Sequence record: NC_054912.1
DNA from: Escherichia phage vB_EcoM_F1
Direction: 5' to 3' (one strand)
Length of the DNA: 64,000 nucleotides
Shown: positions 1 to 64,000 of the stretch, in pieces
Numbering within the stretch: position 1 is the first letter of the stretch
Layout of the letters: each line of letters starts with the position of its first letter
Notes under the pieces: generated by a model
What the model was told of the DNA's origin: nothing
The model's database searches: none
The model's input: the letters and a program-made list of their open reading frames with translations, nothing else
Position numbers and translations under genes: made by a program

Positions 1-2714
<2,714 letters not shown>

Positions 2715-2742
2715 TATTAAAGCATATTAAAGAGGATTAAAA

Positions 2743-4722
2743 ATGACTTTATTATCTCCGGGCATTGAGCTCAAAGAAACTACGGTTCAAAGCACCGTGG
2801 TTAATAACTCTACTGGTACAGCAGCTTTGGCCGGTAAATTCCAGTGGGGTCCTGCTTTTCAGATTAAACAGGTTACAAATGAAGTAGATTTAGTTAATAC
2901 TTTTGGTCAACCAACCGCTGAAACTGCTGACTATTTTATGTCTGCGATGAATTTCTTGCAGTACGGAAATGACTTACGAGTAGTTCGTGCTGTTGATAGA
3001 GATACCGCTAAAAACTCATCTCCGATTGCCGGTAATATTGAATACACAATTTCTACCCCAGGTAGTAACTACGCAGTTGGAGATAAAATCACGGTCAAAT
3101 ATGTTTCAGATGCTATTGAAACTGAAGGTAAAATTACTGAAGTAGACGTAGATGGAAAAATTAAGAAAATTAATATTCCTACTGCAAAAATTATCGCTAA
3201 AGCTAAAGAAGTCGGTGAATATCCAGCACTAGGTTCTAACTGGACTGCGGAAATTTCTTCATCTTCCTCTGGTTTAGCTGCAGTAATAACTCTTGGAAAA
3301 ATTATTACTGATTCTGGTATTTTATTAGCTGAAATTGAAAATGCTGAAGCTGCTATGACAGAGGTTGGCTTTCAAGCAAATCTCGAAAAATACGGAATTC
3401 CAGGAGTAGTAGCTCTTTATCCAGGCGAATTAGGCGATAAAATTGAAATTGAAATAGTATCTAAAGCTGACTATGCAAAAGGAGCTTCTGCATTACTCCC
3501 AATTTATCCAGGTGGTGGTACTCGTGCATCTACTGCCAAAGCAGTGTTTGGATATGGACCACAAACTGATTCACAATACGCTATTATAGTTCGTCGCAAT
3601 GATGCTATTGTTCAAAGTGTTGTTCTTTCAACTAAGCGTGGTGAAAAAGATATTTACGATAGTAACATCTATATCGATGACTTTTTCGCAAAAGGTGGTT
3701 CAGAATATATTTTTGCAACTGCACAAAACTGGCCAGAAGGCTTCTCTGGAATTTTAACTCTGTCTGGTGGATTATCATCAAATGCTGAAGTATCAGCAGG
3801 AGATTTGATGGAAGCTTGGGACTTCTTTGCTGACCGTGAATCCGTTGATGTTCAACTGTTTATTGCAGGTTCTTGTGCCGGTGAATCTTTAGAAACAGCA
3901 TCTACTGTCCAAAAACACGTCGTTTCAATTGGGGATGCTCGCCAAGATTGCTTAGTATTGTGCTCTCCTCCGCGTGAAACTGTAGTTGGAATTCCTGTAA
4001 CCCGTGCTGTTGATAACTTAGTCAATTGGAGAACTGCGGTAGGTTCATACACTGATAATAACTTTAATATCAGTTCAACCTATGCAGCAATTGATGGTAA
4101 CTATAAGTATCAGTATGACAAATATAATGATGTGAATCGTTGGGTTCCATTAGCAGCTGATATTGCTGGTTTATGCGCAAGAACTGATAACGTATCTCAG
4201 ACTTGGATGTCTCCAGCGGGTTATAAGCGTGGCCAAATTTTGAACGTTATTAAACTGGCTATTGAAACTCGCCAGGCTCAGCGCGACCGTTTATACCAAG
4301 AAGCTATCAACCCGGTAACCGGTACAGGTGGTGATGGTTACGTATTGTATGGTGATAAAACAGCTACTTCTGTTCCTTCTCCGTTTGATCGTATTAACGT
4401 TCGTCGTCTGTTTAATATGTTGAAAACGAATATCGGACGTAGTTCAAAATATCGTTTGTTCGAATTAAACAACGCGTTTACTCGTTCATCATTCCGCACA
4501 GAAACTGCTCAGTACTTACAGGGAATTAAAGCTCTCGGTGGAATTTATGAATATCGTGTAGTTTGCGATACAACAAATAATACTCCATCAGTAATTGATA
4601 GAAATGAGTTTGTTGCAACATTCTACATCCAACCGGCGCGCAGTATAAATTATATCCAGCTTAACTTCGTTGCGACTGCTACTGGTGCAGATTTCGATGA
4701 GTTAACTGGTCTTGCAGGTTAA
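2743..4722 (+). CDS. 18: tail sheath protein gp18
   Basis: 659 aa, MTLLSPGIELKETTVQ...; strong SD; late promoter upstream. Confidence 0.95.
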   Translation: MTLLSPGIELKETTVQSTVVNNSTGTAALAGKFQWGPAFQIKQVTNEVDLVNTFGQPTAETADYFMSAMNFLQYGNDLRVVRAVDRDTAKNSSPIAGNIEYTISTPGSNYAVGDKITVKYVSDAIETEGKITEVDVDGKIKKINIPTAKIIAKAKEVGEYPALGSNWTAEISSSSSGLAAVITLGKIITDSGILLAEIENAEAAMTEVGFQANLEKYGIPGVVALYPGELGDKIEIEIVSKADYAKGASALLPIYPGGGTRASTAKAVFGYGPQTDSQYAIIVRRNDAIVQSVVLSTKRGEKDIYDSNIYIDDFFAKGGSEYIFATAQNWPEGFSGILTLSGGLSSNAEVSAGDLMEAWDFFADRESVDVQLFIAGSCAGESLETASTVQKHVVSIGDARQDCLVLCSPPRETVVGIPVTRAVDNLVNWRTAVGSYTDNNFNISSTYAAIDGNYKYQYDKYNDVNRWVPLAADIAGLCARTDNVSQTWMSPAGYKRGQILNVIKLAIETRQAQRDRLYQEAINPVTGTGGDGYVLYGDKTATSVPSPFDRINVRRLFNMLKTNIGRSSKYRLFELNNAFTRSSFRTETAQYLQGIKALGGIYEYRVVCDTTNNTPSVIDRNEFVATFYIQPARSINYIQLNFVATATGADFDELTGLAG

Positions 4723-4757
4723 TACGGTGCATTCTAAAGGCCTGTTTCGGCAGGCCA

Positions 4758-4765
4758 TATAAATA
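4758..4765 (+). promoter_or_regulatory. late promoter TATAAATA (gene 19, distal)
   Basis: exact TATAAATA in the 18-19 intergenic region. Confidence 0.6.
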
Positions 4766-4816
4766 CACTATATCCTTAATTCTTTAATTCTATATGCCCT
4801 AGGTTAAACATAGGGA

Positions 4817-4824
4817 TATAAATA
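4817..4824 (+). promoter_or_regulatory. late promoter TATAAATA (gene 19, proximal)
   Basis: exact TATAAATA 15 nt upstream of the gene 19 ATG. Confidence 0.65.
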
Positions 4825-4838
4825 CTACAGAGGCTAAT

Positions 4839-5330
4839 ATGTTTGTAGATGATGTAACACGAGCGTTTGAATCTGGTGATTTTGCTCGACCTAACTTATT
4901 TCAAGTAGAAATTTCTTATCTTGGACAAAATTTTACGTTTCAATGTAAAGCCACTGCTTTACCAGCTGGTATTGTAGAAAAAATTCCAGTCGGATTTATG
5001 AACCGTAAAATTAACGTAGCAGGCGATCGTACATTCGATGACTGGACTGTTACAGTAATGAACGATGAGGCACATGATGCTCGCCAGAAGTTCGTTGATT
5101 GGCAAAGCATTGCTGCGGGACAAGGAAACGAAATTACTGGTGGAAAACCTGCAGAGTATAAAAAGAGCGCTATCGTTCGTCAATATGCTCGTGACGCTAA
5201 AACAGTAACAAAAGAAATTGAAATTAAAGGTCTGTGGCCTACTAACGTGGGTGAACTTCAATTAGATTGGGATTCAAACAATGAAATCCAAACATTTGAA
5301 GTAACTCTTGCTCTCGATTATTGGGAATAA
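4839..5330 (+). CDS. 19: tail tube protein gp19
   Basis: 163 aa, MFVDDVTRAFESGDF...; two TATAAATA boxes upstream. Confidence 0.95.
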   Translation: MFVDDVTRAFESGDFARPNLFQVEISYLGQNFTFQCKATALPAGIVEKIPVGFMNRKINVAGDRTFDDWTVTVMNDEAHDARQKFVDWQSIAAGQGNEITGGKPAEYKKSAIVRQYARDAKTVTKEIEIKGLWPTNVGELQLDWDSNNEIQTFEVTLALDYWE

Positions 5331-5362
5331 AATGAATGGGGAGAAATCCCCATCCTGCTTAA

Positions 5363-6987
<1,625 letters not shown>

Positions 6988-6988
<1 letters not shown>

Positions 6989-7227
6989 TGGAAGGTTTAA
7001 TTGAAGCTATTAAATCAAACGACCTCGTAGCCGCTCGTAAATTATTTGCTGAAGCCATGGCTGCAAGAACGATTGATTTAATTAAAGAAGAAAAAATCGC
7101 TATCGCTCGTAATTTCTTAATCGAAGGTGAAGAACCTGAAGACGAGGATGAAGATGATGACGAAGATAGCGATGATAAAGACGACAAAAAAGACAAAGAC
7201 TCTGACGAAGACGAGGATGATGAATAA
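6988..7227 (+). CDS. 67: prohead core protein gp67
   Basis: 79 aa with acidic D/E-rich tail; TAATG overlap with gene 20 stop. Confidence 0.9.
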
Positions 7228-7652
7228 TGCTTCTGATCCCTGAAACTCATGAATTAGTTCTCGAGAATGTCGAAGCACTTATTCCTGAAGCACAGGGTCG
7301 CTTTGACGAATTGTCTTCTGCTTTAAATAAAGACGATATAAATACAATTGTCGAGAATATGCTTGATGATGAAACTGATTTAGCAGTTGCATTAGCTTCT
7401 ATTAATGAAAACATGCCGTTAAATGAATTCATTGTTAAGCACGTTTCAGCTCGTGGTGAAATTACACGTACTAAAGACCGCAAAACACGTGAACGTAATG
7501 CATTTCAAACCACTGGGCTGTCTAAAGCAAAACGTAGACAAATTGCTCGTAAAGCTACCAAAACGAAGATTGCCAATCCAGCAGGTCAATCTCGTGCTCA
7601 GCGTAAGCGTAAAAAAGCTCTTAAACGCCGTAAAGCATTAGGATTAAGCTAA
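7227..7652 (+). CDS. 68: prohead core protein gp68
   Basis: 141 aa, basic C-terminus; position between 67 and 21. Confidence 0.88.
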
Positions 7653-8290
7653 TGAATGAACCCCAATTACTAATTGAAACTTGGGGTCAACCTGGCGAAA
7701 TTATTGATGGCGTACCAATGCTTGAATCTCATGATGGAAAAGACTTAGGTTTAAAACCGGGTTTATACATCGAAGGAATATTCATGCAAGCGGAAGTTGT
7801 CAATAGAAATAAACGTCTTTATCCAAAACGCATATTAGAAAAAGCGGTAAAAGACTATATTAATGAGCAAGTTTTAACTAAACAAGCTCTCGGAGAATTA
7901 AATCATCCTCCACGCGCTAATGTTGACCCGATGCAAGCCGCTATCATTATAGAAGATATGTGGTGGAAAGGAAATGACGTATACGGACGAGCTCGTGTTA
8001 TTGAAGGTGACCATGGTCCTGGAGATAAATTAGCAGCTAATATTCGTGCCGGATGGATTCCAGGAGTTTCTTCTCGTGGATTAGGTTCATTGACTGACAC
8101 AAATAAAGGTTATCGTATCGTAAACGAAGGATTCAAATTAACTGTAGGTGTTGATGCGGTATGGGGTCCAAGTGCTCCAGATGCATGGGTAACTCCTAAG
8201 GAAATTACCGAATCACAGACGGCGGAAGCCGATACAAGTGCCGATGACGCCTATATGGCTCTCGCAGAGGCCATGAAAAAAGCGTTATAA
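7652..8290 (+). CDS. 21: prohead core scaffold protein and protease gp21
   Basis: 212 aa, [42 protein letters not shown]... Confidence 0.93.
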   Translation: MNEPQLLIETWGQPGEIIDGVPMLESHDGKDLGLKPGLYIEGIFMQAEVVNRNKRLYPKRILEKAVKDYINEQVLTKQALGELNHPPRANVDPMQAAIIIEDMWWKGNDVYGRARVIEGDHGPGDKLAANIRAGWIPGVSSRGLGSLTDTNKGYRIVNEGFKLTVGVDAVWGPSAPDAWVTPKEITESQTAEADTSADDAYMALAEAMKKAL

Positions 8291-8320
8291 ATATTATTAT
8301 CTAAACAACAGGACTACAAA

Positions 8321-9130
8321 ATGCTTAAAGAACAACTGATTGCCGAAGCGCAGAAAATTGATGCTTCCGTTGCTCTTGATAGTATTTTCGAATCAGTTAA
8401 TATTTCTCCGGAAGCAAAAGAAACTTTCGGCACTGTATTCGAAGCTACCGTCAAGCAGCACGCCGTTAAATTAGCTGAATCTCATATCGCTAAAATTGCT
8501 GAAAAAGCAGAAGAAGAAGTAGAAAAAAATAAAGAAGAAGCCGAAGAAAAAGCTGAGAAGAAAATCGCTGAGCAAGCTTCTAAATTCATTGACCATCTTG
8601 CAAAAGAATGGCTCGCTGAAAATAAATTAGCAGTTGATAAAGGCATCAAAGCCGAACTGTTTGAATCCATGCTTGGTGGATTAAAAGAGCTCTTTGTTGA
8701 ACACAACGTTGTTGTTCCAGAAGAATCAGTTGATATTGTAGCTGAAATGGAAGAAGAGCTGCAAGAACATAAAGAAGAATCAGCTCGTCTGTTCGAAGAA
8801 CTCAGCATGCGCGACGCATATATCAATTATGTGCAGCGTGAAGTGGCATTGAGCGAAAGTACTAAAGATCTGACTGAGTCTCAAAAAGAAAAAGTCTCTG
8901 CTCTGGTCGAAGGTATGGATTATTCAGATGCATTCTCAAGTAAATTGAGTGCAATCGTAGAAATGGTGAAGAAATCTAATAAAGATGAAAGCACTATTAC
9001 TGAGAGTATAAATACTCCTGATACTGAAGCAGCCGGACTGAATTTCGTCACTGAAGCTGTAGAAGATAAAGCTGCACAGGGTGCAGAAGATATTGTAAGT
9101 GTATATGCGAAAGTCGCATCTCGTTTCTAA
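8321..9130 (+). CDS. 22: prohead core scaffold protein gp22
   Basis: 269 aa, E/K-rich coiled-coil-like composition; precedes gene 23. Confidence 0.92.
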   Translation: MLKEQLIAEAQKIDASVALDSIFESVNISPEAKETFGTVFEATVKQHAVKLAESHIAKIAEKAEEEVEKNKEEAEEKAEKKIAEQASKFIDHLAKEWLAENKLAVDKGIKAELFESMLGGLKELFVEHNVVVPEESVDIVAEMEEELQEHKEESARLFEELSMRDAYINYVQREVALSESTKDLTESQKEKVSALVEGMDYSDAFSSKLSAIVEMVKKSNKDESTITESINTPDTEAAGLNFVTEAVEDKAAQGAEDIVSVYAKVASRF

Positions 9131-9148
9131 TTTTAAAGGTTAACACAA

Positions 9149-10714
9149 ATGACTATCAAAACTAAAGCTGAACTTTTGAACAAATGGAAGCCATTACTGG
9201 AAGGTGAAGGTTTACCGGAAATTGCTAATAGCAAACAAGCGATTATCGCTAAAATCTTTGAAAACCAGGAAAAAGATTTCCAGACAGCTCCGGAATATAA
9301 AGACGAAAAAATTGCTCAGGCATTCGGTTCTTTCTTAACAGAAGCTGAAATCGGTGGTGACCACGGCTACAATGCTACCAACATCGCTGCAGGTCAGACT
9401 TCTGGCGCAGTAACTCAGATTGGCCCGGCTGTTATGGGTATGGTACGTCGTGCTATTCCTAACCTGATTGCTTTCGATATTTGTGGTGTTCAGCCGATGA
9501 ACAGCCCGACTGGCCAGGTATTCGCAATGCGCGCAGTATATGGTAAAGACCCGGTCGCTTCTGGTGCTAAAGAAGCATTCCACCCAATGTATGGTCCAGA
9601 TGCAATGTTCTCTGGTCAGGGTGCTGCTAAGAAATTCACAGCTCTGGCTGCTAGCACACAAACCACAGCAGGTGATATCTATACTCACTTCTTCCAGGAC
9701 ACTGGTACTGTGTATCTGCAAGCTTCTGCTCAAGTAACAATTAGTGCAAGCGCAACTGATGCAGCTAAATTAGATGCTGAAATTAAGAAACAAATGGAAG
9801 CTGGTGTACTGGTAGAAATCGCTGAAGGTATGGCTACTTCTATCGCTGAACTCCAGGAAAGTTTCAACGGTTCTACCGATAACCCATGGAATGAAATGGG
9901 CTTCCGTATCGATAAACAAGTTATCGAAGCTAAATCTCGTCAGTTGAAAGCTGCTTACTCTATTGAATTAGCACAAGACCTTCGCGCTGTTCACGGTATG
10001 GATGCTGATGCTGAACTGTCTGGTATTCTGGCTACCGAAATTATGCTGGAAATCAACCGCGAAGTTGTTGATTGGATTAACTACTCCGCTCAGGTTGGTA
10101 AATCTGGTATGACCCTGACTCCGGGTTCTAAAGCTGGTGTATTTGACTTCCAGGACCCAATCGATATTCGTGGTGCTCGCTGGGCAGGTGAATCCTTTAA
10201 AGCTCTGTTGTTCCAGATTGACAAAGAAGCAGTTGAAATTGCTCGTCAGACTGGTCGCGGCGAAGGTAACTTCATTATCGCTTCCCGTAACGTAGTTAAC
10301 GTTCTGGCTTCAGTTGATACCGGCATTTCTTATGCTGCACAAGGTCTGGCTACTGGCTTTAACACTGATACTACCAAGTCAGTATTTGCTGGTGTTCTGG
10401 GTGGTAAATACCGTGTATATATCGACCAGTATGCTAAACAGGATTATTTCACCGTAGGTTATAAAGGTCCGAACGAAATGGATGCTGGTATTTACTATGC
10501 TCCATATGTAGCTCTGACTCCGCTGCGTGGTTCCGATCCGAAGAACTTCCAACCGGTAATGGGATTCAAAACTCGTTACGGTATCGGTATCAACCCATTT
10601 GCAGAATCCGCTGCTCAGGCTCCGGCTTCTCGCATCCAGAGCGGTATGCCTTCTATTCTGAATAGCCTTGGTAAAAACGCTTACTTCCGCCGTGTATATG
10701 TTAAAGGTATCTAA
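9149..10714 (+). CDS. 23: major capsid protein gp23
   Basis: 521 aa, MTIKTKAELLNKWKPLLEGEG...; codon usage of a highly expressed gene. Confidence 0.97.
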   Translation: MTIKTKAELLNKWKPLLEGEGLPEIANSKQAIIAKIFENQEKDFQTAPEYKDEKIAQAFGSFLTEAEIGGDHGYNATNIAAGQTSGAVTQIGPAVMGMVRRAIPNLIAFDICGVQPMNSPTGQVFAMRAVYGKDPVASGAKEAFHPMYGPDAMFSGQGAAKKFTALAASTQTTAGDIYTHFFQDTGTVYLQASAQVTISASATDAAKLDAEIKKQMEAGVLVEIAEGMATSIAELQESFNGSTDNPWNEMGFRIDKQVIEAKSRQLKAAYSIELAQDLRAVHGMDADAELSGILATEIMLEINREVVDWINYSAQVGKSGMTLTPGSKAGVFDFQDPIDIRGARWAGESFKALLFQIDKEAVEIARQTGRGEGNFIIASRNVVNVLASVDTGISYAAQGLATGFNTDTTKSVFAGVLGGKYRVYIDQYAKQDYFTVGYKGPNEMDAGIYYAPYVALTPLRGSDPKNFQPVMGFKTRYGIGINPFAESAAQAPASRIQSGMPSILNSLGKNAYFRRVYVKGI

Positions 10715-10727
10715 TCTTTGACGATTT

Positions 10728-10758
10728 AAGGGACCTTCGGGTCCCTTTAGTTGTTTTT
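10728..10758 (+). terminator. rho-independent terminator after gene 23
   Basis: GGGACC-TTCG-GGTCCC hairpin followed by a T-rich tract. Confidence 0.65.
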
Positions 10759-10762
10759 ATGG

Positions 10763-10770
10763 TATAAATA
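10763..10770 (+). promoter_or_regulatory. late promoter TATAAATA (gene 24)
   Basis: exact TATAAATA about 28 nt upstream of the gene 24 ATG, after the gene 23 terminator. Confidence 0.7.
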
Positions 10771-10797
10771 AATCATATAAACTGAAAGGAAAGCGCA

Positions 10798-12081
10798 ATG
10801 GCTAAAATCAACGAACTTCTGCGCGAATCAACCACAACGAATAGCAACTCAATCGGTCGCCCAAATCTCGTTGCTTTGACTCGCGCTACCACTAAATTAA
10901 TATATTCTGACATTGTAGCAACGCAAAGAACTAATCAACCTGTTGCTGCTTTTTATGGTATCAAATACCTTAACCCAGACAACGAATTTACGTTTAAAAC
11001 TGGTGCTACTTACGCTGGCGAAGCCGGATATGTAGACCGAGAACAAATCACAGAATTAACAGAAGAGTCTAAATTAACTCTCAATAAAGGCGATTTATTC
11101 AAATATAATAATATCGTTTATAAAGTATTAGAAGATACACCATTTGCTGATATTGAAGAAAGTGATTTAGAATTAGCTCTTCAGATTGCAATTGTTCTTT
11201 TAAAGGTTCGTCTATTTTCTGATGCTGCAGTAACAAGCAAATTTGAAAGCTCTGATAGCGAAATTGCGGATGCTAGATTCCAGATTAATAAATGGCAAAC
11301 CGCAGTTAAATCTCGTAAACTTAAAACTGGCATTACAGTTGAATTAGCACAAGATTTAGAAGCAAATGGATTCGATGCTCCTAATTTCTTGGAAGATTTG
11401 CTTGCAACCGAAATGGCAGATGAAATCAATAAAGATATTCTGCAGTCTTTGATTACAGTGTCAAAACGTTATAAAGTTGCAGGAATTACTGATACTGGAT
11501 TCATTGATTTGAGTTATGCATCTGCACCTGAAGCGGGTCGTTCATTATATCGAATGGTATGTGAAATGGTTTCACATATCCAAAAAGAATCAACTTATAC
11601 AGCAACGTTCTGTGTTGCTTCAGCTCGTGCTGCTGCGATTCTTGCTGCATCAGGTTGGTTAAAACATAAACCAGAAGATGATAAATATCTTTCACAAAAT
11701 GCCTACGGGTTCTTAGCTAATGGTTTACCGCTTTATTGCGATACTAACAGCCCATTAGATTATGTAATCGTTGGTGTAGTAGAAAATATCGGTGAAAAAG
11801 AAATTGTTGGATCAATTTTCTATGCTCCGTATACAGAAGGTCTCGACTTAGATGACCCTGAACATGTAGGTGCATTTAAAGTTGTTGTTGACCCAGAAAG
11901 TTTGCAGCCATCTATCGGTTTATTAGTTAGATATGCTTTATCAGCAAATCCTTACACCGTAGCAAAAGATGAAAAAGAAGCAAGAGTAATTGATGGTGGA
12001 GACATGGATAAAATGGCGGGTCGTTCAGATTTGTCTGTTTTATTAGGTGTTAAGCTACCAAAAATTATCATTGATGAATAA
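10798..12081 (+). CDS. 24: head vertex protein gp24
   Basis: 427 aa, MAKINELLRESTTTNSNSIGRPNLVAL...; gp23 paralogue. Confidence 0.95.
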   Translation: MAKINELLRESTTTNSNSIGRPNLVALTRATTKLIYSDIVATQRTNQPVAAFYGIKYLNPDNEFTFKTGATYAGEAGYVDREQITELTEESKLTLNKGDLFKYNNIVYKVLEDTPFADIEESDLELALQIAIVLLKVRLFSDAAVTSKFESSDSEIADARFQINKWQTAVKSRKLKTGITVELAQDLEANGFDAPNFLEDLLATEMADEINKDILQSLITVSKRYKVAGITDTGFIDLSYASAPEAGRSLYRMVCEMVSHIQKESTYTATFCVASARAAAILAASGWLKHKPEDDKYLSQNAYGFLANGLPLYCDTNSPLDYVIVGVVENIGEKEIVGSIFYAPYTEGLDLDDPEHVGAFKVVVDPESLQPSIGLLVRYALSANPYTVAKDEKEARVIDGGDMDKMAGRSDLSVLLGVKLPKIIIDE

Positions 12082-12085
12082 AACA

Positions 12086-12112
12086 AAGGGACCTTTCGGT
12101 CCCTTTTTATTT
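12086..12112. terminator. bidirectional terminator between convergent 24 and rnlB
   Basis: GGGACC-TTTC-GGTCCC hairpin flanked by A-run and T-run. Confidence 0.7.
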
Positions 12113-13115
12113 AACTTACCAATTCAATCCAAGCCGGACGAAGTACATCTTGTACCATTTTAACTAATTCCTTTTTAATCAAAGAAGGATTATCCGCTTG
12201 AGTTAGAGTAATACCTTCACGAGAAGTTTCTTCCAAAATATCTTGAACAGTTAGTCCCATCACCTTTCCAAAATCTTTTGGACCAATTTCGCCAATTTTA
12301 GAAATAACGTTATTTACTCGGTTCAGTGTAACGTAACAAGCTAAAATTCCCACCAATTTGTTATCAGCTTCTGATAGTTCAACTTTAGCTTTAATAGGCT
12401 TATCAGACTTTTTCTTTTCACTAAATTTGGAATTCTTGCATTTAATCGCTACACGATTTCCATTATGAAGCCAAGAAGGATAACAAGGTTTCAATACATA
12501 TCCTTCAGCGGTAAATACTTCGCCTTTTGCTTCGGCATTCCAAACGCATTTATTTGCATCAACTAATCCAGCATGGTCTACTGTAAAATTATAAGACGGA
12601 ACAACAGAATCCAAATCATTTGGAAGTTTAATAAGATCTTCAAATTTACCACGACCCAAAAGTGGAGCGATTTTAAACCCAAATGAATTACAAAACGATT
12701 CCATCATGTAATCATCAACATAAGTTACATCACCACTTTCGGTAGTGACAATAATGTCAAATACATAAAAATCTTTATCGCCATAATCAACATTCTTCTG
12801 AATGCCAGGTCCAGCGAATTCGCCAAAAACTTGATAAGTCACAACAGCTGAAGTTTCCATAATTTCTTGGACAGCTTTAATAGAATCTTCGTAATTCTTT
12901 AAAATAATTTCATAACCGAAGAAATCTTCAGCAGGAAGAATTGGTCCAGTACGTTTAGCGCAAGTTACTTTATCACGCTCAATAATCAATGAGAAATTTG
13001 TGCCGTGAATCTTTTCACGAGCTACCCATTCGCCGCCAGTCAATCCCAAGCTATAAAGTTTTTCAATAAATTTAGAGTTGTAATGATTTTCAAGACTGCT
13101 ATACTTTTTAAACAT
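12111..13115 (-). CDS. rnlB: RNA ligase 2 (Rnl2)
   Basis: 334 aa, [16 protein letters not shown]..., nucleotidyltransferase lysine motif KIHGTN. Confidence 0.93.
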
Positions 13116-13124
13116 AATTAATCC

Positions 13125-13403
13125 TCAAAATGTAATTTCTAACCAATCACCATCACGCTGATCACTATTAACTTTAAAGCTGAATCCTTCTTTTCTCAGC
13201 CAATCACCAATTTCTTCAGTAATCAATTTATCGCGAGCAGTACAATAATAACTAAAATATGTTTTACCTTGTTCAGCTGCTTTATTAGCAAGTTCCGAAA
13301 AATCTTTAATAAAACACTCTAGCTTAAACTGTTTACTTTTGAATGCTTTTTCGCGTAATTGATTAGCAAAAGATTCATTTTCATAAAGATCATACTGTTC
13401 CAT
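13125..13403 (-). CDS. hypothetical protein (position of T4 24.2)
   Basis: 92-aa ORF directly downstream of rnlB on the same strand. Confidence 0.6.
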   Translation of the reverse strand: MEQYDLYENESFANQLREKAFKSKQFKLECFIKDFSELANKAAEQGKTYFSYYCTARDKLITEEIGDWLRKEGFSFKVNSDQRDGDWLEITF

Positions 13404-13605
13404 TTTTCACCTTTTTATTAATATGTCTTTTTCTATAGACAACTTTTTCTCGAGTTTCAAATTTATTCTTAGCAGTCATAGCTCGAGCCCATAATACAGC
13501 CACTTCTTTTGCCTGTAAGTTCAATTCACGAGCAATTTCAATGAATGACTTTCCAGACTCATGGAGAGTAAACACCACAACCTCAGTTCTCATAATCAAT
13601 CTCAT
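13390..13605 (-). CDS. hypothetical small protein with HTH-like segment (position of T4 24.3)
   Basis: 71-aa ORF; GKSFIEIARELNLQAKEV resembles a helix-turn-helix. Confidence 0.55.
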   Translation of the reverse strand: MRLIMRTEVVVFTLHESGKSFIEIARELNLQAKEVAVLWARAMTAKNKFETREKVVYRKRHINKKVKNGTV

Positions 13606-13659
13606 GTTATCGAGTTGGTGCCATTATATACATCATTTTCTGAGTGTGTTTTGTGTGCT

Positions 13660-13690
13660 TTCAAAATGAAGAAAGGGGCCGAAGCCCCTT
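13660..13690 (-). terminator. terminator after hoc
   Basis: GGGGC-CGAA-GCCCC hairpin with U-tract on the minus strand. Confidence 0.6.
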
Positions 13691-13694
13691 ATGA

Positions 13695-14825
13695 TTATGG
13701 ATAGGTATAGATGATACCAGTTTCTAAAGCAGTTTTATGAATGATGTATCCATTACGCGATTCTTGGACATCAACTTCTGGATAGTCTTTCATCATCTTC
13801 TGAAGAGTGTAACGATGCAGGTAGTATTTACTATCTGGATCGTCAGTTTTCCAATCTTTACCTTCTTCGGTCATTTTTTGGATTTCATCCATAACCCACC
13901 AACCGCACCAGATGTAAGCTGAAGTGCGATGTGGAAGAGGATGAACATAAGGCAATTCACCTTCTGGTTCTGGAGCAACTTTATCAGTTACCTGAACTTG
14001 ACCTTCTGCTGTAATAGTTTTGCTATCATAATCAGTTGCTGTAACGACAGCAGTAACTTCAATAGTTTGACTTCCAACAGATGAGGTATCGACAGTATAC
14101 ACATTAGTCGATCCTTCTACAGGAGAAGAATCTTTCTTCCATGAATAAGTAATTTGCGCTGCTTCAGGTGCGCCAGTGACATTAGCGGTAAATGTAGCCG
14201 AAGCATCTTGCTGAACGTTAATAGAAGGAGGAGTCAATGTAACCTGTGGATTCATTGTCTTCTTATTAACTGTTAATGATACTTCATTAGAAGTAACGCT
14301 CAGTGCATCGTAATCTGTCGCGGTTACTTGGGCTACGCATTTAATTTTTTTAACTCCACTTGTAGTTGGAGTGTAATTGAATGTAGCGGAAGTTGCTTCG
14401 TCCACAGGAGAACCGTCAACGTACCACTGATATGTGGCGTTTGCGCCCGATGGCTGCGAAGCTAAAGCGGCAGTAAATTCAATAGCTGTTCCAATCACTC
14501 CAGCCGCAGGACTAGCAGGAGTTACGGCTAAGGTAGTCGTCTGTGTCTTATTTTTAACTGTGATAGTTGTTGTCGCTTCAGCCGTTTCCGGGCCTCCTTC
14601 AGAAAGTGTATTTGTTGCAACTACTTTAATAGTCTTTTGACCGGCAGGTCCTTTTAATACATAACTAAAAGTTGCTTCAGCTCCATCTTGTGGAACATCA
14701 TCTACAGTCCAAACATATGTAATAGGTCCATCTCCAGTTTGACCACTGGGTGTAGCAGTAAACTGCTGAGTCTGATCTATAACTCCAGTAGGTGTTTTAG
14801 GAGTTATATCAACTGTAAAAGCCAT
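13695..14825 (-). CDS. hoc: Hoc, highly immunogenic outer capsid protein (Ig-like repeats)
   Basis: 376 aa with repeated about 90-aa T/V-rich Ig-like modules; conserved C-terminal capsid-binding region. Confidence 0.93.
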   Translation of the reverse strand: MAFTVDITPKTPTGVIDQTQQFTATPSGQTGDGPITYVWTVDDVPQDGAEATFSYVLKGPAGQKTIKVVATNTLSEGGPETAEATTTITVKNKTQTTTLAVTPASPAAGVIGTAIEFTAALASQPSGANATYQWYVDGSPVDEATSATFNYTPTTSGVKKIKCVAQVTATDYDALSVTSNEVSLTVNKKTMNPQVTLTPPSINVQQDASATFTANVTGAPEAAQITYSWKKDSSPVEGSTNVYTVDTSSVGSQTIEVTAVVTATDYDSKTITAEGQVQVTDKVAPEPEGELPYVHPLPHRTSAYIWCGWWVMDEIQKMTEEGKDWKTDDPDSKYYLHRYTLQKMMKDYPEVDVQESRNGYIIHKTALETGIIYTYP

Positions 14826-14834
14826 AAGTTATCC

Positions 14835-15515
14835 TTATTTTAATGTTACGAAAGAAGAATTGCGTGTTTCACGAATTAAAACTGATCCATCACGATTAAT
14901 GTAATAAATTAAGCTAAATAAAGTTTGGTGTGCTGACGCATGCTCAAAACTTGTTGGGTGAGATTTCCAATCCGGAGTTTCAGCAATCCATTGATAAATC
15001 CACCAAGGAACAGTGCAGAATCCTGGATTTTTTCCAATCAGCTGAAGATTCGGACTAAAGTTTTCCGGAAGAGTAAATACAGACGGCTTTTCAGATTCAA
15101 TAATCTCAGCTACAGCCTGTTCAAATTTTTCTTCAACAAAAGGAGTATCTTCAATCAAAACATCGGTATTTTCAGGAATTTTATCCTTTTCTACTACTTC
15201 AATTTTAATGTCAGATTTAACCGGAGAATCAATCAGAAGTGCTGCTTCTGGATTGACTTCTTCATCGTCATATTTTAATCCCTCTGCGGCATCAGCAGCA
15301 TCAATTAAGTCTTTAATAGATAACCCATCAGTCTCTGGCATAGGTTCACTAGCGAGCTTCTGGAGGGCTTCTTCAATATCAGCAACGATATTATCAAAAG
15401 ATTTATTCTTTTTGACCTTTATACCAAACTGTTCAGCATATTCAGCTAATTTAGCTTTAGCTTCTTTGTTATCATCAAGAGCCTTCAGCTCTGCAATATA
15501 ATCTTTATCTATCAT
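14835..15515 (-). CDS. inh: Inh, inhibitor of prohead protease
   Basis: 226 aa, MIDKDYIAELKALDDNKEAKAK...; between hoc and uvsW. Confidence 0.85.
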   Translation of the reverse strand: MIDKDYIAELKALDDNKEAKAKLAEYAEQFGIKVKKNKSFDNIVADIEEALQKLASEPMPETDGLSIKDLIDAADAAEGLKYDDEEVNPEAALLIDSPVKSDIKIEVVEKDKIPENTDVLIEDTPFVEEKFEQAVAEIIESEKPSVFTLPENFSPNLQLIGKNPGFCTVPWWIYQWIAETPDWKSHPTSFEHASAHQTLFSLIYYINRDGSVLIRETRNSSFVTLK

Positions 15516-15528
15516 AATATTTCCTCAG

Positions 15529-15536
15529 TATAAATA
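15529..15536 (+). promoter_or_regulatory. late promoter TATAAATA (uvsW)
   Basis: exact TATAAATA about 30 nt upstream of the uvsW ATG. Confidence 0.6.
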
Positions 15537-15565
15537 TAGATATATTTATTACATGGTATTTAGAC

Positions 15566-17077
15566 ATGACTGACATTAAAGTACATTTTTATGATTTTAG
15601 TCACGTGAGAATTGATTGTGAAGAAAGTACATTTCATGAACTCCGTGATTTCTTTAGCTTTGAAGCTGATGGGTATCGTTTTAATCCGAAGTACAGATAT
15701 GGCCACTGGGATGGACGAATCCGTCTGTTAGATTATAATCGTCTTCTTCCATTCGGCTTAGTCGGGCAAATTAAAAAGTTCTGTGATAACTTTGGCTATA
15801 AAGCTTGGATTGACCCGCAAATTAACGAAAAAGAAGAATTATCAAGAAAAGATTTCGATGAATGGCTTTCTAAATTAGAAATCTATTCAGGAAATAAAAG
15901 AATTGAACCGCACTGGTATCAAAAAGATGCAGTGTTCGAAGGATTAGTTAATCGTCGTAGAATTCTTAATCTTCCAACATCCGCTGGTAAATCGTTAATT
16001 CAAGCTTTGCTTGCGCGATATTATTTGGAAAATTATGAAGGTAAAATTCTTATCATTGTTCCAACAACGGCTCTGACAACTCAGATGGCTGATGACTTCG
16101 TTGACTATCGTTTATTCAGTCATGCAATGATAAAGAAAATTGGTGGCGGAGCATCAAAAGATGATAAATATAAAAATGATGCACCAGTCGTTGTTGGTAC
16201 ATGGCAAACTGTAGTTAAACAACCGAAAGAATGGTTCTCACAGTTTGGAATGATGATGAATGATGAATGCCATCTTGCTACAGGAAAAAGTATTTCATCC
16301 ATCATATCAGGTTTAAATAACTGCATGTTCAAATTCGGTTTGTCTGGTTCATTACGTGATGGCAAAGCCAATATCATGCAGTATGTTGGAATGTTTGGTG
16401 AAATATTTAAGCCAGTAACGACTTCTAAATTAATGGAAGATGGACAAGTAACTGAGCTAAAAATTAATAGTATTTTTCTTCGCTATCCCGATGAGTTCAC
16501 TACTAAATTAAAGGGAAAAACTTATCAAGAAGAAATAAAAATTATTACTGGGCTCAGTAAAAGAAATAAATGGATCGCTAAATTAGCTATTAAGCTTGCA
16601 CAAAAAGATGAAAACGCTTTTGTCATGTTTAAACATGTATCGCACGGTAAAGCTATTTTCGATTTAATTAAAAATGAATACGATAAAGTTTATTACGTAT
16701 CAGGGGAAGTTGATACCGAAACCCGCAATATAATGAAAACCTTAGCTGAAAATGGTAAAGGAATAATTATAGTAGCGAGTTATGGTGTATTTTCTACTGG
16801 TATTTCAGTTAAAAATCTGCATCATGTTGTTTTAGCGCACGGCGTTAAATCAAAAATCATTGTATTACAAACAATCGGTCGTGTATTACGTAAGCATGGT
16901 TCTAAAACAATCGCAACTGTCTGGGACCTCATAGATGATTGCGGTGTTAAGCCAAAATCTGCTAATACTAAAAAGAAATATGTTCATTTGAACTATCTTT
17001 TAAAACACGGCATTGATCGTATTCAGCGCTACGCAGATGAAAAATTTAATTACGTAATGAAAACAGTTAATTTATAA
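15566..17077 (+). CDS. uvsW: UvsW DNA/RNA helicase (SF2)
   Basis: 503 aa; helicase motifs LPTSAGKS (Walker A) and DECH. Confidence 0.93.
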   Translation: MTDIKVHFYDFSHVRIDCEESTFHELRDFFSFEADGYRFNPKYRYGHWDGRIRLLDYNRLLPFGLVGQIKKFCDNFGYKAWIDPQINEKEELSRKDFDEWLSKLEIYSGNKRIEPHWYQKDAVFEGLVNRRRILNLPTSAGKSLIQALLARYYLENYEGKILIIVPTTALTTQMADDFVDYRLFSHAMIKKIGGGASKDDKYKNDAPVVVGTWQTVVKQPKEWFSQFGMMMNDECHLATGKSISSIISGLNNCMFKFGLSGSLRDGKANIMQYVGMFGEIFKPVTTSKLMEDGQVTELKINSIFLRYPDEFTTKLKGKTYQEEIKIITGLSKRNKWIAKLAIKLAQKDENAFVMFKHVSHGKAIFDLIKNEYDKVYYVSGEVDTETRNIMKTLAENGKGIIIVASYGVFSTGISVKNLHHVVLAHGVKSKIIVLQTIGRVLRKHGSKTIATVWDLIDDCGVKPKSANTKKKYVHLNYLLKHGIDRIQRYADEKFNYVMKTVNL

Positions 17078-17102
17078 GGGCTTCGGCCCTTTGGAGAAAA
17101 AG

Positions 17103-17333
17103 ATGTTACTAGAATTTAAACAATTTCTTTATGAAGCTTCTATTGATGAATTTATGGGTAAAATTGCCTCTTGTCAAACATTAGAAGGTTTAGAAGAACT
17201 TGAAGCTTATTATAAGAAAAGAGTCAAAGAAACTGAATTAAAAGATACTGATGACATCTCTGTGAGAGATGCTTTGGCAGGAAAAAGAGCTGAATTAGAA
17301 GATTCAGACGATGAAGTAGAAGAAAGTTTTTAA
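17103..17333 (+). CDS. uvsW.1: UvsW.1 small helicase-associated protein
   Basis: 76 aa from ATG 17103 with SD GGAG; the track ORF at 17091 begins on TTG. Confidence 0.8.
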   Translation: MLLEFKQFLYEASIDEFMGKIASCQTLEGLEELEAYYKKRVKETELKDTDDISVRDALAGKRAELEDSDDEVEESF

Positions 17334-17388
17334 ATTAAAAAAGGCCCAACCAAAAAGGAAGGGCCAAAACTATAGACTAAAGGTCACA

Positions 17389-17556
17389 CTATAGCAAAAG
17401 TTGTGTTTCATTTAATTGTTCTTCCGAACTTTCTGAAACTGGTAGTTCTTTAATGTAATTATAGCAAGGCCCAGGATGTACAGGACCTTTGTCTGTTTCA
17501 ACAACCAATGCAGAATCGATTGGAGTTTTACAGACAACACAAATCTTATCTGACAT
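17389..17556 (-). CDS. small Cys-containing protein (position of T4 uvsY.-2), not in ORF track (<60 aa)
   Basis: 55-aa ORF MSDKICVVCKTPIDSALVVETDKGPVHPGPCYNY... with strong SD GAGGAG 6 nt upstream. Confidence 0.55.
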   Translation of the reverse strand: MSDKICVVCKTPIDSALVVETDKGPVHPGPCYNYIKELPVSESSEEQLNETQLLL

Positions 17557-17584
17557 GATTGTCTCCTCTGAATTATATATCTAT

Positions 17585-17809
17585 TTATACAACTCTCATA
17601 TGCATATCAATGCCCATATCTTTAGAATAAAAATATTCATCAAGATATCCGGCAAATTTTCCTTTAATATAAAGAACATCTTCACCGCACGGGTGGTCGG
17701 CCAGAATACGAATATCCTGACGCTTAAGATTATGCTTTTTCATTAAGAATTGAATTTCCGTTTCAAATTCTTCTTCATAATTAAAAGCATCATCAATGCT
17801 ATATCTCAT
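17585..17809 (-). CDS. uvsY.-1: hypothetical protein (T4 uvsY.-1 position)
   Basis: 74-aa ORF immediately downstream of uvsY, TAATG-type junction. Confidence 0.65.
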   Translation of the reverse strand: MRYSIDDAFNYEEEFETEIQFLMKKHNLKRQDIRILADHPCGEDVLYIKGKFAGYLDEYFYSKDMGIDMHMRVV

Positions 17810-18222
17810 TATTTTCCAGCCTCAAATGCTCGCATGTCTTGAATATGCTTAATAGCAAATCCACGTGATTTAATAGCATCAAGAGCTCCGCTACAGAAAT
17901 CCAATAAAATCCCCCAATACTGTAACGAGGTATCAACCTTTAAAACATCCTTATCAGCTGATAGAACTGTCTTCATTTCTGATTTCTCGTAACGATCCAT
18001 ACTAAATTCATCACCATCTCCTCGTCCCGAGTAGTAGTCTAATCTAGCTTTAAGAGCAACTTTTTTCTGTGCGTCAATTCTAAGCATTTCCTTTTTAATA
18101 CTTGAATGCTTATTAAGCCATTTACTATATAACATCACATTATTAGCTGCTTCATACTGTAATTTAGTCGAATCTATAAACACATCTTTCTTCAATTCTT
18201 CTTGAAGATCTTCTAATCTCAT
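17809..18222 (-). CDS. uvsY: UvsY recombination mediator
   Basis: 137 aa, MRLEDLQEELKKDVFIDSTKLQYEAANN... Confidence 0.93.
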   Translation of the reverse strand: MRLEDLQEELKKDVFIDSTKLQYEAANNVMLYSKWLNKHSSIKKEMLRIDAQKKVALKARLDYYSGRGDGDEFSMDRYEKSEMKTVLSADKDVLKVDTSLQYWGILLDFCSGALDAIKSRGFAIKHIQDMRAFEAGK

Positions 18223-18262
18223 ATTGTTCTCTATTCAATTGTTATTGGATGGACTTAGATTC

Positions 18263-18288
18263 ATTATACCACGTTTATACGTGAAGCA
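18263..18288 (-). promoter_or_regulatory. MotA-dependent middle promoter (uvsY)
   Basis: minus strand TGCTTCA (MotA box) followed 13 nt later by TGgTATAAT extended -10. Confidence 0.55.
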
Positions 18289-18687
18289 TTATACTCTATT
18301 ACTGGAAGCAAGTTGCAGTTTTATCTGCTCAATATCATCGGGGTTATCGATGACCGAAAAGCGTATTTCTACTATCAGAGTATAATCATCATAAACGGGT
18401 ATCACATTAACTGATAATTTATCAATACGTGGCTCATAGTTTCTTACTGCGCTTTCGATATTGCGCTCAACTGTGTCAGCAGTAAGAGGAGTCATATTTT
18501 CAAAAAGCTGGTCTGATAAATCACATCCAAATTCAGGGTCAAACGGTCTTGAACCTTTTCTTGTTGTAATAATTCCCAAAAGACTGTTTTTAATTGACCT
18601 TAATCCAAGTGATCTGGAAACATCTTTGTTCCAATCCATTTTCATTTCCGGGTCAATATCAGAATAAAGCTTATTAATATTTGCCAT
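18289..18687 (-). CDS. 25: baseplate wedge protein gp25
   Basis: 132 aa, [22 protein letters not shown]... Confidence 0.93.
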   Translation of the reverse strand: MANINKLYSDIDPEMKMDWNKDVSRSLGLRSIKNSLLGIITTRKGSRPFDPEFGCDLSDQLFENMTPLTADTVERNIESAVRNYEPRIDKLSVNVIPVYDDYTLIVEIRFSVIDNPDDIEQIKLQLASSNRV

Positions 18688-19313
18688 TATAGTAACTCAA
18701 AGAACTCTTTGAGGCCTCTTATTACATGAGCATGGGTTTTTCCACACTCTGGACACTTAATTGGAACAGCCAAATAAACGGTAGGTTTTAAAAGCATATC
18801 TTTTATAGCTACAATATCTGACTCTGTGATGATAGAATATAAATCTTCTAGTTCCTTTTCATTTAAGTCTTCAACTGGAATGCTTTCCCCGTTAGCATGA
18901 ATCGTTTCTATGCATGATACTATCATGTGGGCTATATTTTTATCATCAAAAATTTTAGGGTATCGGAATTTAATTTTAATGTCACCCAGTGTATACCAGA
19001 GGTCTTCTGGTGCATCTATTTGTGTATGTAATAGATTTATATGGGTTGGTATTTCAGTTCCACAGGTGCACTTCCAGGAGTTTTCGTGATTAACTTCGCC
19101 GAGAGAATGTGCCCATAAATGAATCAGCAGTAGTTCTGATTCTTGGCGGTTTAAATCTTTTGCATTTGTGCAGTCTTTGATTAGCTTTTTAACAATTACT
19201 TCTACAGAACCATTATTTTTGGCAGTAATAAGTTCTAGATATTCTTTAAGCGTGAATGCGCGACAATTGATTATTTTAGAACCAACTCTCACATCAAATT
19301 TGTATTCATACAT
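18687..19313 (-). CDS. 26: baseplate hub protein gp26
   Basis: 208 aa; upstream of 25, divergent from 51. Confidence 0.88.
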
Positions 19314-19334
19314 ATTTAGCTCCTTTATTTATCA

Positions 19335-19346
19335 TATTTATAAATA
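19335..19346. promoter_or_regulatory. overlapping divergent late promoters for genes 26 and 51
   Basis: TATTTATAAATA contains TATAAATA on both strands. Confidence 0.6.
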
Positions 19347-19363
19347 GAATAAAAGGAGCATCT

Positions 19364-20113
19364 ATGGCAAACATTATTCGTTGTAAATTACCAGATGGTG
19401 TTCATCGTTTTAAACCATTTACGGTAGAAGATTATCGAGATTTTTTGTTAGTTCGAAACGATATAGAACATCGGTCACCACAAGAACAAAAAGAAATAAT
19501 TACTGATTTAATTGATGATTATTTTGGAGACTATCCGAAGACTTGGCAACCATTTATATTTTTGCAGGTATTTGTAGGGTCGATAGGTAAAACTAAAGTA
19601 CCGGTCACATTTGTATGTCCAAAATGTAAAAAAGAAAAGACAGTTCCATTTGAAATATATCAAAAAGAATTAAAGGAACCTGTTTTTGATGTAGCTAATG
19701 TTAAAATTAAATTAAAGTTTCCTTCTGAGTTTTATGAAAATAAAGCAAAGATGATTACTGAAAATATTCATTCTGTTCAAGTAGATGAAATTTGGTATGA
19801 TTGGAAGGAAATTAGCGAGTCCAGTCAAATAGAACTAGTTGACGCCATCGAGATAGAAACACTAGAAAAAATTCTCGATGCAATGAATCCTATTAATTTA
19901 ACTCTACATATGTCATGCTGTAATAAGTACATTAAAAAATACACTGATATAGTAGACGTGTTTAAGCTATTAGTTAACCCAGATGAGATATTTACTTTTT
20001 ATCAAATTAATCACACACTCGTAAAAAGTAATTATAGCTTAAATTCAATAATGAAAATGATTCCTGCTGAGCGCGGATTCGTATTAAAACTGATTGAGAA
20101 GGATAAACAATAA
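19364..20113 (+). CDS. 51: baseplate hub assembly catalyst gp51
   Basis: 249 aa, Cys-rich (CPKCKKEK motif). Confidence 0.88.
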
Positions 20114-21288
20114 TGAGTATGTTGCAACGCCCCGGATATCCAAATCTCAGCGTTAAATTATTTGATAGCTACGACGCTTGGAGTAATAATAGATTTGTTG
20201 AATTAGCTGCTACTATTACAACATTAACTATGCGGGATTCTCTTTATGGCCGAAATGAAGGAATGCTGCAGTTTTATGATTCTAAAAACATCCATACAAA
20301 AATGGATGGAAATGAAATAATTCAGATTTCTGTAGCTAATGCAAATGATATTAATAATGTTAAAACACGAATTTATGGATGTAAGCATTTTTCCGTGTCA
20401 GTAGATTCAAAAGGTGATAACATCATTGCTATTGAATTGGGAACTATTCATTCTATAGAAAATCTTAAATTTGGTAGACCATTTTTCCCTGATGCAGGTG
20501 AATCTATAAAAGAAATGCTTGGCGTCATTTATCAAGACCGTACATTATTAACTCCAGCGATAAATGCTATAAATGCTTATGTTCCTGATATTCCATGGAC
20601 TAGCACATTTGAAAACTATTTGTCATATGTAAGAGAAGTTGCTCTAGCTGTAGGAAGCGACAAATTTGTATTTGTATGGCAAGACATCATGGGAGTTAAC
20701 ATGATGGACTATGATATGATGATAAATCAAGAACCATATCCAATGATTGTCGGCGAGCCATCTTTAATAGGTCAATTCATCCAAGAATTAAAATATCCAT
20801 TAGCATATGATTTTGTTTGGTTGACTAAATCGAATCCTCACAAACGTGACCCAATGAAAAATGCTACTATCTATGCTCATTCATTTTTAGATTCTTCATT
20901 GCCAATGATTACTACAGGAAAGGGCGAAAACTCTATTGTAGTGTCAAGGTCAGGTGCTTATTCTGAAATGACTTATAGGAATGGATATGAAGAAGCTATT
21001 CGTCTTCAAACTATGGCACAATATGACGGTTATGCTAAATGTTCTACTGTCGGTAATTTTAACTTGACTCCTGGCGTTAAAATTATTTTTAATGATAGTA
21101 AAAACCAATTTAAAACAGAATTTTACGTTGATGAAGTTATCCATGAATTATCCAATAATAATTCAGTAACTCATCTATATATGTTCACTAATGCAACGAA
21201 ACTGGAAACAATAGACCCAGTTAAGGTTAAAAATGAATTTAAATCTGATACTACCACTGAAGAAAGTAGTTCTTCCAATAAGCAATAA
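20113..21288 (+). CDS. 27: baseplate hub protein gp27
   Basis: 391 aa, [31 protein letters not shown]... Confidence 0.93.
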
Positions 21289-21766
21289 AGAAGTTTCTAT
21301 TCCTAAAATGGGTCTTAAACATTATAACATTTTAAAAGATGTTAAAGGTCCTGATGAAAATTTAAAACTTCTTATTGATTCTATTTGTCCGAATTTATCA
21401 CCGGCAGAAGTTGATTTCGTTTCTATTCATTTATTGGAATTTAATGGAAAGATTAAATCTCGTAAAGAAATAGATGGCTATACTTATGACATTAATGATG
21501 TTTATGTGTGCCAAAGATTAGAATTTCAATACCAAGGAAATACATTTTATTTTAGACCTCCTGGAAAATTTGAACAATTTTTAACGGTGAGCGATATGTT
21601 ATCTAAATGCTTGCTTAAGGTCAATGATGAAGTTAAAGAAATTAATTTTCTTGAGATGCCAGCATTCGTTTTAAAATGGGCAAATGATATTTTTACAACT
21701 TTAGCAATTCCTGGCCCTAATGGTCCAATAACTGGAATTGGCAATATTATTGGATTATTTGAATGA
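21233..21766 (+). CDS. 28: baseplate hub distal subunit gp28
   Basis: 177 aa; overlaps gene 27 3' end in another frame. Confidence 0.85.
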
Positions 21767-23535
21767 AAAAGCCACAAGAAATGCAAACGATGCGTAGAAA
21801 AGTTATTTCAGATAATAAACCAACACAGGAAGCGGCTAAATCCGCTTCTAATACTTTATCTGGACTTAATGATATATCTACGAAATTGGATGATGCTCAA
21901 GCTGCTTCTGAATTAATAGCTCAAACTGTCGAAGAAAAATCGAATGAAATAATTGGAGCAATTGATAACGTAGAAAGCGCAGTGAGTGATACTACTGCCG
22001 GTTCTGAGTTAATTGCTGAAACTGTCGAAATTGGCAACAATATTAATAAAGAAATTGGTGAATCACTCGGAAGCAAATTAGATAAATTAACGAGTTTATT
22101 AGAACAAAAAATTCAGACAGCTGGAATTCAACAGACTGGGACTAGTTTAGCCACAGTTGAAAGCGCTATTCCTGTTAAAGTCGTTGAGGATGATACTGCT
22201 GAATCTGTGGGTCCTTTATTACCAGCTCCCGAAGCAGTTAATAATGATCCTGACGCTGATTTTTTCCCTACCCCTCAACCAGTTGAACCCAAACAAGAAT
22301 CACCAGAAGAAAAACAGAAAAAAGAAGCATTTAACTTAAAATTATCTCAAGCTTTAGATAAATTAACAAAGACAGTTGATTTTGGATTTAAGAAATCCAT
22401 TTCAATTACTGATAAAATATCAAGCATGCTATTTAAGTACACCGTCAGTGCTGCTATTGAAGCTGCTAAAATGACTGCAATGATATTGGCTGTTGTTGTT
22501 GGAATAGACCTGTTGATGGTTCACTTTAAATATTGGTCAGATAAATTTTCGCAGGCTTGGGATTTGTTTAGTACAGACTTTACTAAATTCTCTAGCGAAA
22601 CCGGAACATGGGGTCCTTTATTACAGAGCATCTTTAGTTCTATTGATGAAATTAAAAAGTTCTGGGAAGCGGGAGATTGGGGTGGATTAACAGTAGCTAT
22701 TGTTGAAGGGCTTGGAAAGGTTCTTTTTAATTTAGGTGAACTTATTCAGCTTGGAATGGCTAAATTATCTGCTGCAATTCTTCGAGTCATTCCTGGCATG
22801 AAGGATACTGCTGATGAAGTAGAAGGAAGAGCACTAGAAAATTTCCAAAATTCTACTGGAGCATCTCTCAATAAAGAAGACCAGGAAAAAGTTGCAAATT
22901 ATCAAGATAAACGAATGAATGGAGACCTTGGTCCGATAGCAAAAGGATTAGATAAAATTGCTAATTGGAAAACTCGTGCATCTAATTGGATTCGTGGGGT
23001 TGATAATAAAGAAGCACTGACTACCGACGAAGAACGTGCAGCAGAAGAAGAAAAATTAAAGCAACTTTCACCTGAAGAAAGAAAAAATGCTTTAATGAAG
23101 GCTAATGAAGCCCGTGCCGCAATGATTCGCTTTGAAAAATATGCTGATTCAGCTGATATGAGTAAAGACTCAACGGTTAAATCAGTTGAATCTGCCTATG
23201 AAGACCTTAAAAAACGGATGGATGACCCGGATTTAAACAATTCACCGGCAGTTAAAAAAGAACTTGCTGCTAGATTTTCTAAAATTGATGCTACTTATCA
23301 AGAGCTCAAGAAAAATCAGCCTAATGCCAAACCTGAAACTTCTGCTAAATCGCCAGAAGCGAAACAGGTCCAGGTTATTGAAAAGAACAAAGCACAGCAA
23401 GCTCCTGTTCAGCAAGCATCTCCTTCAATCAATAATACTAATAATGTTATTAAGAAAAATACTGTCGTTCATAATATGACACCTGTCACAAGCACAACTG
23501 CTCCTGGTGTATTTGATGCGACTGGAGTTAATTAA
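21763..23535 (+). CDS. 29: baseplate hub / tail length determinant gp29
   Basis: 590 aa; extended helical tape-measure-like protein. Confidence 0.92.
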   Translation: MKKPQEMQTMRRKVISDNKPTQEAAKSASNTLSGLNDISTKLDDAQAASELIAQTVEEKSNEIIGAIDNVESAVSDTTAGSELIAETVEIGNNINKEIGESLGSKLDKLTSLLEQKIQTAGIQQTGTSLATVESAIPVKVVEDDTAESVGPLLPAPEAVNNDPDADFFPTPQPVEPKQESPEEKQKKEAFNLKLSQALDKLTKTVDFGFKKSISITDKISSMLFKYTVSAAIEAAKMTAMILAVVVGIDLLMVHFKYWSDKFSQAWDLFSTDFTKFSSETGTWGPLLQSIFSSIDEIKKFWEAGDWGGLTVAIVEGLGKVLFNLGELIQLGMAKLSAAILRVIPGMKDTADEVEGRALENFQNSTGASLNKEDQEKVANYQDKRMNGDLGPIAKGLDKIANWKTRASNWIRGVDNKEALTTDEERAAEEEKLKQLSPEERKNALMKANEARAAMIRFEKYADSADMSKDSTVKSVESAYEDLKKRMDDPDLNNSPAVKKELAARFSKIDATYQELKKNQPNAKPETSAKSPEAKQVQVIEKNKAQQAPVQQASPSINNTNNVIKKNTVVHNMTPVTSTTAPGVFDATGVN

Positions 23536-23543
23536 GGAATAAT

Positions 23544-24638
23544 ATGGCAATTGTTAAAGAAATAACTACTGATTTAATTAAAAAGTCCGGTGAGAAAATT
23601 TCAGCCGGACAGAGCACTAAATCAGAAGTAGTAACTAAAACATACACTGCCCAGTTTCCAACTGGGCGTGCTAGTGGTAATGACACTACAGGGGACTTCC
23701 AGGTAACAGATCTATATAAGAATGGATTATTATTTACTGCATACAATATGTCATCTAGGGATTCTGGAAGTCTTAGATCGATGAGATCTAACTACTCTTC
23801 TGCGTCTTCGGGTATTTTGAGTACAGCTAAAAACACTATTAGTAGTACAGTATCAAAACTATCAAATGGATTAATATCAAATAATAATTCAGGAACAATA
23901 AGTAAAGCTCCTGTCGCAAACATTCTTTTACCGAGATCTAAATCTGATGTTGATACATCAACACATAGATTTAATGATGTTCAAGAAAGCCTTATCAGTA
24001 GAGGCGGAGGTACTGCTACTGGTGTGCTAAGTAATATTGCTTCAACCGCAGTATTTGGGGCACTGGAAAGTATAACACAAGGTATAATGGCTGATAATAA
24101 TGAACAGATTTATACGACAGCCAGAAGTATGTATGGTGGTGCTGAAAATAGAACTAAAGTGTTTACATGGGATTTGACTCCACGTTCAACAGAAGATTTA
24201 ATGGCTATTATTAATATCTATCAATATTTTAACTATCTTTCTTATGGTGAAACAGGTAAATCTCAATACGCTGCTGAAATAAAGGGGTATTTAGATGATT
24301 GGTATCGTTCTACGTTAATTGAACCTTTATCTCCGGAAGACGCAGCTAAAAATAAAACATTATTTGAGAAAATGACAGCAAGTTTAACGAACGTTCTTGT
24401 AGTTTCAAACCCGACAGTTTGGATGGTGAAAAACTTTGGTGCAACATCTAAGTTTGATGGAAAAACGGAAATATTTGGTCCATGCCAAATACAGAGCATT
24501 AGATTTGATAAAACACCTAATGGTAACTTTAACGGATTAGCTATTGCTCCAAACCTCCCTAGTACATTTACTCTCGAGATTACTATGAGAGAAATTATCA
24601 CGTTAAACCGTGCTTCTTTATATGCGGGGACTTTTTAA
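23544..24638 (+). CDS. 48: baseplate tail tube cap gp48
   Basis: 364 aa, MAIVKEITTDLIKKSGEKISAGQ... Confidence 0.92.
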   Translation: MAIVKEITTDLIKKSGEKISAGQSTKSEVVTKTYTAQFPTGRASGNDTTGDFQVTDLYKNGLLFTAYNMSSRDSGSLRSMRSNYSSASSGILSTAKNTISSTVSKLSNGLISNNNSGTISKAPVANILLPRSKSDVDTSTHRFNDVQESLISRGGGTATGVLSNIASTAVFGALESITQGIMADNNEQIYTTARSMYGGAENRTKVFTWDLTPRSTEDLMAIINIYQYFNYLSYGETGKSQYAAEIKGYLDDWYRSTLIEPLSPEDAAKNKTLFEKMTASLTNVLVVSNPTVWMVKNFGATSKFDGKTEIFGPCQIQSIRFDKTPNGNFNGLAIAPNLPSTFTLEITMREIITLNRASLYAGTF

Positions 24639-25561
24639 TGTATTCTTTAGAGGAATTTAATAATCAAGCAATAAACGCAGATTTCCAACGTAATAATATG
24701 TTTAGCTGCGTTTTTGCAACAACTCCATCAACTAAAAGCTCTTCGTTGATAAGTTCAATTAGCAACTTTTCTTATAATAACTTGGGCCTAAATTCAAATT
24801 GGTTAGGATTAACTCAAGGTGATATTAATCAGGGAATTACCACGCTAATTACAGCTGGCACACAAAAACTGATAAGAAAATCAGGGGTTAGTAAATATCT
24901 TATTGGTGCCATGAGTCAACGTACTGTCCAGAGTTTATTAGGCTCATTTACAGTTGGTACATATTTAATTGACTTCTTTAACATGGCATATAACTCATCT
25001 GGATTGATGATATACTCTGTAAAAATGCCAGAGAATAGATTATCCTATGAAACTGACTGGAACTATAATTCTCCTAATATTCGTATAACTGGGAGAGAAT
25101 TAGACCCTTTGGTTATTTCATTTAGAATGGATTCAGAAGCTTGTAACTATCGTGCAATGCAAGACTGGGTTAACTCCGTTCAAGACCCAGTAACTGGATT
25201 ACGTGCTTTGCCACAAGATGTCGAGGCAGATATTCAGGTTAATCTTCATTCTCGTAATGGATTGCCTCATACTGCGGTGATGTTCACCGGATGCATTCCA
25301 ATATCAGTGAGCGCTCCTGAGTTATCATATGATGGAGATAACCAAATAACTACATTTGATGTTACTTTTGCGTATAGAGTGATGCAGGCTGGAGCAGTTG
25401 ATAGGCAAGCTGCGCTTGAATGGCTTGAATCTGCTGCTATAAATGGTATTCAAAGCGTTCTCGGAAATAGTGGAGGTGTTACTGGACTATCTAATTCGCT
25501 TTCACGACTTAGTAGACTAGGAGGAACCTCAGGAAGCATTTCAAATATTAGTATACTATGA
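24638..25561 (+). CDS. 54: baseplate tail tube initiator gp54 (3' end possibly frameshifted)
   Basis: 307 aa here versus about 320 aa recalled for T4; the +2 frame continues to a stop at 25603-25605 just before the terminator hairpin. Confidence 0.85.
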   Translation: MYSLEEFNNQAINADFQRNNMFSCVFATTPSTKSSSLISSISNFSYNNLGLNSNWLGLTQGDINQGITTLITAGTQKLIRKSGVSKYLIGAMSQRTVQSLLGSFTVGTYLIDFFNMAYNSSGLMIYSVKMPENRLSYETDWNYNSPNIRITGRELDPLVISFRMDSEACNYRAMQDWVNSVQDPVTGLRALPQDVEADIQVNLHSRNGLPHTAVMFTGCIPISVSAPELSYDGDNQITTFDVTFAYRVMQAGAVDRQAALEWLESAAINGIQSVLGNSGGVTGLSNSLSRLSRLGGTSGSISNISIL

Positions 25562-25607
25562 CAGGGATTGTCAATTCGCAGAGTAAAATATTAGGAGCAA
25601 TATAACA

Positions 25608-25636
25608 ATGGGGACCTTTCGGTCCCCATATTTTTA
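25608..25636. terminator. terminator between convergent 54 and the alt-region operon
   Basis: GGGGACC-TTTC-GGTCCCC hairpin followed by ATATTTTTATTT. Confidence 0.7.
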
Positions 25637-25924
25637 TTTACGGAATGAAATGAAAGCAGAAACTGAAGCAACTAAACTGTCTTCAATATAAACTTCAATT
25701 TTTACCGGAGCTTCTGACTCAAATTTACCTGTTACTACACCCTGAAAAATACTTTCAGTCTGTTCTGGCTTTGAAAAATTTTCAGAAGGAAAAATTCCAA
25801 ACTTTTTATCTGTTCCGAAAATTTTGATAAATTCATCATAAACTGCTTCATTAAAAGCATTATCAGCAGGAATAACGCCTTCAACTACAAGTTCTTGACC
25901 TAAAAAGCGTAAAGAAGATTTCAT
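25634..25924 (-). CDS. hypothetical protein (alt.-3 position)
   Basis: 96-aa ORF with SD GAGGA, directly downstream of a sigma70-type early promoter. Confidence 0.6.
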   Translation of the reverse strand: MKSSLRFLGQELVVEGVIPADNAFNEAVYDEFIKIFGTDKKFGIFPSENFSKPEQTESIFQGVVTGKFESEAPVKIEVYIEDSLVASVSAFISFRK

Positions 25925-25955
25925 TTTGTGTTCCTCATGTTATGTCAGTAAGACT

Positions 25956-25984
25956 ACTATAACACAACACGAGGGACTTGTAAA
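25956..25984 (-). promoter_or_regulatory. sigma70-type early promoter (copy A)
   Basis: minus strand GTTTACA-N17-TATAGT with TGn extension; leader and SD GAGGA follow. Confidence 0.6.
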
Positions 25985-26336
25985 CTACATTTTGAACTTT
26001 TTAGTACGCGTAATAGGCATGCGTCGATTTTATACTGTTTCATTGTTTGAAGAGCAGTATCAAAAACAGCATTAATGACACCAATTGGATTTCCACCCAA
26101 CTTAACTAATGATAGTTTCTCATTAACACCTATCATTACGATATGCATCATTTTGTCGCCTGGTTTAACGTTTTATTTGTATCACCGCCAGAGGTGTATG
26201 TACAAAATCTAAATCCAGGAAGCACGCTTTCTTCGCCGGCTTGAATAGCAAAAATTTGTGGTATTTTATGCTTAGGATTTAAGTTAACAACCGGCGCCGA
26301 AGCGCCGTCAAATAATTATGTAATAAGTTCCATGAT
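25957..26336 (-). pseudogene. degenerate tandem copy of the alt 5' region
   Basis: starts ATG GAA CTT ATT ACA then TAA (MELIT*); downstream frame encodes MMHIV...QTMKQYKIDACLLRVLKS matching Alt QTMRQYKIDACMLRILKS; DNA 26160-26336 is alignable to 28200-28388. Confidence 0.7.
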
Positions 26337-28388
26337 TTATCCTTGAACGAACTTGTAAGGCATGTTTGCAATATCTATGCAAGACGCAATAATTCCAAGA
26401 GATGATTCTACTTTCTGTTTAACATTTGATGAAACAAATGATGCAAAGTCAACTCTGTCTTCTATATCACCTGTCATTGTAACCAATTCACCAGTTTCCA
26501 TTAAATGGTCTCCGTCATAGATTACCGATTCGGTGAGTTCTTCTGTGGTCATAACTTCAGCTTGAATAAGCTTGTTGTTAGTTCTAACTGTTCCATCGTT
26601 GTAAGATGCATCAGTTATTTTATTAACTTTGACCATTAATCCACGTGGCAAAATGACTTCCATTTCATTTGAAGGCGCTAAACTTCCACCGGGTAAAACA
26701 ACATTGACCTTATCAGCCCCAGTAATAACCCATCCAATTCCAACTAAATTATCGCTAGAATTTACTAGTCCTTCATCAGTTTTATCAATAGAAACGCTTA
26801 GACGCTTTTCGTCTGGTAAAACACCTATAGATGAATCAGTCATCCAAGTACCAAAAATATTTGGATATAATGATGTTGACACAAAGTTTCTAAAATAAAA
26901 AACTCGATTTTTTACCATTGCTTCATATATTGAAGGTAACATTCGTTGTGAACGATACAAAGTAATACCTTTTGGTAATCGTTCACCATTTTTAAAGGCT
27001 GAATCTAAATTATCAATGGCTTGTTCTATTTCAGATGCTGTTAAAATACTTGTACGCTCATCTGGATTATATAATCCCAAAAGAGCATTATTCATGTCTA
27101 CATATCCTGAACCTACATATTCACGAATTCCGCGTTTTTGCGCTGGTGTGTATTTAGATGAATCTTTATTTTCGACTATAGGATGTAATGACCATCCAGC
27201 GGTAAGAGCATATCCACGTAATTCTCTTCGAATAATCTTTGTTTTTATTGCATTCCAAGAATTTTGTACTAACTCATTTGCAGCATCTTGGTTTAAATGC
27301 GAATGTCTGTTAATATTTCTTTCAAACCAAGCACCTTTATATTTTTCTAAAGTATCATCGACGATAGAAGCAATAGTTTCTAAAGTTTTTATTGAAGTAA
27401 TAGATTCTTTTCGTAATTTTTCTAAAGCTTTATTTTTTATTTCTGCATTAATAATGGATTCTTTATCTTCAGGAATTATAGAAGCTTCTCTGAATGTCAT
27501 TCCAGCTGTAACACTGCTAAGAGCATTCTCTAGTGCAAATCCTGAAGTAGAAATAACAGTTAATTCATTAGCATCAGAAATTAAAGGAGCGTCAGCAGGT
27601 TTATTTAATTCTGCTGCTGAAGCCTCAAATTTTTGAAACATCGGCGTTTCAAATCTAGAAGATTCCAACGACTGACTTTGTGCAATTGCTCTACGTGAAA
27701 TTTTAACTTTAACGATTACAGCTTGGTCAGAACGTTTATCATTTTCTTGTGCAATAGATGCTGCAATTGCCTCATTTTTAGTTACTTGAGCTCCAGTATC
27801 TTTATTGATATAAACATCACCGACCTTCGATTCAACTTTAGTAAAGAGCTCGGTACTAATTTCCGGAACTCCTGGAATGTCTTCTAGTGATACATTTTTG
27901 CGATGTATAAGAATATATGCATACTTTTTATCATAATCCCAGAGTTCCTTAAGAAGGACGTATCTGCCACCTGAACGACTACGGATAAGTCTATCAGCAA
28001 TAACTTGAATTTGTCGAGCTTGGCCAGCAGTTTTAGACTTAAGAATACGAAGCATACAAGCATCAATTTTATACTGACGCATTGTTTGCATTGCAACAGT
28101 AAAAACCGAATTGATATAATTAATTGGGCTTGGACCAAGACCTTTCAATTTAGCAATTGAACCTTTAGCAGTTAATGTAAAAGGAACAATATGCATCATT
28201 TTATCGCCCATCTTTAAATCGCGATTAGTATCACCTCCAGATGTATAGGTACATAAACGAAAGCCTGGTTGTTCAATTGCATCATCAACATGAACTGAAA
28301 AAATTTGCGGTATTTTCTTCTTTGGATTTAAGTTTGTAATTGGAAGAGTAGTATCTTCGTCAAATAATTCTGTAATTAGTTCCATCAT
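26337..28388 (-). CDS. alt: Alt ADP-ribosyltransferase (packaged into heads)
   Basis: 683 aa, MMELITELFDEDTTLPITNLNPKKK...; late promoter 21 nt upstream. Confidence 0.93.
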   Translation of the reverse strand: MMELITELFDEDTTLPITNLNPKKKIPQIFSVHVDDAIEQPGFRLCTYTSGGDTNRDLKMGDKMMHIVPFTLTAKGSIAKLKGLGPSPINYINSVFTVAMQTMRQYKIDACMLRILKSKTAGQARQIQVIADRLIRSRSGGRYVLLKELWDYDKKYAYILIHRKNVSLEDIPGVPEISTELFTKVESKVGDVYINKDTGAQVTKNEAIAASIAQENDKRSDQAVIVKVKISRRAIAQSQSLESSRFETPMFQKFEASAAELNKPADAPLISDANELTVISTSGFALENALSSVTAGMTFREASIIPEDKESIINAEIKNKALEKLRKESITSIKTLETIASIVDDTLEKYKGAWFERNINRHSHLNQDAANELVQNSWNAIKTKIIRRELRGYALTAGWSLHPIVENKDSSKYTPAQKRGIREYVGSGYVDMNNALLGLYNPDERTSILTASEIEQAIDNLDSAFKNGERLPKGITLYRSQRMLPSIYEAMVKNRVFYFRNFVSTSLYPNIFGTWMTDSSIGVLPDEKRLSVSIDKTDEGLVNSSDNLVGIGWVITGADKVNVVLPGGSLAPSNEMEVILPRGLMVKVNKITDASYNDGTVRTNNKLIQAEVMTTEELTESVIYDGDHLMETGELVTMTGDIEDRVDFASFVSSNVKQKVESSLGIIASCIDIANMPYKFVQG

Positions 28389-28408
28389 ATCCTCTCTAGT
28401 GTTTATTC

Positions 28409-28416
28409 TATTTATA
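28409..28416 (-). promoter_or_regulatory. late promoter TATAAATA (alt)
   Basis: minus-strand TATAAATA 21 nt upstream of the alt ATG. Confidence 0.65.
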
Positions 28417-28440
28417 AAATTAAAGGCCCGAAGGCCTTTA
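28410..28440 (-). terminator. terminator after the gene 30 operon, upstream of alt
   Basis: AAAGGCC-CGAA-GGCCTTT hairpin with T-rich minus-strand tail. Confidence 0.55.
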
Positions 28441-28626
28441 ATAATCTAACGGTAAGAGAGTACGATATATTTCAAACTTTGGACCTTTTTCATAGGCATC
28501 AAATGTTTCTGTGAATTTATTATAAGCATATGCATCTACAAATTCGAGAATGACTTGTGATACAGAAGTAGAAACATCTCCACCTTCTTTTTGAGCAATG
28601 ACAATTGTTTCTAAGTAAGCTTTCAT
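28438..28626 (-). CDS. small acidic hypothetical protein, start overlaps ligase stop
   Basis: 62-aa ORF; ATGA start/stop overlap with gene 30; terminator hairpin downstream. Confidence 0.5.
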   Translation of the reverse strand: MKAYLETIVIAQKEGGDVSTSVSQVILEFVDAYAYNKFTETFDAYEKGPKFEIYRTLLPLDY

Positions 28627-30086
28627 AGACCAGTTACCTCATGAAAATCACCAAATACATCCTCGAATGTATTAGCTTTAGTTTTATCTTCGCGTAAACG
28701 AATCGCAATCGGAAGAAATAATTTAACGTAATCAGTGCGGCCATCAGATTTTAACCAACCGTTGCATTCGCACTCTAGAATTTTTCCAATATAATAATTT
28801 TGGTTTTCCATAATGCGAGTACGGTCAAGTTCATGTGATTTTACGCCGGCTTTATCTTTTAAGCCTGAACCAGCATTTACCTTAATTTTTCCACACTCTG
28901 ACTCAAGAATAAATCCACCTGCTTTAGTAGGGTCTTTACGGTGAGGATAAATTCCTACAATTTTTAAATCAACATCAATTACTTCTTTAAATTTATAGAG
29001 ATTTTTTGAACGAGCATTTTCCCATAATCCATCGATATTTTTGAGAATAATACCTTCAAGACCTTGGTCAATATACTTTTTATAAATTACCTTAGCTTCA
29101 TCTAGGTTATTTACTACCTGGTTTTCAATTAAAATTACTTTATCATAGCCTGATGTCATTTGTTCTAGTTTAGAAAAACGTACATCATATTTCAAACGAA
29201 ATGCAGGAAGACCGTATATTTCTACCAACGGGACATAATCCCAAACCTGAAACTTCATGCATTGAGCTTCTTTTTCAGAAATGGTTCCCTTTAAAGATTT
29301 ATTAGCGATTCCATTAGAAGTAGTACGTGATTCAGCTACTTCGGCGAATTCTTTGGCTTTACTAATTTCAGGATAAGCATCAAAAAGAAAATCTAGGCCT
29401 TCTGGCTCCTTTTTAACTTGCTCATGGTATACCAATTCGCCATCAATTAACACGCCTTCTGGATGAATCTGGCGGGCTTCAGCGGTCATTTTGATTAATT
29501 CTTCCTTAAGAAGATCTAATCCTAGATATTCATTACCAGCTCGTGATAAAAGACGAACATCATCTAATTCATCACCTCTGACTTCGGCAAAGCACCGAGC
29601 CCCATCAGCTTTTAACTGGGCAAAGGCTGGAAATTTGATATTCTTATTAATGCCTTTTTCATCATAAGAACTTGCAAGCATTTGAGGTTGTTCAGGAATT
29701 AAACCTGACCAAACTTTGTTTGCAATAGATACTGAAGCACCACATTCAAGGTCTCGCATCATCACTCGACGCAAAACTTCAACATCATCTTTTTTACCAT
29801 CGGTGATATATCCAGTTAATTCCTCAATTGCTGCATTTCCAGTCAATTTCCGAGTAGCTAATGTGAATTCAATGAAGTCAAGCATATCGGTAAGAGTCAA
29901 CATTCCAAAACTCTGGGTAGCAATACCAGGTTTAGGCCATTTCTTGATATAATACTGCAACCCACGAGAATAAGTCAGACGATATACTCGTTTAAGCAAT
30001 TCATTATCTTTATTCTTTTCAAGAATTGCTTGCTTCTGCTTAGTTGAACCAATAGATGCTATTTCGTTCAGAATTTTAAGAATCAT
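28623..30086 (-). CDS. 30: ATP-dependent DNA ligase gp30
   Basis: 487 aa, MILKILNEIASIGSTKQKQAILEKN...; adenylation lysine motif KADGAR. Confidence 0.97.
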   Translation of the reverse strand: MILKILNEIASIGSTKQKQAILEKNKDNELLKRVYRLTYSRGLQYYIKKWPKPGIATQSFGMLTLTDMLDFIEFTLATRKLTGNAAIEELTGYITDGKKDDVEVLRRVMMRDLECGASVSIANKVWSGLIPEQPQMLASSYDEKGINKNIKFPAFAQLKADGARCFAEVRGDELDDVRLLSRAGNEYLGLDLLKEELIKMTAEARQIHPEGVLIDGELVYHEQVKKEPEGLDFLFDAYPEISKAKEFAEVAESRTTSNGIANKSLKGTISEKEAQCMKFQVWDYVPLVEIYGLPAFRLKYDVRFSKLEQMTSGYDKVILIENQVVNNLDEAKVIYKKYIDQGLEGIILKNIDGLWENARSKNLYKFKEVIDVDLKIVGIYPHRKDPTKAGGFILESECGKIKVNAGSGLKDKAGVKSHELDRTRIMENQNYYIGKILECECNGWLKSDGRTDYVKLFLPIAIRLREDKTKANTFEDVFGDFHEVTGL

Positions 30087-30352
30087 TATTCATCCTTCAG
30101 AGTTTGGTTTACAGCTCTATTATAAATCAATTCATCATTAAGCTCAGTCAAAGACTTATGATATGTGGTTCTAACTTTATTTCCTTGCATCCAGTGCTTG
30201 ATATAAATGAAACCTTGCTCTACGCATTTTTTAAAAATTCGTTCGTCTTTTTGAGCTCGGAATTCTGGATTGCATCTAAAAAATTGATTTACGTGACCGT
30301 AATCACGTGTAGTATTACCTTCATTTTCATAAATAGTATGAACAACAAACAT
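30086..30352 (-). CDS. hypothetical protein (30.1 position)
   Basis: 88-aa ORF, TAATG junction with gene 30. Confidence 0.6.
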   Translation of the reverse strand: MFVVHTIYENEGNTTRDYGHVNQFFRCNPEFRAQKDERIFKKCVEQGFIYIKHWMQGNKVRTTYHKSLTELNDELIYNRAVNQTLKDE

Positions 30353-31191
30353 TAGAACGCTCCTTGAAAAATATTATCACCACTAGTAGGTCTATTATAC
30401 AAATACTCTATGCCACCAGGTTTAATATAGTTCCATGTCTGAAACGGATGCGTCTGATATGGATGATATAGATGATTATAAGGATTAAATCCAGGAGTTC
30501 TCCAGGTAGTGTTCCAAGGAAAAGAATCGTTTTTAATCATCTTTTCAATTACATCTTTTATAGCTTTTTCACTATCAAAACTTTCTTTATTTTCCTTTGG
30601 TGAAAAAAGCTTATTCTCTACATCGTTCCATGTATAAACTCGCTGAGCAGTTTTTGGAATATTGTCACGCTCCCCTCGAGCCATCCAATAAACAGGAACA
30701 TTTAATATTTCACTCGCGTGATCGCAGTGGTGAGCGAGATCGTCAATATAACAAATTACGTTATATTTCTCTTTTGCCTTTTTGAACAACTCTTCTTTTG
30801 AAGAATCATGACCACACATCATTACTTCTGAGAAGGCACCAGGAAAAAGAGCATTTAAATTAAATTGACGATTCAGCAGAGCGTCAATAGAATCACCCAA
30901 TGCTGTAACAGCTACAAAATTATAATCTTCTTTTAATTTGTTAATTACACACAGAGCATCTTTATATGGAGACAAGTAACGAATAAAATCTGAACGATTG
31001 TATTTTTCAATTAACTTGACGCCAAGTTCTTCGTCACAATTAAAGAGTTTACCAGGAGAAATAAATTTCTCATCTTGGATCATTTTTAAAATATGTTCTA
31101 ACGGAAGATTATATTTCTGAGCAAAATAAGGAAGGCCTGATTGCCAGCTTAAACATACTCCATCAATATCAGTTAAAATAGTAGGCTTCAT
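30352..31191 (-). CDS. HAD-superfamily phosphatase/nucleotidase-like protein (30.2 position)
   Basis: 279 aa; N-terminal ILTDIDGV resembles HAD motif I (DxDG). Confidence 0.6.
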   Translation of the reverse strand: MKPTILTDIDGVCLSWQSGLPYFAQKYNLPLEHILKMIQDEKFISPGKLFNCDEELGVKLIEKYNRSDFIRYLSPYKDALCVINKLKEDYNFVAVTALGDSIDALLNRQFNLNALFPGAFSEVMMCGHDSSKEELFKKAKEKYNVICYIDDLAHHCDHASEILNVPVYWMARGERDNIPKTAQRVYTWNDVENKLFSPKENKESFDSEKAIKDVIEKMIKNDSFPWNTTWRTPGFNPYNHLYHPYQTHPFQTWNYIKPGGIEYLYNRPTSGDNIFQGAF

Positions 31192-31652
31192 AGAGAGTCT
31201 CTTAATAGGTTTAACACATCAATAAATTCAGCTTCGGTTAGTATTGTATCATCTTTTGTTAGACCACTAGCCATGCTGTGCTTCAAAACTTTTCCTTTCG
31301 AGGCTTGTAATGCATCACGAAAGCCCTTGTTTTGGATCGCTGCTTCAAAATATGCATTTGTGTATAATTCTTTCCACGCCGGGGAGTATCTTGAAAACGG
31401 AACTCCAAGCCAGAAGAGGGTCCCACGGTCCTGAGCTCTAGCATAAGACCTTCCAGCTTGTTGAGCGGAAAGCCCGGATAACCCAAATATACGACGTTGT
31501 TGTTCAACGTTTTTCACCTTGCATCCTTGGAGGAATCCTTCAAGACCTCCAAATTGAATACCATCCATAACGAAAGGCCATTGGGCGAAATTACTTAATG
31601 CACATGATGGCCACCTAAAATTACTTCTAATCTCTAACTCAGACATTTTCAA
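31188..31652 (-). CDS. NADAR/YbiA-like (DUF1768-type) protein (30.3 position)
   Basis: 154 aa; LSNFAQWPFVMDGIQF...LEGFLQGCK resembles the YbiA/NADAR core FSNFAAWP..DG....EHYFQAQK. Confidence 0.5.
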   Translation of the reverse strand: MKMSELEIRSNFRWPSCALSNFAQWPFVMDGIQFGGLEGFLQGCKVKNVEQQRRIFGLSGLSAQQAGRSYARAQDRGTLFWLGVPFSRYSPAWKELYTNAYFEAAIQNKGFRDALQASKGKVLKHSMASGLTKDDTILTEAEFIDVLNLLRDSL

Positions 31653-31845
31653 TGCTTATAATTTCAACATCAGCCCAATGACCATAGTTTGGTAGACGAA
31701 ATTCAACTGGCCAGTTAGGGTCCTTTTCTAATATAATAGACTCAACTCGTGGTTCTTCATGTTCATCAGTATATGGATTTTTATCTGTTACTTTATATGT
31801 GACCTTAATGTACTGAATTCCAAAAATCTTATTAATTATATTCAT
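31639..31845 (-). CDS. hypothetical small protein
   Basis: 68-aa ORF in operon context. Confidence 0.5.
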   Translation of the reverse strand: MNIINKIFGIQYIKVTYKVTDKNPYTDEHEEPRVESIILEKDPNWPVEFRLPNYGHWADVEIISIENV

Positions 31846-32039
31846 ACTAATTCCTTTAATCCGTAAATAGGAGATAATTCATCACCCATACGAAGGTCTT
31901 CATTTCCATCTACCCAGGAAACAATATAAGCCTCTTTTATTTGAACACCACTCCATTTAAATGGAGGTAGAACCTTAGAAATTAATCCAGGTATACCAAC
32001 TCCCTTTAATTCAACAGTTTGACCTAAAAAGAATTTCAT
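31842..32039 (-). CDS. hypothetical small protein
   Basis: 65-aa ORF in operon context. Confidence 0.5.
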   Translation of the reverse strand: MKFFLGQTVELKGVGIPGLISKVLPPFKWSGVQIKEAYIVSWVDGNEDLRMGDELSPIYGLKELV

Positions 32040-32326
32040 TAGAACCTCATCTGAAAACCGTGCGATTTAACATTACCGCCGCCAATATCAGAAATGTTAA
32101 TTTCACGCGCAATTGAAGGGTCAATGTCAATTTCACGATTGAGTTTAGTGATAGCTAAAGTATCGCACCCATTTACAGTACGAAACTCTAAAGGACAAAC
32201 CACATCAACGTAGTTTTTAATCGATTCGCTCGTAGGTTGCAAATGTGCAGGAAGGTCTTTAGGTGCCTTTGAGAAAACAACTTCACAGAAATTTTTGCGG
32301 GTATCAAAATAAGTAGTCATAAACAT
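32039..32326 (-). CDS. hypothetical protein
   Basis: start chosen at internal ATG 32326 with SD GAGGA; the track start at 32377 would place a GC hairpin inside the first codons. Confidence 0.5.
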   Translation of the reverse strand: MFMTTYFDTRKNFCEVVFSKAPKDLPAHLQPTSESIKNYVDVVCPLEFRTVNGCDTLAITKLNREIDIDPSIAREINISDIGGGNVKSHGFQMRF

Positions 32327-32366
32327 AATATTTTCCTCAGTAAGGGGCCAAAGCCCCTGTTTTATT

Positions 32367-32744
32367 TTAAATATCAAATTCGTTAAGAACTACATCAAAG
32401 ATTGCTTCAAGATGCTCAGGTTTAGCTCTGTTACTCAGAATATGACGAATCCAAGTTTTAACTAAGAGTTTACGATTAGCACCATTCCAGCAAGGATGAG
32501 TCCCTAAATCGCGTTGACGGAAATCATCATCCAGAGCGATTTTAAAGTTGGAACCTTCCATCGTGATTGAAACTGTAATACCGTTTTCAAATCGCATATA
32601 AACGTAGTTAGGAGTCATATACTGATCGATTTCACATACTGATCCATTTTGATGTTTCCAGAGGCAAATAGTATCAATAGAACCTGCAATACCATTAGAA
32701 ACATATTTACGTTCAAAGTTGATGTAGTTCATTTTATTCTCCAA
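32367..32744 (-). CDS. hypothetical protein
   Basis: 125-aa ORF downstream of an early promoter. Confidence 0.55.
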   Translation of the reverse strand: MENKMNYINFERKYVSNGIAGSIDTICLWKHQNGSVCEIDQYMTPNYVYMRFENGITVSITMEGSNFKIALDDDFRQRDLGTHPCWNGANRKLLVKTWIRHILSNRAKPEHLEAIFDVVLNEFDI

Positions 32745-32768
32745 GATGTTTAATTGCGGTACAGGTAT

Positions 32769-32797
32769 ATAATATCATATCCTGTACCAAAGTAAAC
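32769..32797 (-). promoter_or_regulatory. sigma70-type early promoter
   Basis: minus strand GTTTACT-N16-TATTAT, enclosed by inverted repeat GGTACAGG/CCTGTACC. Confidence 0.5.
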
Positions 32798-32799
32798 AA

Positions 32800-33132
32800 T
32801 TATTTTACTACTTTCCAATGCTGCATGTCAAGTTTACCAACTTTTTTCATCTTCTCAATTAAGCGTTCGGCACGTTGGCGAGCTGTAACATAATGCCATT
32901 CGCCTAATTCATTTTGTTCAATTTTTCCAACGATTACTGTATTCAATTCATAAATCCAACCGGTAAAGAAATTATGAACTTGAATTGTAAAGGTGAAATC
33001 TGTTCCCATACCTTCTGTTGTTTCTACTTCAATAATATCACCTTCAACTGCCATTAAGAACCACATAGTTTCATTATATGCACCGTTGAAGCATTTAGTT
33101 TTAACCGCAGCGTTCAGATTAATCGTTTTCAT
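32800..33132 (-). CDS. hypothetical protein
   Basis: 110-aa ORF with SD AAGGAG, downstream of an early promoter. Confidence 0.55.
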   Translation of the reverse strand: MKTINLNAAVKTKCFNGAYNETMWFLMAVEGDIIEVETTEGMGTDFTFTIQVHNFFTGWIYELNTVIVGKIEQNELGEWHYVTARQRAERLIEKMKKVGKLDMQHWKVVK

Positions 33133-33159
33133 TTTATTCTCCTTTGTTTGTGTAAGATA

Positions 33160-33189
33160 ATACTATCACAAAGGAACCATACTGTAAAC
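33160..33189 (-). promoter_or_regulatory. sigma70-type early promoter
   Basis: minus strand GTTTACA-N17-TAGTAT; just downstream of the 33209-33238 terminator. Confidence 0.5.
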
Positions 33190-33208
33190 AACTTTATGCA
33201 ATCTTTGG

Positions 33209-33238
33209 AAAATAAAAAAGGACTCCCGAAGGAGTCCT
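33209..33238 (-). terminator. terminator after the small basic-protein gene
   Basis: GGACTCC-TTCG-GGAGTCC hairpin followed by TTTTTTATTTT on the minus strand. Confidence 0.65.
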
Positions 33239-33242
33239 CAAC

Positions 33243-33419
33243 TTATGCTTTCTGCTTACCAAAACGAGAAGCATCATCTCGAAGAACCGCACGTGCTCGG
33301 CGCATGATCTTCTCAACAGTTTGATTGATACGAGAGTTCGACCCACGCTTGTAGCCAGCGCGTTTAGAATCACCAACTTTCTTTTCAACTGCTTTCTTTG
33401 CTTTAGCTTGTTTTGCCAT
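33243..33419 (-). CDS. small highly basic protein (K/R-rich)
   Basis: 58 aa from ATG 33419 (MAKQAKAKKAVEKKVGDSKRAGYKR...); terminator immediately downstream. Confidence 0.5.
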   Translation of the reverse strand: MAKQAKAKKAVEKKVGDSKRAGYKRGSNSRINQTVEKIMRRARAVLRDDASRFGKQKA

Positions 33420-33819
33420 TATAAATTCTCTTTTAAATGAAAATGCAGGACTTATTGGCATTGCCTGCGCAAGCCCTCAAGGGGAACATAGGTTTTTGGA
33501 TATTTAACGACCAGGATAACCATAAACCCGTCATCATACCTTATAGCTCTTATCTGTTGCACACCGTTAGCTTAAAGGTTCCGGGTTCGATTTCTCGAGG
33601 ATAAGATATATATACTGATGGATATATAGGCCTTGAGGCGTACTCCCGATTGGCCATCACCTCGGGGTAGCATGCACTTGCCGCTATAAGAATAACATTC
33701 AAGAGGTACACCGTAAAACTGCCGGGGTCTTAAAACTATAATGATTCGCAAATCATTAATCAGACAGTTCGACGGCTCCTCGATTTTAGCTCACACTAAG
33801 GCAGTGAATCTCCAATAAA

Positions 33820-34068
33820 TTACTTCAATGTTACCACAAAGTGGCGAACTGCTTTTCGTGCAGCAGAAGCCAAAGGCTTAGCATATTTAAGTTCATCTTT
33901 TTCCTGAAGCTCAGCAGCTAATGCAGTTTGAGCAGGATTCAGATGTTTGAAATAACACAGGATTTCAAGAGCTTCGGCTTCAACATCAATAGATGCGCCA
34001 TAGTTTTCGTGACCATTATTCCATGCGTTTCGTTGCAGTTCAAGAGCGTGTTGTAATTGTTTAATCAT
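33820..34068 (-). CDS. rIII: rIII lysis inhibition accessory protein
   Basis: 82 aa, MIKQLQHALELQRNAWNNGHENYG... Confidence 0.9.
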   Translation of the reverse strand: MIKQLQHALELQRNAWNNGHENYGASIDVEAEALEILCYFKHLNPAQTALAAELQEKDELKYAKPLASAARKAVRHFVVTLK

Positions 34069-34215
34069 TTAAAAATTCTCGTTAGAGATTAAAACTCGGT
34101 AGTCACGTTCTTCTGAATTTCATCTTCTTTCGACAGATCTCTCAGTTGTAGACTACCACATAGAATTGTTCGGTTAACTTATTATTCCGACACCCAATTC
34201 ATATTATTATTTATA

Positions 34216-34551
34216 TCACTTATAAAGACACGGAATAGCTTTATAGTGACAGGTAACGAATTTTTGTTTAATTTCTTTTGGCTGCTTAAGACCCAGAGCT
34301 ACAAAAGGATGCGGAACATTTCGAATTTGACCAACTGGAAGAGAAGTCAAATCACCAACTTCGCAGAAACCTTCAGGAACATCAGGACCGACAGAGTGAA
34401 CTACACACAGTTCAGGAACTTCACCTTGAACACGTTTACCGATAATAAGTCCTGATTCTGTAACTTCTTCATCACCGGCTTGTGCAGGTTCAGAAACTAA
34501 AATAACATATTCACCGACAGCACGAATTGGTAGCTGTTGTACTTCAGACAT
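34216..34551 (-). CDS. 31: gp31 co-chaperonin (GroES analogue)
   Basis: 111 aa, [39 protein letters not shown]...; MotA-type middle promoter upstream. Confidence 0.93.
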
Positions 34552-34581
34552 CGTTTTTCCTTTTTGTTAACAGATGAATTA

Positions 34582-34606
34582 ATAATAACAAATAATTCTT
34601 AAAGCA
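34582..34606 (-). promoter_or_regulatory. MotA-dependent middle promoter (gene 31)
   Basis: minus strand aaaTGCTTTA followed 12 nt later by TATTAT. Confidence 0.55.
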
Positions 34607-34607
34607 T

Positions 34608-34916
34608 TTATTTACCAATAAATTGAAGCAAATGCTCAACTTTCATACCATTAACAGAAATCAATTTGTCAATAGAAAAACCTCGCCATGCACCAAGCTC
34701 AACATCAAATATTGGAATCATATCCGTAGATTCTTTCCGAGTAGATTCAGTCAATTTACCAGTTTGCATGGTTGGCATAAAGTCTGCATCACGAGTACCT
34801 TTCATAGTACGAATAGTACCATCAGACTTTTCAAAAACTATGTTTGAAACACCCATGGACAATTTAGTTTTCAAAATTTCACGAATTGCTACTTTCTGCT
34901 CAGTTGTCAGTTTCAT
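34608..34916 (-). CDS. 31.1: hypothetical protein 31.1
   Basis: 102-aa ORF upstream of gene 31. Confidence 0.65.
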   Translation of the reverse strand: MKLTTEQKVAIREILKTKLSMGVSNIVFEKSDGTIRTMKGTRDADFMPTMQTGKLTESTRKESTDMIPIFDVELGAWRGFSIDKLISVNGMKVEHLLQFIGK

Positions 34917-35153
34917 TTATTTACCTATTACAGTTTTAATATGAGTTGTTCCACGTTCTTTAAGGGTGGAAAGTAATTTTTGGCATTTTTCTAAATCAGA
35001 TTTCCAACTATATGGTCTATCATTACAAACCCAATTTGTCTTATAATACTGTTTCCATTTAGAGAAAAAATATTTCTTATACTCTACAGCAAATGAGATG
35101 TTCTCGTTAGAATAAGAACTAATTGCTGTGAGTTGTACCAAACGAAATTTCAT
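34917..35153 (-). CDS. 31.2: hypothetical protein 31.2
   Basis: 78-aa ORF. Confidence 0.6.
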   Translation of the reverse strand: MKFRLVQLTAISSYSNENISFAVEYKKYFFSKWKQYYKTNWVCNDRPYSWKSDLEKCQKLLSTLKERGTTHIKTVIGK

Positions 35154-35734
35154 TATTCACCACAGAATTCGTTGATATTTTCCCAGTTTAACTTATTCAA
35201 GTTTTTCTTAGGAACATTAAACACTTCAATACCTGCATTTCGCAGAATATCATCCCAGCCAGGTTTATTTTTATCGTATGTTTCACAATAAACCAGCTTT
35301 TTAATTCCAGATTGAGCTATTGCTTTTGCACAATCTGGGCAAGGAGAAAGTGTTACATACATAGTAGCACCTTCAATTGAAGAACCATTTCGTGCAGCAA
35401 ACAAAATTGCATTTAGCTCAGCATGAATTTCATTTTTAGACGACCATTCAGAGTGAGCGCCGCGGTGTTCTTTCGCCAAAACAAAACGATCAGTTGAACC
35501 AAATGATACGCATTCAGGCTTATGACCTTGGATGATAGTATGTTTAGGCTTATTCAATAACCAACCTTGCTCAGCAGCATAATCACAACAGTTCACACCC
35601 CCTGCGGGTGAACCATTATACCCAGTAGAAATAATACGTCCATTCTTTTCAATTACTGCTCCTACCTTCCAGGAGCAACATTTTGATTCCTGCGATACTA
35701 AATATGCAATTTGAAGTACTGTACTCGCTTTCAT
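35153..35734 (-). CDS. cd: dCMP deaminase
   Basis: 193 aa; zinc-binding HAELNAI and PCPDCAKAI motifs of the cytidine/dCMP deaminase family. Confidence 0.95.
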   Translation of the reverse strand: MKASTVLQIAYLVSQESKCCSWKVGAVIEKNGRIISTGYNGSPAGGVNCCDYAAEQGWLLNKPKHTIIQGHKPECVSFGSTDRFVLAKEHRGAHSEWSSKNEIHAELNAILFAARNGSSIEGATMYVTLSPCPDCAKAIAQSGIKKLVYCETYDKNKPGWDDILRNAGIEVFNVPKKNLNKLNWENINEFCGE

Positions 35735-36069
35735 TTCATAATCACCAGATAAGCAGATTTAGCAGTTTCAACACGATAAATTTCGTGACGAAGTTTAGTT
35801 ATACTTTTAATAACAGAACTAATTATATTCTGCCCATCTTTAAAGCGGTTTTTCTTATCAATAAAAACTGCGCCAGTCATCTTTTTGTGAAGCTCAACTG
35901 GATACTTCGTCACAATAATAGCATCATACACAGAAGGATGAATACTATTCACCAGAGTATCATTCATTAAAGTTATTCTAATGAACTTTGCTGTTTCAGA
36001 GTCAAGCGCTCTATGATCACCAGTATCATTTTCAAGACAATTATCAATTATATCAGTTAAATTCATCAT
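35731..36069 (-). CDS. hypothetical protein (cd.1 position)
   Basis: 112-aa ORF, 4-nt overlap with cd. Confidence 0.55.
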   Translation of the reverse strand: MMNLTDIIDNCLENDTGDHRALDSETAKFIRITLMNDTLVNSIHPSVYDAIIVTKYPVELHKKMTGAVFIDKKNRFKDGQNIISSVIKSITKLRHEIYRVETAKSAYLVIMK

Positions 36070-36302
36070 AGTACGCCATACACCCTTTGTGCTTCAACTA
36101 ATCCATCAAAATCCAATTTAAGATGCGATATTTGATCGCCATCACCTGGATTCACAATTACTAATACTGAACGAGGAGTTTCGGTAATAACACGAACCGA
36201 TGTTTCAGGAAATCGTTCAGAAACCTTATTTACTAATTCCTGTGCAAATAGTTTAACTTTTTCTTGGAATTCTTTAACAGTAATCGGTTTTTCACTTAGC
36301 AT
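36066..36302 (-). CDS. hypothetical protein (cd.2 position)
   Basis: 78-aa ORF with SD GAGGA downstream of an early promoter. Confidence 0.55.
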   Translation of the reverse strand: MLSEKPITVKEFQEKVKLFAQELVNKVSERFPETSVRVITETPRSVLVIVNPGDGDQISHLKLDFDGLVEAQRVYGVL

Positions 36303-36331
36303 TTTGTTTTCCTCATTTGTTTGGTAGAGCT

Positions 36332-36361
36332 ATAATATCACAACTCTACCGTAAAGTAAAC
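36332..36361 (-). promoter_or_regulatory. sigma70-type early promoter
   Basis: minus strand GTTTACT-N17-TATTAT, enclosed by inverted repeat GGTAGAG/CTCTACC. Confidence 0.5.
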
Positions 36362-36363
36362 CA

Positions 36364-36645
36364 TTAAATTGCTTTGAATTCTGCTGTCTGTGATTCAAAA
36401 CGAATATCGCCTTTGATGACTAGCTCAGCATCAAGACCAAATACGACAATGATATGCGCGGAACCCGGATACAGCGTAATTGCAATAGAATCCACCTGGT
36501 CTGGAAGCAAAGTGTTCAATACATGAGTCACTTGAGCATGAATTCGAAGCTCGGCTGCGTTATCAAGCTTTTCAAACATATTATTAGCGATAATTTGACT
36601 AAACACTACTTCTACGATTTTAGAATAAGTCGGAAACATATTCAC
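36364..36645 (-). CDS. hypothetical protein (cd.3 position)
   Basis: 93-aa ORF. Confidence 0.5.
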   Translation of the reverse strand: MNMFPTYSKIVEVVFSQIIANNMFEKLDNAAELRIHAQVTHVLNTLLPDQVDSIAITLYPGSAHIIVVFGLDAELVIKGDIRFESQTAEFKAI

Positions 36646-36834
36646 CCCACATAATTTTCTTCAAGCCAATTAATAACATCCAACGCATTATCAAAAGTTG
36701 AACCATCTACTATGTCTTCTGTTTCATAATCAAGAATATCTAAGTCTACTCTTCCATCAACAATAGGCCATAAACAAAATAGATATTTCTTTTCTTTTTC
36801 AATTTTATCACAAAGTCGATAAATCTTTTCTATG

Positions 36835-36842
<8 letters not shown>
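36642..36842 (-). CDS. hypothetical protein (cd.4 position)
   Basis: 66-aa ORF. Confidence 0.5.
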
Positions 36843-38232
<1,390 letters not shown>

Positions 38233-38236
<4 letters not shown>

Positions 38237-38463
38237 TTATTTTTCTCAACCAATGATTGAATATAATCATGCAGGTCTTTAGATGCTTTACCCCACTTAT
38301 TTTGATATTCATTTTTGAGATTAGCACGTGATTGAGCTAATAAAACATCATTAGTTGGAGGTAAAGATTCTAACCGCTGAATCTGGCGTCCATAAATCAT
38401 TGCAGCCATCTCGGATTCATAAATCAATCCTTTGAGATGTTCAAATTGATGCCATGAAATCAT
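38233..38463 (-). CDS. hypothetical protein
   Basis: 76-aa ORF. Confidence 0.5.
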
Positions 38464-38759
38464 TTACATTTATCCTCTTTTAACTCTTGACGATAATAAC
38501 ATATCATAGTTTTCTGGTCATGTACATATCGTTTTACATCATTAAGCCAAATACGAAATTCCTGGGAATCTTCAAATGGCATACCGACCCAAGCTTTACC
38601 ATCAATAACTTTAACTTGCCAAGATAGTTTAGCTTCGTCATATGACTTTATTTGTACAGGCCAATTAGGATGAACTGTTTCTTTCTTTACTTCTAGAGGC
38701 TTTGTCGAACAACCAACTAAAAGACCAATAGATAATATTACTGCTGATAGTTTAATCAT
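38460..38759 (-). CDS. o-spanin (outer-membrane lipoprotein, Rz1-like)
   Basis: 99 aa; signal peptide with lipobox LLVGC. Confidence 0.7.
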   Translation of the reverse strand: MIKLSAVILSIGLLVGCSTKPLEVKKETVHPNWPVQIKSYDEAKLSWQVKVIDGKAWVGMPFEDSQEFRIWLNDVKRYVHDQKTMICYYRQELKEDKCK

Positions 38760-39109
38760 TTAGAAAGGTCCTGGATGTCTTCTGCGAACTTGTTGAAGGA
38801 GTTGTTGATTTGTTTTTCAACCAATCCTGGCTTATGAGCCACCACATCCGCCTTCTTTGCATCTTTGCGCAGTTTTTCATTTTCACGCTCAATAGCAGCA
38901 ATTGCCTCACGATTTTTATTATTCATCGCATCAATATAATTATACTGAATTCGCAAATTATTTAATGCTAAAGCGTTTTCATTGGCCGTTTTTGTAATTT
39001 CAGTAACTGATGTTTCTAATCTTTCTACCTTATTTTTTAAAATAATAGATGTTCCGCCAAATGCTATTACAAGTAATAGCAATCCAGCTGTAAAATTACT
39101 TACATGCAT
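38756..39109 (-). CDS. i-spanin (Rz-like, N-terminal TM helix plus coiled coil)
   Basis: 117 aa; hydrophobic N-terminus FTAGLLLLVIAFGGTSIIL followed by charged helical region; directly upstream of the o-spanin. Confidence 0.7.
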   Translation of the reverse strand: MHVSNFTAGLLLLVIAFGGTSIILKNKVERLETSVTEITKTANENALALNNLRIQYNYIDAMNNKNREAIAAIERENEKLRKDAKKADVVAHKPGLVEKQINNSFNKFAEDIQDLSK

Positions 39110-39606
39110 AAAGTTTTAATAACCTCTATAATATCGTCTTGAGAAAGACCGTTAATTAAAATATGATGTTCAGCTGGAGATTTAGAAATTTTAAAGCATG
39201 CCTCAACATCTTCTGCCATATCCGATGCACTACGGTTTGGATTACTAATACCAAGGCGGTGTTTTCCCGTCAAAGGATTAACGATGATATAGCATTTGCA
39301 GTTATTGATATGAACATTAGGTTGAGTCTGATTAATGAACACTTCACAATCATACTTAGCGAGTTGATTTTCTAAAAAGACTTTCATCTCTTCAACCGCA
39401 TCAGGAAGCATATCACGGGCTTGCTCAAGACGACGATTTCGATATTCTTTAATGGTCGTTTTCCGCTTGACTTGCTTAGCTAAATCTTTCTTAAGATCAG
39501 TGATATATCCAACTCGACGATTTCCTTTGAATACAGAAATCCCATCTGTAGTATCACCGTATGCTTCAACGACCATTTCAGTAGTAATAAGTTGTAAATC
39601 CATCAT
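39100..39606 (-). CDS. alc: Alc, inhibitor of host transcription on cytosine-containing DNA
   Basis: 168 aa, MMDLQLITTEMVVEAYGDTTDGISVFKGNRRVGY...; early promoter upstream. Confidence 0.9.
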   Translation of the reverse strand: MMDLQLITTEMVVEAYGDTTDGISVFKGNRRVGYITDLKKDLAKQVKRKTTIKEYRNRRLEQARDMLPDAVEEMKVFLENQLAKYDCEVFINQTQPNVHINNCKCYIIVNPLTGKHRLGISNPNRSASDMAEDVEACFKISKSPAEHHILINGLSQDDIIEVIKTLCM

Positions 39607-39634
39607 AAAGTCCTCATGTTATGTCAGTAAGACT

Positions 39635-39663
39635 ACTGTAACACAACACGAGGGACTTGTAAA
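39635..39663 (-). promoter_or_regulatory. sigma70-type early promoter (copy B, alc)
   Basis: minus strand GTTTACA-N17-TACAGT; 53 of 54 nt identical to copy A. Confidence 0.6.
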
Positions 39664-39667
39664 CAGC

Positions 39668-41255
<1,588 letters not shown>

Positions 41256-41282
41256 AATAAAATGGGCCTTGCGGCCCACTCC

Positions 41283-41785
41283 TTAAAAGTATTTTTTAAA
41301 ACTCATCATAACTTTATCATCAACATCATTATCAATCTGTGCAACAAGGTAAGATGACAGTTCTACTTCTTGTGGCGCGGATTGAACATTATCAGAATTA
41401 AGATATTCACGAATCCAAGGATATGGATGTTTAACCGGAGCATCGGTAATTGGACATGGAAGACCACACTGTTTCATACGAGATACAGTTAAGTAATCAA
41501 TAAAGCTCCACATGCTATTTGTATTTAATCCAGGAACATCGCCATCTTTAAATAAATGAACTGCCCAATCTTTTTCTTGGCGGTTAACTTCCATGAAAAT
41601 ATCAACTGCTTCTTGTTCACACTCTTGAGCAATTTTAACCCATTCATCGCCATCAGTGCCAAGTTGAAGTTGACGAATAATATATTGGGTGCCTTTAAGA
41701 TGAAGCTGCTCATCACGCGCAATGAACTTCATAATCTTGGCATTACCTTCCATGATTTCCATGTTCTTATGGAAGTTAAAGGTAC
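41283..41785 (-). CDS. nrdB: ribonucleotide reductase small subunit NrdB, exon 2
   Basis: encodes (C)TFNFHKNMEIMEGNAK...KKYF; joins exon 1 across a group I intron. Confidence 0.9.
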
Positions 41786-42876
41786 CGTTATGTTCGATTG
41801 AGCTCGCTAATTCTCAACCCGTTCTCTTATGAACTGCTGCATGTTACCATGCAGACCAGACTATATCACAATCCCGGAGGGATTCTCCCCATTTCGAGTC
41901 GCTTGACCCTACGTCCGAAGACTAGTCGTTGAACCTTGCTTTGCAATTGTCGCCGTGCCATCGTTTATATGTTGATGGTGATAAATCTTTCTTATCACAA
42001 TATGGACAATTCAATTGAATTCTATTTGGATTTAATTTACATCTGTCATTATGTTTTAGATAAAATCCAGGACCTTTACCAATGTGACCACAGAAATCAC
42101 ATGTAATTTCTTTTTGTGCAGGATGGGTCCCGTTCTTAACCATTTCTAATGTTTTTGCTGATGTTCTTTTCTTATGGTCTTCTGATAAGAAATGATGTGA
42201 ACCGTCATTTACCCGTTTTGATTGAGTTTCTGACTGCATTTTACCACCGCAAAATACATGAGTACCTTCTTTTATAGCTGCAATATTGCGTTCTTTAACT
42301 TTTGCAATATGCTCAGCTTGTTGAAAATTATGTATACCTAATGCAACTCTATTTAAATTAGATTTACGCTGTATTTCACCGTCTAAAAGATGAAATGTAC
42401 CATTTTCTATCTTAGATTTAATAGAGGCAATATTTTTAGCTCGTACTTCAGGGATATTAAAAATCTGGATTTCTCTAGATTTTGCGGCTTTAGAAGCTAA
42501 TTCAGAAATTTCTTCAGGAGAATATTTCATTCTAAGCTTTATAGCATGACAAGCCTGGTAATCTTTTTGAGCTAAATGTATATCATAATGTTCCTGTATA
42601 GAAAGGCACATCAAATTATCTAAATCATTATTTTCACGGTTACCGTCTTTATGATGGATTTCGTATGTTCTTCCATCAGAATCTTTAGGTATAGGTCCGT
42701 TAGCATCTATCCAAATTTTTCTATAGTTCAATTGTGCATCCTCTTAAAAGTATAATCATATTTATATTATACTAATTAAAGGTGCAAGCAAAACCTTGGC
42801 TGCTAGTTTTCCTATAAAGGACTTTCCAGCAATTAAAGGAGTTTTCGATAAACGTTACCGTTTAAAGGCGCATTTT
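41786..42876 (-). mobile_element. group I self-splicing intron in nrdB carrying an intact homing-endonuclease ORF
   Basis: exon 1 reading frame runs straight into a TAA at the 5' splice site; exon 2 is restored after a terminal G; the gap matches the T4 nrdB intron position. Confidence 0.85.
41922..42731 (-). CDS. HNH homing endonuclease, I-TevIII-like, full length
   Basis: 269 aa; HNH motif EIHHKDGNRENNDLDNLMCLSIQEHYDIH; C-terminal Cys clusters. Confidence 0.85.
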   Translation of the reverse strand: MNYRKIWIDANGPIPKDSDGRTYEIHHKDGNRENNDLDNLMCLSIQEHYDIHLAQKDYQACHAIKLRMKYSPEEISELASKAAKSREIQIFNIPEVRAKNIASIKSKIENGTFHLLDGEIQRKSNLNRVALGIHNFQQAEHIAKVKERNIAAIKEGTHVFCGGKMQSETQSKRVNDGSHHFLSEDHKKRTSAKTLEMVKNGTHPAQKEITCDFCGHIGKGPGFYLKHNDRCKLNPNRIQLNCPYCDKKDLSPSTYKRWHGDNCKARFND

Positions 42877-43552
42877 ACGCAAAAGATACATAAAAACGAA
42901 TAGCTTCCAATGCGTTGATTACATGCAAACAGAGGTAAAGAGATTTCATTAGCTCACGCTTCCAATATGTCTCATGCTCAATAGCATCTTCAATAACGTC
43001 TTCGTCTGCATTAATTTCTTTTTGGTATTCGATATCAGCTTTAGCATTTTCCCATTCACGGGTTTTAATCAGAACGTCATCATAATAGCGTCCAATGGAT
43101 TCAGCACGTTTCATAATAGCTTCATCTAATACAATCTCATCAAATACCTTTGACGGATCAGTATAAAGATTTCGCATGATATGAGTATATGAACGACTGT
43201 GAATAGTTTCACTAAAAGTCCATGTAGCAACCCATGTATCAAGACTTGGGTCTGAAATTAATGACATAAGTACAGCAGAAGGTGCACGACCCTGAATGCT
43301 ATCCAAAAGTGATTGATACTTCAGGTTGTTAGTAAAAATATTTTGCTGATACTGAGGAAGCTTATTAAATTGCGCAGCATCCATCATTAAGTTTACTTCT
43401 TCAGGACGCCAGAAAAATGATAAAGATTTCTCAGTAAGTTCTTCAAATACTCGATGCCGTTGAATATCATAACGCGCAATACCAAGACCTGAACCAAAAA
43501 ACATAGGTTCTTTTAAAACATCAACTGGGTTTGTATTAAAAACTGTGCTCAT
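42877..43552 (-). CDS. nrdB: ribonucleotide reductase small subunit NrdB, exon 1
   Basis: MSTVFNTNPVDVLKEPMFFGSGLGIARYD...RFYVSFA. Confidence 0.9.
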
Positions 43553-43603
43553 AAATTTTCCACTTAGTTAATAGATAGTGACTCGTCCGTGAGTCAAATT
43601 ATA

Positions 43604-45868
43604 TCATAATTTACAGGATGAACAATCTTCAGCTTTTGGAGTTTCTATTTCATAATCATCAGTACCAGAACCATCACGGGTATTATGATAATAGAAATTT
43701 TTTCCGCCAAAATACCAAAAATACAAAAGGTCATCAATCATTATTGACATTGGAACCTTTCCTTTTGGAAAAATCTGCGGGTCATAATATGTATTCGCTG
43801 AAGCTGATTGACATACCCATTTCAGCATAATAGCTACCTGTGTAAGATAAGGTTTATTACCTTTCTTAGCTAATTTCCACGTATAATCATATAGGTCTAT
43901 GTTATGCTCAATATTGGGCACGACTTGATTAAAGGAGCCCTCTTTTGATTCTTTAACAGAGACTGGTCCACGTGGAGGCTCGATACCGTTTGTACTGTTA
44001 GAAACTTGGGAAGATGACTCACATGGCATAAGTGCTGATAATGTGCTATTACGGATGCCAAAGAGCTTAAGGTCTTCCCGCAGCGACGACCAGTCACAAA
44101 CGTATTTTGGAGCTGCGATTTGGTCAATCTTTTTATTGTACCAGTCGATAGGTAATTCGCCTCGAGACCAACGAGTGTCTGAATAATATTCGCAAGGTCC
44201 TTTTTCTTTGGCGAGCTTGATGGATGCTTTAATGAGTCCATACTGTAATCTCTCAAATAGTTCATGTGTTAAATCGTTAGCATCTTCATAAGAAGCAAAG
44301 TTACTTGCCAGCCAAGCTGCATAGTTAGTAACACCTACACCGAGGTTACGACGCTTTTTAGCTTTTTCTGCTTCAGGAACTGGATATCCTTGGTAATCCA
44401 AAAGATTATCAAGAGCACGAACTTGGACTTCTGCCAATTCATTAATTTTATCTTGGTCTTGCCAGTCAAAATTATCCAGTACGAATGCGCTAAGGGTACA
44501 AAGCCCAATTTCAGCATCAGGGCTATTCACATCATTTGTTGGAATAGCAATTTCACAGCACAAGTTACTCTGACGAATAGGTGCCTTTTCACGAATAAAC
44601 GGAGTATAGTTATTCGTATTATCAATGAACTGCACATAAATCCTTGCTGTTCCTGAGCGTTCAGTCATGAGCAATTCAAATAGTTCACGGGCTTTAATAC
44701 GCTTTTTACGAATATTAGGGTCTTTTTCTGCTGCTTCGTATAATTCACGGAAACGGTCTTGGTCTTTAAAATAAGAATAATAAAGCTCGCCACCCATTTC
44801 ATGCGGACTGAACAAAGTAATGTAATCGTTCTTTCCGAATCGTTCCATCATCAAATCATTCAGCTGAACACCATAATCCATATGACGAATGCGGTTTTCT
44901 TCTACGCCTTTGTTATTTTTCAAAACGAGAAGATTTTCAACTTCCAAATGCCAAATAGGATAATAAGCAGTAGCAGCGCCGCCACGAATTCCACCCTGTG
45001 AACATGATTTAACTGCAGTCTGAAAATGTTTCCAAAAAGGAATAACACCAGTATGGCGTACTTCACCCATGCCAATCTTAGAACCTTCAGCACGAATCAT
45101 ACCAACGTTAATACCAATTCCAGCGCGTTTAGAGATATATTCAACAATTGAAGCGGAAGCCTTATTGATAGACTTCAATGAATCACCTGCCTCAATAACA
45201 ACACATGAACTAAACTGTCGAGTCGGAGTACGACAACCAGCCATAATAGGAGTTGGCAATGAAATCTGTCGAGTAGATACTGCTTCATAAAAACGGATAA
45301 CGTGTTTTAGTCTATCAACAGATTCATCTTGATGCAATGCCATTCCAATAGTCATAAATGCAAACTGTGGAGTTTCATAAATTTGACCAGTGGTTTTATC
45401 TTTAACTAAATATTTTTCTTTTAATTGCATCGCCCCGGAATAAGTAAATTCCATATCCCGTTCGTGCTTAATTTTTGATTCTAAAAATGTAATTTCTTCT
45501 GCTGAATATTTTGACAATAATTCAGGGTCATATTTACCTTCATTTACACAGTAAGAAATATGGTCAATAAATGAACGTGGTTCATACTGCCCGTAAACAT
45601 GCTTACGAAGAGCAAACATTAAACAGCGTGCAGCTACATATTGATAATCAGGTTCTTCAACCGAAATAGAATTCGCAGCGGCCTTAATGACAATAGTCTG
45701 AATATCATCAGTTGTCATTCCATCACGGAGATATGATTTAATATTTTCATATAATTCATAAGGATCTACTGATGTTCCTTCAGCTGCCCAAGATAAAACT
45801 TTAATAATTTTTTGCGGGTCAAAGCTCTGAGAAACACCACTACTTTTGATAACATTAATTAATTGCAT
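43604..45868 (-). CDS. nrdA: ribonucleotide reductase large subunit NrdA
   Basis: 754 aa, [25 protein letters not shown]... Confidence 0.96.
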   Translation of the reverse strand: MQLINVIKSSGVSQSFDPQKIIKVLSWAAEGTSVDPYELYENIKSYLRDGMTTDDIQTIVIKAAANSISVEEPDYQYVAARCLMFALRKHVYGQYEPRSFIDHISYCVNEGKYDPELLSKYSAEEITFLESKIKHERDMEFTYSGAMQLKEKYLVKDKTTGQIYETPQFAFMTIGMALHQDESVDRLKHVIRFYEAVSTRQISLPTPIMAGCRTPTRQFSSCVVIEAGDSLKSINKASASIVEYISKRAGIGINVGMIRAEGSKIGMGEVRHTGVIPFWKHFQTAVKSCSQGGIRGGAATAYYPIWHLEVENLLVLKNNKGVEENRIRHMDYGVQLNDLMMERFGKNDYITLFSPHEMGGELYYSYFKDQDRFRELYEAAEKDPNIRKKRIKARELFELLMTERSGTARIYVQFIDNTNNYTPFIREKAPIRQSNLCCEIAIPTNDVNSPDAEIGLCTLSAFVLDNFDWQDQDKINELAEVQVRALDNLLDYQGYPVPEAEKAKKRRNLGVGVTNYAAWLASNFASYEDANDLTHELFERLQYGLIKASIKLAKEKGPCEYYSDTRWSRGELPIDWYNKKIDQIAAPKYVCDWSSLREDLKLFGIRNSTLSALMPCESSSQVSNSTNGIEPPRGPVSVKESKEGSFNQVVPNIEHNIDLYDYTWKLAKKGNKPYLTQVAIMLKWVCQSASANTYYDPQIFPKGKVPMSIMIDDLLYFWYFGGKNFYYHNTRDGSGTDDYEIETPKAEDCSSCKL

Positions 45869-46185
45869 AAGTCCTCAACTTGAAAATCGTCTTTAAACAA
45901 TCGGTTAACTATATGAGCTATTATATCACCATGACACGGCTTTGGTTTACATGTGCATCCTAGCCTCATTCCACGTAAAGGCTCTAAATGTGCTTTAGTT
46001 ATTTCTCCGGATTTAATTCGACGTATAAAATCTTTTTTGAATAATTCAATGGCAGCCTCCCGGCTGCCAGCATCTTTACCGACGTAATTCCCCCAAAATG
46101 TACCACGGTGAATATTAACATCAAAGTCGGATTTATATTTATTCACTACCCGGCATAGACGGCCCGCGCGGTTGTAGGTGTTCAT
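45859..46185 (-). CDS. nrdA.1: hypothetical protein nrdA.1 (Cys/His motif)
   Basis: 108 aa; [12 protein letters not shown] motif. Confidence 0.6.
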
Positions 46186-46402
46186 ATTGTTCTTCCGTTA
46201 AAACAGTAATATCGTAGTAACAGTCAGAAGAAGTTTTAACTGTAGAAATTTTATTATCAAAATACTCACGAGTCATTTTATGAGTATAATATTTTTTGCC
46301 ATAAATGATAATAGGCTGATTTGGTCCTGGAACTTCTAACTCGCTTGGGTTAGGAAGTGTAAAAAGAACGGCACCAGAAGTATCTTTAAATCGTAAAATC
46401 AT
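46139..46402 (-). CDS. nrdA.2: hypothetical protein nrdA.2
   Basis: 87-aa ORF. Confidence 0.55.
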
Positions 46403-46710
46403 ATTGCCATTTTCCCTTTAATTGCTGGATGCGATTCATAATTTTCAAGGATAAAATCTTTCGGTTTCATGTATTCAGTTAACCAGTAAAGCTGCGTTTC
46501 GGTGTCACAATTTCCAAACTCTATAGGCCAATCAATTTTAAGTTCACACAGTTCTTTAGGCTCACGACGTAAAATTTCTTTACATTGCTCAGTATGATTC
46601 ATATAGATGTGAGTATTACCACCGGAAAATATCAAATCTCCTGGGATAAGATTACACATCTTAGCCACAATATGCGTCAAGGCAGCGTACGAGGCAATGT
46701 TGAATGGTAG
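46399..46710 (-). CDS. td: thymidylate synthase, exon 2
   Basis: encodes [39 protein letters not shown]...; the ORF's ATG is the last 3 nt of the intron. Confidence 0.92.
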
Positions 46711-47156
46711 CATTATGTTCAGATAAGGTCGTTAATCTTACCCCGGAATTATATCCAGCTGCATGTCACCATGCAGATCAGACTATATCTCCAACTTGTT
46801 AAAGCAAGTTGTCTATCGTTTCGAGTCACTTGACCCTACTCCCCAAAGGGATAGTCGTTAGGCATTTATGTAGAACCAATTCCATTTATCAGATTTTACA
46901 CGATAAGTAACTAATCCAGACGAAATTTTAAAATGCCTCTTCCATCTCTTTTCAAAATCTTTAGCACTTCCTACATATACTTTATTGTTTAAAGTATTTT
47001 TAATCTGATAAATTCCGCTTTTCATAAATACCTCTTTAAATATAGAAGTATTTATGAAAGGGCAGTCCTACAATTTAGCACGGGATTGTCTACTAGAGAG
47101 GTTCCCCGTTTAGATAGATTACAAGTATAAGTCACCTTATACTCAGGCCTCAATTA
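46711..47156 (-). mobile_element. td group I intron, shortened (446 nt) with internally deleted I-TevI ORF
   Basis: 5' end TAATTGAGGCCTGAGTATAAGGTGACTTATACTTGTAATCTATCTAAACGGGGAACC matches the T4 td intron 5' sequence as recalled; in-frame TAA at the 5' splice site. Confidence 0.88.
46858..47025 (-). pseudogene. I-TevI (GIY-YIG homing endonuclease) remnant, 55 aa, internal deletion
   Basis: MKSGIYQIKNTLNNKVYVGSAKDFEKRWKRHFK fused directly to ISSGLVTYRVKSDKWNWFYINA; junction at the repeated RHFK coding sequence. Confidence 0.8.
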
Positions 47157-48528
<1,372 letters not shown>

Positions 48529-48538
48529 ATTATTTTCC

Positions 48539-48781
48539 TTAAACAGACTTTTTCACAATTTTCCAATCAGCTTTAAACTGTTCAACGTCAGAATGGTAAA
48601 TCCAGAATCCTGCGCTTTCTCCGTCTTCATAAAGAGGGCATCCATCGCATTCATCTTCCCATCCCATATCACGTAAAAGATGTTCAGCTTTTTCAACAAG
48701 TTCAGAATCTTTACCGATGATATTAAAATACCATTTACCTTTAACTTCTGAATCTTTGATGCTTTGGCGTTGTAATCTCAT
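48539..48781 (-). CDS. hypothetical protein (frd.2 position)
   Basis: 80-aa ORF with SD AAGGAG downstream of an early promoter. Confidence 0.55.
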   Translation of the reverse strand: MRLQRQSIKDSEVKGKWYFNIIGKDSELVEKAEHLLRDMGWEDECDGCPLYEDGESAGFWIYHSDVEQFKADWKIVKKSV

Positions 48782-48806
48782 TTTATTCTCCTTAGTTGAT
48801 AGGGTA

Positions 48807-48835
48807 ATAGTATCACACTACTACCCTGATGTAAA
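48807..48835 (-). promoter_or_regulatory. sigma70-type early promoter
   Basis: minus strand GTTTACA-N17-TACTAT, enclosed by inverted repeat AGGGTA/TACCCT. Confidence 0.5.
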
Positions 48836-48838
48836 CAA

Positions 48839-49099
48839 TTATTTTTGAATTTTATCGAGCCACTTACCAAGCTTAATCATTTCTTTAGTAGCCTTTTCCA
48901 TACTTCTGAACTTAACCAATAGAGGATAGGTATCAACACCCATAACTAAACTGGTTACAAGACTGTGTTCACCCACAAGCCATAACGAATACGTTTGAAT
49001 ATCGAGCCCGTAATTTCTGTCTTTATGGACCCGTACACCCATCACTTCAAATTTCTCACTAGCTTTTTCTACCGCATCCAGGAAATCATCTTTAGTCAT
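48839..49099 (-). CDS. hypothetical protein
   Basis: start chosen at ATG 49099 with SD AAGG; the track ORF begins at 49141 and overlaps the upstream ORF. Confidence 0.45.
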   Translation of the reverse strand: MTKDDFLDAVEKASEKFEVMGVRVHKDRNYGLDIQTYSLWLVGEHSLVTSLVMGVDTYPLLVKFRSMEKATKEMIKLGKWLDKIQK

Positions 49100-49100
49100 A

Positions 49101-49487
49101 TTAGGCCTTAAAAGTTTTTCGCAAAAGTTCAATGATTTCATCTACATTGTTTTCGTCAACAATGCAGTGAATTTTTGTTACGCCAGAAACTATACCTTCA
49201 TTAGCGGATTGAGGCTTTTCTAAAGTTACCTCAGTAAAGTATTTGAATTCTTCAGAGTAAATCTCAAAATACGTCTCAAGTGGGCCACCCGCCATGTATT
49301 CAGTGCCATCTTCCATAGTTACACGTACCACACATTCACCAGCACAATCATCACTTTCCATTTCATCTACAACAAAACTAGGTCCGTGCTTCTCTATTAA
49401 ATTTAGCATCATTACATTGCAACGACACTCGTTAGCAAAGTCATTTTTAAATAAAGGGTTAATGATATAAGTTTTTCCAACTTCCAT
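49101..49487 (-). CDS. hypothetical protein
   Basis: 128-aa acidic ORF with SD GAGGA. Confidence 0.5.
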   Translation of the reverse strand: MEVGKTYIINPLFKNDFANECRCNVMMLNLIEKHGPSFVVDEMESDDCAGECVVRVTMEDGTEYMAGGPLETYFEIYSEEFKYFTEVTLEKPQSANEGIVSGVTKIHCIVDENNVDEIIELLRKTFKA

Positions 49488-49533
49488 TTTGATTTCCTCA
49501 TTTTAACGGGGCTATCAAATAGCCCCTTGATAA

Positions 49534-49761
49534 TTATTGTTCAATCAGTCCCATGTAAAATTCTGCGTCTTCAGAATCCATGCCATCGCAATATTCATTA
49601 GCCATAAAGCGGGTAAGGTCTTCAAGAGGACCTTCAATAACGATTTGAATACTCCAAAACTTAGAATCTTGCACGCTTGTGATACTAAGTTCAGGATAAC
49701 GATTACGAATAATCTCTTCAATATATTCAAAATCAACGATGTCAATATCAACTTTAGCCAT
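49534..49761 (-). CDS. hypothetical small protein
   Basis: 75 aa from ATG 49761 (MAKVDIDIV...) with SD AAAGAGGAAA; the track ORF begins further upstream at 49887. Confidence 0.5.
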
Positions 49762-49857
49762 ATTATTTTCCTCTTTAATCATCAGCAGTATTGCCGATAG
49801 TTGTATAGTACCATGGAAGGACAAGGATGTAAACCGTTTTGTGAAAAAAATTTTTGA

Positions 49858-49886
49858 AATAAAAAAGGGGACCTCTAGGGTCCCCA
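49858..49886 (-). terminator. terminator after gene 32
   Basis: GGGGACC hairpin followed by TTTTTT on the minus strand, 20 nt past the gene 32 stop. Confidence 0.7.
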
Positions 49887-49907
49887 ATTAATTAGTAATA
49901 TAATCTA

Positions 49908-50816
49908 TTAAAGGTCATTCAAAAGGTCATCCAGGTCCGTGTCATCAGCACTAGATGAACTGCCAGAGCTTGAGCTCATAAAATCATCTTCAGTTTTTGT
50001 ATTGAAGTCATCAACATTGAATGCATCCAAATCATCAGCAACTTTATCAGCTTTCTTAGCAGCAGTTGCAGCGGCACCACCCATCACAGCAGTTCCCATA
50101 ACTTGACTGAACTTAGTGTTCAGTTCTTCAAACGATTTGAATTTATCTTTAGAAGTCATTTCAGAAAGGTCAACCATTTGTTCGAACAGTTCTTTCTGGA
50201 AAGATTCATCATCAATGTTTGGAATCGCAGATTGATTCAGGAATTTAGATTCATCGTAGTTACTAAATCCAGAAACTTGTTTAACTTTCAGTACAAAGTT
50301 AGCACCTTCCCACGGACAAGTTACATCAACCGGAGTTTCACCCATTTCAACATCAACCGCAATCATCGCGTTGATTTTATCCCAGATTTTCTTACCGAAA
50401 CGGTATTTAAATACTTTACCTTCATTTTCTGGAGCAGCTGGGTCTTTTACTACAAGAATGTTAGCCCAGTAAGAAGTTTTACGTTTAACAAGACTGTACT
50501 CTTTATTGTCAGTGTTGTACAGATCATTTTTACTGATGTATTGACATACTGGACAAGAATCGTAATCACCGTGGGTAGATGAACAGTTTTCAATATACCA
50601 TTTACCATTTTTCTTGAAACCGTGATTTACAAGAATTGCGAATGGTGCTTGTTCATCATTTTTAGACGGAAGAAAACGAATTACTGCTTGACCGTTACCC
50701 GCATTATCGAGTTTCAGTTTCCACTCGCCTTTATCTTCAGAAGAAAAACCACCTTTATTTCCAGCCAGTTTAGCCATTTGTGCAGCGAGTTCAGCAGTAG
50801 ATTTACGTTTAAACAT
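49908..50816 (-). CDS. 32: single-stranded DNA-binding protein gp32
   Basis: 302 aa, [37 protein letters not shown]...; acidic Ser-rich C-terminus. Confidence 0.97.
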
Positions 50817-50915
50817 TTTTATTTCCTTTTTAATTTAATTAACAGTTGGTGCTATGACGATGTATGACCTCATAGCTGGTCAGTGAGATAATTATAATTT
50901 ATTTATAATAAGCAA

Positions 50916-51569
50916 TTAATACTTACAAGATTTCACAGTTTCAATGAAAACACTTTTAGCTTTCTGTGAATCAATATTTAAAATTTTTCTATAAGCCTTT
51001 AACTTTATAGAATAATTATTCCAGACTAAATTATCAGTCTGTTCATCATGTTTATCAATTATATTTAAAAATGAATCAAGCAAGATAAACGTCTCAAACG
51101 AAATTATGTTCGATTGAAGTAGTTTAAAAATATAACTTGATTGAACTTTTGGATTATATTCAAAAATTTCTTTAAAAGCAGAAACTTCAACTTTTTTACT
51201 GAAATAGTAAATATTGCGAATATCTTCTTCAAACTTAAATTTAATTTGCTTTAAGCGTCCGATATATTCACGATAAAACACAAGTGCATCAGCGTCAGAG
51301 ATGTCACCAATCCAAGCATCTTGGTTAGCAACCAAATTACTTATAAAAATTAAAGCAAGTTCCTTTAATTTATATTTTTCTGATAACTTCTGGAAAAAAT
51401 ACTTATCCCTTCGCTTTTGATAAGCGGCATCAGACACCCGCATGCACCAATTATACTTAATTACATCATACTTTCCATTCATATGTTGTTTTATCATTAA
51501 GTATAATTTATAAACTGATTTACCATCAATGTATCTTTCACCACCAGCAGGCATGCGGAGTTTAATCAT
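50916..51569 (-). CDS. 59: gp59 helicase loader
   Basis: 217 aa, MIKLRMPAGGERYIDGKSVYKLYLMIKQH... Confidence 0.93.
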   Translation of the reverse strand: MIKLRMPAGGERYIDGKSVYKLYLMIKQHMNGKYDVIKYNWCMRVSDAAYQKRRDKYFFQKLSEKYKLKELALIFISNLVANQDAWIGDISDADALVFYREYIGRLKQIKFKFEEDIRNIYYFSKKVEVSAFKEIFEYNPKVQSSYIFKLLQSNIISFETFILLDSFLNIIDKHDEQTDNLVWNNYSIKLKAYRKILNIDSQKAKSVFIETVKSCKY

Positions 51570-51904
51570 AGTAGAAAATCTAATGTATTAGTTTTTTCAC
51601 AACGAACAACAGAAGGACGTAAAAGATTTTCGTCGATAGCTTCTGATTGAATTTTTTCAATTATACCAGAAGGAATAAATTTAGCAAATTGAGTTTCAGG
51701 AATAGAGTTTTCTTCCAAGAATGCTGTCGTAGCTTCAAGATAACTCATTCCAAACTCTTCTACCATTTTTTCAATAATAAATCCATTTTCTTGACGATCA
51801 AGAAGCTTTGCAATTTCATCCTTTTCTTTCTTGATTGAAAGTTCTTTTTCTGAAAGACCGGTCTCATCGACCGGACGAATATCATTTAGAGAAAACTGTG
51901 TCAT
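51566..51904 (-). CDS. 33: gp33 late transcription co-activator
   Basis: 112 aa from ATG 51904 (MTQFSLNDIRPVDETGLSEKE...); the track ORF at 51913 begins on TTG. Confidence 0.88.
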   Translation of the reverse strand: MTQFSLNDIRPVDETGLSEKELSIKKEKDEIAKLLDRQENGFIIEKMVEEFGMSYLEATTAFLEENSIPETQFAKFIPSGIIEKIQSEAIDENLLRPSVVRCEKTNTLDFLL

Positions 51905-52151
51905 AAAGTTCAACTACCTCTTCAGTTTCAGCTTCAAACACATCACGATTATCTTTATGATACAAAGCTAATAGACGATTAAACATCTTACCATCAACGC
52001 CAAGTTCATCTTTAGCACGAATTCGAATATCTTTAATCAGTTCATTATAACCGGAAATTTTCAGTTTATGATCAGATGCTTCTTTAATAAATTTAGCCAA
52101 GTCTTCGCCATGGATAGCTTCATCAAATTCAACCATTTCTTTTTTAGCCAT
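51882..52151 (-). CDS. dsbA: DsbA double-stranded DNA-binding protein
   Basis: 89 aa, MAKKEMVEFDEAIHGEDLAKFIKEASDHKLK... Confidence 0.85.
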   Translation of the reverse strand: MAKKEMVEFDEAIHGEDLAKFIKEASDHKLKISGYNELIKDIRIRAKDELGVDGKMFNRLLALYHKDNRDVFEAETEEVVELYDTVFSK

Positions 52152-52159
52152 TATTCACC

Positions 52160-53077
52160 TCAAAATTCATTAATGCTATTAGTTAATTTAGAAAGACCCG
52201 CTTTTACAAAATATGAATAAATTTTGCCACGCGGTGGTAATTTATATGAATTATAGTAATTCACAATGTTTGAAGCAATATTATCAGGAATATAATCAAA
52301 ATCAATTAGAACTAAATTTTCTTTATAACGATTATATTCAGATTCTGTAAGAAGCACCTTAGCTTGCTCACGGTCATTAGCAATAGCTTCAACGATTGAA
52401 GTTTTCATTGAAGGAGTTCGTTCACCTTCAACTCTGGTAAACCAAAAGTCAGATCGTACTTTAACTGAAGCAACGTTATCCTTTTTGTCGCCTTTAAGGA
52501 TTTTAGTCATACAGTCAATTTCAGCAGAACCGCTTTTAATTTTAACCCATTTCTTATGCATCGGTGACCATTGCTTAACATTTGGATATTTGTGAAGCTG
52601 TGTAAAGTCACCATCCGATGAAATGATCAAAATCTTATGTCCTTCTAAAGATAACTTTTTAACAAGAACAGCAATGTGGTCATCTGCTTCATACTTATCA
52701 ATATCCATAACGATGTATGGCATATAAGCTTTCAATTCATCTATAACTTTATGGCTGGATTCAAAATAACCTTCCCAGTCCCAAGTAGATTCTTCTCGTG
52801 CTTTTCCACGGTTTTTCTTGTAATAGTAAGCAAAATCACGACGCCAATATCCAGATTTCGCGTTATCAATACACAGCACAATTTTAGTGTATCCAAGAGT
52901 CTTTGCTTTTTTGACATTAAACTTAATTGAGTTCAATATCAAATGACGAACCATTGATAAATTAATTTTTTCTTTATCTGGGAAGTTTACTAAAGCAGTT
53001 GAAAGCGCAATCTGACTAAAGTCAATAAAGCAAATTCCTTCTTTGTAATCTTCATCCAGCATCATTTCTAAATCCAT
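52160..53077 (-). CDS. rnh: RNase H (5'-3' exonuclease, FEN family)
   Basis: 305 aa from ATG 53077 (MDLEMMLDEDYKEGIC...), SD GAGGT; the track ORF at 53092 begins on TTG. Confidence 0.92.
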   Translation of the reverse strand: MDLEMMLDEDYKEGICFIDFSQIALSTALVNFPDKEKINLSMVRHLILNSIKFNVKKAKTLGYTKIVLCIDNAKSGYWRRDFAYYYKKNRGKAREESTWDWEGYFESSHKVIDELKAYMPYIVMDIDKYEADDHIAVLVKKLSLEGHKILIISSDGDFTQLHKYPNVKQWSPMHKKWVKIKSGSAEIDCMTKILKGDKKDNVASVKVRSDFWFTRVEGERTPSMKTSIVEAIANDREQAKVLLTESEYNRYKENLVLIDFDYIPDNIASNIVNYYNSYKLPPRGKIYSYFVKAGLSKLTNSINEF

Positions 53078-53139
53078 ATGAACCTCGTTCAATTAGTGAG
53101 ATTTCTATTATATACTATCTAAATCTTAAAGTAAATAAG

Positions 53140-53147
53140 TATAAATA
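53140..53147 (+). promoter_or_regulatory. late promoter TATAAATA (gene 34)
   Basis: exact TATAAATA about 35 nt upstream of the gene 34 ATG. Confidence 0.7.
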
Positions 53148-53181
53148 CTTATTATTGAAAACACAATAGGAGCCCGGGAGA

Positions 53182-56100
53182 ATGGCCGAGATTAAAAGAA
53201 AGTTCAGAGCAGAAGATGGTCTGGACGCAGGTGGTGATAAAATAATCAACGTAGCTTTAGCTGATCGTACCGTAGGAACTGACGGTGTTAACGTTGATTA
53301 CTTAATTCAAGAAAACACAGTTCAACAATATGATCCAACTCGTGGATATTTAAAAGATTTTGTAATCATTTATGATAACCGCTTTTGGGCTGCTATAAAT
53401 GATATTCCAAAACCAGCAGGAGCTTTTAATAGCGTACGATGGAGAGCGTTACGTACCGATGCAAACTGGACAACTGTTTCATCAGGACCTTATCAATTAA
53501 AGTCAGGTGAATTAATTTCAGTTAATACTGCAGCAGGAAATGACATTACATTTACTTTACCATCTTCTCCAATTGACGGTGATACTATCGTTCTCCAAGA
53601 CATTGGAGGAAAACCTGGAGTTAACCAAGTTTTAATTACAGCTCCGGTACAAAGCATTGTAAATTTTAGAGGTCAGCAAGTACGTTCAGTACTAATGACT
53701 CATCCAAAATCACAGATAGTTTTAATTTTTAGTAATCGTCTGTGGCAAATGTATGTCGCTGATTATAGTAGAGAAGCTGTAGTTGTAACGCCTGCGAGTC
53801 TCTATCAGGCGCAATCAAACGATTTTATCGTACGTAGATTTACTTCTGCTGCACCAATTAATGTTAAACTTCCAAGATTTGCTAATCATGGAGATATTAT
53901 TAATTTCGTCGATTTAGATAAACTAAATCCGCTTTATCATACAATTGTTACTACATACGATGAAACGACTTCAATACAAGAAGTTGGAACTCATTCCATT
54001 GAAGGCCGTACAACAATTGACGGTTTCTTGATGTTTGATGATAATGAGAAATTGTGGAGATTGTTTGACGGGGATAGTAAAGCACGTTTACGTATTATAA
54101 CGACTAATTCTAATATTCGTCCAAATGAAGAAGTTATGGTATTTGGTGCGAATAATGGAACAGCTCAGACAATTGAACTTCAGCTTCCGACTGATATTTC
54201 TGTTGGTGATACTGTTAAAATTTCCATGAATTACATGAGAAAAGGACAAACGGTTAAAATCAAAGCTGCTGGTGAAGATAAAATTGCTTCTTCAGTTCAA
54301 TTGCTGCAATTCCCAAAACGTTCAGAGTATCCGCCTGAAACTAAATGGGTAACAGTTCAAGAATTAGTTTTTAACGGTGAAACTAATTATGTTCCAGTTT
54401 TAGAGCTTGCTTATATAGAAGATTCTGATGGAAAATATTGGGTTGTACAGCAAAACGTTCCAACTGTAGAAAGAGTAGATTCTTTAAATGATTCTACTAG
54501 AGCAAGATTAGGCGTAATTGCTTTAGCTACACAAGCTCAAGCTAATGCTGATTTAGAAAATTCTCCACAAAAAGAATTGGCAATTACTCCAGAAACGTTA
54601 GCTAATCGTACTGCTACTGAAACTCGCAGAGGTATCGCAAGAATAGCAACAACTGCTCAAGTTAACCAGGATACTACATTCTCTTTTGCTGATGATATTA
54701 TCATCACTCCTAAAAAGCTGAATGAAAGAACAGCTACTGAAACTCGCAGAGGTGTTGCTGAAATTGCTACGCAGCAAGAAACTAATGCAGGAACCGATGA
54801 TACTACAATCATCACTCCTAAAAAGCTTCAAGCTCGTCAAGGTTCTGAATCATTATCTGGTATTGTAACCTTTGTATCTACTGCAGGTGCTACTCCAGCT
54901 TCTAGCCGTGAATTAAATGGTACGAATGTTTATAATAAAAACACTGATAATTTAGTTGTTTCACCTAAAGCTTTGGATCAGTATAAAGCTACTCCAACAC
55001 AACAAGGTGCGGTAATTTTAGCAGTTGAAAGTGAAGTAATTGCTGGACAAAGTCAGCAAGGATGGGCAAATGCTGTTGTAACGCCAGAAACGTTACATAA
55101 AAAGACATCAACTGATGGAAGAATTGGTTTAATTGAAATTGCTACGCAAAGCGAAGTTAATACAGGAACTGATTATACTCGTGCAGTCACTCCTAAAACT
55201 TTAAATGACCGTAGAGCAACTGAAAGTTTAAGTGGTATAGCTGAAATTGCGACACAAGTTGAATTCGACGCAGGCGTCGACGATACTCGTATCTCTACAC
55301 CATTAAAAATTAAAACCAGATTTAATAGTACTGATCGTACTTCTGTTGTTGCTCTATCTGGATTAGTTGAATCAGGAACTCTCTGGGACCATTATACCCT
55401 TAATATTCTTGAAGCAAATGAGACACAGCGTGGTACACTTCGTGTAGCTACACAGGTCGAAGCTGCTGCGGGAACATTGGATAATGTTCTAATAACTCCT
55501 AAAAAGCTTTTAGGTACTAAATCTACTGAAGCGCAAGAAGGTGTTATTAAAGTTGCAACTCAGTCTGAAACTGTGACTGGAACGTCAACAAATACTGCTG
55601 TATCTCCAAAAAATTTAAAATGGATTGTGCAGAGTGAACCTACTTGGGCAGCAACTACTCTGATAAGAGGTTTTGTTAAAACTTCATCTGGTTCAATTAC
55701 ATTCGTTGGTAATGATACGGTAGGTTCAACACAGCCATTAGAATCATATGAGAAAAATAGCTATGCAGTATCACCATATGAATTAAACCGTGTATTAGCA
55801 AATTATCTGCCGTTAAAAGCAAAAGCTGTAGATAGTAATTTATTGGATGGTCTAGATTCATCTCAGTTCATTCGTAGGGATATTGCGCAGACGGTTAATG
55901 GTTCACTAACCTTAACCCAACAAACGAATCTGAGTGCCCCTCTTGTATCATCTAGTACTGCTACGTTTGGTGGATCAGTTACAGCAAATAGTGTACTAAC
56001 TATTTCTAATACTGGAACAGAAACTCATCTGATTTTTGAGAAAGGACCTCAAATTGGAACTAACCAAGCGCAGACGGTAACTATTAGAGTGTGGGGTAAT

Positions 56101-57051
56101 CAATTTAGTGGGGAATCAGATACAACACGTTCTACTGTATTTGAAGTTGGTGATGAAACGTCTAATCACTTTTATTCTCAGCGCAATAAAGCTGGAAATA
56201 TAACATTTAATATCAATGGTACAGTAACACCTATAAATGTTAATGCTTCAGGAACATTGAATGCAAATGGTGTAGCAACATTTGGTAATTCAGTCACTGC
56301 AACTGGTGAAATTATTTCTCGAAGCGCAAATGCTTTCCGTGCTATTAACGGTGATTACGGATTCTTTATTCGCAATGATGCCTCTAATACCTATTTTATG
56401 CTTACTGCATCGGGTGATCAGACTGGTGGATTTAATGGATTGCGTCCTTTAGCTATCAATAATGCATCTGGCCAAGTAACGATTGGTGAAAGCTTAATCA
56501 TTGCCAAAGGTGCTACTATAAATTCAGGCGGTTTGACTGTTAACTCGAGAATTCGTTCTCAGGGTACTAAAACATCTGATTTATACACCCGTGCACCAAC
56601 ATCTGAAACTGTAGGATTCTGGTCAATTGATATTAACGATTCAGCCACTTATAACCAGTTCCCGGGTTATTTTAAAATGGTTGAAAAAACTAATGAAGTG
56701 ACTGGACTTCCATACTTAGAACGTGGTGAAGAGGTTAAATCTCCTGGTACATTGACTCAGTTTGGTAATACACTTGATTCGCTTTACCAAGATTGGATTA
56801 CTTATCCAACGACCCCAGAAGCGCGCACCACTCGCTGGACACGTACATGGCAGAAAACCAAAAATTCTTGGTCAAGTTTTGTTCAGGTATTTGATGGGGG
56901 TAACCCTCCTCAACCATCTGATATCGGTGCTTTACCATCTGATAATGCTATAATGGGTAATCTTACTATTCGTGATTTCTTACGAATTGGTAATGTTCGC
57001 ATTATTCCTGACCCAGTGAATAAAACGGTTAAATTTGAATGGGTTGAATAA
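53182..57051 (+). CDS. 34: long tail fibre proximal subunit gp34
   Basis: 1289 aa, MAEIKRKFRAEDGLDAGGDKIINVALADRTVGTDGVNVDYL...; late promoter upstream. Confidence 0.95.
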   Translation: MAEIKRKFRAEDGLDAGGDKIINVALADRTVGTDGVNVDYLIQENTVQQYDPTRGYLKDFVIIYDNRFWAAINDIPKPAGAFNSVRWRALRTDANWTTVSSGPYQLKSGELISVNTAAGNDITFTLPSSPIDGDTIVLQDIGGKPGVNQVLITAPVQSIVNFRGQQVRSVLMTHPKSQIVLIFSNRLWQMYVADYSREAVVVTPASLYQAQSNDFIVRRFTSAAPINVKLPRFANHGDIINFVDLDKLNPLYHTIVTTYDETTSIQEVGTHSIEGRTTIDGFLMFDDNEKLWRLFDGDSKARLRIITTNSNIRPNEEVMVFGANNGTAQTIELQLPTDISVGDTVKISMNYMRKGQTVKIKAAGEDKIASSVQLLQFPKRSEYPPETKWVTVQELVFNGETNYVPVLELAYIEDSDGKYWVVQQNVPTVERVDSLNDSTRARLGVIALATQAQANADLENSPQKELAITPETLANRTATETRRGIARIATTAQVNQDTTFSFADDIIITPKKLNERTATETRRGVAEIATQQETNAGTDDTTIITPKKLQARQGSESLSGIVTFVSTAGATPASSRELNGTNVYNKNTDNLVVSPKALDQYKATPTQQGAVILAVESEVIAGQSQQGWANAVVTPETLHKKTSTDGRIGLIEIATQSEVNTGTDYTRAVTPKTLNDRRATESLSGIAEIATQVEFDAGVDDTRISTPLKIKTRFNSTDRTSVVALSGLVESGTLWDHYTLNILEANETQRGTLRVATQVEAAAGTLDNVLITPKKLLGTKSTEAQEGVIKVATQSETVTGTSTNTAVSPKNLKWIVQSEPTWAATTLIRGFVKTSSGSITFVGNDTVGSTQPLESYEKNSYAVSPYELNRVLANYLPLKAKAVDSNLLDGLDSSQFIRRDIAQTVNGSLTLTQQTNLSAPLVSSSTATFGGSVTANSVLTISNTGTETHLIFEKGPQIGTNQAQTVTIRVWGNQFSGESDTTRSTVFEVGDETSNHFYSQRNKAGNITFNINGTVTPINVNASGTLNANGVATFGNSVTATGEIISRSANAFRAINGDYGFFIRNDASNTYFMLTASGDQTGGFNGLRPLAINNASGQVTIGESLIIAKGATINSGGLTVNSRIRSQGTKTSDLYTRAPTSETVGFWSIDINDSATYNQFPGYFKMVEKTNEVTGLPYLERGEEVKSPGTLTQFGNTLDSLYQDWITYPTTPEARTTRWTRTWQKTKNSWSSFVQVFDGGNPPQPSDIGALPSDNAIMGNLTIRDFLRIGNVRIIPDPVNKTVKFEWVE

Positions 57052-57059
57052 GAGGTATT

Positions 57060-58175
57060 ATGGAAAAATTTATGGCAAAGTTTGGACAAGGATATGTCCA
57101 AACGCCATTTTTATCGGAAAGTAATTCAGTAAGATATAAAATAAGCATAGCGGGTTCTTGCCCGCTTTCTACAGCAGGACCATATGTCAAATTTCAGGAT
57201 AATCCTATTGGAAGTCAAACATTTAGCGCAGGACTTCATTTAAGAGTTTTTGACCCTTCTACAGGAGCATTAGTTGATAGTAAGTCATATGCTTTTTCGA
57301 CTTCAAATGATACTACATCAGCTGCTTTTGTTAGTTTCATGAACTCTTTGACGAATAATAGACTTGTTGCTATATTAACTAGCGGAAAGGTTAATTTTCC
57401 TCCAGAAGTAGTATCTTGGCTAAGAGCCACGGGAACGTCTGCTTTTCCATCTGATTCTATATTGTCAAGATTTGACGTATCATATGCTGCCTTTTATACT
57501 TCTTCTAAAAGAGCTATTGCATTAGAACATGTTAAACTAAGTAATAGAAAAAGCACAGATGATTATCAAACTATTTTAGATGTTGTATTTGATAGTTTAG
57601 AAGACGTTGGAGCTACTGGGTTTCCAAGAAGAACGTATGAAAGCGTTGAGCAATTTATGTCAGCGGTTGGTGGAACTAATAACGAAATTGCACGTTTACC
57701 AACTTCATCCGCGATAAGTAAATTATCTGATTATAATTTAATTCCTGGCGATGTTCTTTATCTTAAAGCGCAGCTATATGCTGATGCCGATTTACTTGCG
57801 CTTGGAACTACAAATATATCTATCCGTTTTTATGATGAATCGAATGGATATATTTCTTCAACACATGCTGAGTTTACTGGACAAGCTGAGTCATGGGAAT
57901 TAAAGGAAGACTATGTAGTTGTTCCTGAAAATGCAGTAGGATTTACGATATATGCACAAAGAACTGCACAAGCAGGTCAAGGTGGCATGAGGAATTTAAG
58001 TTTTTCTGAAGTATCAAGAAATGGCGGAATTTCAAAACCTGCAGAATTTGGCGTCAATGGTATTCGAGTTAATTATGTCTGTGAATCTGCTTCACCTCCA
58101 GATATAATGGTACTTCCTACACAAGCATCGTCTAAAACTGGTAAAGTGTTTGGACAAGAATTTAGAGAAGTTTAA
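57060..58175 (+). CDS. 35: long tail fibre hinge protein gp35
   Basis: 371 aa, MEKFMAKFGQGYVQTPFLSES... Confidence 0.9.
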   Translation: MEKFMAKFGQGYVQTPFLSESNSVRYKISIAGSCPLSTAGPYVKFQDNPIGSQTFSAGLHLRVFDPSTGALVDSKSYAFSTSNDTTSAAFVSFMNSLTNNRLVAILTSGKVNFPPEVVSWLRATGTSAFPSDSILSRFDVSYAAFYTSSKRAIALEHVKLSNRKSTDDYQTILDVVFDSLEDVGATGFPRRTYESVEQFMSAVGGTNNEIARLPTSSAISKLSDYNLIPGDVLYLKAQLYADADLLALGTTNISIRFYDESNGYISSTHAEFTGQAESWELKEDYVVVPENAVGFTIYAQRTAQAGQGGMRNLSFSEVSRNGGISKPAEFGVNGIRVNYVCESASPPDIMVLPTQASSKTGKVFGQEFREV

Positions 58176-58177
58176 AT

Positions 58178-58207
58178 TGAGGGAGCCTTCGGGTTCCCTT
58201 TTTCTTT
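58178..58207 (+). terminator. terminator after gene 35
   Basis: GGGAGCC-TTCG-GGTTCCC hairpin followed by TTTTTCTTT. Confidence 0.7.
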
Positions 58208-58214
58208 ATAAATA
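58207..58214 (+). promoter_or_regulatory. late promoter TATAAATA (gene 36)
   Basis: exact TATAAATA directly after the gene 35 terminator. Confidence 0.7.
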
Positions 58215-58237
58215 CTATTAAAATAAAGGGGCATACA

Positions 58238-58894
58238 ATGGCTGATTTAAAAGTAGGTTCAACAACCGGAGGCTCTGTCATTTGGCATCAAGGAAATTTT
58301 CCATTGAATCCAGCCGGTGACGATGTACTCTATAAATCATTTAAAATATATTCAGAATATAACAAACCGCAGGCTGCTGATAACGATTTTGTTTCTAAAG
58401 CTAATGGTGGTACTTATTTAAATAAAGTAATTTTTAATAAAGGAATGACTGTTCCTGGCGCAGGGTCAGGCGATAATGGTATTTTTGCTGGTCCTGGTGA
58501 TAGTGCCACGTATGATACTACAAATATGGATATTGTTTCGTGGTATGGTATTGGTTTTAAATCATCACAAGGAACAGCAGGTAGAACTGTAGTAATTAAC
58601 ACACGAAATGGAGATATTAGCTCAAAGGGCGTAATTGAAGCATCACAAATCCGTGTAACTTCGTTATCACCAGTAAATAATTATGACCTTACACGGAAAG
58701 ATTATGTTGATGGAGCAATAAATATTGTTACAGCAAACGCAAACTCTAGAGTATTACGCTCTGGAGACACTATGACAGGAAATTTAACTGCGCCAAACCT
58801 TTTTTCACAGAATCCTGCATCTCAACCCTCACATGTTCCACGATTTGACCAAATTGTTATTAAGGATTCTGTTCAAGATTTCGGCTATTATTAA
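58238..58894 (+). CDS. 36: long tail fibre distal subunit gp36
   Basis: 218 aa, MADLKVGSTTGGSVIWHQGNFPLNPAGDDVLYKS... Confidence 0.9.
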   Translation: MADLKVGSTTGGSVIWHQGNFPLNPAGDDVLYKSFKIYSEYNKPQAADNDFVSKANGGTYLNKVIFNKGMTVPGAGSGDNGIFAGPGDSATYDTTNMDIVSWYGIGFKSSQGTAGRTVVINTRNGDISSKGVIEASQIRVTSLSPVNNYDLTRKDYVDGAINIVTANANSRVLRSGDTMTGNLTAPNLFSQNPASQPSHVPRFDQIVIKDSVQDFGYY

Positions 58895-58902
58895 GAGGAC
58901 TT

Positions 58903-61900
58903 ATGGCTACTTTAAAACAAATACAATTTAAAAGAAGCAAAACCGCAGGAGCACGTCCTGCCGCTTCAGTATTAGCCGAAGGTGAATTGGCTATAAACTT
59001 AAAAGATCGCGTACTTTTTACTAAAGATGACCAAGGAAATATTATTGATCTGGGTTTTGCTAAAGGCGGTAGCATTGACGGGAATGTTATTCATACAGGA
59101 AACTATAATCAAACTGGTGATTATACTTTAAATGGCACCTTCACTCAGACAGGTAATTTTAATTTAACTGGTATTGCTCGAGTAACTCGCGATATTATTG
59201 CCGCCGGGCAAATTATGACCGAGGGCGGAGAACTTATTACAAAAAGTTCAGGTACAGCACATGTTCGTTTTTTCGATAACAATAGTCGCGAACGCGGAAT
59301 CATTTATGCCCCGGCTAATGATGGTTTAACTACACAAGTACTTAATATCAGGGTTCAAGACTACGCCGCTGGTAGCGAAAGCACTTATGCATTTTCAGGC
59401 AGTGGACTATTTACTTCACCTGAAGTATCAGCATGGAAATCTATTTCGTCTCCACAAATTCTGACCAACAAAGTCATTACTAATAATAAATCTACGGGTG
59501 ATTATGACATCTATTCGATGGCAGACAATGTTCCATTGTCTGAAAGCACTACTGCTATTAATCATCTTCGTGTCATGCGTAATGCCGTTGGTTCTGGTAT
59601 TTTCCATGAAGTTAAAGATAATGATGGAATAACTTGGTATGCAGGTGATGGACTTGACACCTATCTTTGGTCATTTACTTGGAGCGGCGGAATTAAATCA
59701 AGTCACTCAATTTCTATTGGTTTAACACCTGGTAATAAAGATTATTCAATATTAGGACCATCTAGTATTGCTTTAGGAGATAATGATACTGGATTTAAAT
59801 GGCATCAAGATGGATATTATTTCAGCGTTAATAATGGAACAAAAACGTTTTTATTTAGTCCTAGCGAAACAACTAGCCTAAGAAAATTTGTAGCTGGATA
59901 TTCTACTAACGGAACCGATTTAACTACTCCTCCAACTGAAAATTATGCTCTTGCTACTGTAGTGACATACCACGATAATAACGCGTTTGGAGATGGTCAG
60001 ACTCTTTTAGGATATTATCAAGGCGGTAATTATCATCATTATTTTCGCGGTAAGGGTACTACAAACATTAATACTCATGGCGGTTTGTTAGTTACTCCAG
60101 GTAATATTGACGTTATTGGTGGTTCTGTTAATATTGATGGTCGTAATAATTCTTCTACGCTGATGTTTAGAGGTAACACAACTGGTAGTAGTTCAGTTGA
60201 TAACATGACAATTTCTGTGTGGGGTAATACATTTATTAATCCTAGCGAAGGTAATCGCAAAAATGTCATGGAAATTTCTGACGCAACTAGTTGGATGAGC
60301 TATATTCAACGAACAACTGCAGGTAAAGTCGAATCGGTTATAAATGGCACCCAGATTGTTAATGAAAACTTGACAGTAGTAAAAAATGCTACATTTGACG
60401 GTACAATCAGCGCAGCCGGTGAAATCGCGACAAATGCTGTAAATGGTCTTCGCATTTGGAATGCAGATTATGGAGCCATTTTTAGACGTTCAGAAGGCAG
60501 TCTTCATATTATTCCAACTGCTTACGGTGAAGGTAAATATGGCGATATCGGTCCACTTCGCCCGTTTAGTATGGCTTTAGATACTGGTAAAGTTACTATT
60601 CCAGATTTACAATCAAGTTACAATACGTTCGCAGCAAACGGCTATATTAAATTTACTGGTCACGGTGCGGGCGCTGGCGGTTATGCCATTCAATATGCTC
60701 AAGCGGCTCCTATTTTCCAGGAAATCGATGATGATGCTGTAAGCAAATATTATCCTATTGTTAAACAGAAGTTTTTAAACGGTAAATGCGTTTGGTCTTT
60801 AGGTACTGAAATTAATTCGGGTACATTCGTTATTCATCATCTGAAAGAAGATGGTTCACAAGGACATACGTCTCGTTTTAATCAAGACGGTACCGTTAAC
60901 TTCCCAGATAACGTTTCTGTCGGCGGCGGTGAAGCTACTATTGCTCGCAATGGTAATATCTTCTCTGATATTTGGAAACCGTTTACTTCTGCAGGTGATA
61001 CTACAAATATTCGCGATGCTATTGCGACTCGTGTTTCGAAAGAAGGCGACACGATAACAGGCAAATTGACTTTATCGGCAGGTAATGATGCCCTTGTTTT
61101 AACTGCAGGCACGGGCGCTTCATCGCACATCCGTAGTGATGTAGGTGGTACAAATAATTGGTATATAGGCAAAGGCGGCGGCGACAATGGTCTAGGTTTT
61201 TACAGTTACATTACACAAGGCGGTGTATACATAACAAATAACGGCGAAATAGCGCTTTCTCCTCAAGGACAAGGAACGTTTAATTTTAATAGAGATCGCC
61301 TTCATATAAATGGTACACAATGGACTGCGCACCAGGCTGGCGATTGGGGAAGTCAATGGAAACAAGAAGCTCCCGTATTTGTGGATTTTGGCTACGTCGG
61401 TAATGATAGTTATTATCCAATTATCAAAGGAAAATCTGGTATTACTAACGAAGGATATTTTTCCAGCGTTGATTTTGGTATGCGACGCATTCCTAATAAC
61501 TGGGCACAAGGTATTATTCGTGTAGGTAATCAGGAAAACGGTTCCAACCCACAAGCTATCTTCGAATTCCACCATAATGGAAACATGTACGTTCCTGACA
61601 TGGTTAAAGCTGGAGCAAGAGTATCAGCTGGTGGAGGTGACCCTGTATGGACAGGCGCATGTGTTGTTATTGGTGATAATGATACCGGATTAGTTCATGG
61701 TGGTGATGGGCGAATTAACATGGTTGCAAATGGAATGCATATTGCTTCGTGGTCGTCCGCTTACCATCTCCATGAAGGTCTTTGGGATACCACTGGTGCT
61801 CTGTGGACTGAACACGGAAGAGCTATTATTTCTTTTGGTCATTTAGTCCAACAAAGCGATGCCTATTCCACATTTGTCCGCGATGTTTATGTCCGTTCTG

Positions 61901-62232
61901 ATATTCGTGTTAAAAAAGACCTCGTTAAATTTGAAAATGCTTCTGAGAAGCTTTCCAAAATTAATGGTTACACTTATATGCAGAAGCGAGGCCTAGATGA
62001 AGAAGGCAATCAGAAATGGGAACCTAACGCCGGTTTAATTGCTCAAGAAGTTCAAGCTATTTTGCCAGAATTAGTTGAAGGTGACCCGGATGGTGAAGCT
62101 TTACTTCGTTTGAACTATAACGGTGTAATTGGTTTAAATACAGCTGCAATCAATGAGCATACTGCAGAAATTGCGGAACTTAAATCAGAAATTGAAGAAC
62201 TTAAAGCATTAGTTAAATCATTGTTAAAATAA
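58903..62232 (+). CDS. 37: long tail fibre distal subunit gp37 with C-terminal intramolecular chaperone domain (T2-type)
   Basis: 1109 aa; N-terminus [36 protein letters not shown]; C-terminus SDIRVKKDL...[31 protein letters not shown] resembles S74-type autocleaving chaperone domains. Confidence 0.9.
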
Positions 62233-62263
62233 TAAGAGGGGCTTCGGCCCCTTGGAGGTTTAT

Positions 62264-63058
62264 ATGGCAGTAACAGGACCGTGGGTAGGATCGTCTGCAG
62301 TAGTTAATACAGGACAAAATTGGATGGGTGGCGCGGCCCAACGATTAAGAATGGGTGCTCCATTTTGGATGAGTAATATGATAGGTCGATCTGTTGAAGT
62401 AATTCACACACTTGGAGCGGACCATAACTTCAATGGTCAATGGTTCCGAGATAGATGTTTTGAGGCAGGTAGTGCACCTATAGTGTTTAATATCACTGGA
62501 AATTTGGTATCATATTCTAGAGATGTTCCTTTATTCTTCATGTATGGAGATACACCGAATGAATATGTTCAGTTGAATATTAGTGGCGGCGCCCACATGT
62601 GGGGTAGAGGTGGACAAGGTGGATGGACTCATTCCGGCGGAGATGGTAATGGCCAACAAGGTGGCCATTGTATTCAAAATGACATTGGCGGACGATTAAG
62701 AATTAATAACGGCGGAGTAATTTGTGGCGGTGGAGGCGGTGGTGGTGGTATCGCTTATCGTCCTCACTCTGGCGCAAAATGGCAAGATATTGGTGGTGGC
62801 GGAGGAAGACCATTTGGGCCAGGAGGCGGTGGTGGTTATTCCGGCGGCGCAGCTTCTTATGATGGCCCAGGAGGTGGTTATAATTATGGTAATGCTCACT
62901 CTGGCCAGGGTGGTGATGCTGGCGCAAATGGACAAAATGCCTGGCATGATGGCGGTAAAGTTCTAAAAGTCGGGGCTGGCGGAGCTGCTGGTTATGCCGT
63001 CATAGGGTCTACACCGACATGGCAAAACGTTGGAGCAATATATGGTCCAAGAGTATAA
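62264..63058 (+). CDS. 38: T2-type receptor-binding adhesin gp38 with glycine-rich motifs
   Basis: 264 aa from ATG 62264 ([13 protein letters not shown]...), SD GGAGG; poly-Gly runs GGGGGGGG, GGGGG, GGGGG separated by variable segments. Confidence 0.85.
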
Positions 63059-63088
63059 TTTGAATAAATATCCTTAAAAGGAGGGTCT

Positions 63089-63745
63089 ATGGCAGCACCT
63101 AGAATATCATTTTCGCCCTCTGATATTCTGTTGGGTGTTCTAGATCGCTTGTTCAAAGATAACGCTACCGGGAAGGTTCTTGCTTCCCGAGTAGCTGTCG
63201 TAATTCTTTTATTTATGATGGCGATTGTTTGGTATAGGGGAGATAGTTTCTTTGAGTACTATAAGCAATCAAAGTATGAAACATACAGTGAAATTATTGA
63301 AAAGGAAAGAACTGCACGCTTTGAATCTGTCGCCCTGGAACAACTCCAGATAGTTCATATATCATCTGAGGCAGACTTTAGTGCGGTGTATTCTTTCCGC
63401 CCTAAAAACTTAAACTATTTTGTTGATATTATAGCATATGAAGGAAAATTACCTTCAACAATAAGCGAAAAATCACTTGGAGGATATCCTGTTGATAAAA
63501 CTATGGATGAATATACAGTTCATTTAAATGGACGTCATTATTATTCCAACTCAAAATTTGCTTTTTTACCAACTAAAAAGCCTACTCCCGAAATAAACTA
63601 CATGTACAGTTGTCCATATTTTAATTTGGATAATATCTATGCTGGAACGATAACCATGTACTGGTATAGAAATGATCATATAAGTAATGACCGCCTTGAA
63701 TCAATATGTTCTCAGGCGGCCAGAATATTAGGAAGGGCTAAATAA
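63089..63745 (+). CDS. t: holin T
   Basis: 218 aa, MAAPRISFSPSDILLGVLDRLFKDNATGKVLASRVAVVILLFMMAIVWYRG...; single N-terminal TM. Confidence 0.95.
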   Translation: MAAPRISFSPSDILLGVLDRLFKDNATGKVLASRVAVVILLFMMAIVWYRGDSFFEYYKQSKYETYSEIIEKERTARFESVALEQLQIVHISSEADFSAVYSFRPKNLNYFVDIIAYEGKLPSTISEKSLGGYPVDKTMDEYTVHLNGRHYYSNSKFAFLPTKKPTPEINYMYSCPYFNLDNIYAGTITMYWYRNDHISNDRLESICSQAARILGRAK

Positions 63746-64000
63746 TTATTTGTTTGTATACATCTCTAGATATCGATATACACCCTCAAAACCCTCGTTG
63801 AATTCGTCGATGAGGGTTTTCTTATCTTCTTGAGTTAATTCAGAAACAATTTTACGGAATGAATTCTGATTTAACTTTCTACCTTCATGTGTTACTCCAA
63901 TCTCATTCAGAAATGCAATAAAATTAGCACGATTTTCAACAATATCTTCTCTGGAAAATTTAATTAAAATAGACGCAACAGTAATAATTTCACGAACTGT
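63746..64000 (-). CDS. asiA: AsiA anti-sigma70, 5'-truncated by window edge
   Basis: reverse translation ends ...LIDEFNEGFEGVYRYLEMYTNK*; stop at 63746-63748. Confidence 0.85.
   Translation of the reverse strand, partial: TVREIITVASILIKFSREDIVENRANFIAFLNEIGVTHEGRKLNQNSFRKIVSELTQEDKKTLIDEFNEGFEGVYRYLEMYTNK

What the first reader, a model, noticed from the sequence alone, without database searches (positions are those of the whole stretch)
33462..33819. About 360-bp ORF-free, GC-enriched island between rIII and the next gene
In a block where genes are otherwise packed with overlaps, no reading frame of 60 codons or more exists on either strand between the rIII stop and the small basic-protein gene. 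The segment is visibly GC-richer than its surroundings (for example GGCCTTGAGGCGTACTCCCGATTGGCCATCACCTCGGGGTAGCATGCACTTGCCGC). It contains a perfect hairpin TAATGATT-TGCG-AATCATTA on the minus strand and a TATATAT/ATATATA palindrome. It could be a structured non-coding RNA, the remnant of a decayed gene or intron, or a cis-acting site. The 30.x series counted here has one gene fewer than recalled for T4, which is compatible with gene decay at this spot.
Basis: seen in the sequence. Interest (0 to 1): 0.45.

Follow-up and report, generated by a model that had tools for sequence, protein, structure and literature searches.

The report
New structured RNA in T-even phages
The "empty" gap after the rIII gene of this T4-like phage holds a 145-base RNA, never annotated as an RNA in any record I opened, that folds into an intricate, evolutionarily conserved shape; about 400 related phage genomes carry it but T4 does not, and its job is unknown.

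Summary
Window 33420-33819 has no gene, and 33462-33819 is 43.9% GC against 36.5% for the window.

The core, 33543-33687 on the minus strand, is a conserved structured RNA. It is not a decayed gene. It lies between rIII and 30.9 in about 400 phage records from at least ten T4-like genera. T4 and RB7 lack it through a clean ~155-bp difference.

Across 21 distinct copies, 98.8% of cells pair and 24 of 44 pairs show compensatory changes. G-U cells outnumber A-C cells 47 to 1, which fixes the RNA strand as the gene-sense strand.

The fold is a perfect four-way junction. One arm ends in a three-way junction carrying a GNRA hairpin. A 6-bp kissing interaction links two arm loops and covaries in four versions with no exception in 41 distinct sequences.

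Rfam 15, ARAGORN, a test against the T4 RNA C/D region, protein libraries and literature searches match nothing.

Function is unknown. My best guess (about 0.4) is an autonomous accessory RNA carried on the rIII-30.9 transcript. A cis-regulator of 30.9 (0.3) and a ribozyme (0.1) remain open.

The rest of the gap consists of smaller conserved RNA modules.

The parts
33543..33687 (-). Core of the conserved structured RNA, from P1 5' strand to P1 3' strand (145 nt). In this phage P1 can extend to 8 bp (33540-33690).
   Evidence: CM hit 33536-33695, 183.7 bits. RNAalifold and pair counts. Coordinates mapped.
33683..33687 (-). P1 5' strand, the closing stem. It pairs with 33543-33547.
   Evidence: 4 of 5 pairs show changes on both sides (AU/UA/GC).
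33680..33682 (-). P2 5' strand (GGC). It pairs with 33629-33631 (GCC). P1, P2, P4 and P5 abut with no unpaired bases, forming a perfect four-way junction.
   Evidence: GGC/GCC becomes GGU/ACC in Yersinia phage fHe-Yen9-01, a compensatory change.
33672..33679 (-). J2/3, a conserved unpaired segment AAGUGCAU. It faces J3/2 (CUCAAG) at 33632-33637.
   Evidence: AAG-GCAU is invariant in all 21 copies, including the most divergent; only the fourth base varies (U, G or A).
33638..33671 (-). P3, a long irregular hairpin arm with bulges. Its sequence is free to change but the hairpin is kept.
   Evidence: 8-9 of its 12-13 pairs covary. The stem sequence is entirely replaced in fHe-Yen9-01 and EcS1, yet still forms a hairpin.
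33654..33659 (-). P3 apical-loop hexamer UGAUGG, one partner of the kissing interaction.
   Evidence: It is the exact complement of the P4 loop in 41 of 41 distinct sequences, in four covarying versions.
33607..33628 (-). Its 6-nt loop CCAUCA (33616-33621) is the other kissing partner.
   Evidence: Stem: 3 of 7 pairs covary and 99.3% of cells pair. Loop.
33600..33606 (-). P5 5' strand (UCUUAUC). It pairs with 33548-33554 (GAUAAGA) and closes a three-way junction.
   Evidence: 100% of cells pair and 3 pairs covary.
33587..33598 (-). P6, a 4-bp hairpin capped by a GNRA tetraloop. The loop is GAAA here, GUAA in some relatives and UAAA or UAAU in three.
   Evidence: 2 of 4 pairs covary (CG/UA/UG). 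The loop reads GNRA only on the minus strand.
33561..33586 (-). P7, a 5-bp stem with a conserved 15-nt loop GAACCUUUAAGCUAA. EcS1 has a 7-nt insertion in the loop.
33555..33560 (-). J7/5, the invariant unpaired segment GCAACA. It is part of the most conserved stretch, GCUAAYGGUGWGCAACAGAU.
   Evidence: Identical in all copies.
33487..33537 (-). Module M2, a separate small conserved RNA motif made of a hairpin plus a candidate pseudoknot. T4 has it too. It lies downstream of the element here and upstream of it in Klebsiella-type phages.
   Evidence: Hairpin base is 100% paired with 2 of 3 pairs covarying. Pseudoknot stem is 77% paired with 5 of 7 pairs covarying, but it is not formed in the T4-type sequence.
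33474..33484 (-). Short G+C hairpin CCCCUUGAGGG at the start of the 30.9 leader (module M4). It is conserved across genera and sits directly after the rIII stop in some.
33688..33783 (-). Module X, a long irregular hairpin found only in Tequatrovirus and Mosigvirus, including T4.
   Evidence: Fold. Present in the T4 intergenic region.
33784..33813 (-). Module M3, a small hairpin with a conserved loop (UGCCUUAGU here, UACCUUAAGU in relatives). It lies right after the rIII stop and directly abuts the element in Klebsiella, Edwardsiella and Yersinia phages.
   Evidence: Stem varies as CAC/GUG, CGC/GCG, UGC/GCA and AGC/GCU, read by eye.
33820..34068 (-). rIII (lysis inhibition accessory protein), the upstream gene on the same strand.
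   Evidence: PHROG 1457, E = 2e-43. 99% identical to T4 rIII.
33243..33419 (-). Gene 30.9, a 58-aa basic protein of unknown function and the downstream gene on the same strand. The only strong intrinsic terminator follows it, at 33218-33239.
   Evidence: terminator.

Best explanation
SHOWN: window 33543-33687 (minus strand, the same sense as rIII and 30.9) encodes a ~145-nt RNA under strong selection for a specific three-dimensional fold. A covarying closing stem P1 leads into a perfect four-way junction (P1, P2-P3, P4, P5). The apical loops of P3 and P4 are complementary over 6 nt, forming a kissing complex. P5 opens into a three-way junction with a GNRA hairpin (P6) and a hairpin with a conserved 15-nt loop (P7). 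Three unpaired junction strands are invariant or nearly so. The scans found no conserved promoter or terminator of its own, and the first strong terminator lies after 30.9. It is therefore most likely made as part of the rIII-30.9 transcript.

INFERRED, about 0.4: it is an autonomous accessory RNA cassette. It would work through its own fold, by binding a protein, a small molecule or copies of itself, either released by processing or acting in place, much as T4 tRNAs and RNAs C and D are carried in longer transcripts. On this reading it does not act as a switch wired to the 30.9 ribosome-binding site. It is dispensable under some conditions, since T4 and most Tequatrovirus records lack it.
For: Structure: 98.8% of 917 cells pair; 24 of 44 pairs have changes on both sides; all 7 helices covary; 0 of 500 shuffles reach the observed values; slid controls pair at 23-41%.

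Strand and molecule: 47 G-U cells against 1 A-C cell, and GNRA loops appear only on the minus strand.

Tertiary contact: the P3 and P4 loop hexamers are exactly complementary in 41 of 41 distinct sequences, in four versions. This holds even where the P3 stem sequence is entirely different.

Selection: the element is 76-97% identical to the window in phages whose rIII DNA is 67-82% identical and whose remaining intergenic sequence is 36-50% identical, except for the near relative L037 at 83%.

Distribution: 396 phage records, always between rIII and 30.9 in every locus examined, in Tequatrovirus, Mosigvirus, Citrobacter phages (Moon, Merlin, CF1), Jiaodavirus, Karamvirus, Marfavirus, Muldoonvirus, Roskildevirus, Kanagawavirus, EcS1 and fHe-Yen9-01.

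Cassette behaviour: sequence conservation stops at P1. The element lies 7 to 133 nt after the rIII stop. It lies before module M2 in some genera and after it in others. In Tequatrovirus the same slot is empty (T4), holds a different ~50-nt hairpin (M5), or holds this element, while the flanks and the 30.9 leader stay the same.

No own promoter or terminator was found.
Against: There are no expression data, so a discrete stable RNA species has not been shown.

Its strict confinement to the 5' untranslated region of 30.9 in every genome fits a cis role equally well.

The thermodynamic z-score of the single sequence is unremarkable (-1.3 to -1.65).

No partner is known.

Kissing within one molecule cannot be told apart from kissing between molecules by sequence alone.

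Many of the 41 sequences are close relatives, so the counts overstate the number of independent events. The four kissing versions and the stem replacements do come from different genera.
Confidence: 0.4

Rival explanations
1. It is a cis-acting regulatory domain in the 5' untranslated region of 30.9. It would be riboswitch-like or a protein-binding operator that senses a ligand and changes translation, stability or processing of the rIII-30.9 message.
For: It always lies upstream of 30.9, on the same strand and inside the transcription unit. Its size, multi-helix junction, tertiary contact and invariant junction nucleotides are typical of aptamer domains. The same intergenic region holds other conserved RNA modules next to the 30.9 ribosome-binding site.
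Against: By eye I found no conserved alternative pairing or expression platform. Distance and intervening modules between P1 and the 30.9 start vary widely, and M2 is sometimes upstream of the element and sometimes downstream. Close relatives keep 30.9 and an identical leader without the element. No Rfam riboswitch family matches, even at E up to 10.
Confidence: 0.3
2. It is a self-cleaving ribozyme of a new class that separates the rIII and 30.9 parts of the transcript.
For: It has a compact fold with invariant junction nucleotides. It sits between cistrons in a phage, a setting where several ribozyme classes are common; this rests on established knowledge, not on a test here. The perfect four-way junction with docking arms recalls the natural hairpin and twister-sister ribozymes.
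Against: No hit to any ribozyme family in Rfam. No recognisable catalytic core. Nothing in the sequence marks a cleavage site.
Confidence: 0.1
3. It is a DNA-level element: a miniature mobile element with terminal inverted repeats, a replication origin, or a protein-binding palindrome cluster.
For: There is a clean presence/absence difference bounded by an 8-bp inverted repeat, CTTATAGC...GCTATAAG. Module order differs between genera.
Against: The 47:1 excess of G-U over A-C pairs shows selection on one RNA strand, not on duplex DNA. There is a single copy in the 64-kb window, and every copy found lies at the same locus. No copy occurs in E. coli genomes or in 185,579 species genomes beyond chance pattern matches. 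The 'terminal repeats' covary as an RNA stem.
Confidence: 0.03
4. It is the remnant of a decayed protein gene or intron, or a small unannotated protein gene.
For: Some GenBank records annotate short 'hypothetical proteins' across it.
Against: All six frames of all 21 copies contain stops. There is no three-base periodicity of variable sites (27/20/18). Copies differ by 1-, 2- and 7-nt indels. There are no PHROG matches for the local ORFs. Substitutions are compensatory in helices. No relative has an intact ORF at the site.
Confidence: 0.01

Closest known systems
Purine and lysine riboswitch aptamers (helical junction held by a loop-loop kissing contact)
   Same: A multi-helix junction in which two arms are tied together by Watson-Crick pairing between their terminal loops (6 bp here). 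It has a closing stem P1, invariant junction nucleotides and a size of 70-180 nt, and it sits upstream of a gene on the same strand.
   Different: No sequence or covariance-model similarity. The junction here is a perfect four-way junction with no unpaired bases. There is no recognisable expression platform, and the distance to the downstream gene varies. No ligand is known.
phi29 packaging RNA (pRNA)
   Same: A phage-encoded RNA of roughly 120-170 nt with a three-way junction and two complementary loops, whose covariation first revealed a loop-loop contact. This comparison rests on established knowledge.
   Different: In pRNA the loops pair between molecules to build a ring on the packaging motor; here the mode is unknown. 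There is no sequence similarity. T4-type packaging needs no RNA. This element is absent from many close relatives, so it cannot be essential for assembly.
T4 stable RNAs C and D (species 1 and 2; 139 and 119 nt)
   Same: Small structured RNAs of T-even phages with unknown function, made within longer transcripts.
   Different: They lie in the tRNA cluster, not here. The covariance model of this element does not match that region of T4. T4 has RNAs C and D but lacks this element.
ROOL and GOLLD, large phage- and prophage-associated RNAs
   Same: Orphan, highly structured RNAs linked to phages. Recent structural work shows that they assemble into multimers through kissing loops; this rests on established knowledge and on the topic of PMC12990946 as listed.
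   Different: They are several times larger. There is no Rfam match here. Multimerisation of this RNA is only a possibility.
PeSL cassettes (promoter-stem-loop mobile regulatory cassettes of T4-type phages; PMC2839356, PMC4122927)
   Same: Short non-coding modules in variable regions of T4-type genomes that sit at the boundaries of insertions, deletions and swaps. The rIII-30.9 interval shows the same kind of module shuffling.
   Different: PeSLs are simple promoter-plus-hairpin units repeated many times per genome. This element is single-copy, 145 nt long, has seven helices and a tertiary contact, and the scan found no promoter. Neither paper mentions rIII or 30.9.

Membership tests
Any Rfam 15 family (4227 covariance models) | Score at or above the family gathering threshold, or at least a suggestive E-value | tested here: not met
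   No hit inside 33543-33687 at E up to 10 when scanning 1.3 kb. Scanning the element alone gave only noise of 9-13 bits. The divergent Yersinia-phage copy gave nothing. The whole window gave nothing at gathering thresholds.
tRNA / tmRNA | Cloverleaf or tmRNA detected by ARAGORN | tested here: not met
   0 genes in the whole window. The plus-strand GGTTCGATT that looks like a T-arm is the complement of hairpin P6, on the non-functional strand.
T4 stable RNA C / RNA D | Homology to rnaC or rnaD of T4 | tested here: not met
   The covariance model R1 finds nothing in the T4 tRNA/rnaC/rnaD region L023.
Riboswitch | Conserved, structurally complex aptamer domain with invariant junction nucleotides | tested here: met
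   Seven covarying helices, a kissing contact and three invariant or nearly invariant junction strands.
Riboswitch | Expression platform: conserved alternative pairing that links the aptamer to a terminator or to the ribosome-binding site of the downstream gene | tested here: not met
   The 3' flank differs between genera, M2 may lie between the element and 30.9, and the gap ranges from a few nt to about 190 nt. No terminator-like site lies next to it. This was judged by eye, with no formal search for alternative pairing.
Riboswitch | Specific binding of a metabolite or ion that changes gene expression | not testable with these tools
   Needs in-line probing and reporter assays.
Self-cleaving ribozyme (hammerhead, hairpin, HDV-like, twister, twister-sister, pistol, hatchet and others) | Match to the conserved core of a known class | tested here: not met
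   No Rfam hit to any ribozyme family.
Self-cleaving ribozyme (new class) | Site-specific self-scission of the transcript | not testable with these tools
   Needs in-vitro transcription and cleavage assays.
Protein-coding gene or pseudogene | A reading frame kept open in relatives, three-base periodicity of substitutions, or similarity to a protein family | tested here: not met
   Stops in every frame of every copy, variable sites 27/20/18 by codon position, frame-breaking indels. No PHROG hit for the local ORFs.
PeSL-type mobile regulatory cassette | Early promoter plus simple stem-loop, repeated many times in one genome | tested here: not met
   Single CM hit in the 64-kb window. The sigma-70-type scan found no promoter in the gap.
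Miniature inverted-repeat mobile element | Multiple copies at unrelated sites, with terminal inverted repeats acting at the DNA level | tested here: not met
   Every copy found lies at the rIII-30.9 locus. The inverted repeat covaries as an RNA stem with G-U pairs.

The most novel reading that the evidence does not exclude
This is the founding member of a new class of complex-folded functional RNA in T-even-type phages. It could be a new riboswitch or ribozyme class. Alternatively, because its two arm loops are perfectly complementary in every copy, it could be an RNA that pairs between molecules into dimers or rings, as phi29 pRNA and the ROOL/GOLLD assemblies do, and serves as an accessory factor such as a decoy or scaffold during infection.
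Probability: 0.3. Interest if true: 0.85.

Novelty: new variant of a known kind. Interest (0 to 1): 0.72.

Why it matters
T4-type phages are among the best-studied of all viruses. Even so, this RNA seems to have escaped notice, probably because T4 itself lacks it. Where database records annotate the spot at all, they call it 'hypothetical protein' or 'terminator'.

RNAs of this size with a multi-helix junction, a covarying tertiary contact and invariant junction bases have usually turned out to be riboswitches, ribozymes or cores of RNA-protein particles. A new class in easily handled coliphages and Klebsiella phages could be tested directly. Natural plus and minus variants already exist among near-identical phages.

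It also matters for annotating therapeutic phage genomes. In addition, the rIII-30.9 interval turns out to be a mosaic of exchangeable RNA modules rather than spacer DNA.

Tried and rejected
1. Known RNA families: four Rfam scans and ARAGORN found nothing. The only 'hit' nearby, Atu_C8 at E = 5e-4, is just the 30.9 terminator at 33204-33287.

2. tRNA-like reading of the plus-strand GGTTCGATT: rejected, because the strand test puts the RNA on the minus strand.

3. Homology to T4 RNAs C and D: none.

4. Host origin: no match in 5,426 E. coli genomes. A 19-nt core pattern in 185,579 species genomes gave 3 matches that fail the model.

5. Wider family:
- Pattern scans of IMG/VR and of metagenomes found only close copies plus chance matches.
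- A gapped two-anchor pattern gave 9 new loci, all rejected by the model.
- A filter-free model search of 19 rIII loci without the element found nothing.

6. Alternative pairing GGCC/GGCC (P3 loop with the P2 3' strand): rejected. P2 shows a compensatory GGU/ACC change in fHe-Yen9-01, and the loop bases are taken by the kissing contact.

7. A UGCA/UGCA contact between J2/3 and J7/5: no covariation support.

8. Own promoter or terminator: none in the consensus scan. A T4-early-like match (TTTTAC, 14 nt, then ATGT followed by TATTCT) ending at the left edge of the element exists only in Tequatrovirus and Mosigvirus. I read it by eye and do not rely on it.

9. Coding potential: rejected.

10. Literature: no paper contains the conserved sequence strings, none links rIII/30.9 to a structured RNA, and the PeSL papers do not cover this locus.

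11. The thermodynamic z-score of the single sequence is not significant. The case rests on comparative evidence.

Full report
**Context**

The window is a Tequatrovirus (T4-like) genome segment, 100% identical over the query to Escherichia phage vB_EcoM_FN. All genes here run on the minus strand: cd, 31.2, 31.1, 31, rIII (33820-34068), the gap, 30.9 (33243-33419) and 30.8.

No ORF of 60 aa or more lies in 33462-33819. GC is 0.439 against a window mean of 0.365, the 96th percentile. Both quoted palindromes are present. The true non-coding interval is 33420-33819, because 30.9 starts at ATG 33419 by homology to T4.

**What the gap contains**

T4 and RB7 have a 244-245-nt rIII-30.9 interval. The window has 400 nt. 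The difference is one clean block of about 155 bp.

That block is 92-94% identical to the same intergenic spot of Klebsiella (Jiaodavirus) and Edwardsiella (Kanagawavirus) phages, whose flanking non-coding sequence cannot be aligned with the window.

A search with the block alone finds 396 phage records covering at least 80% of it. Their identity to the window ranges from 79% to 100%. Hosts include Escherichia, Shigella, Klebsiella, Enterobacter, Citrobacter, Yersinia, Salmonella, Serratia, Erwinia, Raoultella and Edwardsiella.

In every locus I opened, the block lies between 30.9 and rIII. Where anything is annotated under it, the label is 'hypothetical protein', or 'terminator' in one record. 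Only about 175 of 960 records that match the wider 481-nt region carry it.

Between the window and other genera, the element is 76-94% identical in 12 of 14 comparisons. In those same phages rIII DNA is 67-76% identical and the rest of the interval is 36-50% identical. Against the near relative L037 (Mosigvirus-type flanks) the figures are 97%, 82% and 83%. rIII protein identity is 63-76%.

**It is an RNA, and the strand is known**

RNAalifold on 17 distinct copies, aligned by MAFFT without any structural input, predicts 44 pairs. Sixteen of them show compensatory changes and almost none is broken.

A covariance model built from that alignment found 21 copies among 47 rIII loci from IMG/VR. 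Two are divergent: Escherichia phage EcS1 at 111 bits and Yersinia phage fHe-Yen9-01 at 103 bits.

On these 21 sequences:
- 98.8% of cells form standard pairs.
- 24 of 44 pairs show changes on both sides.
- Every one of the seven helices covaries.
- No shuffle out of 500 reaches the observed values.
- Structures slid by 1-3 columns pair at only 23-41%.

There are 47 G-U cells and one A-C cell. On the opposite strand those G-U cells would be mismatches. The selected molecule is therefore RNA of the minus strand, the sense of the flanking genes.

Coding is excluded. Stops occur in all frames of all copies, variable sites show no codon periodicity, copies differ by 1-, 2- and 7-nt indels, and no protein family matches.

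**Architecture (RNA 5' to 3', window coordinates descending)**

- P1 (33683-87 with 33543-47) is a closing stem whose sequence is free but always pairs.
- P1, P2 (GGC/GCC), P4 and P5 abut with no unpaired base. This makes a perfect four-way junction.
- P2 leads through a conserved internal loop (AAGUGCAU facing CUCAAG) into the long hairpin P3.
- P5 (UCUUAUC/GAUAAGA) encloses a three-way junction. It holds P6, a 4-bp hairpin with a GNRA loop (GAAA or GUAA; UAAA or UAAU in three copies). It also holds P7, with a conserved 15-nt loop.
- P7 is followed by the invariant GCAACA.

A scan for non-nested covariation revealed a tertiary contact. The six bases of the P4 loop are the exact complement of six bases in the P3 apical loop. 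This holds in all 41 distinct sequences collected, in four versions:

| P3 loop / P4 loop | Sequences | Notes |
|---|---|---|
| CGAUGG / CCAUCG | 23 | |
| UGAUGG / CCAUCA | 13 | includes the window |
| CUAUGG / CCAUAG | 2 | |
| CAAUGA / UCAUUG | 3 | Cronus, EcS1 and fHe-Yen9-01 |

In fHe-Yen9-01 the P3 stem has a completely different sequence, yet it still presents the matching hexamer.

**Is it known?**

- Rfam 15 gives nothing, even at E up to 10 on the element alone, on a divergent copy, or on the whole window.
- ARAGORN gives nothing.
- The model does not match the T4 region that holds RNAs C and D.
- E. coli genomes hold no copy.
- Pattern scans of species genomes, IMG/VR and metagenomes recover only T4-like phage copies plus chance matches that fail the model.
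- Full-text searches for the conserved strings and for the topic find nothing. The papers on mobile regulatory cassettes of T4-type phages do not mention this locus.

I therefore treat it as an undescribed family. The caveat is that the literature library is incomplete.

**How it probably works**

The consensus scan shows no promoter or terminator in the gap. The first strong terminator follows 30.9. The RNA is thus most likely made as part of the rIII-30.9 transcript; this is an inference.

Three observations argue that it is a self-contained cassette rather than a switch wired to 30.9:
- Conservation stops exactly at P1.
- Its distance from the rIII stop ranges from 7 to 133 nt, and its order relative to another conserved module (M2) differs between genera.
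- In Tequatrovirus the same slot is empty (T4), holds an unrelated ~50-nt hairpin, or holds this element, while the flanks and the 30.9 leader stay the same.

I therefore favour an autonomous accessory RNA that acts through its fold by binding a partner (0.4). A cis-regulatory aptamer for 30.9 comes second (0.3) and a new self-cleaving ribozyme third (0.1). DNA-level or pseudogene readings are effectively excluded.

Whether the loops kiss within one molecule or between molecules cannot be decided from sequence. The P3 arm is much longer than P4, so kissing within one molecule would need a sharp bend at the internal loop.

**The rest of the gap**

It is not spacer. It is made of smaller modules that recur, in shuffled order, across genera:
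- M3 (33784-33813) is a small hairpin with a conserved loop.
It occurs only in Tequatrovirus and Mosigvirus, and T4 has it.
- M2 (33487-33537) is a hairpin plus candidate pseudoknot. The hairpin base is 100% paired. The pseudoknot is 77% paired with 5 of 7 pairs covarying, though it is not formed in the T4-type sequence.
- M4 is the G+C hairpin at 33474-33484 plus the stem before the 30.9 ribosome-binding site.

**Verdict**

The element is a well-supported new family of structured RNA that I could not find described anywhere. Its tertiary architecture is unusually clear, its function is unknown, and it can be tested directly in tractable phages.

Noticed in passing
window 33487-33537 (minus); also T4 (L024) and nearly all rIII loci L025-L068: Module M2 is a second conserved RNA motif, and T4 has it. 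It starts with a conserved AUGAUG, then a covarying hairpin with loop UUNNNRGUUAU, whose loop can pair with a stretch about 25 nt downstream to form an H-type pseudoknot. The pseudoknot covaries in most genera but is not formed in the T4-type sequence.
   Followed up: partly
L025, L027, L030, L031, L035 (about 50 nt at the slot the element occupies in the window); a similar unit in L042: At exactly the site where the window carries the 145-nt RNA, other Tequatrovirus and Mosigvirus phages carry an unrelated ~50-nt hairpin (CUAUCACGCGUCAGAAAAAGGUUAUCUGUCUAAGUCGUG). Its closing and inner stems appear to covary. The site behaves as a slot for exchangeable RNA cassettes.
   Followed up: no
window 33784-33813 (minus); L035, L046, L054, L063, L039, L067: Module M3 is a small hairpin whose 3-bp stem varies (CAC/GUG, CGC/GCG, UGC/GCA, AGC/GCU) around a conserved loop UACCUUAAGU. 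The loop resembles the P7 loop of the main element (ACCUUUAAG). In Klebsiella, Edwardsiella and Yersinia phages it directly abuts P1.
   Followed up: no
   Followed up: partly
window 33690-33727 (minus): Read by eye, TTTTAC, 14 nt, then ATGT followed by TATTCT resembles the T4 early-promoter consensus. It would start transcription at about the first base of P1, and its -10 part is supplied by the left edge of the insertion, so T4 lacks it. It occurs only in Tequatrovirus and Mosigvirus and was not found by the sigma-70 scan.
   Followed up: no
window 33433-33537 (minus): The P5 3' strand (GAUAAGAG) is followed 9 nt later by AUGAUG, opening a 34-aa ORF across M2 and the 30.9 leader. In other genera the same AUGAUG opens ORFs of only 3-16 codons, so it is unlikely to be a gene.
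   Followed up: partly
By homology the gene starts at 33419 and encodes 58 aa. In non-Tequatrovirus genera, the conserved UAUUUCUCC(A/G)AAAUGGAAGA just before the start could partly sequester the ribosome-binding site.
   Followed up: no
window 33204-33287 (minus): The only Rfam match with a low E-value near the finding (Atu_C8, 31 bits against a threshold of 50) is simply the strong intrinsic terminator after 30.9.
   Followed up: yes
L063, L064 versus the window: The 30.9 genes of two phages whose rIII is only 67% identical to the window are 97% identical to it at protein level. This points to recent recombination within this small region.
   Followed up: no
window 31300-31600: A second local GC peak (0.47-0.48) lies inside the 154-aa ORF at 31188-31652. 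It is coding sequence, not another RNA island.
   Followed up: yes

What the first reader, a model, noticed from the sequence alone, without database searches (positions are those of the whole stretch)
46711..47156. td intron retains its ends but has lost most of I-TevI through a deletion between two RHFK-encoding repeats
The td intron here is 446 nt, against about 1 kb recalled for T4. Its 5' end matches the T4 td intron sequence and the 3' splice site (terminal ATG then CTACC exon) is intact. The residual ORF (46858-47025, minus) encodes the first 33 residues of I-TevI (MKSGIYQIKNTLNNKVYVGSAKDFEKRWKRHFK) joined in frame to the last 22 (ISSGLVTYRVKSDKWNWFYINA). The junction falls exactly where the coding sequence for RHFK occurs twice in full-length I-TevI, implying deletion of about 190 codons by recombination between short direct repeats. 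It is a snapshot of homing-endonuclease decay inside a still-functional ribozyme, in the same genome that holds an intact nrdB-intron endonuclease.
Basis: partly seen in the sequence, partly recalled or inferred. Interest (0 to 1): 0.6.

Follow-up and report, generated by a model that had tools for sequence, protein, structure and literature searches.

The report
td intron with deleted homing endonuclease
The self-splicing intron in this phage's thymidylate synthase gene has lost 190 codons of its homing-endonuclease gene through a deletion between two 9-base repeats; this is a clean natural example of a known kind of selfish-gene decay, and the crippled intron occurs in many related phages.

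Summary
Window 46711-47156 (-) is a 446-nt T4-type td group I intron. Compared with T4 (1017 nt) it lacks exactly 570 nt, which is I-TevI codons 34-223. The deletion is bounded in T4 by two perfect 9-nt repeats, CATTTTAAA (11/12 identical as AGNCATTTTAAA, encoding RHFK), and one copy survives at 46927-46935. The 55-aa remnant ORF keeps only fragments of the GIY-YIG and DNA-binding domains. The ribozyme core is base-for-base identical to that of full-length introns, and exon joining gives an intact 286-aa thymidylate synthase. Splicing itself is inferred, not shown.

The window is identical to phage vB_EcoM_FN in the stretches compared. The same junction occurs in three other isolates, one of them classified in another genus, and in at least 23 assembly contigs. 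Identical deleted introns sit in td exons that differ by up to 26%, so the endonuclease-less intron has moved between phages.

All 13 deleted introns examined carry one of two changes in the I-TevI late-promoter octamer. No full-length intron examined carries either change.

This is a new member of a known kind (homing-endonuclease degeneration, as in T4 I-TevIII). Interest is moderate.

The parts
47157..47705 (-). td (thymidylate synthase) exon 1, 549 nt. The in-frame stop TAA is the first three bases of the intron.
   Evidence: ORF list. Exon 1 plus exon 2 translate to an intact 286-aa protein that is 256/286 identical to T4 Td.
46711..47156 (-). td group I intron (T4 type, subgroup IA2 by recall), 446 nt. 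It equals the 1016-nt form minus 570 nt.
   Evidence: RF00028 aligns over its full model (1-253) at 46759-47166 with 40.5 bits, E 1e-8, with a 197-nt insertion in the P6 loop.
47065..47156 (-). 5' ribozyme core (intron 1-92): internal guide/P1, P2, and the 5' strands of P3, P4, P5, P6 and P6a.
   Evidence: Identical to the full-length introns. The helices are recovered by RNAalifold and every pair forms in the window sequence.
47049..47056 (-). Altered I-TevI late-promoter octamer, overlapping the I-TevI operator. It reads CATAAATA here, against AATAAATA in every full-length intron examined.
   Evidence: Promoter/operator role from PMC2988022. Late-promoter consensus from PMC2988020.
47020..47059 (-). 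Hairpin that sequesters the Shine-Dalgarno sequence (47031-47036) and the AUG (47023-47025) of the intron ORF. In this window it is a perfect 16-bp stem.
   Evidence: Folds at -21.7 kcal/mol, against -16.0 for the wild-type sequence. C102 pairs with the G of the AUG. Known regulatory role from PMC2988022 and PMC3073962.
46858..47025 (-). Remnant I-TevI ORF, 55 codons: residues 1-33 fused in frame to residues 224-245.
   Evidence: Pfam matches only partial GIY-YIG (profile 2-51 of 78) and the last 23 positions of I-TevI_DNA-bd; the zinc finger is absent.
46927..46935 (-). Deletion junction: the single surviving copy of the 9-nt repeat CATTTTAAA.
46711..46875 (-). 3' ribozyme core (intron 282-446): 3' strands of P6a and P6, then P7, P7.1, P7.2, the 3' strand of P3, P8, the 3' strand of P7, P9, P9.1, P9.2 and the terminal G.
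   Evidence: No differences from Pu-Krd-SF5 across the retained 3' 225 nt. Helices recovered, with compensatory changes among natural variants in P8 and P9.2. Positions.
46399..46710 (-). td exon 2, 312 nt including the stop codon.
41922..42731 (-). Context: full-length I-TevIII (269-aa HNH endonuclease) inside the nrdB group I intron of the same genome.

Best explanation
The phage in this window is identical to Escherichia phage vB_EcoM_FN in every stretch compared. Its thymidylate synthase gene carries the T4-type td group I intron. An ancestor of this intron held the full 245-codon I-TevI gene in the loop closed by P6a.

A single illegitimate event between the two 9-bp direct repeats CATTTTAAA removed the 570 bp between them together with one repeat copy. 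The event was either replication slippage or microhomology-mediated recombination. The repeats happen to encode His-Phe-Lys in the same frame in the nuclease domain and in the DNA-binding domain. What remains is an in-frame 55-codon stub that lacks most of the catalytic domain, the linker, the zinc finger and most of the DNA-binding domain. It therefore cannot cut DNA or repress its own promoter.

The ribozyme parts lie outside the deleted stretch and are unchanged. The intron should therefore still splice and give a normal 286-aa enzyme.

The intron is retained for two reasons. Only a base-perfect excision would restore td. An occupied site is also not a substrate for I-TevI from co-infecting phages.

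The deleted intron has since been passed between phages, by general recombination or by I-TevI supplied in trans. The expression signals of the dead gene are beginning to change.

Shown here: the deletion and its endpoints, core identity, exon integrity, distribution, and the haplotypes. Inferred: the slippage/recombination mechanism, splicing competence, loss of protein function, and the route of spread.
For: Deletion and endpoints:
- One 570-nt gap bounded by CATTTTAAA repeats, with one copy retained.
- This is one of only three 9-nt exact repeat pairs that lie wholly inside the ORF-bearing zone taken as dispensable (T4 intron 96-850). The only longer repeat (12 nt) has one copy in P2, so a deletion between its copies would remove core elements.

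Ribozyme and host gene:
- Core identical to full-length introns.
- All helices form and RF00028 aligns end to end.
- The ORF's last 20 nt, needed for P6a/P6/P7, are retained (PMC3073962).
- Spliced td is intact at 286 aa.

Protein remnant:
- Pfam sees only domain fragments.

It is real, not an assembly error:
- The same junction occurs in FN (Portugal), vB_EcoM_112/e11-2, G28 (Germany) and FL18 (Denmark, classified as Mosigvirus).
- The exact 55-aa product is indexed in 31 blocks of the public-assembly collection; the 23 contigs read all carry it.

Spread after the deletion:
- FN and contig L020 have identical introns, but their exon 1 sequences differ at 75 of 549 positions.
- G28 and L022 differ by one intron base, but by 80 of 312 positions in exon 2.

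Decay of expression signals:
- All 13 deleted introns examined carry either A102C or a 1-nt deletion in the late-promoter octamer.
- Probes specific to each variant match only deletion carriers.
- Full-length introns, including divergent ones, keep AATAAATA.
Against: - No RNA or enzyme data exist, so splicing of this shortened intron in vivo is unproven. Shortening the loop, and placing the start codon 570 nt closer to the core, could in principle change folding or ribosome interference.
- The RF00028 score (40.5 bits) is below Rfam's gathering score of 50. The intact nrdB intron also scores below it (38.1).
- The sequences cannot distinguish one deletion event from two or more identical events at the same repeat.
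- td is dispensable in thyA+ laboratory hosts (my recollection), so a non-splicing intron would not necessarily be lethal.
Confidence: 0.9

Rival explanations
1. The same deletion arose independently two or more times, because the 9-bp repeat is a hot spot. On this view the two haplogroups (446 nt with A102C; 445 nt with a 1-nt promoter deletion) are separate events rather than descendants of one deleted ancestor.
For: - Microhomology fixes the product, so independent events would be indistinguishable at the junction.
- The two haplogroups share no derived marker other than the deletion itself.
- The repeat pair ties for longest among those wholly inside the ORF-bearing zone taken as dispensable (T4 intron 96-850).
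Against: - Two other 9-nt repeat pairs in the same zone (135-nt and 33-nt spacings) have left no deletion alleles among the sequences I examined.
- Within each haplogroup the deleted intron clearly spread by descent into very different exon backgrounds, so spread alone can explain the distribution.
- The more divergent I-TevI orthologues lack the perfect second repeat.
Confidence: 0.25
2. The promoter-octamer changes are adaptive, not neutral decay. Once the autorepressor I-TevI is lost, its late promoter fires unchecked. Variants that weaken the promoter, or (in this window) lock the ribosome-binding site and AUG into a stronger hairpin, were then selected because they protect td splicing or save cost.
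For: - The mutation that defines each haplogroup lies in the same 8-bp element of a 446-nt intron.
- That element is unchanged in every full-length intron examined, while neighbouring bases vary.
- A102C also closes the only mismatch in the regulatory hairpin, changing -16.0 to -21.7 kcal/mol.
- I-TevI is an autorepressor at this promoter, and untimely translation of the ORF impairs td splicing (PMC2988022).
Against: - There are only two independent events, and the pattern was noticed after the fact.
- The second mutation weakens the hairpin (-14.0 kcal/mol), so the two have no common RNA effect.
- Its product, TAATAATA, could still be a weak late promoter (PMC2988020).
- Two frameshifted, presumably inactive I-TevI alleles from metagenomes keep the intact octamer.
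- A T4 strain with the operator replaced was reported as viable (PMC2988022).
Confidence: 0.15
3. The 55-residue product has been kept because it does something, for example as a small regulatory or anti-endonuclease peptide, rather than being a dead remnant.
For: - The reading frame is open, and its start signals and native stop are retained.
- The exact peptide recurs in many contigs.
Against: - The frame is open automatically, because the repeats are in the same phase.
- The peptide lacks the catalytic residues beyond position 33, the zinc finger and most of the DNA-binding domain.
- Carriers show non-synonymous changes (V to I in FL18, K to N in e112) as readily as synonymous ones.
- Its promoter is altered in every copy, and in this window its start codon is buried more deeply.
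- The last codons are conserved for RNA-structure reasons.
Confidence: 0.04
4. The short intron is an assembly or cloning artefact, caused by collapse of reads between the repeats.
For: None, beyond the general possibility.
Against: - A 9-nt repeat is far too short to collapse an assembly.
- The identical junction is present in four isolates sequenced by different groups, and in ENA and Logan assemblies from unrelated samples.
- Those copies carry lineage-specific linked mutations.
Confidence: 0.01

Closest known systems
T4 nrdB intron with defective I-TevIII (Eddy & Gold 1991, cited in PMC2988022; functional 269-aa orthologue in RB3, PMC1865063)
   Same: A T-even phage group I intron whose endonuclease gene suffered a large internal deletion. 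The intron still interrupts, and is removed from, a nucleotide-metabolism gene. The deleted allele is shared by many phages; about 35 of the 118 matching records cover only roughly 40% of the query or less, like T4.
   Different: The gene (td versus nrdB), the endonuclease family (GIY-YIG versus HNH) and the deleted portion all differ. In this genome the roles are reversed relative to T4: I-TevIII is intact and I-TevI is deleted. I could not retrieve the 1991 paper to compare how its endpoints were formed.
[quoted passage not shown]
   Same: Most of the I-TevI ORF is removed from the P6a loop while P1-P9.2 are kept. Such constructs self-splice, which is the main reason to expect the natural 446-nt intron to splice.
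   Different: The engineered introns are about 250-340 nt and remove the ORF start signals as well. The natural allele keeps the promoter region, the hairpin, the start codon and 55 codons, and arose spontaneously at a microhomology.
Homing-endonuclease life cycle: invasion, fixation, degeneration, loss (yeast studies cited in PMC2988022; survey of T-even introns by Sandegren & Sjoberg 2004, recalled from its abstract; paper not held)
   Same: It represents the degeneration stage: the endonuclease gene is inactivated by deletion while the intron persists.
   Different: As far as I could find, the published T-even survey sequences held in the collection (T6, LZ2, U5 td genes) all have the full-length td intron. 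This particular I-TevI deletion appears only in later genome records, annotated as 'hypothetical protein' or 'endonuclease I-TevI'.
Trans-homing of a defunct intron (T4 MobE mobilising the nrdB intron; PMC2790892)
   Same: An intron with no working endonuclease is nevertheless inherited across phage backgrounds. Here, identical deleted td introns lie in exons that differ by 14-26%.
   Different: No free-standing endonuclease gene flanks td in this window. Some other carriers do have a 243-aa GIY-YIG gene about 0.25 kb downstream of td exon 2 (L020, L022). Whether spread used I-TevI in trans, a neighbouring endonuclease or plain recombination is untested.

Membership tests
Group I intron, T4 td type (subgroup IA2) | Inserted at the td intron site, and removing it restores an intact thymidylate synthase reading frame | tested here: met
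   The exon junction GGGT|CTACC is as in T4. The joined exons give 286 aa, 256/286 identical to T4 Td.
Group I intron, T4 td type (subgroup IA2) | 5' splice site U paired with G in P1, and a terminal G at the 3' end of the intron | tested here: met
   Exon UUGGGU pairs with intron GCCUGA, including the U-G pair (columns 6-10/17-21). The intron ends ...AUAAUG.
Group I intron, T4 td type (subgroup IA2) | Conserved core helices P3-P8, plus the extra P7.1/P7.2 and P9.1/P9.2 helices of this subgroup | tested here: met
   All are recovered by RNAalifold on eight natural variants, with compensatory changes in P8 and P9.2. The window sequence forms every pair. The P7 strands GACUAU/AUAGUC are present. 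The core is identical to full-length introns.
Group I intron, T4 td type (subgroup IA2) | Match to Rfam RF00028 at the curated gathering score | tested here: inconclusive
   40.5 bits against a cut-off of 50, E 1e-8, full model 1-253 aligned with a 197-nt loop insertion. The nrdB intron with its intact ORF also falls short at 38.1 bits. The cut-off therefore says little about these ORF-bearing phage introns.
Group I intron, T4 td type (subgroup IA2) | Self-splicing activity | not testable with these tools
   Needs in vitro transcription or RT-PCR.
I-TevI (GIY-YIG homing endonuclease) | Complete GIY-YIG catalytic domain (about residues 1-92) | tested here: not met
   Only residues 1-33 remain. 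The Pfam GIY-YIG match is partial and runs into unrelated C-terminal sequence.
I-TevI (GIY-YIG homing endonuclease) | Linker with zinc finger | tested here: not met
   PF22635 matches T4 I-TevI residues 149-179 but not the remnant.
I-TevI (GIY-YIG homing endonuclease) | Complete C-terminal DNA-binding domain | tested here: not met
   Only profile positions 29-51 of the 51 in PF20987 remain. The ORF is a gene remnant, not a family member in any functional sense.
Deletion between short direct repeats (slipped mispairing / microhomology-mediated) | The parental sequence has the same short repeat at both ends of the missing segment, and the product keeps exactly one copy | tested here: met
   CATTTTAAA lies at T4 intron 223-231 and 793-801, and a single copy lies at window 46927-46935. 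The flanks come from the left and right copies respectively.

The most novel reading that the evidence does not exclude
The deleted td intron may be a non-autonomous 'parasite of a parasite'. On this reading it still spreads through T4-like phage populations, across genera, by using I-TevI made by co-infecting phages. Loss of the autorepressor would then have selected, twice independently, for mutations in the 8-bp late promoter/operator. In this window that mutation also locks the start codon into a stronger hairpin, so the orphaned promoter and ORF no longer disturb td expression.
Probability: 0.15. Interest if true: 0.55.

Novelty: new member of a known kind. Interest (0 to 1): 0.35.

Why it matters
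This is a base-precise natural example of how a homing endonuclease gene dies inside an intron that must stay functional. The deletion used the one large repeat-bounded segment that spares the ribozyme core and the ORF's last 20 nt, which double as core structure.

Because T4 td/I-TevI is the reference system for intron homing, the allele offers three things:
- A ready-made natural test of trans-homing.
- A test of what happens to an autoregulated promoter once its repressor is gone.
- A marker for tracking recombination among T4-like phages.

For annotation, the 55-codon ORF is currently labelled 'homing endonuclease' or 'hypothetical protein', and td is split into two genes in the public records. 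Both should be corrected.

Tried and rejected
- Rfam at gathering thresholds over the whole window found nothing. The introns only appear with E-value thresholds.
- Exact-junction scans of IMG/VR and of JGI metagenome contigs found nothing. A control pattern from full-length I-TevI hit only one IMG/VR contig, so those negatives carry little weight. The exact-protein look-up was the productive route.
- The key survey paper (Sandegren & Sjoberg 2004, JBC) is not held. I therefore could not confirm whether this allele was described there. The td records of that study that are in the collection are full length.
- I first thought G28 might have a different crossover point. It is only a synonymous G-to-A change four bases upstream of the repeat.
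- A megablast count suggested about 40 intron records with a changed promoter region. Fetching examples showed divergent but full-length introns with the octamer intact and changes only in neighbouring bases.
- I looked for other inactivated I-TevI alleles to test the 'compensatory promoter' idea. The two frameshift alleles found keep the normal promoter, which weakens that idea.
- An assembly artefact and a functional micro-protein were both considered and rejected (see the rival explanations).

Full report
**What is at the coordinates**

On the minus strand, td exon 1 (47157-47705) ends ...TTCTTGGGT. The next bases, TAATTGAGGCCTGAG..., are the start of the T4 td intron. The intron ends ...GAACATAATG at 46711 and is followed by exon 2, CTACC.... 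It is 446 nt long.

The window is 100% identical to Escherichia phage vB_EcoM_FN (MZ170041, poultry sewage, Portugal) in each stretch I compared. In that record td is annotated as two separate genes and the intron ORF as 'hypothetical protein'.

**Comparison with T4**

The td intron in NC_000866 is 1017 nt and holds the 245-codon I-TevI gene at intron 133-870. A global alignment gives one 570-nt gap plus three small differences:
- An extra T at position 93. Among the sequences compared, only the T4 record has it.
- A102C.
- C950A, where A is the commoner allele among the phages compared.

In T4 the 9-mer CATTTTAAA occurs at intron 223-231 and again at 793-801. With its flank the repeat is AG[G/A]CATTTTAAA, which encodes Arg-His-Phe-Lys at residues 30-33 and 220-223. 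The window has a single copy at 46927-46935. It is preceded by the left-hand flank (AGAGG) and followed by the right-hand flank (ATTTCG). The crossover therefore lies inside the 9-mer.

**Is the ribozyme intact?**

- Published work places P6 base pair 1 at G78-C865 (PMC2729099).
- It also shows that only the last 20 nt of the I-TevI ORF contribute to P6a, P6 and P7 (PMC3073962).
- The missing segment lies between these elements. It starts 130 nt after the last 5' core base and ends more than 50 nt before the first 3' core base.
- Outside the deletion, the window intron differs from the full-length intron of phage Pu-Krd-SF5 only at A102C, which is not a core position. There are no differences in the 3' 225 nt.
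- RF00028 aligns over its whole model with a 197-nt insertion in the P6 loop (40.5 bits, E 1e-8). This is below the gathering score, but so is the ORF-bearing nrdB intron (38.1 bits).
- I removed the ORF from eight natural td-intron variants and ran RNAalifold. It recovered P1, P2, P3, P4, P5, P6, P6a, P7.1, P7.2, P8, P9, P9.1 and P9.2, with compensatory changes in P8 and P9.2. The window sequence forms every pair.
- The two strands of the P7 pseudoknot are present.
- Joining the exons gives an intact 286-aa thymidylate synthase.
- Engineered td introns with far shorter P6a loops splice (PMC2729099, PMC8554844).

I therefore rate a working ribozyme as very likely. It remains an inference.

**The remnant protein**

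[quoted passage not shown] The zinc finger is gone. The stub cannot be an endonuclease, and it cannot be the autorepressor that I-TevI normally is (PMC2988022).

**How the deletion probably arose**

A deletion that keeps exactly one copy of a short direct repeat is the signature of slipped mispairing or microhomology-mediated recombination.

Within the T4 intron, the only longer exact repeat (12 nt) has one copy in P2. A deletion between its copies would destroy the ribozyme. Among repeats lying wholly in the ORF-bearing zone I took as dispensable (T4 intron 96-850), three 9-mers tie for longest, and this pair spans by far the largest segment.

The in-frame outcome follows automatically, because the two copies are in the same codon phase. 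More divergent I-TevI genes (Klebsiella phage HMGUkp2, Proteus phage ABTNLPp2) lack the perfect second copy. The T4-type intron is thus specifically predisposed to this deletion.

**Distribution**

A 101-nt probe across the junction matches in one uninterrupted piece only four distinct phages:
- FN
- vB_EcoM_112 (e11/2)
- vB_EcoM-G28
- FL18, which is classified in Mosigvirus rather than Tequatrovirus

Roughly 170 other records carry the two halves about 570 nt apart.

The exact 55-aa product is indexed in 31 blocks of the public assemblies. All 23 contigs read carry it, including sewage metagenomes and Logan assemblies. An assembly artefact is excluded.

**Two haplogroups**

The 13 deleted introns I extracted fall into two groups:
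- Group A (446 nt: FN, L018, L020, L021) has A102C.
- Group B (445 nt: e11/2, G28, FL18, L019, L022-L026) lacks one A, turning AATAAATA into AAT-AATA.

Both changes fall in the 8-bp late promoter that drives I-TevI and overlaps its operator (PMC2988022; late-promoter consensus in PMC2988020).

Neither change was seen in any full-length intron:
- Probes specific to each variant match at 100% only deletion carriers.
- 160 records keep an exact 28-mer across the promoter.
- Every divergent full-length intron I fetched keeps TTTAATAAATAC while neighbouring bases vary.

In this window A102C also pairs with the G of the AUG. It closes the only mismatch in the hairpin that hides the ribosome-binding site, strengthening it from -16.0 to -21.7 kcal/mol. 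The group B change weakens the hairpin to -14.0 kcal/mol.

The simplest reading is loss of constraint once the gene is dead. An adaptive reading, silencing a promoter that has lost its repressor, is possible. It rests on two events, and it is weakened by two frameshifted I-TevI alleles that keep the normal promoter.

**Spread after the deletion**

- Identical or nearly identical deleted introns sit in very different td exons. FN and L020 show 0 intron differences but 75 of 549 differences in exon 1. G28 and L022 show 1 intron difference but 80 of 312 differences in exon 2.
- Exon differences begin 19-37 nt upstream and 3-12 nt downstream of the splice sites.
- The e11/2 intron combines the group B 5' part with a U5-like 3' part. 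This includes a compensatory pair in P8, and indicates recombination inside the intron.

The endonuclease-less intron has therefore been moved between phage backgrounds. Possible routes are general recombination, I-TevI supplied in trans, or a neighbouring endonuclease as shown for the T4 nrdB intron (PMC2790892). I cannot tell which. Nor can I tell whether groups A and B descend from one deletion or from two.

**Context**

The same genome has the full-length 269-aa I-TevIII in its nrdB intron. It is 99.5% identical to the functional RB3 gene, whereas T4 has the deleted version. Relative to T4, the pattern of which intron endonuclease is dead is reversed.

**Verdict**

Both the finding and the interpretation are correct. 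The phenomenon is degeneration of a homing endonuclease gene inside a persisting intron, which is well known, with T4's own I-TevIII as the textbook case. This is therefore a new member of a known kind, already present but mis-annotated in public genomes.

The added points are modestly interesting and experimentally tractable:
- the exact microhomology
- horizontal spread of the dead intron
- promoter changes linked to the deletion

Noticed in passing
window 41780-42875 (-), ORF 41922-42731: The nrdB gene is also split by a group I intron (RF00028, 38.1 bits at 41837-42114). It carries a full-length 269-aa HNH endonuclease that is 99.5% identical to functional RB3 I-TevIII. 83 of 118 matching phage records cover at least 80% of the gene; about 35, including T4, cover only roughly 40% or less.
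   Followed up: partly
window 43552-43604: nrdA (43604-45868) is followed directly by nrdB exon 1 (42875-43552). The mobE and nrdB.1 genes that sit between them in T4 are absent here. In phage e11/2 a MobE-like gene instead splits the nrdA annotation.
   Followed up: no
whole window: Rfam at gathering thresholds reports no RNA family in 64 kb, even though two bona fide group I introns are present. ORF-bearing phage introns fall 10-12 bits below the RF00028 cut-off.
   Followed up: yes
L001 (T4 NC_000866) td intron position 93: The T4 reference record has an extra T (GGACTTGCCC versus GGACTGCCC in every other phage compared). It lies just upstream of the I-TevI operator/late promoter and makes the intron 1017 rather than 1016 nt.
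   Followed up: no
L003 (phage e11/2) intron 3' part; L013 (phage U5): The deleted intron of e11/2 shares six substitutions with the full-length U5 intron downstream of the junction. These include a compensatory A-U to U-A swap in P8. It does not share U5's 5' marker, which makes it a recombinant between intron lineages.
   Followed up: partly
L018 (ENA sewage metagenome contig): A group A deleted intron has two further changes. One base is lost between the Shine-Dalgarno sequence and the AUG. There is also an A-to-G change three bases before the 3' splice site (ATAGTG|CT). This may be further decay, or a sequencing error.
   Followed up: no
L020 3858-4589 and L022 3783-4514 (minus strand in locus): In some carriers of the deleted td intron, a 243-aa free-standing GIY-YIG gene lies on the opposite strand between nrdA.2 and nrdA, about 0.25 kb downstream of td exon 2. 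It is a candidate for mobilising the dead intron in trans. It is absent from this window.
   Followed up: no
L035 and L036 (metagenome contigs): These are full-length td introns whose I-TevI is split by single-base frameshifts (+1 near intron 657; -1 at 464). They may be other early-stage inactivations or assembly errors.
   Followed up: partly
records MZ375356.1 and OL964745.1 ('Escherichia phage T4', 152-160 kb): In one search the two halves of the junction probe lie 8-10 nt closer together than in wild-type T4. This suggests small deletions inside I-TevI in these shortened T4 genomes, which are possibly engineered strains.
   Followed up: no

Follow-up and report, generated by a model that had tools for sequence, protein, structure and literature searches.

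The gene 37-38 locus and the C-terminal domain of gp37

The window analyzed here, a 64,000-nucleotide stretch from Escherichia phage vB_EcoM_F1 (NC_054912.1), contains two adjacent tail-fibre genes on the + strand, the strand on which every feature given below lies. Gene 37 (58903–62232), an open reading frame for 1109 amino acids plus a stop codon, encodes the precursor of the long tail fibre distal subunit. Its product, gp37, is 100% identical to that of CDS FN1NEW_0254 of Escherichia phage vB_EcoM_FN (MZ170041.1; FN below) and has an N-terminus in common with the gp37 proteins of T4, T2, and T6. Gene 38 (62264–63058, using the GenBank CDS start) begins 31 nt after the gp37 stop and encodes a tail-fibre adhesin of 264 amino acids that is predicted to cap processed gp37. 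The GenBank label for both products is only "tail fibers protein," so a domain-level annotation is a useful refinement.

A first-pass annotation of this DNA had claimed that the last ∼110 residues of gp37 resemble the chaperone domains of endosialidases and other fibre proteins that cleave themselves off after trimerisation. Codon 999 (TCT, Ser; context RDVYVR^SDIRVKKDL, with the caret at the predicted cut) begins at base 61897, so 61897–62229 encodes the last 111 residues, followed by the stop codon at 62230–62232, and the peptide strings quoted in that annotation occur in gp37 as written. The profile search that it proposed gave a significant match of whole gp37 to Pfam Peptidase_S74 (PF13884, MEROPS S74; E = 1.1e-12, 48.5 bits) over residues 999–1058 (61897–62076), in which profile positions 1–57 of 58 were matched. 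With the last 111 amino acids alone the match rose to 54.6 bits (E = 1.3e-14), and both scores are well above the curated PF13884 cut-off of 22 bits. Based on these data and those below, residues 999–1109 (61897–62229, 111 amino acids), which run to the extreme C-terminus of gp37, were assigned as a C-terminal intramolecular chaperone domain. A profile search for the S74 domain found no second copy elsewhere in the 64-kb window.

Searches of the PDB extended this result. A single-sequence search matched gp37 residues 918–1109 to the gp37 tip construct of phage S16 (6F45_A, E = 7.4e-44) and otherwise reached, weakly, only the MYRF ICA domain, whereas a six-sequence profile matched the latter (7DC3) at E = 3.7e-10 and was needed to reach the tail fibre 8JOV (7.3e-7) and the GA-1 neck-appendage chaperone 3GUD (6.5e-4). 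The endosialidase endoNF (3GW6) and T5 (4UW8) domains were missed by the sequence profile against the PDB and were found by fold search only. Within the S74 core, the invariant columns of alignment A1 are G24, Y27, A45, G46, A49, Q50, L56, P57, and V60. The similarity of residues 999–1109 to S74 chaperones is far beyond chance, and the Pfam match, the 6F45_A match, and the fold search together bear out the resemblance that had been claimed.

The predicted fold of the domain is that of an S74 chaperone, in which a long coiled-coil helix comes after a small alpha/beta part. The AF2 model places this helix at domain residues 74–110, with pLDDT values of 93–97 over residues 81–110. The helix corresponds to gp37 residues 1072–1108 (62116–62226) and, from the model and its heptads, is predicted to form a trimeric coiled coil; I, L, M, or V occupies 8 of the 11 a/d positions of its best heptad register. 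gp37 is trimeric in T-even long tail fibres. A fold search with the predicted structure retrieved solved S74 chaperone domains; a Foldseek search of the PDB with the monomer model gave no significant match, with 3GUD_B ranked 29th at a TM score of 0.45.

Predicted dyad and scissile bond

The first-pass annotation had placed cleavage just before a conserved Ser. This residue is the first of the domain, Ser999 (61897–61899), which matches position 1 of the Pfam S74 profile and is the predicted nucleophile, and the catalytic Lys lies five residues on. Lys1004 (AAA, 61912–61914) is the predicted general base of a Ser-Lys dyad and corresponds to K6 of an S-D-x-R-x-K motif whose S1, D2, R4, and K6 are all invariant in alignment A1. 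Ser999 and Lys1004 align with Ser911 and Lys916 of endoNF, Ser638 and Lys643 of S16, and Ser1243 and Lys1248 of T2, and the Ser-to-Lys spacing of +5 is the one that places Lys916 in endoNF and Lys1269 in T5. MAFFT misaligned the insertion-rich endoNF domain outside the Ser/Lys motif, and this alignment was used for the dyad only.

In the T5 fibre, a Ser1264/Lys1269 dyad cuts the Thr1263-Ser1264 bond, the substitution S1264A blocks cleavage, and an Arg/Asp pair from a neighbouring subunit (Arg1250/Asp1239) senses correct trimer folding (PMC4690869). The predicted gp37 cut, between Arg998 and Ser999, aligns with this bond and with the S16 site DLNVS^SDRRIKK (PMC7917993), although the true cut may lie one residue away. 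Upstream of the cut, Arg993-Asp994 is conserved between FN (RDVYVR^S) and S16 (RDLNVS^S). The tip domain of gp37 is not homologous to those of T5 or endoNF, and the "folding sensor" residues upstream of the cut in these two proteins could therefore not be mapped onto gp37.

Cleavage at the aligned position would leave a mature gp37 of residues 1–998 (58903–61896), ending in FVRDVYVR998. The last part of this product, residues 919–998 (61657–61896), is the distal tip and, by homology to S16, the predicted docking platform for gp38. The gp37 tip plus chaperone is 48% identical to S16 residues 571–749 (BLASTP), and it is the homologous S16 tip that has been shown to bind gp38.

Proposed processing of gp37 and capping by gp38

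We consider it very probable that residues 999–1109 of gp37 are a Peptidase_S74 intramolecular chaperone that cleaves itself off after trimerisation and is released, and that gp38 caps the tip. Self-cleavage that depends on the trimer, chaperone release, and capping by gp38 are proposed by analogy with T2, S16, T5, and endoNF. In the proposed sequence of events, three nascent gp37 chains would join via their C-terminal domains, with the terminal helices forming a trimeric coiled coil that would set the register and nucleate folding of the beta-structured tip from its C-terminal end. In the folded trimer, Lys1004 would activate Ser999 for attack on the Arg998-Ser999 bond of each chain, and the freed chaperone trimer would be absent from the virion. 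The processed tip would then be capped by gp38 by way of its conserved residues Trp7, Trp20, and Trp35, and the glycine-rich C-terminal domain of gp38 would recognize the host receptor.

The properties of gp38 are consistent with this proposal. It matches the Pfam families GP38 (PF05268, E = 2.6e-68) and Gp38_N (PF21721, E = 1.6e-21), into which the gp38 proteins of T2 and S16 also fall, and it is 58% identical to the gp38 of T6, 45% to that of S16, and 40% to that of T2 (BLASTP). Its Trp7, Trp20, and Trp35 correspond to Trp7, Trp20, and Trp36 of S16 gp38 and to Trp9, Trp22, and Trp37 of T2 gp38; the N-terminal tryptophans of S16 gp38 are reported to plug into the gp37 tip (PMC7917993). A preprint on vB_EcoM_FN gives OmpA and LPS as its receptors and attributes host-range differences to gp38.

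It is quite improbable that a genuine S74 chaperone is instead retained at the tip of the fibre, where it would act as a structural cap or contribute to the docking site of gp38. The high conservation of the domain could also suit such a permanent structural role, but gp37 retains both residues that cleavage requires, Ser and Lys. In S16, the closest solved relative, the gp37 chaperone is reported to be autocleaved and the gp38 docking surface to be exposed only after cleavage (PMC7917993). The C-termini of T2 and T6 gp37 are likewise reported to be proteolytically cleaved and these fibres to be capped by gp38 (Trojet et al. 2011, PMC3157838, citing Drexler, Riede & Henning 1986). In addition, gp37-like fibres of the Straboviridae carry a self-cleaving S74 domain in place of the T4 needle, and no peptidase-domain density is seen by cryo-EM in another S74-bearing fibre (PMC12143355).

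Removal of the C-terminus by a host protease or another phage protease, not by the domain's own Ser-Lys dyad, would fit the way in which the original T2 work is described in PMC3157838, as proteolytic processing without a mechanism. This is even harder to credit, because the S-x4-K dyad coincides with the domain boundary, is invariant, and has the spacing found in homologues proven to cleave themselves; the effect of S1264A in T5 and the reported autocleavage in S16 also argue against it. Finally, a chance or compositional match, for instance to a coiled coil alone, in what would be an ordinary fibre terminus could draw on the many low-Z structural matches to the single long amphipathic helix that makes up about one-third of the domain, but this explanation is effectively refuted by the Pfam, PDB sequence, six-sequence profile, and fold searches.

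Self-cleavage of the gp37 chaperone followed by capping with gp38 thus remains the favored interpretation, with consequences for how the locus is read. The receptor-binding element would be gp38 docked on gp37 after its predicted cleavage, and not the gp37 tip. This is relevant to host-range prediction, to fibre engineering, and to recombinant expression, which would require a construct that retains the chaperone, together with co-expression of gp38. A gp37 with a self-cleaving chaperone and a gp38 adhesin is already known for such phages, and the locus presents no new biology. Given the T2 processing described in 1986, the autocleavage in S16, and the literature on S74 domains in the Straboviridae, the interpretation made in the first-pass annotation holds with two caveats.

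One caveat concerns length. The annotation had set the 1109 amino acids of gp37 against 1026 in T4 as a sign of the tip type; both lengths are correct, but gp37 proteins that bear an S74 domain span 749 (S16), 994 (T6), and 1341 (T2) amino acids, so length is not diagnostic and the comparison was rejected as evidence. The other concerns its description of the tip as T2-like and not T4-like, which is true of the architecture (an S74 domain, an adhesin-type gp38, and negative T4 controls) and not of the sequence subtype, since the chaperone is ∼33% identical to that of T2 and 53–57% identical to that of S16.

Relatives, subtype, and conservation

A T4-type tip was rejected for FN. The gene order in T4 is the same and T4 gp37 is ∼34% identical to FN gp37 over residues 1–646, the N-terminal two-thirds, but the similarity stops at about residue 646. 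T4 gp37 ends in a Collar and a His-rich Phage_fiber needle (PF07484 and PF03335) and has no S74 domain, whereas a Pfam search of FN gp37 found neither PF07484 nor PF03335. In the T4 system gp38 and gp57A are trans-acting chaperones; T4 gp38 belongs to no Pfam family, and BLASTP found no match between it and FN gp38.

The S16 system (PDB 6F45, Dunne et al. 2018, cited via PMC7917993 and PMC7289586) has the same architecture as FN. In both, the gp37 tip is followed by an S74 chaperone (∼112 amino acids in S16) and, downstream, by a gp38 of the PF05268/PF21721 families. The two share the motifs R-D-x-x-V-x^S-D-x-R-x-K-K, AGLIAQEV, and RLNYNG, an extended C-terminal helix ending in ELK..VK.L.K, and a gp38 N-terminus of the form MAV.GPWVGSS with three conserved Trp residues. 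They differ in that S16 belongs to the genus Gelderlandvirus, has a gp37 of 749 amino acids compared with 1109 in FN, and has Ser, where FN has Arg, before the scissile Ser. Their gp38 receptor-binding domains are ∼45% identical, and the receptor of S16, as named in the title of a cited reference, is OmpC, compared with OmpA and LPS for FN.

T2 and T6 share with FN the genus Tequatrovirus, the gene order 36-37-38-t, and an adhesin-type gp38. T2 gp37 (1341 amino acids; 994 in T6) has a C-terminal S74 domain at residues 1243–1300 (E = 3.3e-15) and a cleavage motif VYIR^SDIRLK, but its chaperone, at 99 amino acids compared with 111 in FN, lacks the last approximately three heptads of the helix. 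At its N-terminus, gp38 has a GVPGWIG-type sequence in the T2/T6 system and a GPWVG-type sequence in FN. Because this N-terminal type differs and the chaperones of T2 and T6 are only ∼33% identical to that of FN, we assign FN to a different lock-and-key subtype from T2.

More distant S74 domains serve other proteins. The T5 long fibre likewise has a self-cleaving C-terminal chaperone with a Ser/Lys dyad and a central trimeric coiled coil flanked by an alpha/beta part, and the domain of the T5-like phage GreteKellenberger is 39–41% identical to that of FN. The endoNF domain (coliphage K1F, PDB 3GW6), which has 154 amino acids with insertions and is 14–16% identical to that of FN, serves as chaperone to a tailspike whose stalk is a triple beta-helix, not to a T-even long tail fibre, and its product has no adhesin cap. 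The ICA domain of MYRF belongs to an animal membrane-bound transcription factor, from which cleavage frees the DNA-binding fragment.

The distribution of the FN module was taken from phage tblastn searches, as a protein search returned 22 sequences, mostly short fragments, that served the structure-prediction alignment and were uninformative on distribution. The tip plus chaperone module is present, at 93–99% identity, in AR1, PP01, RB27, and RB51, and as judged from sequence the FN subtype is common to these four phages. The chaperone is 98–100% identical among FN, CE1, SfPhi01, AR1, and RB51, and the adjacent tip is 75–99% identical. Summed over four comparisons, the codon differences in the chaperone are 32 synonymous and 5 nonsynonymous, which indicates purifying selection on a segment that is expected to be discarded. 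The chaperone is conserved above every part of the mature distal fibre except the N-terminus, and it and the equally conserved gp38 attachment domain flank two variable specificity segments. A rather unlikely suggestion is that the chaperone has a second role after cleavage, in handing the tip over to gp38 or in timing gp38 loading, or acts mainly as a homology arm for swapping of tips and adhesins.

Between genes 37 and 38 lies a GC hairpin with a UUCG loop (62236–62253; stem-loop of -13 kcal/mol). It abuts the gene 38 Shine-Dalgarno sequence GGAGG (62254–62258), and T2, T4, T6, S16, and KP15 have an equivalent hairpin in the corresponding position.

The gp37 C terminus and its coding region

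At the right end of the window, the ORF list contains the long tail fibre cluster of a T-even phage, with every gene on the + strand: gene 34 (1289 aa), gene 35 (371 aa), gene 36 (218 aa), gene 37 (58903-62232, 1109 aa), gene 38 (62264-63058 from its ATG, 264 aa), and the holin gene t. Genes 37 and 38 (4.2 kb) are 100% identical to those of vB_EcoM_FN (FN; MZ170041.1), a Tequatrovirus from poultry sewage, in whose record gp37 and gp38 are labeled merely "tail fibers protein."

The first-pass annotation had proposed that gp37 ends in an autoproteolytic chaperone domain encoded at 61897-62232. This interval codes for the last 111 residues of gp37 (61897-62229) and its stop codon (62230-62232); the Ser999 codon, which follows ...FVRDVYVR, begins at base 61897. 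In a Pfam profile search, residues 999-1058 matched PF13884, Peptidase_S74 ("chaperone of endosialidase"), at 48.5 bits (E 1.1e-12) with whole gp37 and 54.6 bits (E 1.3e-14) with the 111-residue domain alone, far above the curated cut-off of 22 bits. When solved structures were searched by sequence, the last 210 residues of gp37 matched 6F45_A, a gp37 construct from Salmonella phage S16 (E 7.4e-44), and a profile from a six-sequence alignment of S74 domains matched the MYRF autoprocessing domain 7DC3 (3.7e-10), the tail fibre 8JOV (7.3e-7), and the GA-1 neck-appendage intramolecular chaperone 3GUD (6.5e-4).

In alignment, Ser999 and Lys1004 correspond to Ser911/Lys916 of endoNF, Ser638/Lys643 of S16, and Ser1243/Lys1248 of T2, and the motifs S-D-x-R-x-K and AGLIAQ...LP..V do not vary among the six diverse phage domains. 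Modelled with AlphaFold2 (18-row input alignment, mean pLDDT 83.6), the 111 residues have a small α/β part followed by a 37-residue helix, which in its best heptad register places I, L, M, or V at 8 of 11 a/d positions. A Foldseek search with this model gave no significant match, which is unsurprising for a single chain taken from an intertwined trimer. No second S74 copy was found within the 64-kb window. Based on the profile, the structure-database search, the catalytic residues, and the predicted fold, gp37 residues 999-1109 are the proposed chaperone domain, correctly located and interpreted by the first-pass annotation. An S74-terminated gp37 is already known from T2/S16-type T-even phages, and this phage is already in GenBank; the worth of the finding lies in annotation, not discovery.

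Fibre tip architecture and gp37 mosaicism

The fibre tip had also been called T2-like and not T4-like. In control Pfam searches, T4 gp37 (1026 aa) lacked an S74 domain and matched the needle domains Collar and Phage_fiber, and no family matched T4 gp38. An S74 domain terminates T2 gp37 (1341 aa) and S16 gp37 (749 aa) alike, and PF05268 and PF21721 match gp38, the product of the following gene, in T2, S16, and FN. By BLASTP, FN gp38 is 58% identical to that of T6, 45% to S16, and 40% to T2, with no similarity found to T4 gp38. Because the S74 domain and PF05268/PF21721 gp38 are as in T2 and S16, and the T4 controls were negative, the architecture belongs to the T2 type, not the T4 type. The T2 likeness does not extend to sequence subtype, as the FN chaperone shares 33% identity with its T2 and T6 counterparts and 53-57% with that of S16. 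The gp38 N terminus of FN resembles that of S16 (MAVQGPWVGSS) and not those of T2 and T6, which have the GVPGWIG form. The length of gp37 (1109 versus 1026 aa), also cited as evidence, is not diagnostic, as S74-bearing gp37 spans 749-1341 aa; the predicted mature FN gp37, at 998 aa, is shorter than T4 gp37.

In the mechanical ORF list, gp38 begins at TTG 62252, versus the GenBank ATG. Because the Pfam Gp38_N match covers the longer ORF only from residue 5, and a GGAGG (62254-62258) precedes ATG 62264 by 5 nt, the GenBank start is the real one, giving MAVTGPW... and 264 aa.

Along its length gp37 is mosaic: in a gapped alignment, residues 1-646 are ∼34% identical to T4 and T2 gp37, residues 706-898 are 57% identical to T6, and residues 919-1109 are closest to S16 (48%), a phage of another genus. 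Residues 449-556 (60247-60570) match Gp34_trimer (PF21446, E 1e-8), the domain through which the proximal fibre subunit trimerises; T2 gp37 scores 50.1 bits, above the 27-bit cut-off, and T4 gp37 a weak 25.5 bits, below it. These matches suggest that gp34 and gp37 share shaft modules.

Predicted cleavage and gp38 capping

In T5, Lys1269 activates Ser1264, the Thr1263-Ser1264 bond is cut, an Arg of the neighbouring subunit senses folding, and S1264A stops cleavage (PMC4690869). In S16, the chaperone is reported to cleave itself off, baring the surface on which gp38 docks (PMC7917993), and the C termini of T2 and T6 gp37 are removed by proteolysis before gp38 caps them (PMC3157838, citing Drexler 1986). 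A 2025 survey states that S16 and other Straboviridae whose gp37-like fibres are without the T4 needle have an S74 domain that cleaves itself (PMC12143355). Modelled on such experimentally studied homologues, the three C-terminal domains of FN gp37 would join through the coiled coil at their ends and serve as a template on which the beta-structured tip folds. Lys1004 would activate Ser999 only in a correctly folded trimer, the Arg998-Ser999 bond would be cut, and the chaperone trimer would depart, leaving a bared ...RDVYVR face to take the gp38 attachment domain via conserved Trp7, Trp20, and Trp35. The exact cut could be one residue off, since the Ser of phi29 has been modelled as part of the mature protein (PMC4690869). 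A preprint on FN gives OmpA and LPS as receptors and attributes specificity to gp38.

Given the intact Ser999/Lys1004 dyad, the precedents from S16 and T5, and the match statistics, it is very unlikely that the S74 domain stays in the virion, and still less likely that another protease removes the gp37 C terminus. Against the same evidence, a similarity due to chance or a coiled coil only is scarcely credible.

Conservation, distribution, and the gene 37-38 spacer

When FN was compared with CE1, SfPhi01, AR1, and RB51, amino acid identity was 98-100% in the chaperone, 96-98% in the first 45 residues of gp38, 75-99% in the 80-residue tip preceding the chaperone, and 64-97% in the gp38 receptor-binding domain. 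Chaperone codon differences, summed over four non-independent comparisons, were 32 synonymous and 5 nonsynonymous, indicating strong purifying selection on a segment expected to be missing from the virion; in the tip the two classes were roughly balanced (three diverged relatives). This selection is consistent with an essential role in folding and cleavage, and also with conserved blocks that would act as recombination arms on either side of the variable specificity segments. A further chaperone role, such as gp38 loading or serving as a recombination arm, seems improbable. The chaperone and the first 45 residues of gp38, the best-conserved parts of the distal tip region (61657-63058) at 96-100%, bracket the two variable segments, the gp37 tip and gp38 receptor-binding domain, and look like recombination arms around variable specificity cassettes.

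The tip and chaperone module is present in AR1, PP01, RB27, RB51, RB68, and HY01 at 93-99% amino acid identity. The chaperone occurs at ≥95% identity in 177 phage records and as a recognisable homologue in 1229. Some 170-aa C-terminal gp37 fragments starting at an internal Met (MVANG...) are entered in the database as "tail fiber domain-containing protein [Escherichia coli]"; their ∼167-kb contigs are genomes of T-even phages that were submitted under the name of the host. In tail proteins of E. coli and Salmonella prophages, more distant S74 domains follow collagen-like repeats (PF01391).

A hairpin at 62236-62253 (GAGGGGC-UUCG-GCCCCUU, ∼-13 kcal/mol) separates the stop codon of gp37 from the ribosome-binding site of gp38; it has a 7-bp GC-rich stem and a UUCG tetraloop, and no run of T follows. 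An equivalent hairpin of other stem and loop sequence, labeled a terminator in some records, occupies the same site in T2, T4, T6, S16, and KP15. The FN hairpin may make the gene 37 message more stable or reduce translation of gp38. Within gp38, polyglycine runs are long (e.g. GGGGGGGG, residues 154-161 of 264), as is typical of a polyglycine receptor-binding domain, a term used in the title of the paper on S16 gp38. The G-rich stretch also yields three spurious ORFs of 74-83 aa on the opposite strand and in other frames (62696-62966).

Follow-up and report, generated by a model that had tools for sequence, protein, structure and literature searches.

The window (the whole stretch of 64,000 nucleotides of DNA that was analysed) encodes a short, glycine-rich protein between the distal long tail-fibre subunit gp37 and the holin t, which raises the questions of whether this protein is the receptor-binding adhesin of the phage, which receptor it recognises and how the locus has evolved. 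The gene very probably codes for a monomeric, OmpA-recognising T2-type gp38 adhesin, that of vB_EcoM_FN (FN). Over the gp38 gene and the 20 kb compared, the window matches Escherichia phage vB_EcoM_FN (MZ170041.1) at 100 % DNA identity, and the counterpart coding sequence (QYW00614.1), from which the gp38 product does not differ in sequence and for which OmpA and LPS are the published receptor, is annotated merely as 'tail fibers protein'. This phage, a Tequatrovirus, was sourced from poultry sewage in Portugal. The gp38 gene, its family, fold type and modular evolution, and the receptor of vB_EcoM_FN are all already known from published work. The features of the locus are collected in Table 1.

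Table 1. Features of the gp38 locus, with positions in the window (aa, residues of the protein named)
Feature	Position	Strand	Basis or remark
gp37, distal long tail-fibre subunit carrying gp38 at its tip	58903..62232	+	1109 aa, length equal to PP01 gp37
gp37 C-terminal intramolecular chaperone module, aa 999-1109	61897..62229	+	Peptidase_S74 match, SDIRVKKD motif position
UUCG-tetraloop hairpin AGGGGC-TTCG-GCCCCT	62237..62252	+	in the 31-nt gap between gp37 stop and gp38 start; ends 1 nt 5' of the Shine-Dalgarno sequence
Shine-Dalgarno GGAGG, 5 nt 5' of the gp38 ATG	62254..62258	+	read from the sequence
gp38 adhesin coding sequence	62264..63058	+	264 aa + stop (start ATG 62264, stop 63056-63058); ORF list, translation, Pfam, PHROG, PDB, DNA match
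gp38 N-terminal attachment domain, aa 1-40, docks on gp37 trimer tip	62264..62383	+	Gp38_N match; role from S16 structure
gp38 beta-helix domain, N-terminal part, ~aa 46-106; most conserved segment	62399..62581	+	identity profile, 9V85/6F45 alignment; approximate boundaries
gp38 predicted polyglycine (PGII) sandwich and hypervariable loops, ~aa 107-240; receptor-specificity module	62582..62983	+	PP01/S16 structure alignment
gp38 loop A equivalent, aa 121-128, WTHSGGDG	62624..62647	+	same in FN, CE1, SH7, wV7, RB32, FL08, AV119
gp38 glycine run G8, GGGGGGGG, aa 155-162	62726..62749	+	G155-G161 (7/8 columns) invariant in 10/10 aligned adhesins
gp38 loop B equivalent, aa 165-174	62756..62785	+	same in RB32, wV7, CE1
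gp38 glycine run G5 (GGGGG), aa 177-181	62792..62806	+	inside invariant GGGGGRPFG motif
gp38 second glycine run G5 (GGGGG), aa 187-191	62822..62836	+	sequence
gp38 loop C equivalent, aa 189-192, here very short	62828..62839	+	same in every OmpA-class relative compared
gp38 loop D equivalent, aa 207-211, NYGNA	62882..62896	+	same in RB32, wV7; N207Q in FL08, AV119
gp38 loop E equivalent, aa 227-233, WHDGGKV	62942..62962	+	same in RB32, wV7, SH7
gp38 conserved C-terminal segment, aa 241-264	62984..63055	+	invariant columns; folds back onto beta-helix domain (role from literature)
Holin t, conserved flank 3' of the variable cassette	63089..63745	+	Pfam Phage_holin_T, E 5.1e-118

Profile comparison of the gp38 product returned two Pfam adhesin families and no others, GP38 (PF05268; E 2.5e-68; 230.6 bits against a cut-off of 25; 218/218 model positions) and Gp38_N (PF21721; E 1.6e-21; 76.5 bits against a cut-off of 25; 40/40 positions), together with PHROG 2056, described as 'tail fiber protein; host specificity' (E 6.6e-111). 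Two solved adhesin structures were also matched, namely the PP01 gp38 receptor-binding domain (PDB 9V85; E 3.5e-73; aligned aa 37-264) and S16 gp38 (PDB 6F45; E 2.5e-52; aligned aa 1-261). These full-length family and structure matches uphold the adhesin assignment of an earlier note on this DNA, which had also described a protein of 264 residues with polyglycine runs of eight, five and five residues; length and runs were all found as claimed, and no observation runs counter to the assignment. As is typical of T2-type gp38, the C-terminal half contains five conserved glycine-rich motifs separated by hypervariable segments, and the glycine columns are invariant over ten adhesins with differing receptors, while the intervening segments diverge. 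The label 'T2-type' given in the earlier note describes the architecture but not the sequence, as T2 gp38 itself is just 46 % identical.

In the public records of wV7, HY03 and T6 the adhesin bears the label of the T4-type protein, 'distal long tail fiber assembly catalyst', which is a chaperone that assists the folding of gp37 without becoming part of the virion and leaves receptor binding to gp37. This label is an annotation transferred from T4, and is opposed by the full-length matches to adhesin families alone and to two adhesin structures, while the authors of the FN preprint report no homology to T4 gp38. Furthermore, T6 gp38 amber mutants are described in the literature as producing virions that are normal in morphology but unable to adsorb, and gp37 in the window possesses a chaperone module of its own, matching Pfam Peptidase_S74 ('chaperone of endosialidase') at aa 999-1058 (E 1.1e-12). 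A T4-type chaperone, for which the similarity expected of such a protein was not found and alongside which gp37 carries an S74 module, was rejected as a reading of this gene and can practically be discounted. The gp37 partner is instead of the T2 type, with the S74 domain and the sequence SDIRVKKD from aa 999, where cleavage is presumed. Removal of the C-terminal S74 chaperone module is established for the S74 family and for T2-type gp37. By analogy, gp37 is probably cleaved after S998 (VYVRS/DIRVKKD), which would expose the tip for gp38. A Gp34_trimer-like domain is also present in gp37 (aa 449-556).

The loop-region protein, when used in a tblastn search, matched 143 phage records, of which 42 share at least 95 % amino acid identity and a further 30 share 90-95 %, counts that are probably too low as a result of low-complexity filtering. 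The matches belong to phages of Escherichia, Shigella, Salmonella and Yersinia. Aside from the T4 chaperone name, the adhesin is misnamed in public records as 'tail protein and peptidase' or 'hypothetical protein', and the HY03 record misnames neighbouring genes too, with gp36 given as a P-loop NTPase and RNase H as a terminase.

The glycine content of gp38 is 36 % in residues 111-264 as opposed to 13 % in residues 1-110. The G+C content of the gene (0.48) exceeds that of the whole window (0.365) because the glycine-rich C-terminal half uses GGN codons; a foreign origin, considered on account of the high G+C, was dismissed, as these codons account for the excess.

Judging by the alignments with PP01 and S16 gp38, with which the protein shares the glycine motifs, the product would adopt the same three-domain fold, consisting of an attachment domain, a beta-helix domain and a PGII sandwich. 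A single-sequence AlphaFold2 model (pLDDT 31.4; pTM 0.20) was discarded. Both N-terminal strings cited in the earlier note occur in the gp38 translation, but the long 'conserved gp37-docking region' that it drew from them does not hold. The attachment domain extends over only ~aa 1-40, as delimited by Gp38_N and by the PP01 receptor-binding construct, which begins at residue 41, and is modular (64-99 % nucleotide identity), while the second string (HTLGADHNF...NITG) falls in the conserved beta-helix domain. Over aa 1-45, nucleotide identity is 99 % to SH7, 96 % to ELT1 and CE1, 93 % to FL08, 80-84 % to HY03, PP01, AV119 and wV7, and 62-64 % to RB32 and T6. Over the beta-helix domain (aa 46-106) it is 93-97 % to HY03, ELT1, wV7, RB32, PP01, FL08 and AV119, and ~74 % to T6. 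At the C-terminus, P251, W253 to G257, I259, Y260, G261, R263 and V264 are invariant among the ten aligned adhesins.

The receptor class was read from an alignment with the gp38 proteins of CE1, SH7, wV7, RB32, FL08, AV119, T6, T2 and PP01, through which receptor loops A-E were carried over from the PP01 crystal structure. That the inter-glycine loops determine receptor choice, as the earlier note had proposed, is established for the family as a whole (Trojet 2011; Terasaki 2026; Lutz 2025). The experimentally characterised adhesins RB32, RB33, FL08 and AV119 served as OmpA anchors, and T6, T2, PP01 and S16 represented other classes, with K3, Ox2 and M1 left out. In tests on Keio mutants, RB32 and RB33 were found to need OmpA and intact LPS, and RB5 chimeras carrying only the ~400-bp loop segment of RB32 gp38 gained this OmpA/LPS specificity (Trojet 2011). 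FL08 and AV119 carry OmpA-dependent 'type 1' adhesins (Lutz 2025).

Each of the five loops of the gp38 in the window (5/5) has the same sequence in RB32 and wV7. Amino acid identity over aa 107-240 amounts to 98.5 % with RB32 and wV7 and to 92-93 % with FL08 and AV119, compared with 56 % for T6, ~52 % for PP01 and 44 % for T2. The two differences from RB32 in this region, S107G and A110V, both lie ahead of loop A, and when the comparison is extended to aa 264 they are joined by T250A and A258V, so that none of the four substitutions (0/4) is inside a loop. The RB32/RB33 protein also shares the same beta-helix domain, but differs in its attachment domain, which is of another type (62 % of amino acids and 64 % of nucleotides identical, plus an insertion of two residues) that matches a T6-like gp37. 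Within the clade, loop B has K, N or R at position 172 and P or V at position 167, and loop E carries H228Y in CE1 and H228S in FL08 and AV119. FL08 and AV119 belong to the same receptor class and conserve the predicted contact residues, but differ at P167V, K172N, D200V, G201A, N207Q, A221G and H228S, loop substitutions that could alter the range of OmpA loop variants recognised. The OmpA contacts predicted in silico for type 1 adhesins (R165 to A170, R181, D217 and R262 in FL08 numbering) are kept in FN as R166, H168 to A171, R182, D218 and R263, with the exception of V166, which is replaced by P167.

The loops are thus shared with experimentally OmpA-dependent adhesins, which defines the OmpA class (RB32 type; 'type 1' of Lutz 2025). 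As loops A-E match RB32 exactly and aa 107-240 are 92-93 % identical to FL08 and AV119, OmpA is predicted as the receptor of gp38, together with a requirement for the LPS core. The alignment of variable segments that the earlier note had put forward as a check leads to the same prediction, and the results obtained with vB_EcoM_FN itself concur: in drop tests the phage did not infect Keio mutants in ompA, rfaG, rfaY, rfaH or the heptosyltransferase II gene, and adsorption was significantly lower after periodate treatment of host cells (FN preprint). For SH7, the published paper contains no receptor experiment.

Single loop substitutions can switch the receptor of such adhesins, with Q206L toggling RB51/RB68 gp38 between OmpF and OmpW in published work, and four substitutions separate the window gp38 from RB32 in aa 107-264; an adhesin directed at Tsx, OmpC, OmpF, FadL or OmpW as primary receptor instead of OmpA was therefore weighed. 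The four substitutions are all off-loop, however, with the loops identical to RB32, and the identity to the adhesins of T6 (Tsx), PP01 (OmpC) and T2 is low. Taken with the FN Keio tests, which indicate OmpA, this makes another primary porin very unlikely. The adhesins of these other classes differ from the OmpA-class protein in different ways. PP01 shares a beta-helix domain that is 98 % identical at the amino acid level and a gp37 that is 91 % identical in DNA, with whole gp38 identity at 71 %, but the loops of PP01 and S16 are unrelated and recognise OmpC; in PP01, loops D and E have been cross-linked to OmpC loops 5 and 7 (Terasaki 2026). T2 (FadL/OmpF) and T6 (Tsx) share the family, gene position and glycine-motif scaffold, but differ in their loops and attachment-domain type, T6 gp38 being 67 % identical overall.

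LPS may enter into recognition by the OmpA-class gp38 in either of two ways. Direct contact of gp38 with both OmpA and the LPS core would fit with the periodate effect and the resistance of several rfa mutants reported for FN, as well as with the chimeras of RB5 and RB32, in which LPS sensitivity follows the gp38 loop segment of RB32 (Trojet 2011). Alternatively, the effect of LPS could be an indirect one, exerted via the abundance or conformation of OmpA or via the short tail fibres: LPS defects alter outer-membrane protein composition indirectly, as Trojet 2011 cautioned, and a large genetic screen links the sugars of the LPS core primarily to the short fibres formed by gp12. Direct contact with both is possible, albeit rather unlikely.

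Assembly and adsorption may be envisaged as follows for the OmpA-recognising adhesin. The gp37 chains would trimerise with the aid of their own C-terminal S74-type chaperone module, which would then be cleaved off, and a single gp38 would dock on the exposed gp37 tip via its first ~40 residues, as suggested by the S16 structure, with the 1:3 gp38:gp37 stoichiometry taken from relatives. By alignment, the glycine motifs are expected to pack as a polyglycine-II sandwich from which five short loops are presented at the distal fibre tip; such a sandwich with projecting loops has been shown for PP01 and S16, and the location of gp38 at the virion tip and its requirement for adsorption are documented in the literature on T6, S16 and PP01. 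The loops would bind the extracellular loops of OmpA as the reversible first step of adsorption. An intact LPS core would also be required, a requirement which in the loop-identical RB32 moves with the gp38 loop segment. As vB_EcoM_FN lysed just ~3 % of a tested set of pig ETEC/STEC strains (preprint), recognition of OmpA by gp38, although host range depends on it, clearly does not suffice to set that range.

On the + strand, the genes are arranged in the order gp34, gp35, gp36, gp37, gp38 and holin t, as they are in RB32, wV7, T2, T6 and PP01, with gp34 encoding 1289 aa and gp36 matching Pfam Phage_T4_gp36. The tail-fibre hinge protein gp35 (57060-58175) matches Pfam ILEI over aa 58-125 (E 4.4e-8, over the curated cut-off), an unexpected family name (interleukin-like EMT inducer / FAM3-type) for a phage fibre protein. 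Late-promoter-like motifs (TATAAATA) are found at 53140 and 58207, just 5' of gp34 and gp36, respectively, and in the window none occurs directly 5' of gp37 or gp38. Since such a motif precedes gp36 but neither gp37 nor gp38, the arrangement is consistent with gp36, gp37 and gp38 forming a single late transcription unit. The 54-nt context of the stable UUCG hairpin between gp37 and gp38 folds at -15.8 kcal/mol, and its 100-nt window is 98-100 % identical in 6/10 of the relatives profiled. A terminator role is not supported on the + strand, where the hairpin lacks a downstream T-run; only the - strand was flagged in the scan, and the fold z-score is just -1.7. The hairpin may instead serve mRNA stability or the coupling of translation. 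A second, terminator-like hairpin (63788-63820; 14 pairs and a T-rich tail) lies 3' of the holin stop, inside the convergent asiA coding region (~63746-64018, - strand) as placed by synteny with the FN record. The holin of wV7 is annotated as 6 nt longer (663 nt) and overlaps asiA, with the 100-nt profile window at 63700 aligning at only 14 % identity, which is probably due to an indel or a sequencing difference near the 3' end of t in that record.

The evolution of the locus was traced by profiling identity to ten relatives in steps of 100-nt windows from gp36 through gp37 and gp38 to t. The holin gene is uniform, with 98-99 % nucleotide identity to nine of the ten (wV7 93.6 %) and dS values of 0.02-0.06. 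Conversely, gp37 is a patchwork in which blocks of 100-300 nt change nearest relative: at 61100-61300, CE1, SH7 and PP01 are 91-97 % identical as against 47-69 % for HY03, ELT1, wV7 and FL08, while at 60300 SH7 and AV119 fall to ~40 %. Within gp38, identity to RB32 steps from 63 % to 95 % near 62400, and that to PP01 drops from 98 % to ~51 % near 62560-62600 and returns to 88-99 % past 63000. Codons 191-230 (120 nt) hold no nucleotide difference from RB32, wV7, HY03 and ELT1, and the following 60 nt (codons 231-250) hold 12, with T6 the closest relative there. Over codons 241-264, T6 is again nearest (92 % nucleotide identity, versus 84 % for RB32 and wV7), which suggests that the 3' end of gp38 is a separate short conversion tract. 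On the evidence of these profiles, gp38 is a cassette between conserved flanks, the attachment, loop and C-terminal pieces of which appear to be exchanged separately among T-even phages. A recombination-prone gp38 cassette is also the published view, and the recombination hotspot suspected in the earlier note is supported by the contrast between a uniform holin gene and gp37 and gp38 genes that switch nearest relative.

Compared with RB32, the loop region has accumulated 21 synonymous and two non-synonymous differences (dN/dS 0.027). The loops are constant within the OmpA class under strong purifying selection. The 'variable' inserts of the earlier note do vary between receptor classes, but are constant within this class (dN/dS ~0.03 vs RB32). 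At synonymous sites the loop region has diverged by ~0.24, against the 0.02-0.06 of the adjacent holin gene. It is conceivable, but doubtful, that the FN OmpA loop module represents an old allele lineage, its protein held by purifying selection and patched by very short gene conversions, and that off-loop substitutions (S107, A110, T250 and A258) or the pairing of attachment and loop modules contribute to the unusually narrow host range.

The loops known as 'hypervariable' are thus strongly conserved inside one receptor class, and that class can be told from loop identity. It is gp38 that should be read, or swapped, when the host range of T2-like biocontrol phages is to be predicted or re-engineered. 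With an OmpA-class allele, resistance via ompA or LPS-core mutations is foreseeable, and for vB_EcoM_FN such resistance was accompanied by serum sensitivity and weaker adhesion to host cells (preprint).
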